Assembly: GCA_028534125.1 (NCBI GenBank)
Contig: CM052820.1
Span: 15,004,001 to 15,068,000 of the forward strand
Reading direction: 5' to 3'
Length of the DNA stretch: 64,000 nt
From: Lama glama
Taxonomy: Eukaryota
Positions 1 through 64,000 of this stretch are shown in pieces. Both the position numbers and the translations under genes were made by a program. Each line of letters opens with the position of its first letter. Position 1 is the first letter of the stretch. The notes beneath the pieces are model-generated. The model saw only the letters and a list, made by a program, of their open reading frames with translations. It was not told where the DNA came from and did not search any database.

Positions 1-820
1 AGAGACCACAGTTACAGTCTCAGCTGTGGGGCCCTTGGGCACTCACTTGACCACTTTGGCCTGTTTTCTCCTCTGGACAATGAGGAAACTGGAAAGTCTC
101 AGTCCCTGATCTTTTAATCTTTTATCATACTATTATTCCCCTGCCCCCTCACAACTGAATTGGTTCTCACCCTAGGAAAGATTCTGTGTACCAAGCTGCA
201 TTAAAGGATAATCCCATTCATTCCCCCCACCATATTTACTGTCTGTCAATCTGAGCTTGAAGTGAGGACACCATATACCAAGTGCCTACATCCTACGAGG
301 CACTTTATAAACATCATTGCAAGCTTAGCCACCCCAAAAAGCAGGTCCAATCACCCCCGTTTTACAAATAAGGAAACTAAGATTCAGGGAGGGTGAGATA
401 TTTGCTCAAGTCCTTGCAGCAGGCAGAGACTGGATTCAAATAAAACTTTGCCTGTCCCAATACCAAAAGCAATAAAAGAAATTAGCTCCACAGTGAGCAA
501 GGGTTTAAGTTCTGCACTTTGCTATTAAGGTTCCCCTGCTACAGCATTAAATTGTCTCTAAGATTCTTGCCTGATCCCACATTCCACACTTTAAAAAAAG
601 GAGGGAAATCTGAGCCTGAGGCCAGATGAGAGACTAGATTAAGGGAAGACAGCAGAGCGGCTGCACTACACAGCTCTAGGGGGCGCCACTCACGGTGTCA
701 TTTGTAAATGGTGGTCTCTGAAGTTATGCCTCCTGGGAAGGTCATGGTTGGGAAAGGGAAAACACAACATGAAGGAGATGAGCAGGAGGTGAGGTGGGAG
801 AGGGGAGTCCATGGGGTTAC

Positions 821-918
821 CTGGGCACAAGCTTCAATGTGGTGCTGAATCATAGGGACCCCTGCCACAGGGAATAGGGGTTTGGGCACCTCAAAAGACA
901 AAGGCCTGAAGCGAGTCC
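821..918 (-). CDS. GMPPA: GMPPA second coding exon; gene continues beyond window start
   Basis: [33 protein letters not shown] (nucleotidyltransferase signature), 98 nt. Confidence 0.96.
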
Positions 919-1023
919 CTGGGAGAGGAGAGAGAAGCACATTTCAGCTTCCTGCCTCCCACTGCCCCCACCCTACCAACCACTATAGCCCAACCTCCTC
1001 CCCCCATTCTCCTGGCTCCTCAC

Positions 1024-1063
1024 CCTTTTGAGGGCCTCCAATCAGGATCACAGCTTTGAGCAT
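1024..1063 (-). CDS. GMPPA: GMPPA first coding exon (exon 1083-1024); mannose-1-phosphate guanylyltransferase regulatory subunit alpha
   Basis: ATG 1063: MLKAVILIGGPQK|G, donor gtgag. Confidence 0.96.
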
Positions 1064-1876
1064 GATGGCGATACTACCTAAACCTCAAATCCCAACAGAG
1101 AAATCAGGCTCAGATCTCACACCCCAACCAAACCCCAAACCGCGAATAGCAACCTTTAGTCCTCTCTGAAGATGTAAATGCGAAGTCAATATAGATCCAC
1201 CCTGGACACAACACCTCACAAATCCCAAACATCTCAAATCCCAGCTCAGATTCCAGACGGCCTTCAAATCCCACAGTGACTCCACCCCAGTTCTGAAATT
1301 CATATCCCACAATCTGACCCCTAACCGACTTCCCTCTGGCCACAAATTCAGCAAATTCAGAAACTCAGCAATAGACGCCTACCTCAGACCCCAAACCTCA
1401 AAAAACCAAAACCCTAAAGCCACCTATTCCCAATTGTTGTATCCTTACTCTAAATGTTAAGCCCTTAAACCTAACAGTGAACCCTGAATACTGAACCTCA
1501 AATTCTGAGTGAGCCCCAAATACTTAACTACAATCCCAAGAATGGATCCCAAGTACGGAACACTGATCCGCTTCTAATGCATCCCAAATCTTAGCAAAAA
1601 CCCTAATAGGCTGAAACTGAGTCCTAAAACTAACCTCTGGCTGATGAACCCTGAATCAAAAGATAGACTCCTTTGGCATCCCAAATACGGAACCTACCAA
1701 CCCCCTGAGTATGGATACTGACAAGGCACTGAATCTCTGGATTCGGAGGATTGATTGTTCATCCTCTGAACCCCACAACTGACTGTCTAATAAACCCTAG
1801 CCTCACGTAGCCAGGGGTTGTGGGACCAACACAAGAGCGGAAGTGCGAAAAACCAGCCGGGACCTCCAAGTCACAC

Positions 1877-1970
1877 CTCTGTCTACCGGCCGTCCCCTGC
1901 CCTCTACCCCTTCCGCCACCCCTCCATCAGCTCCCTTTACCACTAGTTCTCTTTTGCCAGATCTGTCGCC
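1877..1970 (-). other. GMPPA: GMPPA non-coding exon 1 (boundaries approximate)
   Basis: Candidate donor AG|gtgtga at 1876, just downstream of the promoter motifs. Confidence 0.45.
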
Positions 1971-2320
1971 CGCTGCTGCTTGCTACTTCCGCGCACGTGT
2001 CTTCTCGCAAATCGCGAGACCTCCTTCGCGGAGTCTGCCGGGAACTGTAGTTCTTAATACCTCCCAGCTTTCTAACCAAGAGCGAGGAGGTGGGACTTAC
2101 GGGAGAGCACGGGGGCGTGGCCAAGGGGTCAAGGGGGCGACTCTAAGTGAGAAGGGTAGGGCCTGAGAAGCAGAGGTTGGAATTTAAGATTAGGACCTTG
2201 AGCTGTATGGGAAAGGGCCCAGGGGTAGCAGCCAAAGTAGAGAACCAGGTCACAGGGAAGAGCGAAGCTTGAGACCTGAGGAGGTGTGGCCAGCCTTGAG
2301 GTGGGCGGGGCCAGAGTGCA
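1960..2320 (-). promoter_or_regulatory. GMPPA housekeeping CpG promoter
   Basis: ETS CGGAAG, CACGTG 1994-1999, TCTCGCGA-type (BANP-like) element about 2003-2019, ZNF143/THAP11 ACTACAGTTCCC 2051-2040, GC boxes 2111-2122 and 2303-2310. Confidence 0.75.
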
Positions 2321-2589
2321 AAGCCCCAGGAGAGGGTGGGGCTTAAAGTATACAAAAGAAGAGGAGTCAAAGGCTCTGCTATCCCGTTTGAGAAGTGAAG
2401 AAACTTCTGATCGTGAGAGAAATCCTATCTCAGATTTAACTATCTGTAAAATGAAGCATTGGATTAGGCATTCTCCAAACATTCTGACCCCAACAGTCTG
2501 TGACCTTGGCGTGTTGATCTGGAATAAGTGTGGGTGAGAGAGCATGGGGAAATGGCGTCTCAAAAGAATAGATGAGACGCGGAGTGCCA

Positions 2590-4690
2590 GAGAGAGCAGC
2601 TTTATTAAGCAAGATGAAGCAGGGTTGTCGGTCCCAACAACCCCAGAGCTTGAAGCCAGGGCGAAGTGTATGAGGGCCACTTTCTGGCCACATCCACGAG
2701 ACCGAAGCTCTGTTCCATGCTCAGGCTGTTCTCCACATACACTTCGTACTTGCCGCTGTCTTTGGTCGTGGCCCGGCGGCTGGTCAGCGTCGTGGTGGTG
2801 CTGCTGATTACCGAAGAAAACTCTAGCGGGGAAGAGGGGGATGGCAGGACCTCGAATCAGTTTACGCGCGACCTGGGCAGGAGTAATTAGCCAGCTCTGT
2901 TCTTCGCCTCCCATTTTCCCGCCCCCGTCCCACTCCTGCGTTTCTGGGCCCTGTGCCGCCCAAGCTCTGGCTCCAGGCGCTATCCTTGCAGCAGGTCCCC
3001 ACCCTCCCCTGGCGTCCTCCTCGATGTCTTCGCCGTCCTTGGTCCAGCCCACGTCCGGCGCAGGCTCGCCCAAGATCTCTGCAGTCAGCGTAACCGTGGT
3101 GACTTTGCATGCCTTTGTGTCATTCGGTCCCTTCTGAATCTTCGCCGGGACTAGAGGAATGGAAAGGGAATGCGACCCATTGAGGCACCTAGAGATAAGA
3201 TGAACAGGAGCATCACTCCCCGGCTAATAGCCGGCTCTAAATACAAAATGGATTTAGGCTGGCTGTGTGACGTTGGACAAGTCTTTAGCCTCTTTGGGGC
3301 TTCAGCTCCTCAACTGTCAAACAGGACTAATCCTGCCCCTCAAGTTGAATGGAGGAGCAAAAGAGATACTACAGGGTGAAAGCCCAAGAATATTCACACA
3401 TCTCGCGGTGATTTGGAAATCGCCCTGGGCAGGGAGCCAGAAGACTAAAACTCTAAACCTGGCTCTGCCTCTGACTCGCTGTGACCCTGGGGCCCTGGGG
3501 TCTAGTGACTGAAGCCCATAGCGGACTTCTTAACCTGGATGGAACAGGATCCTAGGGTAGGAAAGGGCCACGGGCGGCCTACGCTGCACCCTGGTCTGTG
3601 TCTCGAGCTGTGCTGGGTCTGGGCCACATCCGCGTCCGAACTGAGTGAGGCCCGACGGTAAACGCGGCTGGACCCGGCTAAGCGCCTGCTGGGTGGTGCT
3701 GTTCTGCGCGGTGGCACTGCACTCCGGGCGCGCGTACCTTCCACGAGGATGCGCGCCAAGTCGGAGCACTGGCCAAAGTGGTTGGTTACGTTAATGCTGT
3801 ACTGCCCCAGGTCTGCCAGCACGCCATCGCTCACCACCAGTGCGACTACGTTCGGGTCTCTGAAGACATAGCGATACTTGGGCCCGTCGCGCAGCTCCTT
3901 GCCATCCTTGCTCCAGTGGATGAACGGGTCCGGGAAAGCCGAAGCGGTAAGTCAGCTTGGCCGCGCTGCCCTCAATCAGCACCACATCCTTCAGCGGCTC
4001 CAGCAAACGCGGCGGCCTCTTCCCGCGCAGTGCCTTCCGGGACCTAGCCGGAGGCGGGTTCAGGGCCCAGAGCTCCCATGACTCAGTTCTGACCCCTCGC
4101 AGTTCTATACATCCATACATGGTCCCCTGCCGATCCCCTCGGCCACTAGACCTTTAAACATGGGGGAGGGGCAGCCACTCCTAAATTGTTACCCTGATAA
4201 AAGTATCTACTCTGTGGGCCACCCTTTCACACCTCAGTAATTGCTCTTTCCTAAGTCCAGTGACCCTAGCGGTACATGACACTATGCTCGGCCCTCCTCC
4301 ATCCCCTAAATGCAAGGATGAGCGTTCTGCAGCTCCAGTTCCCTTTCCCCGGAAGCGGGTTCTTCAGGCCTCCCCCTCACCTGTGGCCGCGGTAAGAGGC
4401 CTGATGCTAGTGGCCACGCTCTGGACCTGGGGGGTCGTTGATATCCACGGGACATCCCGGAGGCCGGGCTGCAGCCGCTGGTTTTTTGGCAGGAGCTGCT
4501 TTGGACATCTGGGGAGCAGAAAACAAAGAAGGGGGTCTAGGCTAACACAGGACTCTGACCTTCAGCCTTTTCCCTGCAGGTTCAGAACATCCCCTGAAAT
4601 GGGTGTGTCTAGACTCACCGTGAAGGGACTTGGGTCGACTAACTGGGTAGCAGGTGGCACGGAGCCCTTCCAGATGGCACAGCAGGATCA
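2590..4690 (-). pseudogene. SPEGNB: SPEGNB (SPEG neighbor; IQ plus 2 Ig) unitary pseudogene; exons about 4690-4619 (non-coding), 4508-4381, 4043-3738, 3150-3009, 2822-about 2590
   Basis: MSKAAPAKKP..., QASYRGHRSRK, KDVVLIEGSAAKLT, GEPAPDVGWTKDGEDIEED and DSGKYEVYVENSL are recognisable, but there are frameshifts, an in-frame TAG, a GG donor and a lost stop. Confidence 0.85.
2601..2606 (-). terminator. SPEGNB polyadenylation signal AATAAA
   Basis: About 80 nt downstream of the ancestral stop position (2685-2683). Confidence 0.65.
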
Positions 4691-4694
4691 TGGA

Positions 4695-4935
4695 CAGGTA
4701 TTTAGCTCCAGGCCCAGGTTTTATACATCACTCCCCTCCTTGCCTTGTTTGATGTGGTTGCCCCAAGCCCCTGGGGACCCCAGCCCCTGCCCCCAACCCA
4801 AGCAGTCTCTTTATTTAGACTGAGGATGCCTGAGATGCTGGCTCAGCCACTGAGGCAAATCCCAGGGTGGGGGTAATCCAAGAAGCTCTGGGGTGTACCA
4901 CGTGTCAGTGCCAGGACAGCTGGGCAGCTGAAAGT
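4695..4935 (-). promoter_or_regulatory. Muscle-type promoter of SPEGNB
   Basis: TATAAAA 4725-4719, MEF2-like CTAAATAAAG 4818-4809, CACGTG about 4899, two CAGCTG E-boxes at 4917-4931. Confidence 0.55.
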
Positions 4936-6952
4936 GGCCCCATCCCTTCCTAGAGCAAGCAGTATCCATCCTGCTGCCAGGAGGATCAGACAAGGCCTCA
5001 AGTCGACAAGAGATTCCTGCTGGGACAGTTTACACTGAGGTCAGTCCCTGGACACTGGGACAACATGCCCTTCCTGAGACACAGTTGGTTAAGGCGTGTG
5101 AGTGTTTGTGGAGGTGTCCTTGAATGAAGCCAGTGTAGCAATGGGCTTCACTGTCCATCCAGACTAATTATGAGAAGGCCATGTGGCAATCTGAAAGTGC
5201 CTTTATTCTCCCCCACCTCAGGAGTCAAAGGTTGTCATTTCCAGACTGTGCCTCCTGATGGTAAACTGAGAAAAACCTAGAGAGGACCTTAAAGATTTTT
5301 GAGAACAGCATCCCCTGCTGCCACCCCATTCCCACTCACTCCCCTTCATGTGACATGGTAGGGTCTGGCTGGGCCACACTGTCCCTGGAGATTGGCACTA
5401 ACACTGACTCCAATACTCTAGGTCTGCCCAAGCTCCCTCTCCAGGCATAAACTGGTGCATAGGGGCATCAGACCACCTGGGGTAAAGGGGTTAAGTTAAC
5501 CCTTCTGGGACTCACCTGGAGTCCAGTCTGCCCAAGCTAGGGCACCAGGTAATACTTGCTTCCATTCACTGTAACTGCCCGCCAAGGTGCAGAGCGCTGT
5601 CACCTTTTGATCAGAGCAATTTTGACATGGCTCTGCTGACATAAATTACCTTTGCTCCTCCGGGTTTGGAACAAGCAGTTCACATGCCATTTCCAATGGA
5701 GATGAGAAGGAGGCTCAAGATCAGAGGTGGGACAGGAGAGGAATTTTACCATTTATCAAGATATGAGTTCAGGCACCTCATTTTTATATGAAAACATTTG
5801 CAGTGTGTAGGGGATTAGAGATTCTCACAGGCAAACTGTATATCTTCATCGCTAAAATGGCAGGTGGGAAAGATGTCTCTCTGGTCCCTTCCAACTGGCT
5901 TTAATATCCTGTTATTTTTTGATGATGGGGCTTGCCTCTTCTCTGGGGCCTTGAGAAGCCAGAGAGGCTGGGCTGGGCTGGGCTGGGCAAGAGGTTGTTT
6001 GGGCTACAACCAAGCGGCCCTCAACCTTGATCAGCAATACACCAGCACCAGCTCCCTCTGCTCATGGGGTAAAGCTTTATTCCTTTTACTTTGCCAGGAA
6101 CAGTTTTCAAGGTGGAGACGGGCAGGGGGAACAGTCCTTCTGGACACAAGAACTGACTCCCTTTCCCCACACCTCCAGGCAGGGCAGCTCAGTTTTAGGA
6201 CCCAGTGACCATTCTGTGGCACTGCAGGAGGGCAGGTAGAGTCAAGGTCCCTTAGCACCCACTGCCCCCTCCCCGCTCCCGGCTTGCTATGGGAATTAGA
6301 AGGTCCAGACTGAGTGTCCCTGGGACCTAGGAAAACACTTGTCTACAGCTCCATCACAGCAGACACGCGGACCAGAGCACTCACAACTGCCCTGTGTTGC
6401 TGGTGCCCTGGGTGTCCTGATTGGTGCTCTAACACAGAACGTGGACACATGGGCCAATCCTGGTTTTCTTTACAGCTCTTCACACCACCTGCTCTTGCCT
6501 ACTATCATGATGAAACTCCCTCTGCTCCAGGGCTTAGGACCAGAGCTGGCCTGCCTCCCAAGCAGAATGAAGAAGGCTGAGCCAGGATTGGGGTGTGGGC
6601 TGGTCCATTCCAGACCCCAGCATCCTCCCAGTTGTGATGATGGAACATGTGAGAAGAGGTGGGGGCCACCAGAGTCTGGTTAGAGGGTGATGGTGGGGAT
6701 TCAGTGGTCCTGCCAGGATTCCAGAAACTTCAGAGGGAGAAACAGACCAGTGTCTCTCTTCCCTCTAGGAATGAAGGAGAGGTGAGGGACCAGGAGGATC
6801 GGGGACAGGGGAGGAAGGTCCCAAGGGGCTAGCTGGTATACCTTGGCTCTCACTGGCTCAGATAAGGCTGGAATGACCCTGTCCCAACACTCCCTGTACC
6901 CCCAGCCACCCCTCCCCATAGACTACACACATAGGTCCTGCTGCTTGCCGTT

Positions 6953-6958
6953 TTTATT
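6953..6958 (-). terminator. SPEG polyadenylation signal AATAAA
   Basis: About 840 nt downstream of the stop; U-rich (TATT)n tract at 7071-7085 upstream, GU-rich element downstream. Confidence 0.8.
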
Positions 6959-7797
6959 TTCCTTGTGACAGACAGACAGACAGCTGCACAGACAGCTGGA
7001 TGGCTGGGGGGATGGTCAGGACAACATGGGCATTAGGGATTGGATGGTAGGGAGACTTCATAAAAGTCAATAAATAAATAAATATGAATGGGAAGAAGGG
7101 TGAAGGCCACAGAGGAGTGGTGGGGACATCTTTGGGCCAGTAGAGTGCCCAGACCTGCATCCACTGGGATAGGAGGAGAGTGCCACGTGAGTGACCACTA
7201 CCTCCAGCCTCTAGCCCTCCATCCTTCTCCTTCTGGGGATGCTGGCAGCTGGCCCACCCCACCCTGGCCTGTGTCCTCTCTCCTCTCCCTCCCCCACCTT
7301 GCTGCCCTCTCTCACACAATGGCTATGGCTCCTTGGCCTGTCTCCTTGCCCTGTCCCTGCTTCACTGACACTCCCAGCCCATGGCCTGTTGACACCCTGG
7401 GCTCCTCCCTTCTCCTCTCCAGCAACTCACACCTTCCTGGGTTGGTTCTCCCCCAGATTCATTGTCTCCCTCCCCCAGAACCTTCCTCGAGTCTCCCCCT
7501 CCCTATCTCTCAGCTTCTCCTCATCACTCTCCCATTTCCCCTTCTTGCCCCTCTTCCTGCTCCTGACCCCACCCAGCCTGGCCAGTGGGTCTCTCGCTCT
7601 GGCTCTGGCCCGGTGGCATTGGCCACAGCCCAGAGTCTCTGTCCCCGCAGGTCCATGAGGTAATAGCCCGGCCGGATGTTGCTGCTGGTGGTGTCCGAAG
7701 CCCCGGGCCCACCCGGCTCAGCATGGGCCCTGGAATGTCCCGCAGCATCAGCGGGAACCCCGAGTCAAAGCCCGAGGCCCGGCTGTGGTTCGAGCCG

Positions 7798-7990
7798 CTA
7801 GGGGTTGCCTGGGTAGGAGCGCAGCAGCACCTTGTGACGGGTGGCAGCCTCGGCCCGGCGGCGCCGCTGCTCGCCCAGGAACTCCTTGAGCCGGTTGGTG
7901 GTGAAGGTGAGCGTCTGGCGGCGCAGCTTCATCAGGTAGGCGTCCTGCAGCCACGGATGGGCCAGACAGTCCTGCAGGGAGGGCCGGCTC
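7798..7990 (-). CDS. SPEG: SPEG exon 41 coding part with stop
   Basis: [15 protein letters not shown]...RSYPGNP*, 193 nt. Confidence 0.96.
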
Positions 7991-8207
7991 CTGCCAGGCC
8001 AAGCCGGGGACCGTGAGCCAGGACAGATGGGCCCCAGACCAGGGCGGGGCCCCACCTGGGCGGGGCCCCACCCTCCCAGAGATGGGGGCCCCAATCCTGG
8101 ATTCATCCCTGGTAAGTGATCTTGGGCAACTCTGGGGCTCAGTTTCCCAATCTCTGGAATGAGGACAGTGATTCTGCCTATGTCCAGGACTGTTATGGGC
8201 TTTAAAT

Positions 8208-8268
8208 GGTAGTAGTACAACCACTTAGTAGTAGTGGTAATAGTAATAGTAATAGTAGTAGCAACAGC
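8208..8268. repeat. (TAG/TAA)n trinucleotide microsatellite, intron 40
   Basis: Directly visible. Confidence 0.85.
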
Positions 8269-8346
8269 AGCCACAGTGTATTATTAGGCATGGGCTAGGC
8301 AGGGGCAGGTCATGCTGGGAGGTTGGCAGGTGTGGGACCCACTCAC

Positions 8347-8496
8347 CAGGGATGTACTGAGAGGACCTTTCGCAAGAAGAGGGTGGCGCTCTGGGACGTG
8401 TTGGGGTACAGCTGGAAGGCATCAAATCGACCCCCCACAATGCGAGCCTCTGTTTCCTGGGGGTCTGTCTCGTAGAACGGGGAGCGTCCACTGAGC
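8347..8496 (-). CDS. SPEG: SPEG exon 40
   Basis: [13 protein letters not shown]...KVLSVHP, 150 nt. Confidence 0.95.
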
Positions 8497-8615
8497 CTGC
8501 GGTGGAGACAGTTCAACTGACATATGCAAATTGAGGGTTACAGAGCCAGGGGGACATTAGTGTGGGGGTTCTTAGGGACACAGAGCTCAGAGACAAGGCT
8601 ACTCGCACCTGGGCA

Positions 8616-8618
<3 letters not shown>

Positions 8619-8653
<35 letters not shown>
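8619..8653. repeat. (GT)n microsatellite, intron 39
   Basis: Directly visible. Confidence 0.95.
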
Positions 8654-8654
<1 letters not shown>

Positions 8655-8735
8655 ACCAGTGTGCACATGCATGTGTGGCTAGGGAGGTGGGTGGGGGAGA
8701 GGGTGCAGGTAGAAGGTGGTCCCAAGGGCACTCAC

Positions 8736-8811
8736 ATGATGTACGTCAGCACACCTACTCCCCATATGTCCGTAGCAGAGCCGATGGGGTCTCCCTTCAC
8801 CATCTCAGGAG
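8736..8811 (-). CDS. SPEG: SPEG exon 39
   Basis: [25 protein letters not shown], 76 nt. Confidence 0.95.
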
Positions 8812-9625
8812 CTGACAGGAGACAAGAGGCCAAATTGAACCAGCTTCCTGGTGGCAAGGGAGCAGGGAGGGGCAGAAGAGGTCCCTAGGGGCTTGAGGAC
8901 CAGGATGCCCAGGTCACCAGACCATGGGTAGGACCAGAATAGCAATCCCTGGATGCCAGTGGGCAGAGTGGCCCCTGGGGAGACGTAGGGCACTGAATGG
9001 TGCGAGGGGAGTTGGGGGTCACCAGAACTGCAGAGGAGCTGAGAACCAGGGTCACTAGGTCCCTCAGATCAGCTCCAAAGTAGGGTTCCCAAACAGCGTG
9101 GCTAACACTTGAGATTAAGACCCTTTGAAATCAGCTTGGCTGGCTCTAATCCCAGGCCTGCCCCTTCTAGCTCCAGGACCCTGGGCAATGTACTAGACCT
9201 GCCTGGCTCTCCATCCCCTCATCTGTAAAGGGTGGCTTGCAGAGTAACTCTAAGGAATGGAGATAATAAACAGAAAGTATTTAGCAGGTAGCTAAATGGT
9301 AGATGGTTTCCCTGATTTATAGAAATTAATAATTGACTCTCCTGTTTTTCCAGCTTTATCAAATACCTGGCTCTACCATTTATAACTGTCTGATGTTAGA
9401 CAAATACTTAACCTCAATGCACCTCTGTTCCCTTATCTGTAAAATGGGGGTGATATGCCAGTTTCAAGGGTTACTGTAAAGAGAAATTTTTTTTAAATCC
9501 ATGGAAAGGACTTAATTCAGTGCTTGCATATAAATGGCACGTGTGTGAGCGAAGTGGGGTAAGCCCTGGTTGCTGCCCCTTTGGCAGTGACCCAACCCCA
9601 ACCCTGGCTGGCACGGTGCCCTCAC

Positions 9626-9849
9626 CCATGAACTCCAGTGTGCCCGTGCGGTGGCCAAGGGGCCGCAGGGCCTGGGGGTTGTAGGGCTGGGCGCTGCCAA
9701 AGTCCACGATCTTGAGGGCGTTGTCAGGGGCCAGCAGCAGGTTGTCTGGCTTGATGTCCAGGTGCAGCACATGGCGGCCATGGAGGTAGTCCAGGCCTTG
9801 TAGCAGCTGCACCACATAGGTGGCCACGTCATCCTCTGAATACCGGAAC
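9626..9849 (-). CDS. SPEG: SPEG exon 38 ([11 protein letters not shown])
   Basis: RFRYSEDD...GTLEFM, 224 nt. Confidence 0.96.
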
Positions 9850-9933
9850 CTGGAGAGGTGGGGGAGGGAACAGGTGATATCTGAGCCCAGCTCTCCCCAC
9901 CCTCCCTCCCTGCTCCCCTAGAAGGCCCAGTAC

Positions 9934-10173
9934 CTGTCACTGAGCCCACAGAGGAGTTCCCGGTTGCCGCAACTCTCAGCGATGAGCACGAGGTAGCGTG
10001 GGGTGATGTAGGCCTCGTGCAGCGACATGAGCCGCTCGTGGTGCAGCGTCCGCAGCACCTCATACTCCTGCAGGACCCGCCGCTTGCCCTCGGCCGCATA
10101 GGGGACGATCTTGGCCACGAACGTTCGCCCAGTGGCATTCTCCCGGCAGGCGCGCACTACTCCAAAGCGGCCC
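9934..10173 (-). CDS. SPEG: SPEG exon 37 (kinase 2 N-lobe)
   Basis: [10 protein letters not shown]...FVAKIVP...LLCGLSD, 240 nt. Confidence 0.96.
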
Positions 10174-10289
10174 CTGGGTGTTGGGTGGAGATAGCACAGG
10201 CTCAGAGGAGAGAGGGAGACACCTCCATGGTGAGGGCTAAGCAAGGGGGAGCAGGTATCCCCTGGGGGCAAGAATGCAGTGTGGGGTCT

Positions 10290-10510
10290 GGAGTTCAATC
10301 CTAGGAACCTGGGTTTGAGTCCCAGCTCTGCCACTTACTGACTTAGTCCCTGAGGCAAATCCCATAACCTCTCCTCTCTAACCTCAGTTTTCCCATCTGT
10401 GAAATGGAATAATGCAGTGTCTCCCTCTCAGTTGTGAAAATTAAATGAGATCAAATAGCTAAGAGCTTAGCATGGTGCCTGGCACAAAGAAAATCTGAAC
10501 TTAATGGTGC
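10290..10510 (+). mobile_element. MIR SINE (similar copies at about 9100-9490, 14700-14880, 18600-18760, 29680-29850, 59110-59310)
   Basis: Core CCTCAGTTTTCCCATCTGTGAAATGG. Confidence 0.75.
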
Positions 10511-10676
10511 TAAGGACCCAGATCTCCGTGCTTCCTGCCTTTGCCCCACCCCTTCTCCCACTCCCCCACACCAGGCCCAGGCAGGCTGGTCTTCCCTCTG
10601 AATCCCTGTGTCGCCAAAGTTCCACCCACTCCCCACTTCTGTCCTCCTTCCCTTTCCCAGCCCTGGCCCCACTTGC

Positions 10677-11292
10677 CTGGCCTTCTCCTCCAGGAAGGTG
10701 TAGGGTTTCTGAGGGAGGCCCTGTCGCAGAGTGGTACCCTCTGGCCTGGAAGAGCTAGGAGGACCACCTCCAGGAGAGCTGACCACCTCCTTGGCTGGAC
10801 TGAGGCTCTGCACAGTCACCTTGGTGGGCTCAGGAGGGGGCTCAGGGGCTGGGGGCTCGGGGGCTGGTGGTGCAGACACAAAGGAGGTCACCACATACAA
10901 GGGAGTTGAGGAAGATGTTGCTTTTACCCCTTGAGGGGTGGAGGCTGGGGTCGGGGTCCCAGTGTCAGGGACGGAAGACTTGGGCTCACTTGGAGAGACC
11001 TGGGCACTGGGTGGGGTAGGCTCTACTTGCTGGGCAGCCTGCAGACCCCTGTGCTTTCGTGGGGGGGTTTGGGGTGGTGGACCCATAGCCTTGAGTGAGG
11101 ACAAGGCTTGGTTGGGGGGTGATGGGGAAGATGAGGGGCCAAGAGGGACTGATTGGGGGCCTGGGGGAGCAGGAGCTGGGGAGGGGCTCGGTGAAGGGGC
11201 CAGTGAGGTAGGAGAGTCAGGAGGCGGGGCCCTGGCTGGCCCTGAGGTAACAGGGGCATCTCGGTGAGCAGCAGATGGCAGAGCTGAGGAAT
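10677..11292 (-). CDS. SPEG: SPEG exon 36 (Pro-rich, start of kinase 2)
   Basis: [10 protein letters not shown]...[10 protein letters not shown], 616 nt; donor AG|gcaagt (GC-AG intron). Confidence 0.92.
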
Positions 11293-11422
11293 CTGAGCGG
11301 AGATAGAGAAAATCATCACCATGGTGCTCTGGGGGCAAAACTAGGTGCTCTGAGGAGGGGGTGTGCCCTGGGCTCAGTGTTCTCTGCCCTCTTTGTCCAC
11401 CACCCTACCCTGTCCCACTGAC

Positions 11423-11590
11423 CTGGCATGCCCCTAACGAGGACCTTCTCGGAAGGGTTGCTGAAAGGCCCTTGCCCAGCACGGTTGGCACAGGCCACAC
11501 GGAACCTCACAGTCATGCCGACTGGTAGGTGGGTCACATTGTAGTAACAGTCAGGGATGCCCGAGCTCACGGGGTGCCAGGAAGACTCCC
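11423..11590 (-). CDS. SPEG: SPEG exon 35
   Basis: [11 protein letters not shown]...VLVRGMP, 168 nt. Confidence 0.95.
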
Positions 11591-11720
11591 CTGTAGGCAG
11601 CATGGAGGAGGAGCTGAGGCCACAAGAAGAGTGGCCCAAGCTCCCAGTGCTGTGAGGTCTCCCCGGCTTCTCCACCCTCCACCTGCCTCTGCTCCCCCCA
11701 CCAGCCTGCTGGCCCCTCAC

Positions 11721-11843
11721 CATCCACCCGCCGCTCCAGCGTGTACGTGCATGGTGCCCTACTGTCTCCTGGCTTCCAGAGCACCAGTGCCGTGTCTTGG
11801 TAGGTCTGGGGCACCTCGGGAGGAGCTAGCTTTCCTGGGACAC
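11721..11843 (-). CDS. SPEG: SPEG exon 34 (FnIII)
   Basis: [13 protein letters not shown]...LERRVD, 123 nt. Confidence 0.95.
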
Positions 11844-11955
11844 CTGGCAAGAGATGCAAAGCCCTAGTGAAACCCTGGGCCCCAGCTCAGGGCCCATCAA
11901 GCCCTGCCCCACTGTTCCCCATCACTGCCCGCCTTGGTCCCTGCCCCAGGCTCAC

Positions 11956-12123
11956 GGGCCACAGAGATGGTACAGGAGCTGGTGATGCTGCCTAGGACAT
12001 TGGTGGCTGAGCACTCATAGAGCCCAGCATGCCGCTTGCTGGCCCGGGGGATGCTCAGCAGCTGCCGGCCGTCTTTGCAGGACACGATGATCACTGAGGG
12101 CTCTGACCGCAGGGACTGCTTGT
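11956..12123 (-). CDS. SPEG: SPEG exon 33 (Ig)
   Basis: [11 protein letters not shown]...SSCTISVA, 168 nt. Confidence 0.94.
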
Positions 12124-12269
12124 CTAGGAGCAAAGGAGGAACAGGAGGGGCTGCTGAGTGAGGGAGAACACACGTCCTCCAGGCCCCCTTGGTTGCTACT
12201 TCCCACTGAACATCCCCGGGCCTTGGGGCCAAACTTGTCTACCCATCTCTCNNNNNNNNNNNNNNNNNN

Positions 12270-12388
12270 NNNNNNNNNNNNNNNNNNNNNNNNNNNNNNN
12301 NNNNNNNNNNNNNNNNNNNNNNNNNNNNNNNNNNNNNNNNNNNNNNNNNNNNNNNNNNNNNNNNNNNNNNNNNNNNNNNNNNNAAAGT
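12270..12388 (-). CDS. SPEG: SPEG exon 32 (only the first 5 nt visible; remainder in gap, end estimated)
   Basis: Pyrimidine tract, cag|ACTTT giving D-F in the correct phase, then N gap 12252-12383. Confidence 0.65.
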
Positions 12389-15005
12389 CTGGAGGGAGAG
12401 CAAAGACAGCCATAGGTCTGCGGGATCCTGGCTCACTCCCCACTGAGGGAGGGGAGGATGTGTATGCGCGTGAGGGGAGAGCTGGTGCTGCCTGCAGGGG
12501 GCCGAGTGAAAGGCCATCTCTTCCCAGATGTGGGGATTTTGAGAATTTTCTTTGGGGTGAGCACTTTCGCCAGGCACTCACTGTGTGCAGAACTATCTTT
12601 TTCTTTCACTGATTATTGAAGATGCTTGGTGGCTACCTTGTATGTTTATAAATCACTTCGAGCAGGGCTTGGCACTAAGTAAGTGCTCTATAAGCATTTG
12701 TTAAATAAAATAAAAACAAATATTGAAAAACTACAATGGTTAAGCTCCTGCAATCCCCATTCCTTCTGGGGCACCATGGGGCAAGTGACAGGAGTGGGTG
12801 ACCTGAGCTGAGACGCTCGGGAATGAACATATGTTCAATCACAAGTGCAATCTCAAAAGATCTGAAGTCGAGGCAAACCTGGGGCAGACCCCCAACGTGT
12901 GTCAGCCTCTCCCACCCCTCTTCCCCACTGGGGGCCAGGGAGCTGGTCTCAGACCCTCTACATACTCCTTCACGTCAGCTAAGTAGTGAGAGTTTTTGAA
13001 GGGACAAGAGACAATATCTGCATGACCTTGGACCACGTCTGTAAACTGAGGAAAATAACACCAAGCTCACAGGGCTGTGGTGAGAATTCAAAGAGGCCCA
13101 CAAAGCACTTAGCAGGTGCCTAACATATAATAAGCGCTCAAAGATGTTAGCTTGTATTGTGATGATTATCTCGTTAGTATGCCCAGTAGAGAAGCTGGGC
13201 ACAAACCCCCAGAGAAAGAGGCGGTTTCAGCAAAGCTGGTTTCACAGCTGTCCGGTGAATGAGCCCACAGCAGGGCTGTGGATGGCCAACGTCTTTGTTC
13301 CAGGTCTTTGCTGGCCTGTGGCTCCTAAATGCCATGAAGATTTGCATTCCTGTCCCCTGAGAGTGTCTCTAGAAAAATCCCAGTCTGGTCCAGGGATAGT
13401 GGTGGTGGTGGTGGTGATGGTAGATTTTTTTTTTCACATGGGCAGAAAGAGCTGAGAGGCAGATACCTCTGAAGAACCAGGAGGGAGTGGGGTGGGAATG
13501 AGCTGGGCAGGATGATCAGGACAGCAGTGTGTCCCCTTTCTCACTTTACCCCAGTGTTCCCCAGGGAGGGGTCCCACACTGAGGCTCCAGCAACATAAAG
13601 TGAATATAGTTTCGTCAATGGCTGCCTTCAGACCAAGTGAGGGTACTGGGTAGGGGGAGAGAGAGGGAGCCGAGGAGGAGAGGTGAAAGGTGACCCTGGC
13701 CCAGCTCTGCCAGTCCCACCCCCACCCTCAGGGGGCCCTAGCTGGTAAAATGGACCTGGGACAGCCTTCTTCCTGCAAGGAGGGGGCGATAGGATGAAGT
13801 AAAGGGACACTGCCTCGGCAAGAAATCAGCTGCACAAGCAAAATGGAGCTGGAGGGGAGGCCCCAGGTGGGAAGGGATCAGCTGTCCCCAGGCCTCAGGG
13901 CTGGCTTTGCTCTCTCTCTTCCCACTCCTTCTCTACCCCTGCCCCCACCAGCTGGCCTCCCTCCCTTCTCTTCTCTCACTACACCCTCCACCACCAACTT
14001 CCTCAGGTGAGATGCCCCAGCTTCCCCTTCCCTGGTCAAGATGGGACACAGTCATCTCAAGCCCGGCTGAGGCATGTCTGGGGCAGTTCTGAGGAGTTTT
14101 ATCAGGAAACTGGAGGAGAACATTGGTAACCAATAAAGATTCTGCATGCAGGCCAGTTTGGTGGGCCTGCTTCTTTCTGCAGGCTTATCTGGAAACCGTG
14201 GCCTCCTGAAGCCTTTGCTTGTCATCCTTGAGTAACACCCCCCTTTCAGGTGGGGGACTGGGGTGACCCAGGTAGAGAATACCTCCCTCCCTGCAGCCCC
14301 AGCACATGTGGGCAGAGAAACAGACCAGGGTATATCCCAAGTGCTCCTCCCCCCAGCAAAGAGTCCTGAAGGCTGCTTATCTGTGCAAAGTGCCTTCTGT
14401 AGGGGCAGAGGGGACAGGAAGGGGCACTTGTGTGTTCAGGGCGACAGAGAAATGGAGGATTGGAAGCACAATCCAGATTGTGGGCCTCTAGGTGGGAGAG
14501 AAAGGGTATCTTTGGGAGCACGTTCATGCATACACACATCTGCAGGGGGCCTCGTCCTGACCTCCTTCAGAACTACACCCAGTGACAGAGACCTAGGGAG
14601 GAGACTAGCCAAAGAAAGGCATTAGCACAGTGTCCTGAAGCCACTGCTGGGATCTGGCTGCAGAGGGTCATACAGCCCAACACTCTGGCTGCTCCTCTAA
14701 CTACCAGCTCTGTGACTTGGGCAAGCATGGCTAAGCCTCTGTCCCCTCACCTGTAAAACAGGGAGATGGTAAGAATCATTCCTAAACAATGTGGGAAGAT
14801 TGAGTGAGGCAATGCTTGTGAAGTGCTTAATAGGACACTTGGCATTGCTAATTAATGGCAGCTGCTATTATTATTGTTATTGTTTCCCTGACTCCAAACC
14901 CCTTCCACTACTGCCAGGGCTCCCCAAGGTGGGCCATCTCCCCAACCAGCAATGACCATCCCCTGGGGCGGGAAGGGGCTTACTCACCCAGCAGGCCTCT
15001 ATTAC

Positions 15006-15137
15006 CTGACTCACTGCGCACATACTGGTGACCCAAATCCTCCTGGATGCTGGCAGAGAGGTTTGGCTGGGACAAACCCTTGTCCTTCCGAAGCCTAGAG
15101 AGGCCCCAACGCAGTCGGCTTCGTCTTTCCCCGGGAG
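15006..15137 (-). CDS. SPEG: SPEG exon 31
   Basis: [12 protein letters not shown]...QYVRSES, 132 nt. Confidence 0.94.
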
Positions 15138-15483
15138 CTGGGAAGACCCAGGCCCATGAGCACCTGCCAGCCAGTACCAGAAAGCTCCCGCCTCCCGGCA
15201 GCTCCACACTCCCCCTACCCCGCGCCCAGAGAACTAGAGAACTTGTAGCCCCCACCCTGGTCTGCTCCACCAGCCTCTGCCCTTCAGCCTCCCGCTGCTC
15301 CAGCCCTGCCAGTTCCATCCTCAGGGCCTCCAGAAAGCCTTCCGCCTCTTCGCGGTCGGTGTCCCCGGCCCTCTCCTCGTCCTAGGGCGTCTCTCCAGCC
15401 TACCTATCATCCCAGTCCCACACGCCATCCCCACCCCAGTTGTTCGCATATTCAGACTCCACTCTGTCCCGGCCCCTTCTCAC

Positions 15484-17455
15484 CTGAGGAGCCCGATGTA
15501 CCGCTGGCCTCGGAGCCCAGGGACTCCGCGGAAGGTGCGGTGGCGCCCGCCTGGGCGGCCAGCTGGTTGTGCGCGAGGCCAAGGCGCCTCAGACTCTCGC
15601 CCTCGGACGTGGCCCTGCGCAGCCGTCCGAATAGCGGCGTGCTGCGGCCCGACGCGCCCCCCGAGTCCTCGCTGCTGCCGCTGCGCTGCAACCGGCTCGA
15701 CAGTCGCTCCAGCGTGGAGCTGAGCCTCCTGCGCACCGCCAGCACCGGGGAGCCGCGCGCCGAGCTGCCGCCCTCCGAGCTCTCCCCGTCGGCGCCGCGG
15801 GCCTCCCAGGCGGGGTGGCGCTGGGCGGGCGGGGTCCGCCGCAGACGCTGGGACAGCGACAGCGAGAGGCGGCGGACGAGGCCCGGCTCCCCGACCGCCC
15901 TGAGGTCCTGCACAGAGCGGGAGCGCTCGGGCCGTCGCACCAGCTCCAGCGGCGTTCCCGCGGGGCTCGGCCGGTACATGCCGTCCTCCTCCTCCGCCCC
16001 GCGGAAGGGGCCGCGCTCCTCGGAGCGCGAGCGGCTCAGCAGCCGCAGCCCCCGAGACAGGGGCGACTCACGGCTGCGCTTGAACTTGGCCTCGAACACG
16101 GCTTCCGACTCCAGGTTCTCGATGCTGCTGCTGAGACTGCTCCCTGGCCTGCGGGGCACCGTGGGGACACGGGCTTTCTCGGCTGGCACTGCGGGAGCCC
16201 CAGCTGAAGGCACACGCTTCTTGGAGGCTCCCGGAGGTGGGGAGGCCACCCTGGCGAACACAGCCGGGTGGGGCTTAGGCTCCGATGGAGGTGCGACAGG
16301 GCCCTGCGGGGGCCCTTGCGCGTGGCCCGACAGCTGGAGCGACTGCATGATCTGGGCATAAGGTGTGAGGGGGGGCACTGGGGTTTGTAGAGCTATGGGG
16401 GGCTGTGTAGGTTTGGGGGCTGGGACTGGTGCTGACATGGATTCTGGGGCCTTCTCTCGGGCAGGCTGGGGTGCTGAGGGCTGGGCATCACTGGGTGTGG
16501 TGGCAGGAGGCTCTGAAGACTTGGGGGCACTGGGTTTGGGGGCGCTGGGCCGCACAGGGCTAGGTGGCTGGGCCTCACTGAGGGCAGACAAGGAGGGAGA
16601 CTCCTGCAGCCTGCGGGCCCCAAGCCTGGCCACGGGGATCTCAAGGGGCGCCCCAGCTCGGCGATGCCGGCCCCGGGGCTCCGCCTCACCCTGCGAGAAG
16701 CTGCTGCTTTTCTGCAGGCCTCGTGTCTCAGGTGGATGCTGGTGGCGGGGTGCCGCCTCGCTAGAGGCTGCCCGCGCCAGCCGGGGATCCCGGGCACGGC
16801 CCCCAAGGCTCTCCAGCAGGGGGCCTCTGAGGCCGCTAACCTTACCATCCTCAGGGCCGCCCCGCAGCAACCGCTGGCGCAAGGCCTGCAGCCTCTGGGC
16901 ATACTCGCCCTCGCTCAGGCCTCCTCGGGTCAGGCGGGTGGCCCCCGGGCTGGGGCTTCGGCGCTGCGGCAGCTCAACAGACGCTGCCTTGTGCAGGCCC
17001 CGGCCCGGCTCCCTCGACCCGGCCCGGGGCAGGGCGCTCTCAGCTGAGCTGCCCCTCCGGAGCTCTCCCCGCCGGGGGCTGGGCCCAGACGGGGGCTCCT
17101 GGCCTGAGGAGGGGAGGGCCTGAGGGCTGGGGGTCTCCTGATCCTGAGACGGGGCCTTTCCTTGCTCCTGCCAGTCCATGGGGGTGGCAGCTCCAGCCTC
17201 TGGGGTCCCCAGGGCCTCATCCTCAGTGGGAATGTCAGTGAGGGACACCCGGGAACCCGAGAACTCAGGCTGCAGTGGCCGGGGCACTGAGGGCAGCTCC
17301 TCCAGCTCTTCCTCTTCAGAATCGGAGGAGGATGACAGCCCTCCACTGGGGGGTGGTCTTCTGGGCACAGCCACCCACACCCGCTCTGGGGGTGCCCGCA
17401 GCAGTTCAGGAATGGGGCGCAGCACCAGGTGGCACTTGTAGCTGATCTGGGAGCG
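15484..17455 (-). CDS. SPEG: SPEG exon 30 (1972-nt inter-kinase low-complexity region)
   Basis: [14 protein letters not shown]...SGTSGSS; matches ORF 15452..17512. Confidence 0.96.
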
Positions 17456-17714
17456 CTGGAGACAGGGTACTAGAGTCAGACCTGAGGGACCCCTGGAGCC
17501 GAACTGACCCACTCAGGCCCACCTCAGCCCCAGGGGAGATAGCCCGAGGCAGGCAGAGTCAGGGGACAGGAGGGACGTGGGAGTTGAGAGAGTAAAAAGT
17601 GCATGAAGATGGATGAGCAGGAGTGAGGGCACCTGATAGAAAAAGCAGTGTTAGAGAGAGAAGGCTGCAGGGGGAGAAGATGAAGGCACAGAGGCAGGGC
17701 CCTGCCAAACTCAC

Positions 17715-17783
17715 CTGCCACCTCCGCCGGGAGAGGAATAGCTTTAGGTGATCCGTGCTCACCTCTGCGCCCTTTGCCTGTGT
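17715..17783 (-). CDS. SPEG: SPEG exon 29
   Basis: [23 protein letters not shown], 69 nt. Confidence 0.95.
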
Positions 17784-18819
17784 CTGCAAACCAGGAAAGA
17801 GTGCCTGAGGGAAAGTCCTCTGTCCACCCTAACCCTCCAAGTTTGGCAATGGAGAGACAATGCCCACGAGAGGGGACAGTAGACCAAGCAGCATTGAGTC
17901 TGCGTTCCTGGGGCTCCCTTTCCCCTCGGATCTGTCATAGCAACTCCCACGATCAAGGTACCCATGTATGGACAAATGCCCTGAACCTAAGTGGAGAAAT
18001 AGGAAACCAGTGGCTCCAGGGGTGGGCTCTAGAGCTTATACCAGAGCTCAAGGCCCTGTCCTGGTCTACTGGCTGCCCTGGGAGACCCCTGGCTTGAACC
18101 CTGCTCCCCAAGTCACCATTTGTCTCCATCTAGAGCCAGCATCCCAGACATATGGAGTCTGGTGGGCCAGCCTTTGGAGGTGCTGCTCAGCGCCCACCCA
18201 GGTTACTCTTTTCAGAACTTATTTCTGAGCTGAGAGATCAGGCTCCTCCTCCAGGGACAGATACCAGAATGACCTCAGCCTTCTGTTGACCCAGCACCAT
18301 GCTCATTGGATGATTTATTCAGTTACTCTTTCTGGCTCATTTGCTGAACCCCTCCCTCTGCCTGGCACTGTGCCCTGTGGTGCTGGGGTTTGAAGATGAA
18401 TAAGTGAGAGCTCTGCCCACACAGAGCTCAAAACCAAGAGGACAAGCCAGCCAGGCCACCCACCAACCACAGTATGTGGGACCAGGGCAGGATGGAGGAA
18501 GGCCACAGGAGTGCGGAGGACTGGGGCTGGTCTCAAGAGACAGGGAGAACCCTGATGAGGATCCCTAGGATGGGGAGGTCCAGACCTGTGCCTTGGAGTC
18601 CATGATACCCCAAGCTGAGCCTCAGTTTCCTTATCAGCAAAATGGAAGTAATAATACCTTCCTTTACAGAGCCATTGTGAGACTAACAGATCATATGTAA
18701 ATAAAATGCATTATCATGGTTACTGTACACAGTAGGGACTCAATAATTGGAGCTGTTGATAAAGTTCTCTCTCCTTCCACCTCTTCTACCACCACATTGT
18801 GAGACAAGACTCACTTTAA

Positions 18820-18905
18820 TCTTTTTTTTAATGGAGGTACTGGGGATTGAACCCAGACCTTGTGCATGTTAAGCAGGTGCTCTACCACTGAGCTATTACC
18901 CTCCG
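18820..18905 (-). mobile_element. tRNA-derived SINE (Vic-1-like) with 15-bp TSD
   Basis: A box TAGCTCAGTGG, B box GGTTCAATCCC, A-tail; TSD CAAGACTCACTTTAA at 18805-18819 and 18906-18920. Confidence 0.9.
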
Positions 18906-18915
18906 CAAGACTCAC

Positions 18916-18958
18916 TTTAAACCACGGATGTTCTAGGGTCTCCTCTGCGGTAGGTCTC
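18916..18958 (-). CDS. SPEG: SPEG exon 28 (end of kinase 1)
   Basis: LRPTAEETLEHPWFK, 43 nt; donor AAA|gtgagt. Confidence 0.94.
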
Positions 18959-18989
18959 CTGTAAAGGAATGAGGATTAAGAAGGGATTT

Positions 18990-19021
18990 TTCATTCATTC
19001 ATTCATTCATTCATTCATTCA
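18990..19021. repeat. (TTCA)n microsatellite, intron 27
   Basis: Directly visible. Confidence 0.9.
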
Positions 19022-19154
19022 ATAAATGTTTGGGAAAACAGGGCCTCTAAGGAGTTGGGCGGTTAACTCCCTATGGACAGAGGCTTGGGCAGGATTTGAG
19101 GGGTGGCATGAGGGGACCCTGCAAGGGGGAGGTTCCTTGGGGCCTCGTACTCAC

Positions 19155-19307
19155 AGGCGGTCCTGTACCAGCACTTTGATGAGGAAGCCTCGGGCCTCCC
19201 TGCTCAGGCTCAGGAATGTGGTCTCCTCGAAGGCCACGTTGTAGTTTCGGATGTTCATCAGCGTCGTCCGATCGTTTTCCCCAACAAATGGGGAGATTCC
19301 CGTCAGA
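19155..19307 (-). CDS. SPEG: SPEG exon 27
   Basis: [14 protein letters not shown]...KVLVQDR, 153 nt. Confidence 0.95.
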
Positions 19308-19988
19308 CTGTAGGGGTGGAGAGGGCTGGGTGAGAGGGGGCAGGGTCCTGGGGCTGGGGCAGAGACAAAGGTGGATGCCAGGGGAGCATAGGGCCAGGGA
19401 CAGATGGAGGCACCAGAGCTGTGGGGCAGGCAGAGGCGGGGTGAACCTGGGCAGAATCTTGCAGATTCTTGCCTGCCCTGCCCCTATCCAAACCCAGGAA
19501 TGGGCGGGGAGGCAGTAATGCCTTGAATCCTGGGCAACCAGGTCCTTCTCCTAAGCCCATACTCTAGAGGACCTGTTCCATCCCTCCTCCAGCCATGCCC
19601 TTTCCCTGAGGTGAGGAGTCTGTGCCAATGGGATATGCCCCAGGAGCCAGGGCCTCCCCCTCCTAGTCTGTGTTCTGGACTAGTTCCCTGCCTAAATGGC
19701 ACTGAGCCTGCACTGGCCTCTCCCTGTCCTGCCTCCCAAGCACGCTGCCAGTGTGCCCGCTCTTATGGAGGGGCGTGGTGGTGGACAGAGCTTGGACACA
19801 CAGTCTGGATGTCCACATTCATGCACATGAGGCCCCTTCCAGTGCAGGAAGGAGCCACAGTATGGAGGAGAAAGGGGTGGGCTGCAGGCCCCCAGCTGCT
19901 CTCTTGCCCCAGGTTCTGCAAATGTTAGCAGTGGACCTGCTTGGAGACTGTTAGAAGACAGGGGTCCTGAGTGCAGAGGGGTCCTTAC

Positions 19989-20015
19989 CAGAGGAAGGCA
20001 ACAACACCCACGGGC
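19989..20015 (-). CDS. SPEG: SPEG exon 26 (27-nt microexon)
   Basis: cag|(W)PVGVVAFL(C)|gtaag. Confidence 0.92.
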
Positions 20016-20562
20016 CTGGTAGAAAAGAAAGGAGAGTAGATGGGTAAGAGGACAGCCCACCTCCCATCGGAAGTGAGCAGTTCTCTTGCTACTGCTGATC
20101 TACTAAGGAAGCATCCTCCTTGTGAACACTGCCATGCACAAATGGGCACAGGGATGCCTCCTTTGGGGAGGATCCTGAACCCAGAGGTCCCAACATGCCT
20201 GGAGGACTCAAGGGTCATGGCAGGGCCAGCCTAGGGAGCCCAGAGGAGTCTAGGGACCAAAAGGCCATGTCTGCCTCACTGGGGGAGGCAAGGTGGCTTC
20301 AGGCAGGGAGGCCTAGCACCTGGGGGTGGGGGGGAAGAGGAGCCAAGGACTATCAGGGCTGAGGCCTTGAGTGATCGGGTCAGCCCTGACAGATGAGGGG
20401 CAGGTAGTAACAAGGGCAGGAGGCCCCCGTGAGCAATGCCACCAGCCAACTGTCTGAGAAGGAATCAGAGTAAAGCTGTTCTCTGCCACCAAACGAGTCC
20501 TCAGCATGGCACTGAGGGAAGCTGCTCTGGCCCACCCCAGCAGTCCCAGATGTCCATAATAC

Positions 20563-20741
20563 CAGATGTCAGTGACTCCGGATACAGGGGTCTGGTTGAC
20601 AATCTCAGGTGCCACAAATTCAGGTGTGCCGTACTGGCAGTACTGCGGCTCTCCTGGAATCAGCTCCTGAGCATTCCCGAAGTCACAGATCCTCACCTGC
20701 TCTTCACCCTCAACACCATCCCATACCAGCAGGTTCTCAGG
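20563..20741 (-). CDS. SPEG: SPEG exon 25 (DFG, APE)
   Basis: PENLLVWD...CDFGNA...FVAPE...TDI, 179 nt. Confidence 0.96.
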
Positions 20742-20848
20742 CTGTGGGGCACAAGGCAAGACGTGGGGACTGAGTGAAGAGGGGAGGACACCCCGCTGCC
20801 TGGCTCCCACAGGTTCTGCCTGCTCCCCACTTCCCACCTGCATCTCAC

Positions 20849-20926
20849 CTTGACATCGAGGTGCAGCACATGGTTCTCGTGCAAGTAACATATTCCGTCT
20901 AGCACCTGCCGCATGTAGGCCCGGAT
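20849..20926 (-). CDS. SPEG: SPEG exon 24 (catalytic loop HLDVK)
   Basis: [26 protein letters not shown], 78 nt. Confidence 0.96.
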
Positions 20927-21070
20927 CTGTGGAAACAGGAGGCCCAGAATCGGGGGGTATTATGTTTGATCACCAGCAGGATTATGGTAAAAAGTCAGGC
21001 CATGCCTGGGAAGTGGCCTTCAGGTGGCTGGTGGAGCGGGCTGAAACATAGGTTTGGGGTTGCTGAGATT

Positions 21071-21190
21071 CAGGGCTTCCACGTACAGCTGCACAGGTTG
21101 CGTGCAGCAGAATTATAAGAGGGAGTCATTTACATGATAATCAGTAGAATTGTGCAGTACACAACTTGTGCAGCCCTACAAGGCAGGACA
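21071..21190. mobile_element. MER53-like palindromic MITE remnant
   Basis: CAGGGC...CTGCACAGGTTG...CACAACTTGTGCAGCC imperfect palindrome. Confidence 0.55.
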
Positions 21191-21510
21191 GCACTGAGAC
21201 TGAACAGAGTCTAGGTGGAGCTCCTTCTGGAGAAATGTGTGAGGAATACTTACGTAAGGAAGATTGGGAAACAACAGAGTTAGAGGCCAGGGTAGGTCTG
21301 CTGAGATTTACCGAGTACAAGTCCCAGGGTGCGGGTCTGCTCTGATGGGGGAAGGGGACTCTGCCGCCTGCCTAACAGTACTCCTCTCCACCACAACCCC
21401 CGCCTATTTGTGGGCACAGACGGCATGCCCAGGAGGCACCCCTTGGGTCTCGGAGCTCAGGTGGGTGAATGCTGGTGCGCAATCAGGCCCCTGCCACCCA
21501 CTGCCCTCAC

Positions 21511-21568
21511 CTCAGACTCACACACGGTGGCTTTCCTGGCCATTCGCTCGAGCAGCTCCTCCGTGCAG
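21511..21568 (-). CDS. SPEG: SPEG exon 23
   Basis: LCTEELLERMARKATVCESE, 58 nt. Confidence 0.93.
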
Positions 21569-22331
21569 CTATGTCCCAGATCAAGGAGAACAGTGACCAG
21601 TGCCAACAGCTGGGCCCGCCTTAGGCAGCACCCTCTACCCACAGAGCTCAGGTTGGGTCCTAGCTCAGCACAGGCTTCTCCTTCCCCTTAAAGCACATCT
21701 GATACCAGTTAGCAACTGCATCTTCCTTCTTCCCCCTGACATCTGGGACAGCCCTGCTTGGACTCTCACTTGCTGTGGGATCTCAGGCAAGTCATATAAC
21801 CTCTCTGAATCTAGGTTCCCTGTGGTGTCAAATAGGGATAACACTCCTCTCGCCCACCCTGTGAAGTATCTAGAAGGATCAAGGTGGAGCAGTGTTTTGT
21901 TGACTGTTTATAGAACTTCTTGCCCCTATTTGAGAATGACCCAGAAGGTCTATGACACATAATAATTTGTCATTTTGCTGAGGTTTGGGTCCTAACAGTG
22001 CAGACTGGGAGGCTGGTATATATAGGACATGGTCACCCTGCTAGGGGCAGTGACAAAGCCAACCACCCAGCCTCCTTACCTCGATATTTTTGAAACTCCT
22101 AGAACACTGCCAGGCACACATTAAGTGCTATGTAAATTTAAGATAAAAAAATGTTGGTTTTCACACATATGCCTCCAGGCTCCACTCTAAAGAATTTATA
22201 AGACATCTTCAGAACTCCCAATTGTCAATGGGACCACTTTGTAAAGTGTAAGTCATGTTGCTAATTGGCTGTTACAATGATCAGTCATTCAGGCCGTGTG
22301 TCCCCCACCCGCCCAGCCTGCCCTAGGATAC
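21569..22331 (-). other. U12-type (minor spliceosome) GT-AG intron 22
   Basis: 5' site GTATCCTA; branch TTCTCCTTGAT (21590-21580) with A 13 nt from the 3' site; no polypyrimidine tract. Confidence 0.85.
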
Positions 22332-22532
22332 AGCTCAGTGACAATGACCAGTCCCCGGCGCCTCTCGAAGGCCTCGTGGAAGTAGAGGACGCAGTCATGC
22401 TGGAGTCGGGCCAGCAGCCGGGCCTCCCGCCACGCTGATGCCTTTGGCTTGGCCTGACTGGGGATGAACTTGGCTGCAAACTCCAGGCCAGAGCTACGCT
22501 CCACCACACGCCGCAGGTAGGAGAAAGCACCC
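22332..22532 (-). CDS. SPEG: SPEG exon 22 (kinase 1 N-lobe, AAK lysine)
   Basis: RGAFSYLRR...FAAKFIP...LVIVTE, 201 nt; donor GTATCCTA. Confidence 0.95.
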
Positions 22533-22632
22533 CTGGGTGAGGACACAGGGAGAGGATGGGGATCAGACACTGCTGAGACTTAGATGCAGCCTCTCTCAGC
22601 CCCCGGACACAGCACCTGCCCCAGCCCCACAC

Positions 22633-22729
22633 CTGCCAATCTCCTGGTGGATGTCATAGAAGTCGCTGAGCCTCCTTCCTCGCTGCTCCTCGTCTTCCCC
22701 GACCCCCTCCACCTCCATAGCTGTCTGAG
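22633..22729 (-). CDS. SPEG: SPEG exon 21 (start of kinase 1)
   Basis: AQTAMEVEG...[10 protein letters not shown], 97 nt. Confidence 0.95.
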
Positions 22730-22951
22730 CTGAGAAAGAGATGCCTGGTGTTAGGTGGGGAGGGCAGGAAGGAACGAGAGCATAGACTGGCCCAGGCAGG
22801 GCAGACAGAAGACACAGAAGAGAAGCAAGAATGTTGGGGGCCCGAGGCAGCGGTGCTGGGGCTGGAGGATGTGGTGGTCAGGAGTGAAGGGCCAGGTTGG
22901 GAGCTCACATCAGATTCCTGGGTGAGCACTTTGCCTTGAACTCCAGCCCAC

Positions 22952-23120
22952 CTGAGTGCACAGCCAACTCTGCTTTGCAGGAGACTTCACCAGCCAGGTT
23001 TCGGGCAGTGCAGGTGTAGACACCTCCGTCCTGGGCCCCCGCGCTGAGCACCACCAGGGAGCACTCATTCTCCTCGTACACGAAGCTCACGTGGTTGCTC
23101 TCTGTCAGCAGCACCTCATC
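22952..23120 (-). CDS. SPEG: SPEG exon 20
   Basis: [13 protein letters not shown]...ELAVHS, 169 nt. Confidence 0.95.
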
Positions 23121-23522
23121 CTGCAGAGGTGGCTGTCACCTCCAGTCCAGGCCTGGCTTCACCTCCACCTGGGACTCAGCTGGAGCTCCATGCCAGAGAC
23201 CCAGTCTCACCCCTACCGCAGGTCCCAGTTATCTCCACCCTAGGGGCCTTGCTCAGACCCAGAATAGGTTCCACCCTTATTTCTCATGAATAGTTCTGCA
23301 ACCCCTCTTCCCACCCTGCCATGGTCCCCTGGTTCCTCAAACCCTTGCCAGTGTCACCAGCACCTCTGGGTCCCACTTCCTCCTCCTAACCACACCTCTG
23401 GTAGCTCCTTTGCTATTCTCTGTCCTGGCTCCCCTGATCCCTCCCACAGCCCCAGGAAATCCCTCCTCCCTTCCCCCTAGGCTCTTGGCCAGCCCCAAGC
23501 TAGGACTCCATCAGCCTCTGAC

Positions 23523-23635
23523 CTTGTACCACATGATGTCCGGCAGTGGTTTCCCCTCAACCACCACAGCAAAGCGAGCAGTTTCTCCAGCCCCTACCTC
23601 CACGTCCTCCATGATGGACTCAAATCGAGGGGCCT
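23523..23635 (-). CDS. SPEG: SPEG exon 19
   Basis: [14 protein letters not shown]...DIMWYK, 113 nt. Confidence 0.95.
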
Positions 23636-25639
23636 CTGAAACACACAGGATTTAGGGTGGGGAAGGGAGGGGGACAGAACGTTGGGGTCACAAGGGCCTG
23701 CCTCCTCAGTCCTTCTCTAAACCCTCCCTAAGCAACTGGCTCAGCCATAACACCAGACAACCCCCCACCTCCCAGAGCCCCAGCATCCCACCCTGGGACT
23801 CTCAGATTCGGCCCCGGGAACATGAGAGTTCCTTGCCTGGACCAAGTGCTCTCTCTACAAATCCAAATGTGATGTTCTCCAAATCTCAGAAAACCCAAGC
23901 CAGGGAATGCAGGCTTGCTTTGTTTGGATCTCAGTATTTTTGCCAGCTTCGAAATTAGGAGATTTTTACACACAAAAGAAATCTGGATTTCCTGCCTCTC
24001 TTGGAAAATCAGGACTGGCTGTCCTGAGCTGCCTCCCTCACTGCATTAATGCGCTGGTGAGGAGTGGCCGGACACTGCCCCCTGTGGGTGGCTGCCCTTC
24101 TGCACAGTCCGACTGCGGGCTTCTCTGACTTTACCTGTCCTGGGCCTTGCAGGTGGCTCAGTCTGTGACCCTGAATCAAGTTCACGGATGGCATTGCCTC
24201 TATCTTGAAGTTTTCTCCCTGAATCTTATTTAAATATTTAAGGGGACTTCTACGATCTGGGAGCTGGCAAGATGAATAACCGGGTACCGATTCTCGGTTT
24301 AGTTCTCCCACATGCGACTGATTTTATTCTCTACACATATCATGCATTTGTGGTATTTCCTGGTAAGGCAGTTTCTAATTCTCATGATGGAATTAAATAC
24401 ATATTCCAACGTGCTTGTGCTTTTCGGAGAAGCCTGTGACGTTCTGGTGCCCTCCCCCAGCATGTTTGAGGATCCTGGCTTTAAGGGGAGTGAGAGAGAT
24501 AGGCCCTCAGGGAAAAGCTGGGCAGGGAGCACCTCATGTCCAAGCACATAGCTCAACTTTTATGCAGATAAAGGGGAAGGTCATCCTGGGAGCAGGGAAG
24601 ATGCATCAGTGGGGCAGGTGTGGAGGAAAGAGGCCATTCTACCTGCCTGTGGGAGAGGGGGTGGGGCACAGCAGGAGGGGGTGCAGATCCAAGCCCCAGG
24701 CCTGCTCTAGCCCTGGCCAGCTGGTCAGGGTTTCCCTCAGTTACTGTCCCAGCCAGGCCCGCTGCAGGGCTCTTGGTGGCCAGGGCCTCCCCAAACCTTG
24801 AGTCTCCTCCTATATCTGGGAAGAAAGATGAGTCCTGGAGGTGGTACTGTCAAGGAGCAAAGTGATGGCTGAGTAGGAAGTGCTGGGGTGGGGTAGGGGG
24901 AAGCTAGGCAAAGGGGAAGACACATAAAAGGGAAACCAGAGGCCCAGATCACCTGCAGCCCCTCCCTACCCACCCTCCACAGAGGGGCCAGTAGGGTCCT
25001 CGTTATCTCCTCCTCACACACTCTACTGCCACCTCTCTTCTAGTTTAAAGCTGCCTGCCCTGCTCTCTAGGAATCTGGTCCTAGTCTGCTGGGGGTGGGG
25101 AGTGGGTGTGGGTGGGGGCAGTGGCAGGGGTCAGTCTATGAAGGTCAAAGGATCAGAAGGTTTTAAGCCAACTTCAATGACTTTTTTTAAAGCACCAGAA
25201 AATGTACATTTACCCCATGATACGATGGCCTGTGTTAACTAAAATGTCACTTCCTTTGCATTTGGTTGGAACCTTATCTACTCAGCAGGTAACACTGTTT
25301 AGCTCATGCTGATCTGAAGTTCTGAGTGGCAGTTACATATGTCTAGAGTTAATTAACAAACCAGAAAACAAGACAATTACTACTTAATGCATGCTACGGC
25401 CTGAGAGACTGTATCTTGAAAGGAGAAATTATTAAAAGGTCCTCACTGCAAAGATGGGGAGGCTCGCCAAAGAGGCTTATGCAAAAAGGCAACAGCCAGG
25501 ATCCCTAGAGCTGAGAGTCTGGTGATAAGATGAGCTCACTTGGGCCTTTTTCTTTTTTAAGTTGACTTGGACCCTCTCCCGGCTTGTTATACTTGAGGTT
25601 CTACTTTCTGTTGTGTTTAACGCAGGAGCTAACAGCATA

Positions 25640-25892
25640 GTCTGGCTTTGGAGTAGGGCACCTAGCCTTGAATCCCAGCTCCTGACTGATTAGGTTATGT
25701 GACCTTGGGCCTATTACTTAGCACAATCTCTGAGCCTCGGTTTCCCCATCTGTAAAATGGGGATAATAACCGACTCCATCTTCCAGGGTTGACAGAAATG
25801 TTAAATGAGGTGATAAATGTAAGCTAATTAGCACTGAGCCTGGCACATACTAGGTGTTCAATAAATATCTTTATTAGTACTATTACTGTTAT
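25640..25892 (+). mobile_element. MIR SINE, near full length
   Basis: Core GTGACCTTGGGC...CTGAGCCTCGGTTTCCCCATCTGTAAAATGGGGATAATAA. Confidence 0.8.
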
Positions 25893-26041
25893 TGTGGCTA
25901 GGACTGGTATTATTGTGGCCATTAAATGGCCCCTGAGAGGGGAGACCTAGGCCTGGCAGGTGGGTGTGTATCCCTGGGGGTATGAGGAGAAGGCTGTGGG
26001 CCTCAGAGGGAGGAGAGGGAAGGAGGCCGGCTGTCACCCAC

Positions 26042-26217
26042 CTGCCAGCTCCAGTGTGACTGAGCAGGCCTGTGTGCCGTGGCGGTTGCGGGCAGTGCAG
26101 GTAAGGGCCCCCATATCCCGGCGGCTCACCCGGCAGATCCGAAGACAGTACTGGTCGTCATCTGGCTGGCTCAGTTCGTACACACCAGCCCGGGCCTCTA
26201 GGAGGGCCCCTCGGCAG
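26042..26217 (-). CDS. SPEG: SPEG exon 18
   Basis: [12 protein letters not shown]...CSVTLELA, 176 nt. Confidence 0.95.
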
Positions 26218-26318
26218 CTAAGGGACACACGACAGGGAGGTCACGCAGGATCCAGACCTGGTCACCTGGAGCTGGGCTGCCTCATGTGAGGCACAGGGCA
26301 TGCAAGGCAGAGCCCCAC

Positions 26319-26442
26319 CTCCTCCAGACGACCTGGGCCTCCACATGGTTGAAGGTGACGGTGACACTGGCAGGCTGTCCCTCCACCACATACACGATGT
26401 CTGGCTTGTCCAGCACGGCGGGTGCCTCCTCCAGGGGCGGGC
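26319..26442 (-). CDS. SPEG: SPEG exon 17
   Basis: [15 protein letters not shown]...AQVVWR, 124 nt. Confidence 0.93.
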
Positions 26443-26845
26443 CTGGGAGGAGGAGGGCTGGCTTTATGCTGGGTTTGACGCCAGATCTTCAGCACCCACT
26501 GCTCTTTGAACCCTCCCAATCACCATGCAAACTCCATTTTTCAGATGACGAAGCTGAGGTTCAGAGGTGTTTAGCAACTTGTCTAGGGGAACACAGCCAG
26601 TAGGCAGCAGAGCTGGGATTGGACCTCCAGCTGGTCTGACTTAGAGCTTCAGCCTTGTCCACTGCATGCGCTATTTCCGGAGTGGGAAGGAAGCACTCTG
26701 ACGAGTAGGGGTCACAGCCAGCCATCCCATTCCCACCGTAGTTTTCATGTCCAAATCAGCCCTGGAATCTCCTCCATGGACACCCAGTTCCCTGGCCTAG
26801 CAGCTCTTGCCCCCACCTCCACCCCACAGGAACCCCCCGACTCAC

Positions 26846-27052
26846 CGTGTTCCAGCAGCTGCACTGGCTCAGAGGGGGACGAGGGCTTGCTGCTGCTCTT
26901 GATGGTGGTGCTGAGGACCCGGAAGATGTGCTGGATCCCTTTACGCAGACCCATGGCCGCCCACCCGGGTTCCCGCAGGCCCGAGGCCAGCGCTGTCCAC
27001 TGGTCCGAGCCCAGCACCTGGTGCTGCACAGTGTAGGTCAGGGCATCTGGGT
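26846..27052 (-). CDS. SPEG: SPEG exon 16
   Basis: [12 protein letters not shown]...PVQLLEH, 207 nt. Confidence 0.95.
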
Positions 27053-27668
27053 CTGGGGGGAAGGCAGCTGCTAGAGATGGGCCTTGCTGGGGTGCCCTCT
27101 GTCCCTATTCAGCTGACTTGGGAACCAGGAACTCATCATCATTCTGCTCTGAGGACCTGCCTCAGCTTCTCCTGTTGCTTCTGCCTGTCCCCCATCTGCT
27201 CCTGCCCAACCACAGGCCTGGCCAGGCTCAGAGCCAATGAGGTGTAAGGTGTGGGGTCCAGTTACAGGCATGGGGGGAGCTTGACTTAATCCCAATTCCT
27301 TGCTGCTACCTGAGGTAGGGAGAAGCACAGAGCAGGAAGAGATGCCCAGGGAAGGAGAGGGGTTTCCCAGGATCACAACCCAAGCACCCACTCCCTTTGA
27401 GAAGAGAAGGGAATGTGGCAGCCTCCACTTTGTCTCCTCTCCTGACCTGGAGCCGGAGCTTCACCCACCATGGAGAAGGGACCAGCAAAGCCCCTCCTGG
27501 CCATGCTCCCAGTGCTCCATCTATTCCCACCCCTCACCTGTATGCCCCTATGCCCCTGTGCCCTGCTGGGCCTTGCTCTCCCTTCCTGCCCACCCTCGGT
27601 TCCCTTGGCTAAGACTGCCCTGTCCACGCCCCCATCCCTACCCACATCCCTGTGTGGTCCAGACCCAC

Positions 27669-27773
27669 CAATGGCCATGTCCAGACTCCTGGGGGGGTTC
27701 CACATGAGTTTGATCATCCTCCCAGTCACAGCCACCACTTGCGGGGCACCATCTGGGGGGCCTGGAACCACAT
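27669..27773 (-). CDS. SPEG: SPEG exon 15 (FnIII start)
   Basis: [12 protein letters not shown]...[11 protein letters not shown], 105 nt. Confidence 0.95.
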
Positions 27774-28015
27774 CTGAAAGCCACACATAGAATGTCTGCT
27801 GGGTTTTAGGGCCCCATGGCCCCGCAGGACCACCAAGCTTTGGGGCAATGGGCTGGGGGCTGGGGACATGGTCATAGGGGCAGAGGCAAGGCCAGATGGC
27901 TCCCCAGGGGACCAAGGGGAAGGGAGCTGGTGTGGAAGCCATTCCCTTGCCCAGCGTGTGGGTAGGCCAGAGGCTGGGCTGTGGATGCACCTGACCAGGA
28001 GGGTACCTGCCTCAC

Positions 28016-28135
28016 CTGTGACATAGAGGTGGGCATAGCAGGCAGCTTTGCCCAGCTTGTTGGCGATGACGCTCTTGTAGACACCGGCATGCTGAGGTCC
28101 CACAGCAGGAAACACTAAGCGATGGACATCCCTGT
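28016..28135 (-). CDS. SPEG: SPEG exon 14
   Basis: [12 protein letters not shown]...YAHLYVT, 120 nt. Confidence 0.95.
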
Positions 28136-30599
28136 CTGGGGGGGAGGGACAATGACATTGTCCTGAGCTAGGGGCATACTCTGGGGGATGGGTCCATGCC
28201 ACCCAGGCCTGGCCATCCACCCCCACTTGCTACAAGGAGCAGAGCAGACACAAGAAGGGTGTCCATCATGCAGCAAACTCTAGGTCCGGGCTGCCAAGTC
28301 CACACCTACAGCCCTGGCCCCTCTTGCCTGTCCCTCTAGCACTTCAGACTCAGTGACTTCTCATCTTCCTCCCATACCAATTCACCCTCTGCAGGTTCCT
28401 ACCCCACTGACTGCCCCTCATCTCCTCATCTCTCAGGGTTCATGACCTCCATGTCCAAATTCTGACAAGACTTTGTGCCCAAGTGCCTTCTTCTCCATCC
28501 CCAAGGCCACTGGCCATGAAAGCTTCCACCAGTGTGGTCTGCATTGCATGTTACCTCTTGATCTGGAAACCTCAATGGCACCTACTGCCAATCAGGTGGC
28601 ATCCAAAGCCTTCGGCCCAAACTCCCACCGAGCCACGTCTCCTGCTATTCCTCCACATTCTGACCCTGACCTGCCATCAGGTCCCTGAACAAGCCACATG
28701 AGTTCCCACTCCAGGTCTTTGCTCACAAAATTCTTCCCTTCTGGAATGTTCTTCTCTTACCTAAGGCTTCCTTTTCCTTCAAGTTGCAGTTCAAGTGAGT
28801 GCCAGTCCTGGGAAGCTTCCTGTCTGTGCCCCTGGTCCCCTCTATACCTCCATCTCTGACTCCCTCCCCAGGACATCCAGCACCCAGCCCAGACTGCTTT
28901 GGGTGGTCCTTCCTTTTTTCTTGCACGCATCATGCCTTCTGCAAGCTCCTTAAAGACAGCTGATTTGTCCTGCCAAGCCCAGAACCTGACGCCTTGCATA
29001 CAGTTAAGTGCCAAGTACATTAGATTATAAATTACAAGAAGAGTTGTCTGCACTATGGCTAGACCATGCCAGATACTTCACATGCATTTTTTTCTCCATA
29101 AGCCTTTCAACAACCCTGCAAAATTATCCTCATTTTACCAGTGAGGTCAGAGACATTAACAGACTTGTCCAAGGTCATACCACTAATAAATGATGATGCT
29201 ACACCCTGAACTTGCTTCCCTCTGACTCTGAAGCTGTCTCCCTACCCTGTGCTCCCTGCATGATGGTAAGGAGGCCATCCCCGGGGGGATGTGAAGGGGA
29301 AGAGACCTGCACTGTCCTCCTTCCTTGACATCAGGGCCATCCCCAAACACCCCTCCCTCCTCTTAGCGATTATCTCTGCATGGAACAATCACTGGTTCAT
29401 TTATCTCTGCTGACACTATTTATACGGGAAGAGAAGCCCAGGGCTGCCACTGACCCCAGATACAGACAGAAGCAGAGACGCCAGCTCAGATCCTGAGACA
29501 GACACCCACCCGGGGCCTCAGGGCAGAATGATAGACAGGAAGCCTGTGGGCTGAGCAAAGACAGCCATGGAAGGGGTTGAGGGGAGGGTCACAGCCACGG
29601 TGGTGACACAGGAGATGGGAGGGGAGAGTGAGGCATGGGCAAAAGGGGACGTCCTGGTCAGGAGGTGGACACCAGAGTCACACCATTCCTGTCTGCCTTT
29701 GGGCAAGTCACTGACCCTCTATAAGCCTCAGTTCCCCAATCTGGAAACAGGGATAATAGCACCTGCCTCACAGGTCTGTGGTGAGGAAGGTGAGATCATC
29801 CCAGTCAGGCCTCAAGCACCCAGGGCCTGGCACTCAGGAAGGGCTTAGTAAAGGTGAGTTTTGTCACACTGCAGCCAGAAGAGGAGCCCATCACAGGTCA
29901 CGGGGTGGCACTGCTGGTGGGGAGGAGGTAGACCTTCTCACAGGAGACTCAGATTCCCTCAAGGGTGGAACTAAGACACTCCGTGAGAAAACATCCTAGG
30001 CTGAGAGGACATGGTCCCAAATACGTTCCTAGGTATTTTCCCCACTCTTTCTTCTTTATTTGCCTTTTACCAACCCCGGACCAAGCATCCATTTGATACC
30101 AGACACTGCCCACACTGGGCTTTTCACTAGAATTTCTCCAGGAGGGTGTGAGCAGCAGCGCTTTATCAACAAGGATGCTGATGGTGGCAACAACCGCGGT
30201 ACCCGTAAGAGTAACACTTATTGACCCCTTGTTATTGGCCAGGCCCTGCCCTAAGTGCTTTCCATGCATTCACTGATTCAATTCTCACCACAAGCCTACC
30301 ACAGATGAGGGAACTGAGGCACAGAGGGGTCCTGTAACTTGCCCGCAGTCAGTAGCAGGCTGTACTGCCCATCCAGTAAATGCTAACAGGCCACCAAGGC
30401 CCAGACTGGTGACCCAGCTGACGGGTGCTGTGTGAGCTCAAGGGCTCAAGGAAGGAGGCAGTGGCCTCATAGCCTCTCTGCGCTCCCCTCTCCCAGGCAC
30501 AATGAAGACTGCAAAGCAAGACCCAAAGGTGGGAGAGGGAACTGCAAGCAAAAAGGGTGCTGGAGGGGACACCCCTAGGGTCCCCTCCTGGACACGTAC

Positions 30600-30823
30600 A
30601 CTGTGTCATGCGCCGGTCATCGCTGCTCTGGATGCGGTGGCCATTGTGGAACCAGGTGATGGTGGGGTAGGGCAGGCCGGTCACTTGGCACTCCAGCATG
30701 GCCTCCTTGGCCAGTCCCACATCCAGGTCCTGCAGTGGCCGCAGGAAGTCAGGCATGGACAGCCGCTCCAGCTCGCCCTGCTCGGGTTCCTCGGGGATGG
30801 ATGGCATCTTCTCCAGCTTCGAG
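30600..30823 (-). CDS. SPEG: SPEG exon 13
   Basis: [14 protein letters not shown]...DDRRMTQ, 224 nt. Confidence 0.95.
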
Positions 30824-30929
30824 CTGGAAGAAGTACACAGCTGCCCAGAGGCCCAGAGCCGCACCTCCCACCACAGGGCCGGGGCACCACAGAAGCACCC
30901 CTGGCAGCCCCAGGGACCCCAGGCAGTAC

Positions 30930-31119
30930 CTAGGGCCAGTGGCCGCCGTCCGCGGCTCCTCCACATAGAGCTGGGCTGAGCAGTGGGCCTGGCCGTGGCT
31001 GTTGGTGGCGCTGACCTCATAGAGCCCTTCGTCCTCGCTGCCCACGTGGGCAATGTGCAGTGAGTGCAGGCCCCCGTCCTGCCGAAGCCGCAAGTTCTCA
31101 CTCTCCTCCACGGGGCGGC
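30930..31119 (-). CDS. SPEG: SPEG exon 12
   Basis: [12 protein letters not shown]...[10 protein letters not shown], 190 nt. Confidence 0.95.
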
Positions 31120-31221
31120 CTGGGCAGGGAGGGGCAGGAGGACAGAGCAGCCTCAGCTGGGGACCCCGCCCTCTGGCCCTTGGGGGGGATCCCCAAACAT
31201 CTACAGGGTGGAGAGCCATAC

Positions 31222-31380
31222 CAAAATGAGCCCAGGTCACAGAGGGGGGCGGGGTGCCGCTGATCTTGCAGTCGAAGCGGGCTGCGCGGCCCTCCAGCAC
31301 CTCCATGTCCTCCAGGAGCCGTGTGAACAGGGGCGCCAGTGAGGGCCGCACCGTCAGCCGGGCACTGCAGGTCAGCTCAT
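31222..31380 (-). CDS. SPEG: SPEG exon 11
   Basis: [13 protein letters not shown]...VTWAHF, 159 nt. Confidence 0.95.
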
Positions 31381-32461
31381 CTGGTGGGGAGGGGTCAGCA
31401 ATGGGGTGGGGAACACCATGCCCCAGGCACCCCAACTCAAGGGTCCTGCTCTCATACTGGGCAGGAAAAAGAAGCTGGGCCAGAAGCCGGAGCCTGGGCA
31501 GAGCCCAGCAACATTCCAGGCACCAGAGCAGGGCGAGATCTAAAGACTGGACCATCTCAGGAGGGTGAGGGTTATCAAGGGTGGGTGGAAGGCTGCCACG
31601 GGGCCTGGGGATATGACATGAGTCCAGGGCCCGGCCTGACTCTCCTCTCCTCATCTCATCCTGCCAAGCTCAGCTCTAAGGCTGAGCTTAGGGCCCACTC
31701 CCTCCCCCACACCCCTTTCCCTGACCCTTAGAACTCTCCTCTGCCCACCCTGGTCATGCCCACACTCCCTCACCCCGACTCCAGACCCAGAGTAAATGCC
31801 CCTTTGCCCCACTTGACCACCCTACAAAGAATCTTCTGGGGGAAATAATGGCCCCTTATGCTGACCTGACTGTTTCTGCTTACAGGGATCACCTTTAGGT
31901 GCCCATCACCACAACTGGGTGAGGCACTATCCCAGCTCTTCAAATGAGGACGGGGCCAGGTCAGAGACGTCATTAATAATGACAATGGCGGAGATTTATT
32001 AGCTGCCACCCTTTGCCAGGTCTGTGCTTTGTTCTGTACATACATTAGTCCTCATTAGTCCCACCCATCCCCCTAGGAGGTAGGTATTATCATGATCCCT
32101 TTTTATAGATGAATAGTCTGAAGCTCAGAGAGATGAAGTGACTTGTCCAAAGTCACATGCTGGTATGTGGCAGGACAAGAACTGGAACCCAAGTCCAGGT
32201 GTGGCTGGTATACTTCAGTAACTGGCTCCGACAGGAAAAACAGCGAACATTCATACAGAACATGCTGAGTCAGGTGCTACTTCAAACGCTGGTGTTATCC
32301 AAGCAAGTGTGCTGCACTATCTCCCACCCCACTGCTCTTCTCCCAGGAGGCAGAGCCCCGTTTTCTCGGCGTCTTATTCTGCACCCAGCTCCTCCACCTC
32401 CACTCCCCTCCCTCCAGTACCTGGGCGCCATGGCAGCCCTCGGGCCCCAGTGGGCAGTTAC

Positions 32462-32722
32462 CTTTGGCCGTGCTGAGCTTGCAGGTGTAGACGCCACTGT
32501 CGTCCTCATGCACAGAGGTGAGGAGCAGCTTGCATTTCCGGCCATCGAAATGCATCTTGCATTTGAGTAGCGCAGGCTGCAGCAGGCGGCCTCGGCACAG
32601 CCAGTCTACCTCCACGTCGGCAGGACCCGCCACCAGGCACTCAAACAGCGCCATCTCCCCGGCCCCCACGTCCACGTCCTGCAGGGGGGCCAGCACGGCC
32701 AGGGACCGGCTTTCAGGGTGTG
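32462..32722 (-). CDS. SPEG: SPEG exon 10 (Ig)
   Basis: [14 protein letters not shown]...[10 protein letters not shown], 261 nt. Confidence 0.95.
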
Positions 32723-33039
32723 CTGGGGGTGGGGAAGCGGCCACAGAGGGCACACATGGAGCAGAGAAACATGGGGCAAGGGAAACACACACACGCACAC
32801 ACAGAGAGACAGACAGACACAGAGAAGAGAGATGCATTTTGTTCCTTTGGAGACAGGGAAAGCCCGCCCACCCAGCAGGCCAAGACAGCAAGGAGCTCCC
32901 AGGCCTGGCTTCAGGATGGCAATCCCACATGGGCCAAAAGGGTGAACTCAGAGGAAGCGGGAGGGAATCAAGGGCATGAATACTGAGAAGGCCACATAAG
33001 GGCAGAGACGGCGGCGGAAAAAAAAAACACAGCACACCA

Positions 33040-33857
33040 GCTGGGTACAAACTGGACTTTATTTGAACTAAGAAACAGGTATTTCCGAGTATTTCCACAC
33101 CCACTGCAGCCGGCCCCTACTCCTGTACCAAGCCTGGCTAACACCCTCATTCCCAGACAGAGCATCCCCAACTCTGACAGTGAACAAGGGAGCCCCAAAC
33201 GGGCCCTAAGCCTGCCCAGGGCCAGGATTCAGCCAGGCCTCCTCAGCACAGGGCCCAGAGGCCTCTGGCTTTTGGTCTCTTGTGAAATAAAGTGTTGTGC
33301 CACTTGAAACCCGTTTCTGGAATGATCAGTGATCTGCCCCCACCAGGAGCCCCCTGTCTACAGCCCCCTGTCCCTCTGGGCCCCTCTGTCCTACAGATGC
33401 CATGCCCTGTCCTCTCCCCCTCTGCCTCACCCCACATCAGCTCAGAGGCATCCTTCCCTGACTGTCACAGACACACAGACAGACAAACGGAAAGACAGAC
33501 AGGGCCTGTAGAAGCAGTAGCACATGCACTCGCTGGGTGCTCCCCTTTGGGGAGAGACTGGGGGGTGGTTTTGATACCCCTCATGGCCGCCCCTTTCTGG
33601 CACTCAGTCCGTGTGGGGGCTCCCAGCCTGCCCAGCCATATGTCCACTTGGGGAGTGAGGGGTCCATGGGGTCTCATGGGCTATCCCAGGACGCTGAATG
33701 GGTAGGGAGGGGAGGGGAGGCTGGGACAGGGTCCGGGCCGGCAGGGTCTGTGGGCAGGAGGCAGTGAAACACAGCGAGGTCCGAGAGGTGCCTGAGACAG
33801 GGGCGCGGCTCGGAGGGTAGCGGCGGGGAGCGCAGGCGGCCCCCTGAGCTCACTCGC
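33040..33857 (-). other. SPEG: Alternative terminal exon (APEG-1/BPEG 3' end)
   Basis: cag|GCGAGTGA, then about 800 nt of UTR to AATAAA; summed APEG-1 mRNA is about 1.4 kb. Confidence 0.85.
33058..33063 (-). terminator. Polyadenylation signal of the APEG-1 terminal exon
   Basis: AATAAA followed by a GU/U-rich downstream element (GGTGTGCTGTGTTTTTTTTTT). Confidence 0.8.
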
Positions 33858-36616
33858 CTGTGTACAGACAAAAACCTCAGTCAGCAAGCGGCAGGTTAGT
33901 GCAGCACACACACACGCACACGCACACGCACACACACAGGCACGCACAGGCACGCACGGGCACGCAGACCTGGCTAGGGCCCCTCTAAAATGGCCAGGGC
34001 GGCACTGCCACTTTCAGCTCCCCTGAGGTCAGCCCTGGGGTGGATGGGGAGGGACTGCAGCCAGCCAGAGACTAGATCTCCAGGGTTCCTGGGCAGCTAG
34101 AGGCCCTGGATAACCAAGCGAGAGGCATTCCCAGGAGTCAGGAGCACCCCAAAGCCTGGGGGATGTTGGGAGAAATCCCAAAAAGAGAGAAGCATTGAGA
34201 CGTGGGTTAATACAGAGAAGCAAGGCAGAGCCAGACCCTGAGGGGAAGGAGCAGGCCAGGGAATGGGGCTGCGTTGGGGGGCTGAGAGCTGAAGAATTCA
34301 GAGACGGAGGAAGTAGCAACCCCAGGAACTGGAGGCACAGGACAGGGGAACTGAGGCAGGTGGGGCCCTGGTAGGTGACCATGACTCTCAGGGTCTGGGC
34401 TCCAACAGGGGGCTGAGAGTATCCTCATAGCTGGCCTCTTCCAGGAAGGAAGGGGTGGTGGCTGAGTGCAGAGCTGAGGAGAGGTTCCTGACTCTGACCT
34501 GCCCATGAGAAGAGTGAGTGGAAGGTCAGGCAAATGGCCTGCCCTCAAGAGGAAAATCACTAGCCCCTGGGGACAGCCTGGCTAGGGCCTGTCATCCCCG
34601 CTGCCTGGAAGGTTGCCCCGACTCTGAGGGCCCGGCCCTCTCCACACTTCCCAGCTCTGTTTACCCTGGCACCCCTGGGGTCCCTGCGATGCTCCATGCT
34701 CAAGTCACTCCAAGGGCCCCTCCGGACGGGTCCAGCTATCAGACTCTCCCCACTGCCACCCCCAACCATAATACCTTCTGCACAGCAATGGGATGGGTAG
34801 AGGAGACAAGAGAAGAGCGGAAGTGGGTGTAAGTAAGGGTCCTGTCAAGGACAAGGTGACAAAAGCTCAGAAGAGTGTGGGGAGAGGACGGCCGGCGACG
34901 GGAAGCAGGGTCTCTGGCTGGCACTGAGGCAGGTGTGACTCAGCATAGGGAAAGCAGTACCAAATAGCAAGCCGAGCACTGAACAATATGCTGTGTGGCC
35001 TTGGGCAAATCGCCTCCCCTCTCTGGGCCTTAGTTTATTCAACTACAGCGTAAGCAGCTAAACCTGGGGACCTCAAAGGTCCCTTTGGTTCTGGCATCCT
35101 AGAACTAAGGTTGTGTGAAAGTTGGCAAGTGGGCAGGGATGAGGTTGGGGCCAGGATGCGGGGGAGTTCGTGGAGAGTGTGAGGTGCTCACCTCTGACCT
35201 CCAGGCGCGCCTCGCACTGCCGAGCGCCATACTCGTTAACTGCTTTGCAAGTGTAGAAGCCAGCGTCGCCCCGCTCAGCAGCCAGAATCCGAAGCCGGCA
35301 CAGCCCACCCTCTGCCTCCTCGGCGAAGCGCCGCTGGTCTGGGCGCACGGGCTGACGGTTTCTCAGCCTGTCAGAGAAGCAAGAACTCAGTCCCAGGCCC
35401 AGGGGCCTGACCTGCATGCACTGGGGAGTGGGGCTGCAGCGCCAATCAGGCCTTCCCTCTCCCCACATCGTCTGTCCACTTTCCAGATCTGTCCCGCTGA
35501 CCCTGGGCACCTGGGTTAGGGCTAAGTTTTCCCCCTGACTCTGTCATATCATCCCCTCCAGGAACTTCCAGACTACCTCTGCCCACCTGGGTCTCTCCTT
35601 TCTTGGAATTTAACCACACTTAGAGTAGCACCAAGCTATTCAGCTCTTACTAATTTTTAGATTCTGTGTCATGTTATTTATTTTAATGGACAGATAGCTC
35701 TCCCACTTCCCGAAAGAAATATGAAATAATTTACAATATCAAAAAGAATCAGTTAAAAGTGAAAAATAGAACCCAAACCAATAGAAAGCTAAGCAAACTG
35801 AATAATCGAAGTTCAGGCATTTGGAATGAAACACTACAGCTGAGGCCTGAGTTTAACTCTGGGCTCTGGCAGCTCAGAAACAAATTATGTGTGGGCCTAG
35901 CACAGGGCTGGGCAAAGAGCAGGCCTCAAAAATCACCCTATTGTCAACTGATGGTGGTGGGGACAGGGGGTAGGGGGCCAGGCTTCTCCAGGAGTAAGAT
36001 GACTCCTAGCCATTCATCCCAAGTGGACAGGCAGGAAACCATTAGTTCCCCAAACCCCTCCCTAGAGGGGAAGCCCTGAAACAGCCTGGACCTCAGGCAA
36101 GGGGCGGGGCATGTTGGGGGAAGCAGCACCACCATACCTAGGATGAGGCCCCCCGGGCAGATCACGGGTTGGTCCGCAAAGGGTCCACTGCCCTCCACCC
36201 AAAGCCAGGCTTCGCAAGGTGCAGCCTGGAGTGAGTGACACTGGCAGATGGTGGTCAGTGGCTGCTACTCACCAGGAGACCACCGGCTTGGGCTCGCCCT
36301 GCACACGGATGCTCATGGTGACATCTTGGCCTTCTCTTACTGACTGGTCCATAAGTGATACCTGAAGGGGGACCCCAAAGTGTCAGGGGAGACAGGGCCT
36401 AGCTTTGGCTCCTGTGGGCAGGGGGTTCTGGGAGAGGGGCCACTTCCACACCAGTCTGACTGAGACCCGGGATGGCCCCAAGAACAAGAGGCCACACAAA
36501 AGAATAGGGGCACCCAAGAGGCTAGGGGCTGGCCTCAGGGATCTGACCTTGAAGGTTGGGGGTGCCTTGGAGCCAGTGTCAGAGGAACGGCGGTTCTGGC
36601 CGGGACTGAGCTTCAT
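33850..36616 (-). CDS. SPEG: APEG-1 short isoform CDS: join 36616-36548, 36361-36273, 35367-35192, 33857-33850; 113 aa
   Basis: 69+89+176+8 = 342 nt ending LEVRGE*; matches the known 113-aa APEG-1. Confidence 0.88.
33903..33966. repeat. Compound (CA)/(CACG)/(GGCAC) repeat upstream of the APEG-1 terminal exon
   Basis: Directly visible. Confidence 0.85.
35192..35367 (-). CDS. SPEG: SPEG exon 9 (Ig domain with RGD motif)
   Basis: [12 protein letters not shown]...[11 protein letters not shown]...RLEVR, 176 nt. Confidence 0.96.
36273..36361 (-). CDS. SPEG: SPEG exon 8
   Basis: [29 protein letters not shown], 89 nt. Confidence 0.95.
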
Positions 36617-36723
36617 GGTGGGGGCTCGGGGCCAGGTCTCCCCGGGCTCCGGGAACTCCTCTGGGGGGCTCAGGTACTCCTCATCAGAGGTGATGGGGCT
36701 GCTGAAAGGGGATGTGGATCCAC
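36548..36723 (-). CDS. SPEG: SPEG exon 7; contains the APEG-1/SPEG-alpha start ATG at 36616
   Basis: [27 protein letters not shown]...[23 protein letters not shown], 176 nt. Confidence 0.95.
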
Positions 36724-37805
36724 CTGGAGGAGAAACAGAAGAGAGGCAGTGGCATAGAGAGAGATGCCAGGGGCAGAAGGGGGCAGAGAGACTGAGAGAG
36801 CTTGATCGATCAGCCCAGGATCAAGGTCCTGATAAGGTCTGAAATGTCACAGAGCCCACAAGCTGAGGCAGCCCCCCTCACCAGCCCTGCTCTGACTTCA
36901 CTTCCTGCTTGCTGTGTGACGTTCCCCAGGTGTTTCTTGTCCCTCAGCCCCTGAGTTCTGCTCTGCCAGACTCTCCCAACCCTGACTCTGCTGGTCCTCC
37001 TGAGTGGGGGAACTACAGGGAATGGCCCGGGGCAAAGGATTCAGGAAGCAGGGGAGCGGATCTGGGCCTTATAGGAGTGTTGGAATTCCACTGGAGCAGG
37101 GCACCCACATTCCTGGCATGGAAGTGTAGGCTCCTAATGCAGGTGGTTCATGTCTCTGGACCCCAGAGTGACACAACCAGGACACCCGTTTCTTGGGTGA
37201 GCCGGGCCTGGTGCAGAGGAACACACACACCTCAGACAAGCCCCATCCTGATCTCAGTGCCAGGGCCAGTGAGACGGCACTGTCCAACCAGCCCTTCCCC
37301 CACTCCCTTCTCAGCTTCCTGCGTCAGATACCCCAGGGGCACCTGTTGGCCTCAACCCTAGAGCATGGACCCCAAAACTCTCAGGGGCTGGGAAAGCAGA
37401 GTTACAGTCATCCACAGAGAAGGCGGCTCAGCCTGGGAACGGGAGGGGGCACCAGTCTTGCTTTGGGGGAGAGGTGTCCCCAGGGCCCTGATGCCCTCCC
37501 CTGCAACTGGCCAGGGGCCCAGCCTCACTGAGCTGGCTCCCATCCGACTGCCAAATACAGACATGAATCTGCCACAGCCCCCTGGCCCCTCCTCCTGGTC
37601 CCCCACCTCAAGCCCCTTTGGCCCTGCCTCCCCCATGGGGCTGCACCCCAACTCACCCCAAGACTCTGACCACGGACCCCAGGCTGCGCTTGTCGCGAAG
37701 TCTCTGTCCTGGCACCAGGCCCTCCTGCTGCCTGCCCACTGCCCACCCCCCACCCCTGCCCAGCTCCCCAGGGAGCAGGAGCCCAGCCTGCCCAGCCCCA
37801 CTCAC

Positions 37806-38030
37806 TCTGCTGACCCTGCCCAGGCTCTGCACGCGGTCCTGGGGGAGGGGAAGGAGCCTGAGGAGGGGGAAGGAGGAGGTGGGGACTGGCCAGACCGGGA
37901 CAGGCTGGGTGGCAGGCAGGCAGCTGGCTGGGAAGGTGGTGCCTGCTGAGACCACAAGCAGCCCAGGCCCTGGAGTGGAGGGGGAGGAGCAGGGAGGGGC
38001 CGAGCGCAGCGGCTGTATTTAGCCACCCTG
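37806..38030 (-). promoter_or_regulatory. Internal promoter and non-coding first exon, probably that of APEG-1/SPEG-alpha
   Basis: TATA-like GCTAAATAC near 38014-38022, E-box CAGCTG at 37921-37926, donor A|gtgagt at 37805; an exon-1 E-box is reported to drive APEG-1 expression; TSS not determinable. Confidence 0.6.
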
Positions 38031-40019
38031 CTCATTCCCAAGCAGCGGGATCTGCCTTTTCTCTCCTTACAACTTCTGGACCCTGACAAATGCAAAGCCC
38101 CCTCAGCGGCGCCTCGACTCAAAGGGTGGGGGCCTCAGTCTCCAGAGGAAGATGGAGGGCGCAGTGCCCTGCAGCAGCCAAGACGCTTGCACTGACCCAT
38201 TTGTTTTGACGTGTCCACCAGAGGAAGTACTGATGGCAAATGGCCCCTAGGATGCCCCTTTTCCTGACCAAACTGCCAAGATTCCTGACACTGGAATCCA
38301 CCAACAAGCCTCAAACACTACAGAGCCAGGGCATACCCAGTCTTCCTTGGTGCTGAGAATCAGAGAGCTATCAGGATCTTCAGTCTTCTTCCCAGAGGTG
38401 CCCCTCTAAACTTCAGGGGCCCAGAATCCCACCTCTGCCTCCCCAAACCTGCCATGGTAGGTTTGCCCCAAGTCACCCTGGGGTACTGGGCCTGCACCCA
38501 ACCCTCCTCCTACAGGCTCTCCCAGGGCACCTGTTGGCAACGATCCCTCAGCCTGTCAGCCCCACCAGGGCCAACGGTCAGGAAGACGGAGGCTGCTTCC
38601 CGCAGTGATCCCTCACAACTAGCACCCATCTGGACTAGTGTGGGGAAGGGGCTTGGAGACAGAGCAGCAGAGTAGGGGAGCCACTGAGGAGAGGTCACAT
38701 GGCTTCCTCCCGCCTCCCATCACCCCTGCTCAGGGCCACATTCCCAAGCTATGACCTGTGTTTCCCAGCATTGCCAGTGAAGAAGGAGGGGGGCCCACCA
38801 TTCAGGTTGGCTGTCCTGAGGTGGGGGTGGAGAGAAAAGTCAGGACGGTACCTGGCGAGAAACTGCTCGGGGTTCAGTCACTAGCTAATGCTGAGATCAC
38901 AAGCATGGCCCCTGGAGGCAGGCGCCCCCTTCCCTCCATGGAGTCTAGTGACCCTCTGGGGTCACCTCCAGGTTGGACAGCACTGAGGCAGCTCAAGGGC
39001 CCAGGCAGGGACTGCAGAGATTTAATGGGCTGGGTTTGCAGGGAGCCTGAGACCCCTGGTGGTGGCTAGGGAAATAGCATGCTGGGGGCACGCAGTGACC
39101 AAGTGATTCTGAGGGCCCTCAAGTCCCTTAGAAAGGGGGGATGTTGGAGCAACCTAGGCAGGACACTTAGGCTCCAGAGGGGACAGAACGAGGCCTCTTC
39201 AAGACAATGCAGTGGCCCCCCACCCCTCTGTACCTCCAGAATGCATGGCCAAGGAGGGTACTCTAGGATCTCTGTTATCAGCTCCCAGAGCCTCTGGGGC
39301 TCCACACCAGGCTCGGGTGACACCTAACTTTTCACTGGCCCCACTGCCAAAACCATCTTTGTAGTCAGTCCCTATACCCCAGCCCTGCTCTACCCACACA
39401 CCTGGCTCTCACTGTAAGAAACACAGTTACACCAGGCAGGGAGAGGGCAGCCAAATCTAGGATGCACATATGGAAGTATTGCCCCTACACTCTGTGCCTT
39501 TGTCTGGCCTTTCAACACTGCTTCTAGGTCAGACTCATTCAATGAAAAGAATGGCATGGGGGAGTTCATAAGTCAGGAAGCCCTCACCCTTCAGACCAGT
39601 GTGTTCCCCTGAGCTGTTTCCAGGATAGATACAGTCACAGCCACCTACATGAAAGGCGTCACACAGGGCCCTCTATATCAGGGCTTCTCAGAGTGATCCT
39701 TGAACCACTCACATCAGGGAACTATTTAAACTATAAATTCCTGGGCCTTACTCTGACCTGAAAAATTAGATTTCCTGAAACAGGGGTTGGGAAACTGCAT
39801 TAAAAAAAAAAAAAGCCCCTCAGGTAATTCTTATGTACACGAAAGTCTACAGACCGCCATGACCCTCGCGGGAGAAGGACAACCCAAAGAGGTGGTACAC
39901 TAAGTCCCATCTCACTCAGCCACTAAATCTCAAGGCCAGGCTCTGAGCCTTGGAGGTCTGGCCCACGTGCTTCCCACTGCACCACCTGGCCTTCCACCAG
40001 GTGCAAGGTCCCTGACTCA

Positions 40020-40210
40020 AGGCAGTGGTGCTCAGAGTCCACCTTGCATGAGAATCACATGAAGGGCTCCTTAAACCACAGCTTACTGGGCCCCACCCAC
40101 AGTTTCTGATCCAGTAGGTCTGGCTGGGGTCAATAATACACATCTTTAACACATTTCTAAGGTGACGCTGGCACTCCTGGTCTGGAGAACACACTTGGAG
40201 GACCACTACT
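40020..40210. mobile_element. MER5A-like hAT MITE
   Basis: CAGTGGT...ACCACT terminal inverted repeats, internal GAATCAC/GGGCCCCACCC motifs. Confidence 0.7.
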
Positions 40211-42129
40211 CTGTAGCCTCCTCTGCCACCCCAACCTCCACTCTCAGGCAAATCCTCATCACCTTTTGCAGATGCAGGTACCACCCAGCCTCTGCAAGTG
40301 CCTCAGGTTGTTTCAGGGGCTTGGAAATTCACAGGAATCTCTACCCACAACTGCCACCTTGCACATAGCCCCTGTGGTCCACACAGCCCCTGACTGTCCA
40401 GGAGGGCCTCCAGGTATGGCTGGGAGGGCTGAGAGTAGTGAAGGCATGGTGCTGTCCTCAGGAACCTTCTGGCTGGTTGGAGCATCAAGCCAGATACACG
40501 ATTATAACAGCAAGCAGGAATAAGGTGGCAAGGGAGGGGCAGATAAAAGTCACCGGAGCAGAGAGAGCAGGATGTTGCTTTTGGCTCAGGGAAGAAGGGA
40601 GAACTGAGGGCAGGGATATTAGAATTAAGAGTTTGGTTTAAGCAGGAAAAAGCATTCCTGGCAGAGGAAACCGCTTGAGCAAATGCTCTAAGGCAGAAAG
40701 CGTGTGCAGAGAACTGCAGCTTAACCGTCTGTCTGGGTAGAACTGGGTAAAGAAGGATTAGAGCAGGTCAACCCTTGGGTCATCTGCAGGTCCAGATGGT
40801 GGAGACCAGCTTCAGGAGCGCGGCCTTCACTCCAAAGGCAAAGTGGCGCTCCTGGAGGTTTCTGAGGAAGGAGGAACATGCTGGAGGTTAACAGCACAGC
40901 TACACGGCTGGGCCAGTCACAGCCCTCTTCCCACATGCACTGTCTCAGAAGGTCCTCTAAAGAGATTTCTTTACTCATTTGCTGTGTAGTCCCGCCACAG
41001 AAGTAAGGGAAAAGAGGGCATAGGCTGGCCTATAGCTGGGAATTCCCGCAGGTGCAGTTATGAGTATCTCCCTTTGGAAACGGAGCAGGATTGTGTTGAG
41101 AAAGTTTCCGTCTTGGTTTAAAATGGACATAGAAGCAGAAGGACTTTCACACAGTCGGCCTGGCCTAGCCATGGAAGTGTTATTTGGGGTTGCTCCATGT
41201 TTAGGTAAATTGGGACCTACAGTAGATTAGGTCCCCATTCTTCTGACAGCTGTGCATGACGACCCCCATTCTGAGGTAGCAGCCTGGGGAGGGCACCCAT
41301 CGGGGCTGACCTGCTTCTGGTAGACAGGAAGGGGGAGGGAGGGCTGAGTTACCTCAAGGGACCGTGCTGCTTTCTTAGATGCTGTCCAAACCCCAATCAA
41401 AGATGGACAACAGGGACGTGTGGCATTCCGAGATCCTTTCCATGGGCAGTCACTGCCTTCCCAAGGGAAAACCTGTAATTCTGCAGCAGTCAGCCAAGAC
41501 CAGGGCGAGGAGAAGTGGGGGATGCTGATGCTGTAATTTTTTTCCCTCCATTCCTTTTATATTCATGACCTTCAATAAACCACCTCTCTTCTGTTATGAT
41601 GGTGTTGGTCCTATGGGTGGGCTTTGATAAGCTATATCCTCCGGCCCAAATGTCCTTAGCTAAATCACCAGCCGCATAGAGCCTCACAAATCTTACTAAG
41701 GAAGTAGCCTAGGAGTTACAACAATCCTTGCTTTGTAGATGAGGATGCAGCAGCCAGCTAAGGGGAAGTACAAAGGCCAAGGTCTTGGCTGGAAAATGCT
41801 AGAACCCTGGGCTCAAATATATGAGACCTGCGCTTGAGGGGAGGACTGAAGGCAGCAGGACGGAGGCCCGGGTACGTGAAGCCCCCATCCCCCTTCCTCC
41901 TGACCAGAGCCTGTGGGGGTGAGCTGAGTGTGCACGCACCAGGCACGCAGGGAAACAAAGCAGGACCACAGCCATGGTGGGGGTGGGGTGTCAAGAGAGG
42001 AAGGAGAGAAAATGCCCAGACTGACCTACCCACAGAGGGCATCGCCAGTCTGCCCCCACCTCCCCACGCTGGGAGTTCATGAGCACAATTCCACCCTAAC
42101 CCTGATCCTCTTCAGAGCAGAAGGAAAGG

Positions 42130-42590
42130 GGTCAGGACAGTGCAGTGGTTAGAACTATAGGCTTGGGAGACCCAGGGACAGGGCTTCAAATCATGAAGTC
42201 TCCCAGTGGCCTCTGCTCCTAGAGCTGAGCACCCAACAGGGTAGCCACTAGCTGCCTGAGACTATTTCAATGCACGTTAACTAAAATGAAATAAAATGAA
42301 AAATTCAGCCACTCAGTCATACTAGCTGCATTTCACATGCATCTGTAGCCAGTGGTTACCCTGTTAGACAGTGTATAAGAATTCTATCATCACAGAACGT
42401 TCTACTGATCAGTGATGCTCTAGAGCAATTTGCCAAAGCTTTCCAAGTCTCGGTTTCCTCATCTGTAACGTGGGCATGATAATAGAAGCTACCTCCCTGG
42501 GGGCGGGGGTTCAATGTGATAACACAAACAATACAGGGCCTGGTACACACAAAGCCTGCAGTAAATGCTAACTAGTCATGTTATTTTTAC
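42130..42590 (+). mobile_element. MIR interrupted by a MER3/MER33-like DNA element (about 42215-42425)
   Basis: MIR 5' part, CTAGAGC-bounded insert with GTAGCCACTAG motif, then MIR core GTTTCCTCATCTGTAA. Confidence 0.55.
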
Positions 42591-45511
42591 CTGCCATCAG
42601 AACTAAGTTTATTTGCTTCATGGGTGAGTATTTCCATCATCTGAAATCACCTGTTGCTTCTAACATTCTTAGGTAGATTATGGATGCTCACTAAAGGCTG
42701 CTGGCCTTGTGTGAGCTCTGTCACTCTACTTGCCGCATATTCATCTTTCCATCTGTAAAATGGAAATACTACTACCTGAGATGTTCCTCTGCAAGGAGTG
42801 TATATGGTGCGATGTAGCTCAAGTAAGGGAAGAGATGTGAAAGGGTTTGGGAAAAAAAGTTATCTGGCACTCTCCAAACACAAGAAACTGTTTAGAGAGA
42901 TGTAGCACTTGGCAACCAGGTGCTACTCAAATGCTTGTGTGATGGATGTGGGCAGCATCAAGAATGCTTAACTTCGGTTAAGCACACTTCTCACACTCCC
43001 CAGCCACCTGCCCCAAAACATACACACCTTCCGGGAGTGTAACTGTGGTCTCTGGAGTCATTCAGTGGAGTAGGGTGGAATGGGAGGGACCCAGAGCTGG
43101 GGTGGGGCTGCCAGGGGGAGTGAGGACAGACCCTGCTCTGCCAAACCTGGGAAACTACATCCCTAGTTGCCCCAGGGTTCCCAACCAGAAATTGAGATCT
43201 GTGGGCTCTCAAAAGCATGCTCTGTTGGCAGGGCATCCCAAAAGGGCATGGGGCAGCCAGCCCTGGTTACCAAGGGGGTCATGAGGAGCGAAAAAGGCGG
43301 GTGGTTCCACGAGGCCTCTTCCCACAAGACGCTACACACTCCCTCCCTCAACCCGCTCCCCCTCTACTCACACCACACTGCCAGACACCCTTCTGTTGCC
43401 CCACCCACTCACTCCCTACAGACTCCAGCCCTGGGACCCCTCCCTTGCCAAATGTCTGTACCACCCACTGGTTCTGTCCACTCCTACTGCTCTCTGGGTC
43501 CATTGGCCCCTGTCCAGCTGCTCTGGACCAAACAGTGCCTTCTAGGGTAAGAAAATCTGCTTCCTCCATGCCGGCTGAGTCTAGACTCACGTGCCTGCTC
43601 CTCAAGCCCTGGGGCCCTCCAGCCAGCTTGACTTACAGGAGCTGTCCTCTGGCTGCAATGCCTGCTGAAACTGACTCATGGGATGAAGCTTTCTGGCTCC
43701 CCAGGGTGGAGGAGGCACAGAGATGATGTGATGGGCTGAGGACCCAGGGGCTGGGAAATATGGAGGGGCTGAGGGCCTGGCAAGGGCAGGGGAGGAGTTC
43801 CCAAGGCACAGACAGTCTGAAGAAAGGGTAGAAAAGGAAAAGGCAGCTTCCCTGGAGCCCCGTGGAAGCCTACACTCCTGTGCACAACATCACCCCTTAA
43901 TAACGCTAACAACTAACATTTGTCTACAGCTTTACAGTTCATAAAGCTCGTTCACACATTTGCTTTCATCGTGAGGATGGTATAATTATCTCTGGTTTAC
44001 AAATGAGGAAACTGAAGTGCAGGGAGGTTCAGCATGGTGAACATAGAACTCCCAGTCAAATGCTGACAACTGCCTTGCCCCAAGCCTCCTTCCCAACCTT
44101 AAAAGGCTCCCAAATTGGCCCTGAGCCAGTACTGGGGCAATCCCCTCCCCGGCAACTCCCCTGCGAAATCTTAGACCAAGCCAGGTATTGACTCAAGTCC
44201 TGGGGTCAGATCTGGGCCCCCTAAGGGGAGCTGGGAGCTGAGTCAGAAGCCAGATCCCAGAGGTGATGGAAGGACGGAAGCATGCAGTGGAGGGACGGGT
44301 ATGATTCAGTATGGCGGGAGGGGCAAAGAGAAGGAGAAACCCTAATACCCGGGCTCCTGGGAGGGATACGTAAGCTAAAGAAGATGACGACTTGTAGGTC
44401 TGCAAAGTCAGACAAGTGCAACTGAAAGGATCTAATGCAGGATGGGAACTCAGGTCAGATACCACCAAGAACTCCCTAATCATGAAGGTACCGAGGCCCC
44501 AGGACCACAGCAAAAAGAGCTCTGTTATCTTGTCTCCTGCAGCACTGAGTGAAAGAAAGGGACAGAACACTGTGTGCTGTTCCCCTCCAGGCATGCCCAG
44601 CCCCTCCCTCTGCCGGTCTAATTCCCAGGCTCCTTTGGGGCTCTGAGGGCTCTCAGTCCAGCATCCCACAACACTGGCTGATCACTTGGCTGTTCTAGGC
44701 ACCAGGTTCATCTGCCTTGCATCCAACCCAGGTCGTTTGATCTAGGCTGCTTACCCAATGGTGATATCCTTGAGGTTTGAGTCTGCGACTTTGCCTTCTG
44801 TTAACACCCCCTTACCCAGCCTCACCTCCCCATACCACCATTGGCTCAGCATCTGTACTTTGTCCAGCCCAGCAACCTGAATGACTTAAACTGGCCATGG
44901 ACACTGACACCAGCCCAGTCCAGCCCTGAATCAGAAAGAAACTGGGCTTAAACCCAAAGAGAGTAGTATGACACCAAGAGAGGATTTTCATAAAAATAGA
45001 AAACAAGGCAGCCTTGGCCACTGCCATCTCCTGAGAGGTGCTCTCAGCTGCACCTTCTTTAGGGCTCTGGGTACAGCAGAAGGAGCAAGGAAGCAGAGGA
45101 GAGTTGTGGCCCTTTAAATCATCTTTTTACTGGGTTTAAGAGGGTGCTGTTCTAGAGAAGAAATGACCTCAGAAGACTCCTAAAGGCTTTTAAGCCCTTT
45201 GAGCTGGGAGATTCTTCTTCTCTAAGACTGCAGGATAATTTGTTTTCCCCACAGGATCCTGTTGAGGGAAATGCCACAGAAGGATGGATATCTAAAGAGA
45301 AATTTCAATGACTTCATGAGTTGGCCAGCCTCATGTGTCCCTTGGGAATTTGGCCCCTGCCCTGAGGCCAGGGACATTTAAAATGCTTCGCCCAGAGCAG
45401 CCAACACACCAGAACACACTGTGCACACTGGTTGAGAGCCCAAGCTCCAGGCTGGGAGCGGGAAGGGTCGCTGCTCACCTCACCCAGCCCTGGGGCCCAC
45501 GGGGTCCCTAC

Positions 45512-45694
45512 CGGGTTTCACAGCCAGCGTGGCAGCACAGCTGGCCTGGCCCAGCTCGTTGGTGGCAGTAGCTGTATAGCTCCCGGCGTCAGCCGCCCGG
45601 GCCTCCCGGAGCAGCAGGGTGTGACGCTCGCCTTCAGCCCGGATAAGAAGGCGGCCATCACTGCGCAACGAGGACCCATCCTTCTGCCAGGACA
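45512..45694 (-). CDS. SPEG: SPEG exon 6 (Ig)
   Basis: VSWQKDG...[13 protein letters not shown], 183 nt. Confidence 0.95.
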
Positions 45695-46025
45695 CTGTGG
45701 GGAAGCAGCGGGGTGACCAGGTTGCCATGGCCCACAGGGCTCACTGGGGCAAATCTCCCCCTACCTGGCACAGAGCTTGTAGCACTCCTCTCCCCACCCT
45801 AGGGAATCCCGAGGACTCCCCCTCAATCACAAAAGCCCAGTCTGCCCTCTCCTCTCGCAAGGAATTCTGGGAAAGCTCCCTAACACACACAAAGGAGTCC
45901 AGACAGCCTCTGGAAGCAAATGATCTCCCTTCTTTCCCTACCCTCTCCTCCAAGGACTGGGGTGGGGGCAGGGAGGGAGGAACCTCCCCCTCTCTGTCTC
46001 AATCTTCTCCAGGCCTGGAGCTTAC

Positions 46026-46169
46026 CTTGGGGTGGGGGGTTGGCAGTGATGATACACTTGAGCAGCACGTCCACCCCTGGGGCCACCACCGCATTCTGCA
46101 GGGGGATCTCAAACACGGGGGCCTCTAGGGGCTCTTCTCCAGCAGACACATAGGAGTCATCCGAAGACT
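46026..46169 (-). CDS. SPEG: SPEG exon 5
   Basis: [24 protein letters not shown]...ANPPPQ, 144 nt, AG/GT. Confidence 0.95.
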
Positions 46170-47978
46170 CTGTTGGAGACACAGGTGACAGGGTAAGGGA
46201 AATGGTCCCTGTGGGCATGAAGCACGGGGAGAGGGGGCAAACCCAAGAGAGGGGCTTCTAAAAGGCAAGGCTTGGGGAGTGAAGGGTGTCTCCCCTGAAT
46301 ATCCTGAGACAGGGAAAAAAGGAAGACAGAAGAGTGTTCTTAGGCAGGACAGAGTGGCTGGGAATCTATGATAGTTTGGCTGCTCCTCAGTTTCAGCCAC
46401 AGTTAGAGTGTTGGTTTCTGGAGGAAGACAGGGACTGTGCTGTGTATGTCTCTACACAGTGGTCATGAGGGGTGGTAGATCACGCCCCATGCAAGGTGCT
46501 TTCAGGGGGCACGTTACAAGCTTCCAAACAGAGGACAAGCCAATGGTATGCAAGCTTTAAACAATAATAGTGTCAAAGGGCAATACATGATGCACTGTCA
46601 AATTAGTGATGCCACTGGATTCAAAAGAGGGAGCGGCAGGTGCTTCTGGCAGCCATCTGAGAGGCCTCATGAAGATCAGCTTTGACTGTGTTCATTCACC
46701 AAGCAGTAATACTGCACTTACTGCTTACTCTGTACGGATACCAGGCATACAACAGGAAAAAGATACAGTCTCTGCTTACAGGAAGCTTGTACACACAAGG
46801 AGATCAGAAAACTCCACTGTCATGGCTCTCTCTGGGTATTTTCTAAGTCTGACATTTTATAAGCTAGATAAAGCACAGTCTGGAAGCCAAAAGAGCAGTG
46901 AGGATCTCAATTATGCTATTTTCTAGCTACAGAACCTTGGGCAAATTGGATAATCTCTCTGCGCCCCAGTTTTATCTGTTAGATGGAGCTGATAAATAAC
47001 ACCCAATGTCTTGCAGAGCTGGCATACAGATTAAAATCAAGTAACATCTCTAAATGCCTAGTTAATGCAATGCCTGAGACATGGCTGTGGGTATGCAAAA
47101 AATGTGACTAGCAGGATGATGAACAGGTGCTCAATCATCTCTAAAGATTTTGAGGCAGTAATACTAAAATGAAAAATAATGTGATGAAAATAAAAATACT
47201 GGGTGGTAAGTGCAATAAATGGGACACTGACAGGGCGTCCTGGGAGCAGTGGGTAGAGGTATTTGGCCTGGGGGAGCCAGCAGGGGTGGGAGTGAGTCAA
47301 AAATGGCTTCCTCTGTCTTACTCCAGGAGTGGCCCCAAGTTGATGTTCAGGATAAGAAGAGTTAGGGGCAGGGGCATTCGGCCTATCGGTCACCACCCAC
47401 AGGAAGACTGAGAGACACAGGCTAGCATGTGACCAGTCAGCTCAGCCATGCAGGGACTCAAGGATGGGAGAGGGGAGGCTAGAAGGGAGGCTGGGTCAGC
47501 TCTTAGTAGCCATAAGGGGTCACAGGATGGTGCCGGGATGGGAAGGTCAGTGTTGAGAGTTGGCTGGCCCAAAGCTTGCCTGTAACAGGTACCTGACCAA
47601 TTATTTCTTGAGATGGACTTCGGTCTCTTCCCCCACAGATGGGTGGAGTGTAGAGGGGCTCCTTAGGTTTCCATCAGTACCTCTCCCCAGCGTTAGGTCA
47701 TAGACCCAACAGCCCAGTAGGCCACTAGACCCAGGGGGCTTATGGTAGGCACTGGGCACTGGGTCTCTGCTCACACCTCTGCTCCATCCAGCCTCCATCA
47801 AAGCACACTCACACTGTGCCTTACTAGCAGGCAGGTTCTAGAACAAGGGACCTTCACAATCCTTCACTCAAATTCAACCTGCTTCCACACCTCCCCGGGG
47901 GAAGCCACACCCTCCCTACTGCCTAGCCTCTTCCCAGACCAGGTCTCAGCACCTTCTCTACTCTTCCCGAGGCCTTAC

Positions 47979-49279
47979 CGAGCTCAGGTGAGGTGGGCCG
48001 GGCCCGGCGACCTCTGCCCTGGCTGCGGGCCCCACGGCGGTCCCAGGGCCCCCAAGGACCGTCCTCCTCTGGCCCTCTGCGCAGCCTCTTCTCGGCTTCA
48101 GGCCCCACCCTGTTCTTTTCCAAGGTCTGGGGCACAGCAGCGCCTTCCTGGCCCGGCGTGGCCCAGGGCAGGAAGCGCACGGCCTGCGGCGGGGGCTCCC
48201 GCTTCCGACCTGGCGGGGCTCTCGTCCTGGTCTCGGGGGGATCGGCGCCGGGGGGCGGCACGGGGCTCCGGCACTCCTGGATGGCTCTGCTCCGGGTCAG
48301 CGGGAACTGGTCCCGGCGCCTAACCTCTTGCTGTGGACCTTCCCCGGGCTCCGTCCTGCCTGCTGGCCCGCGGCTCCGAGGCCTCCCTGGCTCATCCCCG
48401 GGCTTCCCCGCGACGCTCGGAGGGGGCGGCTGGGCGGCTTCGGGGCTCAAGGCCCGCGGGGTCTTGGGNNNNNNNNNNNNNNNNNNNNNNNNNNNNNNNN
48501 NNNNNNNNNNNNNNNNNNNNNNNNNNNNNNNNNNNNNNNNNNNNNNNNNNNNNNNNNNNNNNNNNNNNNNNNNNNNNNNNNNNNNNNNNNNNNNNNNNNN
48601 NNNNNNNNNNNNNNNNNNNNNNNNGTCGGAGGCTGGGCTGCGCTGCCGCGTGCGCTCGTCTAGCGAGGCCGCCTTCTGCTGGAACAGGCGGCGCCGCTCG
48701 GCCACGCTGCCCGCCGGCGCCCGCAGCTCCTCCTGCGAGGCCCCCGGCGTGCCCCACTGCCCGCCGCCCTCGGACTTGGGCTGNNNNNNNNNNNNNNNNN
48801 NNNNNNNNNNNNNNNNNNNNNNNNNNNNNNNNNNNNNNNNNNNNNNNNNNNNNNNNNNNNNNNNNNNNNNNNNNNNNNNNNNNNNNNNNNNNNNNNNNNN
48901 NNNNNNNNNNNNNNNNNNNNNNNNNNNNNNNCCCAGCGCCGACTGGCGGCCCGAGGCCTCGCTCAGGGGCGTCTGGGGCCGGGACTCCGCCGTGCCCGTT
49001 AGCGAGGGCCCCGACGACTTAGACTTTTTCCCTCGCTTGTCTTCGGCGGTGACGTCCTCGGGCGGCACCGGCTCGCGAGTGCGCCGGTGGGGCGGCGTGG
49101 GGATGGCCGTGAGCTGGGCGCTAGGTCCCGGCGGAGGCCGCTTACCCACCCGAGGGGACGGTGGGGGCAACAGCGCGGATTTGGAGGGAGGCGGCAGGGC
49201 CGGGCGACGAGGGGCTTCGCTGGCCGGCTGAGGCTGAAGGTCAAGCTCCTCCCTATGCAGTCCACTCTGAGGGACGCTG
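47979..49279 (-). CDS. SPEG: SPEG exon 4 (large low-complexity exon containing two gaps)
   Basis: NAGNAG acceptor cag|CAG; [16 protein letters not shown]...RARPTSPEL; donor gtaag. Confidence 0.9.
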
Positions 49280-50299
49280 CTGCAGAACCGAGACGAAGAG
49301 GGGTAGAAGATTCAGGGGGGCTCCCTCCTAGACCTTCAGCTCGCGACAGGCATCGGCGGTGGGCATGCTGGGAAGGCTTGAGTGTGACATGGGCCAGACC
49401 CTTCTCCCCCTCCCCCCTAAGAGGAAGGCACAGCCAGAGCAGGTGCTGGGGAGAGGCTGGCGACTCTGGCACCGGAAGATTGGGCTGGTGGCTGGGTCCA
49501 GGTACAGACTCAGTCCCAGGGGCTCAGGCCAGCCCCCTCCCCCCAGCCCCGGAAGCTGGGAAACAGCAGGAACAGAACTGAGTGGTGGGAGAGAAAAGAA
49601 TGAGGCTTAGGACCTGAAGGATGAAGTGGTGAGGGAAGGCGGGAGGATTCGATGGGGAGGGGCCCTCTCAGGAATGCAGCCTCCCACTCATTCCTGCCCC
49701 CAGCTGGCCCCTACAGCCCTGCCCATCCTCAGCAGGACATGCCCTGTTCACTGTGGCCCCCAGAAGAACAGGCACATGCCTTCCAGGAGCAATGCCCTTA
49801 TCCTTGGGCTTGCCTAGCACCTCCTCATACCTGAGCCCCTCACCAGTGCTGCCAGGATGAAGCAGGTGGCAGCCAGGGTCCCTGGGGTGGGAAACGAAGA
49901 CACCCAGTTTCCTGTTCCCTTTGATTAGTCTGCCCCTAGTACAGGCCTTTGAATTTGTCTCGCCCCTGGGAAAGTTACCTTGAGTCCTTGGAAACCCCCC
50001 TGAGAAACACAGAGCTCCTCAAAGGAGTAGGCTCAGAAATAACTCAGCTCAGAAATAACTGCTGCGTGGGCCTGGACGGCGGGTACGGGAAAGGAGGAGG
50101 AAGGTGCTGGTCAGCCCAGAGTGCCCTCTCGCCTCCAAAGCTTTGATGCCTACGAGCTGGGCCTCACCTTCCCCCATCCAGGCCCTTGGTGGTGGGGGGT
50201 TCACATCAAATATAGAGGTTAGCAAGAAAAGGAATCTGAGACGTTAGCATCGTACCTGACACATTAGAGGGAGCTTAATAAAAGCTTATGAAATGGCTC

Positions 50300-50500
50300 G
50301 TTGAGTACTTATTGTGTGCCAGGCATGTGCTGAAAGCTTATTGAGTCATTTAATCCTTACGACAATCCTCTGAGGTAGGAACTGTTATTCTCTCCATTTC
50401 CAGATGAAGAAACTGAGGCTTAAAGAGGTGAAGTGCCTTACCAAGGTAACACAGCTAGGAAATGGTTGGTGCTAGGACTGAAACCCAGGTAGTCTGGCTT
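50300..50500 (-). mobile_element. MIR SINE (similar minus copies at about 280-450, 32010-32210, 43900-44040, 56030-56460)
   Basis: CCATTTCCAGATGAAGAAACTGAGGC...CCAAGGTAACACAGCTAG. Confidence 0.75.
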
Positions 50501-52047
50501 GTGAGCCTTTGTTCCCTCCAAAATGTCTGGGATTCTGGAGGTACAAAAGGGAAGAGAAATGGTAGGGTACCAGCCACAAGCAGAAGTTCTAGGGGTGCCT
50601 AAGTCTCAGGATATTTTAGACTACCTGGGTCAGCCACCCACACTGCAAACCTCACCTCTGACTAGGGGGTAGAGGAGGAGGGAAGATGCAATCCAGAGTG
50701 CCCTGAGGGAGCAGAACCTCGGGCAGCCACCTGCAGGGAGGCAGAGTCTACTCTAGGGGAGGGACAACAGTCCCCTAGGAATGGCCTCTGGGAACTGGGT
50801 GAGGCATGGAGAGAAATTGGAGACAGCAGAGGAGGCCTCTTGCCGGCAGTTTCAAGCTCCAGGCCAGCCTCTGTACCACAGACATTACTGAGGAAATGGG
50901 TTCCTCGGAAGTTGCCATAGCAACTCCAGGCTCCGGCTGGGGCTTGGCAAAGAAAGGCAGGGAAGGAAAAGGCAAGTCCAGGGCACGGGAGCGCCTGGCT
51001 AATGCCAACCAGATAAGACAAGGGAGCCTCCCCTGCGTCTGCCTTGGACCTCTCCCCTGTCTACCACTAGCCACCTCAGCCAACATCAAAAAGGCTTCCC
51101 TACACCAGGCCCCTTTTTTCTCTTCCGTGATGGTACCTCCCCCACACACCCATACCTATCCCCAATCAGGCCCCCCTCAGCTCCCCAAATGCCCCCCAAT
51201 ACCTCTTTCATCAGCCACTCCCCTCTTCTACTATAGCACTCCCTCTTGTATCCGCCAGCCCCAAACCTCCAAAAATGGCTCCAATGGCTCACTCCAACAC
51301 CTCCGCTCCTCACCACCCCCTACCAGGACAACCTTCAACCCCACCCTCGGGCGTTTCCCCCCAAATCCTCACGTGCCCCCACCTCCATCACTCCAAGCCC
51401 TCTGCCTCCACCCGAGCCCCCTGTCCCCATCCCACCTGGCCCCAGTCCCCTGATACTTCACATCCCCCTGCTTTCCCAGGCCCCTGGCCCCATCTACCCC
51501 CTGACCACCTTGCTCTCTTCTGTCTCCTGGTTGNNNNNNNNNNNNNNNNNNNNNNNNNNNNNNNNNNNNNNNNNNNNNNNNNNNNNNNNNNNNNNNNNNN
51601 NNNNNNNNNNNNNNNNNNNNNNNNNNNNNNNNNNNNNNNNNNNNNNNNNNNNNNNNNNNNNNNNNNNNNNNNNCCCCGAGGGGGGGGGATCCTGGGGACA
51701 ACTGGAGCCTGAATGGGTGAGGCAGTAGAGGGCCCCCGGGAGAGTGGAGATCTTGGAGGAAACAGGAAGGGAGAGGGGGTCCACGAGACCATGGAGATGG
51801 CACAGTAAGCCAGGACAGGTGGGAGCAGGAGGATGTAGGTGGTGATGGCACAGGAGGAGGATGGAGCCATGTGGGAGATAAAGTGGGTAACTGGGGCCAG
51901 GAGTGGAAGCAGTTGGGGGTGGAGAAGTGCACAGAGAGATGGATGATGCTGGGGACGTGGAGGGTAGAGGCTGATGAGCGGTGAGGGGCAGTGCAGGACA
52001 GCATGGTGAGGTAGGACAGAGTGGGCCCAGGTGAGGCCATTANNNNN

Positions 52048-52384
52048 NNNNNNNNNNNNNNNNNNNNNNNNNNNNNNNNNNNNNNNNNNNNNNNNNNNNN
52101 NNNNNNNNNNNNNNNNNNNNNNNNNNNNNNNNNNNNNNNNNNNNNNNNNNNNNNNNNNNNNNNNNNNNNNNNNNNNNNNNNNNNNNNNNNNNNNNNNNNN
52201 NNNNNNNNNNNNNNNNNNNNNNNNNNNNNNNNNNNNNNNNNNNNNNNNNNNNNNCCCCTGCTGCCCGCTTCCTGCTCCAGGACCGTCTGCCCGCTGCCCC
52301 ACCAGCTCACTTGCTCCTCTGAGGTGCCTGTCACGGAGGTCGGGGGTGTGTCCAAGGAGGTGCCCACCAGGGTGTCAGAGCCCC
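52048..52384 (-). CDS. SPEG: SPEG exon 3 (3' end lies in the gap; end coordinate is estimated)
   Basis: tag|[33 protein letters not shown]..., then N gap 52043-52254. Confidence 0.8.
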
Positions 52385-52466
52385 CTAGAGAAAGGAGCAC
52401 AGTGAAGCTCGGCAGCTCTTGGGGACAGCTCGCCTGCTGGCTTTGTGAGCGCCCCAGAGAGCTCAC

Positions 52467-52556
52467 CCGTGGGGGTGCTGAAGGCCCCGTCATCCCGAAG
52501 CTCCAGGCGCTGGGTCCCCTGCACATCGCTGATGTCATCCTCACCCGTCTCCGAGT
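52467..52556 (-). CDS. SPEG: SPEG exon 2
   Basis: cag|..[30 protein letters not shown]..|gtgag, 90 nt. Confidence 0.93.
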
Positions 52557-53488
52557 CTGAAGAAGAAGGGGTCTGTGTGGGCAGGACTCTCCTCCCTCTG
52601 ACTCCAACGCTTCCCTCTGTCACCTTCTGCCTCCCCCACAGCAGGCTCCATATCGTCACCGGGAAAGCTTCCAGAACCTAGCTTCTCCCCCTCTTTTGCT
52701 CCCCACATCCCTCTGCCTATCCTGGGAGGCTCAGGGTAACCCCTCCCATGCTGGTCCCCTGGCTCCATCTCTGGGCCCTTGGCTCCTCACCCCTGCCTCC
52801 TTGGTAGTGCCCCCAAAGCTACCTAGAGTACACCCTCCCAGCCACTTAATGGATGGCAGGGCCGCAGCCCCTCTCCATCCTCCCCTGTTGGTGACAGCTT
52901 GTGTTCCTGAGCAGCCCCCAAAATCACAAGGTCCTAGGTGCCAAGGCTCTAAGTGCTGGGTTCCAGTACCCCAGGAACAAAGGGGAGTCACCTCAGAGTC
53001 GTACTGTCAGGGCACTCGACCAACCGCAGGACCAGCCTGTCCTCCACCCCAAATCAGCTGGAACACATCCGGGTGCAGCTGAGGCAGGGTGAGGAGAGGC
53101 CAGGTCGGGCAGGGAAGTGGGGGAGTGGANNNNNNNNNNNNNNNNNNNNNNNNNNNNNNNNNNNNNNNNNNNNNNNNNNNNNNNNNNNNNNNNNNNNNNN
53201 NNNNNNNNNNNNNNNNNNNNNNNNNNNNNNNNNNNNNNNNNNNNNNNNNNNNNNNNNNNNNGGGCAGGCAGGACGGAGGGGCCATGAGGCTACCCAGTGC
53301 CCAGAGATGCCCTGTGGGGATGGGAGCAAGGGGAGGGAGATACCTGGGATGGGCAAAGCATCTCATTCTCTGCCTGCCTGCAGGCTCGGCTGGGCCCACC
53401 TTTGGGCAGCCCATGTGCTTTGGCAGATTATTCCAACTACCCCAGTGATTCTGGGCCCTTGGCAATTTCACTGGTGCTCCCACTGGCC

Positions 53489-53526
<38 letters not shown>
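53489..53526. repeat. (CA)n microsatellite, intron 1
   Basis: Directly visible. Confidence 0.95.
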
Positions 53527-54569
53527 CCCTACGTGTACTCAGCCCAGCCATAGACCCATTAGGGGCCAGGCCCACCCTATAACAACATTTGCAACCTCTC
53601 CTTACAACAAACCTCCCTATCTGTTCTGCACCATGATGTGACAAGCACCCTATTTCTGATCCCTTTCTTCTACTGCTGAATGGTCCTCAAAAATGCCCAG
53701 TGGTCAGGCTAGGAGCAAAGTTTTCTAGGCCTATTTTTTAACTTTCCCAGATTCTACCAGGTTCTGTGCCTCAGTTTCTCTTAATGCCATGACAAGCAGG
53801 AGCCATGTACGGGTTGCTGAAGCATGCACTGAACTCATCCCCACCTGGCCCCACAGATGGAGAACAGTAAGCCCAGGCCCACGATGAGGTGTGCCAGTTG
53901 CCCCCCACCCCCATTGCTAGGTCCTCCCTCAACTGCACGACACAAGGAGCCTTCTTGGGTGGGTAGGTGGGTGGGTGGGCGAATTTGGACATGGGGGGGG
54001 GTCCTGCATCTCATGGGCTGTCTTCAAGGCCTGGTGCCTCACAAAGGGACATGGACTAAGAGGAGTGCACGTGGGCTAGAGCACGGAGCCCACGCTCCAC
54101 GCACCATGGGTGAGACGGCCAAGGGCCCGGCGGGAGTGGCCAGTTTTCTGAAAGAGAAAAGCCAGAATGAGTTGTTGAGAGGAAGGCTTGCTCTTGATGC
54201 TCTAACGTCCTTATATCTTTGTCCAAACCTCTATATCAAACAGAAAGTCATTCCAGGGGCCAGTGAGGGTGGGGAGAGTAAAAGAGACCCCGGGCAGCTA
54301 GCTTCTCCTACAGGGAATGTCTCCATTCTTCCTTTCCTGTCAGCCCTCCCAGCTGGAGCTCCAGCTTGGCTCTGGCAAGGAGCAGGGAAAGAGAGAGGAG
54401 CAAGGGTCAAATACTGAGACTTGTGACAGACAGAGGACTGGGGACCTGAGCGACACTCCCAGAGATAGAGACTGACTGATGTGAAGGAAGAGATGGGGGG
54501 GTGCTTGGATGGCTGGGAGATGGAGGGATAAGGACATAGATTTCTGCTGGGGGAAGGACAGGTACTTGG

Positions 54570-55480
54570 GATAGGTGTCAACAGGGCGGGGAGCGTGATG
54601 AGGGGGCGGAGGGCAAAGTCCCCCAAAGGGCCGTAGCCTCGTGAAGGCAGGAAGGAGGCCCGGGTCCGCGGAGGACGGGGCTTGCGGAATGCATTGAGCC
54701 CTGCGCGGATCCCTGCGCGGTGCTTTCAGGAGCTCCGGAAGATGGAAGGCTCCAGAGTGGGGGGCTGGGGAGAGCCGGGCGGGGGCCCGGGGCTGGACAG
54801 AGGCGAGGGGTAGCACGGAAGCCTCCACGCCGAAGGCCACCACAGGGGCTTCCCAGGTGGTCGCGGGGATCGCGGGAGCTGGGGGGGTTCTGCCCTTGGG
54901 CGCGGGGAGGTGCCTGACGCAGGCCGGGAGCCCCCCGGAGCACGCCCGGCCCGCGGCCTCGGCGGCCAGGGTGGGGCAGGCGCGGCTCCGGCGCCCCCTC
55001 CCCGGGCNNNNNNNNNNNNNNNNNNNNNNNNNNNNNNNNNNNNNNNNNNNNNNNNNNNNNNNNNNNNNNNNNNNNNNNNNNNNNNNNNNNNNNNNNNNNN
55101 NNNNNNNNNNNNNNNNNNNNNNNNNNNNNNNNNNNNNNNNNNNNNNNNNNNNNNNNNNNNNNNNNNNNNNNNNNNNNNNNNNNNNNNNNNNNNNNNNNNN
55201 NNNNNNNNNNNNNNNNNNNGCGGGGGCCGGCGCCGGTGGCGGAAGGAGCCTTCGGGCTGCGGGAACCCGGGCGGCGGGAAGGCGGCGGCGGCGGCGGCAG
55301 CCGAGGCGGCCGGAGCCTACCCCTCCCCCGCCAGCCCTCGCCCCCTACCCCAACCCTGGCGCCCCTTCCCTCGCTTGCCCGCCTGCTTCCCCTGGGGCAG
55401 CGATCGTCGGCCTCGCAGCACCCCCACCCCGCATCTGCCTCCCGGGCCCTAGGCACTTGGGGAAACTGAGGCACAGAAAG
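54570..55480. promoter_or_regulatory. Intragenic CpG island in SPEG intron 1, probable alternative promoter
   Basis: Very high GC and CpG density, GC boxes, (GGC)n; centre hidden by gap 55008-55219. Confidence 0.6.
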
Positions 55481-55796
55481 GGTTGCAGTGGCCCCTAGGA
55501 GAGTTCGGGCCACTCTCATTGGCTGCCCAACGCGGCATCCACGCCACCCCCACCCGCCTCCCGTGGGGCTGCTCTGGAAGGTCAGCTGCATCTCCACTTG
55601 CTCACTCCACAAACATGCACACTCGTCCGCCGTGCCAGGCCACAGGGCCATGGTGCTGGGTGGGGGACCCAGGTCATACACAGGGCAAAGGTCCTTGTAG
55701 TGACATGAACCTAGAATACGAAACCCCAGGCTACTCAGGAAAGCCAGAGAGGGTCCTCCAGTTGCCTGATGGTAGGTATTCTGTCTCTGCACTCTG

Positions 55797-55803
55797 GCGC
55801 GAG

Positions 55804-55855
<52 letters not shown>

Positions 55856-55867
55856 CACCTACACACA
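55797..55867. repeat. (GC)n(AC)n compound alternating purine-pyrimidine repeat
   Basis: Directly visible. Confidence 0.95.
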
Positions 55868-58800
55868 GCTAAGGTGCCCAGAGGTACCTCTGATATTCAC
55901 AGATACAACCCACCTCACTCACAGGTAAGCACACTCGCCAAACTTTCTTTGTCCTCCTCCCATTCAGTACCAGCCACACTTTGCCTACACAAAACTCAAC
56001 CCCTCCTCAACAATCATTATAACTAAGTTTCCTAACATTTATAAGTGCCAGGCACTTTATAAATGTTGCCTCATTGACAACAACACCATGAGCTTGAAAT
56101 CCTTATGAACATGTAACTGACTCCATTTAACTGACAAATGACTGAGGCTCAGAGAAGTCCTATCACGTAGCTGAAGCCATACAGGTTCTGTATCCTTGTG
56201 TCCCCAGGTCCAAATTCCCACCCCAATATGCACAAGTAGTGCCAATCCTAGTTTCTGAGATGTGACTTCTAAGTCATTATCATCAACACTGACAGCATGC
56301 TTAGCACGGACAGAGCAATGTGCTAAGTACCTTATATGAATAAACTCATTTAACCTGTGCACAAAGGCACAGAGAGGTTACCTGCCCAAGGTCACAGAGT
56401 CAATAATTGGGAGAGCCGGGATTCTAACCCAGGCACTTATTTTGTTACTGATCACTATGCCGTAAAGCCTCATGTGCAGTGGTTCCCCTAACTTTATTTC
56501 TTTAAAGCATAGGTCCAAAATAAATACAGAACCCACTGATGAGTTTTGTTCAGCCCATGTAATATTTTAAGTGGGGCAAGTACACTCAAATTCAGCTGCT
56601 GACAACAGCACTTCACTCATTTTCAGTTTCTACTTGGCCGTTGAAGTTATTTGAGTTTGTGGTCATGTTTTAGGTCATGTCTTATACATTCTGGGTGCCT
56701 ACAGGCAGTCTTGTTACCCACATCCCCAGAGGCAGAGGTTGCACCTACAGACACATGCAGACATGGGGATGTGCAACGAGAGGGTACACGTGTGTGTCCA
56801 TATCAGTGGCAGCTAGAGGACCCTGGGATGGGTGCTTTCCCTGCCCACCCCCAAACACACCCACTCACAGATGAGGGAGCTGAGTGAGGAGAGTGGGTAA
56901 CCTGAGCGCCTGTTCTGCAGGAGAATCCGAGGGGCTGGCACATTCCGTTGCAAAAATAACCAATGGGCAGCGGGCGTGAGTGACGGGACAGCTGGGCCAA
57001 GGAGGGGCCCATGAGATTCTGTGTTCCTGCTCTGGGCCTGCACTGCTCAGCCACACAGGGCTGGCCTAGAGCATGCTGTCAGGGTGGGCCTCCCCTAGCT
57101 GGTCCCAGAATGCCCCATTTTTCCTCCAAGGCTAGGCAGCTGGGCTCCCCTGCCATTTCCCCAAACTCAGACTTTCAATTTCTACACCACCAGCATCTCC
57201 CCTTGACTAGAGGAAACCCAGGTCATCATGCCATGCCTCATCTCACACGGAGACCTTCCTCTGAGCCAGATACCCACACCCCTCTTTTTCCTGCCTTGCT
57301 TCAGTTTTCTCTCTTCCTTCCTCTGCTTACTCTGCTCTGTATTTCTGACATACTATATAATTTTCACATATTTATTGTTTAATGCATATAATCTGTTTCC
57401 CTTCACTAGAATGTCATCTCTAGCAGGACAGGAATTTCAGTCCCCCACCCCAACTTATAAATCCCAAGCCCCTAGCACAGTGACAGCACACAGTGGGCGT
57501 TCGGTACACATGGGAGGAGGTGACAGAGCTGCCGGTAGAGAGGATGAAGGGTGGTGGGGATGGGGACTGTAAATCTTCCTGGAGCAGCTCATTTTCCAGC
57601 CTCCCTCCCTTCTCTGTCTTGACCCAGGCCCTTATCCAGAAACAGCTGGAGAAGTGACCATCTCGCCTTCCACTCAGGATGTTCCTGGGAGGGCCTGCCT
57701 TGGCTTCTGGAGATTCTCCTGCATGGACCTTGGCTGACTTCGTGGCCTCTCTGTTCTCCCCTCCCAGGGCTCCTCGCTGTTCCAGCTCTGGCCCCTCCTC
57801 CTCTCCCTGATTAGCACTTGGCATGAATGGATGGGGCCACTTTCCATATCCATTCCCAACTCCATACTCTTTTCCTCCTGGTTTTTCATGCAGACATTCC
57901 CCATGCCAGGTGAAAAAGATGGTAAGTATAAAATGCACACAGTTCCTGGTGTATTGCCCATATTTCCATTGCTAAATTGGCCTTCTCTCCTCTCTAATCT
58001 CTCCTCTCCATGCCTTCAAGCCCCTTGCATGGTTCACTACCATCTGCTGACCTTTGGCTCTTCAAGTTGGCACCAGGGTCTTCCAGACCCTGGCTATGAA
58101 ACTTCCAACTGCCAAACACAGTAAGCATCGTCAGTCTGAACCTTCTCTTGACTGTGCCCCCGCCTCCCTACACCCTGCCTTTCAGTACAGGCCTCCCCCT
58201 GCAGCCACACCATGCCCCAAACTATGAGGGTGGCCCTTGCTCTGGTCACTTGATTGGCACATGGCTCCTTAGCCCATGCAAGTGGGAGCCTGATGTTTTG
58301 AGAGAGAAGAATGCCTGCCTATCTTGGAGACTGGGCCTGAAGATGACTTTGGGGATACTGATAGAAGGATGATTATGATGACAGATCCTTGCCTCAGTGT
58401 CCCCACACTTCTCTTTCTGAGGACAAGCACTGTGAACTTAGACCCAGAGACCAGGCTTTGAAATCTGCTTCTGCCACCTCACTAGTCATGTGACCTTAGG
58501 TAAATTCCCTCTTTGAATCCCAGTTTTTTTATACATATGATGGTCAGTAACCTGGGGCTTAAAAGATTAAATACAAAAATGAGACAGGTTGCTTTCCATT
58601 TTAGAAGTATCCTGCATCTCTGCCGTCTTCACTATTCCTGTTCTTTCCTCATTTCTACACCCCAAATCCTACCCTCCTATTTCCCATCCTCCAAACTCTC
58701 CAGCCTGCGGCCCACTTGCCTTTTCAAGGCCCCAGCCCCCTCTAGCCATGCCAGTATCCCTCTATCCTGAGTTAACATCCCAGGCTTCAGGAGTGCCAGG

Positions 58801-61517
58801 AACCTTAGCATTACCCGTCTTGCTGAGCCAGAGAGCAGTCCCAGCCAGGAAACTGCCTCCTTTCCTCTGCAGCCAGATCCTGCATAGGCTTCCTCGAGAA
58901 CCCTGAAGTCCTCTTGCTGTTGATCCCAATCAAGAAATTTTTCCATGAATTAGTCTGATACTGAGCTGCTTGCCTAGCTGCCCCGGACCAGGATCTGTCA
59001 CTGGGCAGGGACTGGTGGGGGGTGGGCAAAAGGAGGAGGAGGAAGCCACACTCACCCAGTCCTCCCACATCACCAAAGCAGAGCCCCTCCCTTGCCAATC
59101 ATGTAGGAGGGGTGTAGTAGTTAAGCATGTGGTTCTTTGCAGTGGGACAGACTCAGGCTTCCATTGTGCCTTGTCACTTCCTATCAGTACAATTAAGATG
59201 CTTCATTTAATCCCTCTGGGTCTCAGTTTCCCAAGGGTTGCTGCAGGCCTTAAATGATATATCAAAGGATATGTAGCATATTGCCTGCCACATAGCAGCA
59301 TAGTTCACACTATTATAAATTACAACTAAGAATGATTACCAATTAATTATAAAGCTGCTCTTGGGGCAAAGAGCTTACCAGTATGAAAAGCTCTCAAATG
59401 TGACTTGCAGCAGCCCAACCTTCTTCCTGTTTTAACATGACTGGCCCCCAATCCAGTCCCCCAGCACCCAGGGTCCTTCCCTTACCCCAGCCTTTCAAAC
59501 ATGCTGTTCCACCAGAGCAGCCTGGAGACTGTCCTCTTGGCCTCTGTCTAGGTATGTCCAGCCAGGGCTCAGCTCTGCTGACCACACCATCCATATTACA
59601 GAGGGGCTAGGGGGCTCTGGCATCCTGTCACTCCACACTTTGGGGGACCAGGGCAGGCTAGGAGTTTCTCATCTTCAGAAAGGCCAGGGCTGGGCTACTC
59701 TCCATACAATGGACAGCTCCCCCTCCCTTTTTGCTCTCCTCTGTCTAGAACTTAAGTGGTAAAATGCCCCCAGAGTCCAAACCAAGGGAATGGGTGCTTA
59801 GTTTTAGGATGGCCATAACTAGTTGTTTGTCTTTTGGTGGATCTCCCTCTGCTCTGGACCACGGTGTCCTGACCTGTCAAAGACAGTGTGTGGACCTGCA
59901 CTTCTCCGTGGTCCTTTCCAGCTCTAAACAGACATGATGACACCATACTCCTTCTCGTGGCTTCCTCCCCCTGCCCTAAAATCTCTTTCCTCCAAGTTGT
60001 ATTCTCATCAATTTATCTATTGTGTCCTTTGATTTATGTTCTGTTTCCAGTCCCCTTTGCTTCTGAGGGCACCAGAGCGAAGATTCCCCAAGAAGTACAG
60101 TCCTTCCCCAGCTCAGAGCTCAGCCCCATGCCCTGACCCAAGGCCGGGAAATTCTGTACCTGGTTAGGTATGAGGCCAACTAAGAGAAGCCAGCCTTGGC
60201 CCTCTCTATCACTGAAGAGGAAGGTGAGCGGGGCAGGGCTAGGGAGAAAGTGGAGATGCTGACATAAGGAGGCTGAGCTCCTGCTCCATCTTCTGATATG
60301 GCTGCACCTGGGGCTTTCTTAGCCCTCCAGCAGCTGAGTTCCTTCATGCCTGCGTCTCCTCCTCAGCCTCCAGGGGTGTACCCCCTACATGAGTCTACCT
60401 GGCTGTAGTGAGAATCCCCTCTTGAAAATGCCCAGGAAAGACTCAGTGACCTCCTGCTCTTTGCCATCTACCCCAGCTGCAGCCTGCTTCCTTGGAATTC
60501 TATTTTTTAAGACTCAGTCTGCTGAGGTTCTGTCTTGAGCCTAGAGAAGAACTGGCTTAGGGGCTGAGGGAGTCAAAAAGGAAGCCCAAACACTGACCCA
60601 GGGAGACTCAGCCCTGGCCTGCACCCATAGCAGCCTCAGCAGGACCTTGAGCCCCACGCCGTCTCATGCCCCACCCCTTCTGCCTCAGACCATCATTTAC
60701 CCTTTCACATGCAAACTTGGTACTCTACTCTGTAGGCAGGGGCCCATGCACCGGCCTGAGCATCCCCCTTCCATGCCTTCTGAACCTTCAGGTAGGCATG
60801 GCCCAGGCACTTTCCATGCAAACTCCACAAACCCCGTCCCTCATCTGCTGTTACCACCAGACCCCTGCCCAGCCTGTACGTGCACACACACATGCACACA
60901 TGCACCGCATGCTTGTGTGTGGATTCTCAACCTCTCACCTCCATACACGCCTGGGAGCCCACAGTCCTAGCTCTATTCCTGATGCTCTGCACCCTGTTCA
61001 TATTTATCCACTGACTGGCCTCTTCCAACCAGCCTGCTGCTGACCACACCAACCTACCCCAGCAATGGATTGCAAGGACTTCTGACTCATCCCCTCAGCA
61101 TTGCCACCAGACCAGAGGAGCCAGCCCCCTCCTTCAGACATGCACTCACCTGTAAGGGACTAATCAGGAATCTTAAGTCTGAATTATTGGAGCAGATGAA
61201 TACAATTTCCCCAAGAGGCCTCTCTTGATAGGGAAACTAGGAGGGCTCACACTACCCAATAACCAGAGAGGCCTGAATGGCCTGCTTATCAAATGCTGAC
61301 CCTTGACCTCTGACATTCCTATAGGGAGCCTCTCTACCTTGACACCCCTTTCCCTGCACTTTCCTCTTGAAGGGCACTTCTGAGTCAGCACAGCTGAGAA
61401 GCCAGAGCATCTGGGAAGAAGGCTGGATGAACAGGTACCTCCCCAGTGTGGTCCAGGCCACTCTTCTCTACCTCTGAGCCCCCTCCCCGCCAGGCTTGGC
61501 CTCCACCTCCCCATTAC

Positions 61518-61896
61518 CTCCGACTTCCAGCACTGTGAGAACAGCCTCGCAGGAGGCCTGGCCCCGATCATTCTGGGCCCTGCAGCTGTACATGCCGGCA
61601 TCCTGCGCCCCGCAGCTCCGCAGCCACAGGCAGCTGGGCTCAGGGGCCGGCGGGGGCAGGAGCTGCCCATCCCGGAACCAGCTGAGACGGGGCTGGGGCG
61701 TCCCGCTCACCACCACCCGCAGTCGCACGTCGCTGCCCGCAGACACCGCCGCGTCCTTCAGGGGCCGCAGGAAGACCGGCGCCCCGGCCACCGCCCCTCC
61801 GCCGGCCCCCACTTTGGCCCTCTTCGGGGGCACCCCGGGGCTTGGGGGTGCCCTCGTGCCCGTGTCCTCTCCTCGCGTGCCCCGGGCTTTCTGCAT
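61518..61896 (-). CDS. SPEG: SPEG exon 1 CDS (N-terminus, first Ig domain)
   Basis: MQKARG...[11 protein letters not shown], donor G|gtaatg, 379 nt. Confidence 0.95.
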
Positions 61897-62075
61897 GGCC
61901 TCTACGAGTTGGGCTGGGGGGACGCTGGAACTGGACGGCCACGGGGGCACCCGGGGGATGTTGCCCTGGGAGATGAGTCCTGGGGGGCCGGCGCCCTGCC
62001 TTCCTGCTGCCCGCCCGCCTTCGGCCTGTGCTACCCAGAAGGTCACCAGGGCGGCTGGTGGTTGCGCCTCGGGGG

Positions 62076-62085
62076 CTATTTTTAG
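62076..62085 (-). promoter_or_regulatory. Perfect MEF2 site (CTAAAAATAG) in the SPEG upstream promoter/CpG-rich region
   Basis: Matches YTA(A/T)4TAR, about 180 nt upstream of the ATG; AGGTCA half-site at 62040-62045. Confidence 0.7.
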
Positions 62086-62589
62086 GCCCCCCGGCTCGGG
62101 TTGCGAGGGAGCTGTGGAGGGAGGGGGCAGCAGAGGAGGGGACTTGGACACCACTCGGCTCCTTGTCCCCCCTCTAAGAGCCCCCATCGCCCTCCTTGGC
62201 CTGAATGGGTCCCTAAGGACTTGTTCCAAGCCCCCTACCCTGCGGTGTGCCCCGCCTCTAAGCCACCCACTTGGGGAGTCAGGTTACCCTTGGGCTCAAT
62301 CCCACTTCCCTTCCTCCCTCCTCTCAGGCCCTGATTCCCAGCCCCACGTGGCTCTGGGAGAGGGAAAGGAGGTCCTGGGTGAGATATCAGAGAGGCAGAT
62401 GAGCAGGCAGGCTCAAGTGAAGATGAGCAGACCCTGGGGAAGAGGGACCAGTGGCCTCCCACAGCCTCCATGGCAGCCGTGGTCAACAGTAAGACCAGGA
62501 GCAGGGAGTCAGATGGATTTGGCTCCCAGCAAGTCCTGCCCTTCCTTGAGTGACATCAAATCTCTCTCAACCTTCAAATCCTCGTTTGT

Positions 62590-62925
62590 CTAAATGAGTT
62601 GTTGTATAGAATTGCAACAGGGAGAGGAAAGTAGGAAGGACGTTCCAGGCAGAGGGAACAGCAAAATCAGTAGGTGATGTTTTCTGAGAATCAGAGGAAT
62701 TTGGAGGGACTGAACCACAGTGGGGTGAGGTGGGTGGAGGTGAGAAGTGGGGCCTGAAAAGAGGGCTTTGCTTGCTAAGGTCCCTATCCTGATGGCCATC
62801 CGGGGCCACTGCAGGGCGTTCAGCAGTAGAATAACATGGTTAGACCTGTGTTTTAGAAGGATCGTTCTAGCAGCCACAGTGTGGAGGGTGGGTTGGAGAT
62901 AGGAGAGTTGCAGGCCAGTTAGACC
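62590..62925 (-). mobile_element. L2 fragment (others at about 28400-28960 and 40600-40900)
   Basis: GTTCCAGGCAGAGGGAACAGC...GTTTTAGAAGGATCGTTCTAGCAGC, typical of L2. Confidence 0.6.
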
Positions 62926-63114
62926 TGCAGTTCTCAAAGTATAGCCTCTGTTAAAAGTACAGATTCCCAAGCTCTACTCTGAGGTGCAGATTCAGTATAG
63001 GGGCTAGGAGGGTTTAGGAATCTGCACATAAATAGCCCAGTGACTCCAATGCATTTAAGAGCTGTACTTTGAGAAACATCAGGATAGGACATTACTGCTT
63101 TTAAAAGTCCAAGT

Positions 63115-63425
63115 AAGACTTTTGTGATGGGACAGTTCTGTATCTTGAGTCTGGTGGTCACATGAATCTACACATGTAATAAAATTGTATTGAACTAAAT
63201 ACACACACGCAAACAAGCATTAATGAATGCATGCAAACTGGTAAAATCTAAAGAAGGTGGTGGACTATGTCAATGGCAATTTCCTAGTTGTGATATGGTA
63301 TTATGGTTATGTAAGATGTTACTACTGGGGGAAACCAGGTAAAAGATACACAGTATCTCTCTGTGTTGTTTCTTATAACTGCATGTGAACCTAAAGTTAT
63401 CTCAAAATAAAAGTTTTTTTTTTAA
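63115..63425 (+). mobile_element. Old L1 (L1M-type) 3' end fragment
   Basis: L1 3'UTR-like sequence ending CTCAAAATAAAAG; flanking AAAAGTCCA direct repeats at about 63103 and 63426. Confidence 0.7.
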
Positions 63426-63883
63426 AAAAGTCCAGGTGAGAGACCTAGCCCTGATGTTGAACCCTAGGGGATGAAGCCTGGGAAGAGCAGAGAGGAGCCA
63501 AAGGAGGAGCCAGCAGTCATTAGGAGATGGAGAAAGTTACCCTTATCCCCCATCATCATTCTGAAAGGCCCAAGTCAAAGTGTTTGTGTGTGCATGGAGA
63601 GGGCAGAGTTATACACTGAATTATATCTATAGTGTCCAAGAGCCTTAACGAATGACATCTTTGATTTTAGTTTGCATACATTAAAGCTTACTCTTTGTGA
63701 TGTGCTGTTCTCCTGGTTTTGACAAATGCAGAGAACTGCATCTGCTACTCCAGGATCATACAGGACAATCTCATCACCCTGAAGATTGCCTGAGCATCCC
63801 CTTTGTTGTCAGACATACCCCACCCGCCAACCCCTGACAACCACTGATGCTGAACTGAACTCTTAAATGTAAACTGAATTCTA

Positions 63884-64000
63884 GGGGGGAGGGTGTAGCT
63901 CAAGTGGTAGAGTGTATGCTTAGCATGCACAGGGTCTTGGGTTCAATCCCCGTACCTCCTCTAAAAATAAATAAATAGACCTACTAATTACCTACCCCCC
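63884..64000 (+). mobile_element. tRNA-derived camelid-type SINE (Vic-1-like), truncated by window end
   Basis: GGGGGGAGGGTGTAGCTCAAGTGGTAGAG...GGTTCAATCCCC...AAATAAATAAAT. Confidence 0.85.

Follow-up and report, generated by a model that had tools for sequence, protein, structure and literature searches.

The SPEGNB gene of the window (the whole stretch of 64,000 nucleotides that was analysed) is very probably a fixed, long-dead unitary pseudogene of camelids, lying at the orthologous locus. The gene is disabled by frameshifts in three of its exons, a premature stop, a dead splice donor and the loss of its stop codon. The comparison with Old World camels, on which the age of these events depends, was made with the protein models KAB1278437.1 (Camelus dromedarius) and EPY79428.1 (C. 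ferus), and thus rests on protein models, taken from two assemblies produced by different groups.

Location and orthology of the SPEGNB remnant

The minus strand of the window was read from 2400 to 4800 and the four candidate exons were translated in all frames. When the cat SPEGNB protein (XP_025768478.1) was compared with the window by tblastn, all four exons were matched, in order, at 4508–2686 on the minus strand between SPEG and GMPPA, with an identity of 72–90% per exon. A word search, for which a stop-free reference over the 3′ part of exon 2 served as query, matched entries named “SPEG neighbor protein” or “CAVP-target protein”, 231–240 aa long and ranging from fish to mammals. Intact SPEGNB is built of an IQ motif followed by two I-set Ig domains, and its nearest solved relatives are the Ig pairs of titin. 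In the window, I-set matches were obtained on the exon 2, exon 3 and exon 4 pieces, and the IQ region is recognisable in a shifted frame only.

SPEG, the SPEGNB remnant and GMPPA follow one another on the same minus strand throughout, with SPEG exons down to 7828, the remnants of SPEGNB at 4508–2686 and the ATG of GMPPA at 1063. The nearest coding parts of the two neighbours are:

7828–7989, minus strand: last matched coding stretch of SPEG, the upstream neighbour; 96% identical to whale SPEG, stop-free, intact
821–1063, minus strand: first two coding exons of GMPPA, the downstream neighbour; ATG at 1063–1061, end of exon 2 at 821 followed by a GT donor, intact

The SPEG exons are 92–100% identical to a whale SPEG fragment, and no stop or change of frame was seen inside them. 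Likewise, the first two coding exons of GMPPA have their ATG, their GT donors and an NTP_transferase match, so that an earlier note on this DNA, which had called the visible exons of both neighbours free of lesions, was right on this point. Such clean flanks place the SPEGNB remnant at the orthologous position and indicate a good local quality of the assembly. Read from the sequence, the remnant is the orthologous SPEGNB locus between SPEG and GMPPA.

Two further observations concern this neighbourhood. Seven runs of N, of 132–212 bases each, lie inside SPEG, one at 12252–12383 and six between 48469 and 55219. Moreover, an acceptor AG with its pyrimidine tract stands immediately 5′ of the SPEGNB ATG (4510–4506, minus strand), and in the entries of gray whale and hyena SPEG exons are fused to SPEGNB. 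This AG and these fusions may point to a non-coding exon further upstream, to transcripts that read through from SPEG, or else to mis-annotation.

Disabling lesions of the four exons

The exons, their lesions and the signals around them are as follows, in the order of transcription:

4381–4508, minus strand: SPEGNB coding exon 1, 128 nt; ATG at 4508–4506, acceptor AG at 4510–4509, donor GTGAGG from 4380
4429–4434, minus strand: C-run one base longer than expected, six in place of five (+1 insertion); apparently specific to the window lineage, both Camelus models shifting frame here relative to the window
4407–4409, minus strand: TAG at codon 34, counted in frame from the ATG; the Camelus models read TGG in the same register
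4401–4403, minus strand: 1-nt deletion, ATC-AG-GCC against an expected ATC CAG GCC; probably common to Camelus, to judge from the model frames
3738–4043, minus strand: SPEGNB exon 2, first I-set Ig domain; 306 nt against the 308 needed (1 + 102 codons + 1)
3947–3949, minus strand: Cys75 of the Ig domain replaced by Tyr (codon TAC), by tblastn comparison
3943, minus strand: codon of Ile77 cut to a single T (2-nt deletion), a frameshift within Ig domain 1
3009–3150, minus strand: SPEGNB exon 3, first half of the second I-set domain, by tblastn and translation
3007–3008, minus strand: GG at the donor position of intron 3; ancestral state probably GC, the Camelus models fitting GC or GA
3001–3002, minus strand: GT six bases past the dead donor, a frame-keeping candidate cryptic donor
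2823–3008, minus strand: SPEGNB intron 3, 186 nt long, without a stop and in frame; kept in both Camelus gene models
2686–2822, minus strand: coding part of SPEGNB exon 4, second half of the second I-set domain, by tblastn and translation
2809–2812, minus strand: GGTA where Camelus has one Gly codon (+1 insertion), specific to the window lineage
2683–2685, minus strand: AGA at the position of the stop codon, after VDVA; common to C. dromedarius, which has this Arg and this 26-codon extension too
2601–2607, minus strand: next stop, TAA at 2607–2605, overlapping an AATAAA at 2606–2601; 26 codons past the lost stop

In exon 1, the part enclosed between the C-run (4434–4429) and the deletion (4403–4401) is read in another frame and gives QVQSVATSI where QVQRAAIRI is normal; it is because of the extra C that the TAG at 4409–4407 comes in frame. 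The switch of frame in exon 2 falls between LTYR and SAFPDPF, and exon 4 begins as A GTT TTC TTC GGTA ATC. With the exons joined in order as they stand, the longest ORF that starts with an ATG has 48 codons.

Most of this damage had been pointed out in the earlier note, and its account holds up well. The TAG at codon 34 is there as it was described, both when the minus strand is read and by tblastn, and the two frameshifts of exon 1 are to be added to it. The shortfall of two nucleotides in the exon at 4043–3738, which had been placed near 3943, is borne out by a codon 77 that consists of a single T, and the loss of the Ig cysteine at 3949–3947 by a codon 75 that reads TAC. The extra base it reported at 2812–2809 is seen in the GGTA, and the stop after VDVA does read AGA. 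One statement has to be amended: the exon at 3150–3009 is followed by GG at 3008–3007, as the note had it, but that GG replaced a GT is probably wrong, the Arg found after R193 in other models making GC the likely ancestral state.

This last point deserves some explanation. Intron 3 is read through in Rhynchonycteris naso, in the black rhinoceros, in both camels and in three ORFs from run assemblies, and in all of them an Arg stands after Arg193. An Arg directly at this place requires the second base of the intron to be C or A, and the sequences compared make GC, not GT, the probable ancestral donor of intron 3. GG is an unusable donor for this intron.

It is worth mentioning that annotated models which retain intron 3 exist for the bat (RefSeq, 302 aa), the rhinoceros and the two camels. 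In the window, a stop-free frame of 364 codons (3223–2132, minus strand) opens in intron 2, crosses exon 3, intron 3 and, out of frame, exon 4, and extends into intergenic sequence on the GMPPA side. This frame is a chance opening in GC-rich DNA, which gene callers could take for a gene.

Comparison with Old World camels

Searched with the 364-codon frame, the dromedary entry KAB1278437.1, named “CAVP-target protein [Camelus dromedarius]”, showed 91% identity, intron 3 included, against 50–58% only for the read-through ORFs of other mammals in the same frame. Among named sequences, those of C. dromedarius and C. ferus come closest to the non-coding parts, and a camelid origin of the window is thereby supported at the sequence level. 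The second camel entry, EPY79428.1 of C. ferus, is a cluster mate of the first; it is a 649-aa chimera of the SPEGNB relic with GMPPA and carries the name of GMPPA. The earlier note had supposed that the gene was lost in a probably camelid lineage, and the 91% identity to Camelus through intron 3 agrees with this. The loss is nonetheless older than it implied, as it is common to the Old World camels.

The two entries correspond to 4455–821 of the window and are gene models threaded through a dead SPEGNB. Both start from an out-of-frame internal ATG (MSRGYQRPP) that runs into GPERGHWYQASYRGH, with QASYRGH, and both use a cryptic acceptor inside exon 2 (at the junction H/SKDGKEL), so that the 5′ part of this exon is skipped. 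That two independent pipelines avoided the same part suggests, without proving it, that the frameshift in exon 2 is common to Camelus. From the frames of the models, Camelus would have the normal five C in exon 1, yet the same 1-nt deletion of exon 1 as the window. The dromedary model has an Arg at the stop position and continues into the same extension as the window. In exon 4, VFFGISSTTTT is read in one frame in Camelus, from which it follows that the +1 insertion is absent there. Being models of a dead gene, KAB1278437.1 and EPY79428.1 are unsuitable as orthologues.

Replacements were compared over the 148 residues that are comparable between the window and Camelus:

Derived, shared by window and Camelus: 11 (R115S, E118V, P132H, S139L, D155N, N156D, G199S, I207S, G227S, A233G, R234L)
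Derived in both, but not to one and the same residue: 2
Derived in the window alone: 6
Derived in Camelus alone: 4

Reality and fixation of the lesions

The stretch from 2590 to 4508 (1,919 nt) was looked for in assembled contigs of sequencing runs. All of its sampled 31-mers (a share of 1.00) were present in runs of four studies that carry three organism labels, and the share was 0.98 under a fourth label and 0.93–0.97 under a fifth, these being contigs and not reads. Altogether, 14 runs, spread over 5 organism labels and at least 6 studies, lie at 0.93–1.00; the source animal may be among the ten samples that match best. JGI metagenome contigs were scanned twice with exact patterns for camelid host DNA, around the exon 2 deletion and around the lost stop, without a match, and no intact camelid SPEGNB is found among the named proteins in the matches listed.

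Could SPEGNB be intact after all, and its lesions be errors of assembly or base calling, such as the homopolymer indels of long reads? Two of the indels do lie in short homopolymers, namely the C-run at 4434–4429 and the AA at 2809–2808. Homopolymer errors, however, do not account for the 2-nt deletion, the TAG, the lost stop or the 31 odd residues, and the same 31-mers turn up under 5 organism labels in runs of at least 6 studies. In addition, two Camelus assemblies by different groups yield models that dodge the same damage, and SPEG and GMPPA are clean on the same stretch of assembly. We therefore consider sequencing or assembly error to be very improbable, in line with the earlier note, which had discounted base-calling error; the shares of 31-mers across several runs, the Camelus models, the clean neighbours and the lesions outside homopolymers all bear this out.

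A loss that is polymorphic, or recent in a single species, and not fixed in the lineage has a precedent in humans, where a SPEGNB frameshift allele segregates at 5.8% (PMC11576641). Against such a case speak the many independent lesions and the heavy load of substitutions in the window, the nearly identical sequence in runs under 5 organism labels, and the lesions and 11 derived residues held in common with two species of Camelus. We give hardly any credence to it, and a loss fixed in the lineage remains the preferred explanation.

In RNA-labelled runs, several of them named “reproductive system metagenome”, 7–31% of the sampled words of 2590–4508 were found, and some part of this stretch may be transcribed.

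Relaxed constraint on the remnant

As a reference, 40 intact orthologues of 238 aa were taken from primates, carnivores, bats, whales and afrotherians, human entries being excluded, and the window was compared with them piecewise. Of its 232 alignable residues, 31 are absent from all 40 intact orthologues, and 21 of these 31 fall at columns that are invariant in 40/40. An intact orthologue has, by comparison, few residues of its own: 0–4 in 39 of the 40, and 11 in the remaining one. Between window and dromedary, 12 of 150 exon codons differ, against 7 of 88 codons in non-coding sequence (intron 3 and the extension after the stop), which is 8% in both cases (Fisher p = 1). This equal divergence indicates that the exons have drifted like non-coding DNA since the split and leaves purifying selection unsupported. 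A relaxed constraint on the SPEGNB of the window is thus supported at the level of sequence. Disabling lesions, intact orthologues in related lineages and a divergence resembling that of neutral DNA, by which a unitary pseudogene is recognised, were all seen here.

One may still imagine a shortened or alternative SPEGNB product with some function, made from an upstream start, by way of the cryptic donor at 3002–3001, or of the type predicted in the Camelus models. An isoform with a start upstream of exon 2 is in fact annotated in the macaque, intron 3 is in frame and stop-free with a frame-keeping GT six nucleotides past the dead donor, and part of the stretch occurs in some RNA runs. Yet all of these routes meet either the 2-nt deletion in the first Ig domain or the +1 insertion in the second, the cysteine of the first Ig domain is gone, and no ORF from an ATG exceeds the 48 codons mentioned above. 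Exon and non-coding codons having diverged from Camelus alike, at 8% and 8%, there is no sign of purifying selection on any such product either. A functional product of this kind is very unlikely, and a long-dead gene accounts better for these data.

Age and order of the events

Lesions and 11 derived residues common to the window and Camelus imply that the gene died before the split between Old World and New World camelids, and that its decay went on afterwards. On the camelid stem, the gene would have lost one nucleotide in exon 1 as well as its stop codon, would probably have acquired the frameshift of exon 2, and would have seen about a dozen otherwise invariant residues replaced. After the split, the lineage of the window, which is probably that of the New World camelids, would have gained the extra C in exon 1 that brought the TAG in frame, a change of the intron 3 donor from GC to GG, the extra A in exon 4 and about six further replacements. 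With these changes, a protein of any length would be impossible. Transcripts with a premature stop upstream of exon junctions are subject to nonsense-mediated decay, and since the stop at codon 34 lies upstream of three exon junctions, a transcript starting from the normal ATG should meet this fate.

By a crude clock, the changes on the stem (about 12) are roughly twice as many as those at a tip (about 5–6), which suggests that constraint had ended tens of millions of years ago, well ahead of the split. A difference at 8% of codons would correspond roughly, over few sites, to 3–4% per base. Judged by published divergences, such a value would fit a comparison between Old World and New World camelids and not one between two species of Camelus.

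SPEGNB in other mammals and comparison with known cases

We know of no function of SPEGNB. The protein and the amphioxus target of calcium vector protein descend from one family, as the old name “CAVP-target protein” reflects. Intact SPEGNB of 236–238 aa is found in pig, whales, carnivores, bats, primates, afrotherians and marsupials, and the intact gene occurs in fish as well. SPEGNB is therefore intact in most mammals and not equally disrupted in them, the outcome that the earlier note had named as speaking against its reading.

Some models look eroded nonetheless. Those of the pecorans (muntjac, white-tailed deer, the fallow deer model labelled “LOW QUALITY”, sheep XP_027820656.2, goat and musk deer) contain 25–39 residues unseen in intact orthologues, and have truncated or frame-shifted ends. 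The pangolin SPEGNB of two species is labelled “LOW QUALITY PROTEIN”, with 42 unseen residues in the model of Manis javanica. Models of armadillo, porcupine, manatee and black rhinoceros are aberrant as well, the number of unseen residues across all eroded-looking models being 16–42. The gene is intact in pig and in whales, whose branches lie between camelids and ruminants or next to the latter, and this argues that the camelid and ruminant events were independent; in the same way, lesions and substitutions that differ from those of the window make the pecoran and pangolin erosions events of their own.

The lesions of the window are camelid-specific, and the loss of SPEGNB itself, as the eroded-looking sequences elsewhere suggest, would not be unique to camelids among mammals. 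The earlier note's description of a lineage-specific unitary pseudogene has to be qualified in this sense: a pseudogene with lesions particular to camelids stands, an event without parallel among mammals does not, in view of the pecoran and pangolin models and of the human allele. Perhaps SPEGNB was knocked out independently in camelids, pecoran ruminants and pangolins, and conceivably also in armadillo, porcupine, manatee and rhinoceros, a suggestion that we make tentatively and regard as somewhat doubtful. If this is true, such recurrent losses would form a natural knockout series, and a physiology shared by the animals concerned could hint at the function of the protein.

Among small muscle proteins SPEGNB is one of the best conserved, nearly invariant in sequences from fish to most mammals, and yet camelids have lacked it for tens of millions of years. 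Their loss implies that SPEGNB is dispensable in some settings and offers a comparative handle on its function. The papers found that mention SPEGNB deal neither with camelids nor with loss of the gene in non-human mammals. Expression of SPEGNB has been reported in pig longissimus (PMC10137702), and in humans it is very low and restricted to tongue and skeletal muscle (PMC9846087).

As a gene loss, camelid SPEGNB is fairly ordinary, and its standing as a well-supported lineage-specific unitary pseudogene is sound. With the intact genes of cat (XP_025768478.1) and blue whale (XP_036713035.1), the remnant in the window shares the place beside SPEG, the four coding exons and the splice phases; unlike it, these genes encode 231–240 aa, nearly invariant among mammals. 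The Camelus relics (KAB1278437.1 and EPY79428.1) resemble the window in the 1-nt deletion of exon 1, in the 11 derived residues and, in the dromedary, in the loss of the stop, but would lack the extra C of exon 1 and the extra A of exon 4 and may keep a GC donor. These relics are annotated as proteins, one of them chimeric with GMPPA, and we read them as annotation artefacts. The pecoran and pangolin models, which were judged from protein models only, differ from the window in having other lesions and other substitutions. Finally, human SPEGNB is a polymorphic pseudogene (rs11437065, p.Val64GlyfsTer26, an allele at 5.8%; PMC11576641). The human gene is likewise dispensable enough to bear a loss-of-function allele; there, however, a single lesion segregates at about 6% in an otherwise intact gene, whereas the SPEGNB of the window is broken many times over, in a state common to camelid genera.

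Follow-up and report, generated by a model that had tools for sequence, protein, structure and literature searches.

A tRNA-derived SINE with a duplicated 5' splice site behind exon 28 of camelid SPEG: an old insertion with probable use of the upstream donor

In the 64-kb window (the whole stretch of Lama glama DNA that was analysed), SPEG lies on the minus strand, and a tRNA-derived SINE is inserted in sense orientation directly behind its exon 28. The 15-bp target-site duplication (TSD) of this SINE contains the whole 5' splice site of the exon, so that two identical donors, henceforth referred to as donor 1 (upstream) and donor 2 (downstream), lie 101 nt apart (Table 1). On predicted donor use we consider it probable that donor 1 is used almost exclusively, that normal SPEG is made and that this old insertion of the L1 type is near-neutral. 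Neat as its arrangement is, the insertion at SPEG is most likely an ordinary one.

Table 1. Features around exon 28 of SPEG, in the order in which they are transcribed (positions of the window)
Feature	Position	Strand	Details
SPEG exon 27	19155..19308	minus	154 nt; kinase 1; next intron 196 nt
SPEG exon 28	18916..18958	minus	43 nt; AG acceptor; kinase 1 end HPWFK; final codons TTT AAA
Upstream TSD copy	18906..18920	minus	contains donor 1, AAA/GTGAGT, GT at 18915
SINE	18905-18820	minus, sense to SPEG	86 nt; tRNA-derived; starts at intron position +11
SINE head, tRNA-like	18832..18905	minus	A- and B-box-like stretches
Weak cryptic donor	18899	minus	+16 nt; frameshift
Weak cryptic donor AAG/GTCTGG	18861-18853	minus	GT at 18858; in frame, +57 nt; would add 19 residues behind kinase 1
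SINE tail	18815..18832	minus	short, A-rich (A8); two ATTAAA hexamers, starts 18832 and 18820
Downstream TSD copy	18805..18819	minus	contains donor 2, GT at 18814; TGA 18813-18811
SPEG exon 29	17715..17783	minus	69 nt; in frame, post-kinase 1 segment

Exon 28 is the 28th coding block when dromedary SPEG isoform X3 is mapped on the window, a count that agrees with the exon number given in the original prediction, and it is flanked by introns of 196 nt upstream and 1132 nt downstream. The Pfam Pkinase profile match spans positions 1-263 of 263 and ends at HPWF. Since this match reaches the end of the profile, kinase 1 is complete before the exon 28 junction. A CaM-binding motif has been predicted after SPEG SK1 (PMC7957886), which would place this motif in exon 29. 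Within the 196-nt intron a GAAT/TTCA microsatellite (18990-19021) precedes the acceptor of exon 28 by about 30 nt, and a change in its length could shift branch-point spacing.

The tRNA origin of the SINE was evident from two predictions: ARAGORN called a tRNA in the head (18903-18832), and the head matched the Rfam tRNA family RF00005 with 44.4 bits (E 1.7e-8), while the remaining Rfam matches in the scan of the window were all under their gathering scores. We did not retain the tRNA-Val identity that ARAGORN assigned to this head and read it as the mutated anticodon of a tRNA-Ala-type head, given that the second copy of the family has AGC. This second copy, the only other one within the 64 kb, is 83.5% identical over 85 nt (63888-63970, plus strand). 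In full it occupies 63888-64000, with a head read by ARAGORN as tRNA-Ala(agc), a longer TAAA-repeat tail and an extra 3' part that reaches the window edge, where its TSD is not visible. In contrast to the second copy, the one in SPEG is missing the longer 3' part, and its tail is very short; the second of its two ATTAAA hexamers (18820) crosses the join between tail and TSD. By host and structure the SPEG SINE is a probable vic-1 element, an assignment made by description; vic-1 was reportedly first described by Lin et al. in 2001. The likeness lies in the camelid host, in a tRNA-like head joined to an A-rich tail without a body, and in the tRNA-Ala(agc) reading of the second copy. SINEBase names vic-1 as a camelid simple tRNA-derived SINE (PMC3531059), and the name is absent from the available part of the text of PMC6675863.

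The two TSD copies, identical at 15 of 15 positions, form the only complex exact 15-mer repeat with a spacing of 60-200 nt in the window. The repeat consists of the last 5 exon bases and the first 10 intron bases of the exon 28 boundary, and donors 1 and 2 are thus the same from -5 to +10. Because the duplication spans the donor, the exon was left intact, and the whole of exon 28 and of the region from -5 to +10 around donor 1 is untouched. The bases TT/AAAG at 18920-18915 fit an L1-endonuclease site of the TT/AAAA-like kind, and the sense insert has the orientation expected for the nicked strand. The exact nick position is uncertain by 2 nt; had the nick been the canonical TT/AAA one, the actual TSD may be just 13 nt long. 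The L1-endonuclease target consensus, a TSD range of 6-17 bp and second-strand cuts about 7-20 bp downstream are described in PMC3219598. In addition to its TSD and endonuclease site, the element has a tRNA-like head with promoter boxes, an A tail and interspersed copies, as a tRNA-derived SINE mobilised by L1 would. The Phe-Lys codons at the end of exon 28 (TTT AAA) would have provided the TT/AAA nick site, and a staggered cut 13-15 nt downstream would necessarily have copied the donor, leaving the sense SINE in the intron at +11. The donor duplication would accordingly be mechanical, a by-product of where the cut fell. These results reproduce the arrangement set out in the original prediction (a tRNA-derived SINE in sense at the boundary of exon 28 and its intron, a 15-bp TSD with the whole donor, and identical donors 101 nt apart), and bear out in part its proposal that the TSD rescued an otherwise damaging insertion: with a far shorter duplication the SINE would have landed within the exon or its donor, but we read the duplication itself as mechanical. 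We also considered the identity of the TSD copies as a sign of selection on donor 2 and dropped it, since such identity has a chance probability of 0.21-0.75 at assumed divergences of 1.5-8%. Separately, an 11-nt direct repeat (18673-18683 and 18795-18805) has one copy that adjoins donor 2 and forms an arm of the hairpin predicted for this donor.

The insertion is likely older than the split between the camelid tribes, and family-wide, as judged from protein and not from DNA. The SPEG protein encoded in the window differed from alpaca SPEG by 2 mismatches in 1934 residues and from Camelus SPEG by 14 in 1730 to 19 in 1934, in a comparison that took in 35-36 exons and omitted the large exon 30 along with three others; the window is accordingly alpaca-like, as expected of a South American camelid. 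A search with the peptide that runs from exon 28 into the SINE gave 2 matches among 12 candidates, both of them Bactrian camel RefSeq models (XP_045368043.1 and XP_045368044.1), which translate the SINE and differ from the window at 2 of the 34 residues of the extension. Ten of 41 short mammalian SPEG proteins reach HPWF, and whereas eight of these pass into the next exon and are uninformative on the intron, the other two are the Bactrian models, the sole ones that enter intron sequence. Since the SINE is found both in the window and in the Bactrian camel, the insertion probably predates the split of Old and New World camelids, which has been dated to 11-25 My ago (PMC4884201), and one ancestral event is the simplest account. 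An element common to both would be old and probably fixed, which goes against a recent or narrowly lineage-specific origin; the SINE is also a candidate family-level marker for Camelidae. Orthologous outgroup DNA with an empty site was not found: of 598 stretches from a protein-based scan of metagenomes none was confirmed, and a degenerate motif scan returned two loci, both unrelated open frames with flanks unlike those of the window.

Several indirect lines of evidence favour donor 1 as the probable site in use. Equal-strength donor pairs behind exons with a short upstream and a long downstream intron (the SL class) show a heightened upstream preference, as set against one of just ~60% for equal-strength pairs genome-wide (PMC9225289). 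With introns of 196 and 1132 nt exon 28 belongs to the SL class, and the upstream donor 1 is therefore predicted to be favoured. In exon-defined minigenes with identical donors the upstream one was used exclusively, these constructs having 365-nt flanking introns and donors much stronger than that of exon 28 (PMC9225289). As expected for donor 1 use, the normal exon 28 junction was present in 120 of 123 SPEG proteins (the other three being the two Bactrian read-through models and one protein without the motif) and in all five full-length camelid models. The donor-2 junction was seen in none of the 123 proteins, none of the 41 short proteins and neither of the 2 matches among the 12 candidates for the extension peptide, all of these being homology-guided models in which NMD-bound transcripts would not show. 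In folding predictions, the stretch from -3 to +6 had an unpaired probability of 0.12-0.16 at donor 1, 0.002-0.020 at donor 2 and 0.024-0.072 at a modelled empty site, although these differences are small and, in the minimum-energy folds, the SINE head also base-pairs with donor 1. A predicted hairpin, GTGAG..CTCAC, joins donor 2 with the intron sequence after it; donor 2 is still followed by the original intron sequence, which is able to fold back on it, and is predicted to be the less accessible of the two. The short upstream and long downstream intron would thus favour the upstream donor, the small hairpin would further damp donor 2, and NMD would clear any leak. We discarded one further measurement as uninterpretable. 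Of 24 sequencing runs, 20 contained part of the stretch; several RNA-type runs had word shares of 0.16-0.17, about the exonic share, and one had 0.21, a value that could reflect the extension but just as well words from intron or repeats.

The physiology of SPEG also constrains the choice of donor. Human SPEG disease is inherited recessively, and in mice knockout of the gene is lethal around birth (PMC8199188, PMC9118044). For this reason a dominant donor 2 could not have been fixed, and enough normal message must remain, although recessive inheritance may allow as much as about half of it to be lost. The locus is a natural experiment in an essential gene, in which two donors, identical over 15 nt and 101 nt apart, have probably both been kept for more than 10 My behind a 43-nt exon, with every wrong choice a frameshift; it could serve to test the cross-exon proximity rule at a native site.

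An alternative is that a substantial share of transcripts is spliced at donor 2, which would exonise the SINE, shift the frame, elicit NMD and leave camelid SPEG output lowered or tunable. Translation of the donor-2 product gave a stop-free extension followed by the frameshift peptide KHRQRAQR*, which ends at TGA 17761-17759 in exon 29, upstream of many later junctions, so that the protein would end just after kinase 1; in these respects the original prediction was reproduced in full. In addition to its identity with donor 1, donor 2 would enlarge a 43-nt exon with a modest donor (6.7 against a gene median of 9.2 on a crude matrix built from 33 sites, with 4 exon ends without a call and some picks approximate) to 144 nt, and the Bactrian protein sequence would allow for donor 2 still being present in that copy. 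When all alternative donor pairs are taken together there is a downstream preference of ~60% (PMC9225289), and the recessive inheritance of SPEG disease gives room for partial loss. Against this stand the SL architecture and the identical-donor minigenes, the lower predicted accessibility of donor 2, its missing junction in the protein sets and the lack of any sign of selection on it. The open frame adds little to the case: we dropped the stop-free 33-codon extension as a sign of function given that its chance probability is ~0.21. We therefore regard sizeable use of donor 2 as unlikely, and the suggestion that it tunes SPEG dosage or yields a single-kinase isoform as unsupported so far, with the donor-2 junction absent from all 123 and all 41 proteins, the upstream donor favoured in the SL class, and a product that, as an NMD target, would be a poor source of single-kinase protein.

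A single-kinase protein could more plausibly arise by read-through to the TGA within donor 2, combined with the ATTAAA signals, than by splicing at donor 2. Here exon 28 would be an optional composite last exon: both donors would be skipped, 34 codons would be read through to the TGA, and cleavage after the tail ATTAAA would give an NMD-immune, kinase-1-only SPEG without the predicted regulatory tail. The two ATTAAA hexamers of the tail account for 2 of the 7 sense-strand copies in the 54-kb coding span and have TGTG just downstream, yet ATTAAA is the weaker signal and the T content of the region downstream is just 13%. Two U1 sites lie either side of the signals, and U1 sites beside poly(A) signals would suppress cleavage. 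The read-through frame is open in both camelid tribes, an openness that has the same chance probability (~0.21) as given above. Both Bactrian RefSeq isoforms end, with KKRLK, exactly at the TGA inside donor 2. However, at 431 and 348 aa they are missing the N-terminus too, and a full-length Bactrian SPEG model located on a contig of 105 Mb shows the normal junction. For now we have set these models aside as proof of an isoform, because they are probably fragments produced by gaps. Kinase 1 is complete at HPWF and the predicted CaM-binding motif comes after it (PMC7957886), and instances of SINE-derived and of composite intronic poly(A) sites have been documented (PMC2553571), but SPEG is reported to be without a single-kinase isoform (PMC8199188). 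On balance this route is improbable. An equally doubtful extension of it is that the SINE acts in all camelids as a switch at the end of kinase 1, in which the TSD gives the stop, the tail gives the poly(A) signals and donor 2 is an NMD drain, with an NMD-immune single-kinase SPEG in muscle, without the predicted CaM-binding segment and kinase 2, as the outcome. Were read-through and polyadenylation to take place, camelids would possess a SPEG with kinase 1 alone, of a class that other mammals are reported to lack, with a bearing on the regulation of the two SPEG kinases.

It is very unlikely that the insertion weakens exon 28 in some other way, by skipping of the 43-nt exon or by use of the cryptic donors in the SINE head. 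Skipping and cryptic sites are the usual outcome of exonic and splice-site insertions in NF1 (PMC3219598), and the cryptic donor with GT at 18858 scores 5.2 against 6.7 for the exon 28 donor (crude matrix), but exon 28 and its donor are intact. Furthermore, this cryptic donor loses its -1 G in the Bactrian camel, as implied by the peptide (K to N, codon 18861-18859), and the 19-residue insert that it would produce was seen neither in the 123 SPEG proteins nor in the extension-peptide search of 12 candidates. That the structure is an assembly artefact is scarcely credible, since an independent assembly of another species, the Bactrian camel, translates the same insertion with two substitutions, and the TSD, tail and tRNA head are all as a real insertion would have them.

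The insertion can be set beside several known systems. In the canine merle allele, as in SPEG, a tRNA-type SINE with a 15-bp TSD sits at a splice boundary (PMEL intron 10/exon 11) with competing sites and partial exonisation possible (PMC7349775). However, merle is antisense, on the acceptor side, polymorphic and recent, uses a cryptic SINE acceptor, preserves the reading frame and produces a phenotype (PMC7349775), whereas the SPEG SINE is sense, on the donor side, old and frameshifting, with two identical sites and without a known effect. The L1-endonuclease-dependent insertions in NF1 share the target consensus and the TSD size range, and one of them sits 3 nt ahead of the end of an exon, but these were de novo and all disturbed splicing (PMC3219598). 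For the insertion near the exon end, the 6-nt TSD was made up of exonic bases alone, and the insert split the exon from its donor (PMC3219598), whereas in SPEG the donor is still attached. Introners resemble the SPEG insertion in that a TSD provides a splice site, but differ in creating a new intron and in being mostly DNA elements (PMC9860276). In contrast to an introner, the SPEG SINE has no used acceptor and adds only a second donor to an old intron; it lies wholly within that existing intron, the junction of which is conserved in 120 of 123 SPEG proteins, and is not removed as a new intron. A search for papers that join SPEG, camel and SINE, or that report a donor duplicated by the TSD of a SINE, found none in a literature from which most subscription papers fell outside. 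TE-derived composite intronic poly(A) sites (PMC2553571) offer the last likeness, in that the 3' end of the sense SINE gives ATTAAA ahead of a position, close behind a donor, where cleavage could occur; compared with those sites, the one in SPEG has a weak downstream element and is a candidate by sequence only.

Three further observations concern the surrounding locus. Four dromedary SPEG models split 2 versus 2 as R or C (VQDRL/VQDCL, at ~19159), 3 bases from the exon 27 donor, a difference that is either a polymorphism or an assembly difference. Exon 29 contains a consensus-like internal donor, GAG/GTGAGC (17765-17757, minus strand), which overlaps the frameshift stop. Downstream of SPEG and on the same strand, coding pieces resembling Ig domains (2129-3223, minus) probably belong to the neighbouring gene SPEGNB.
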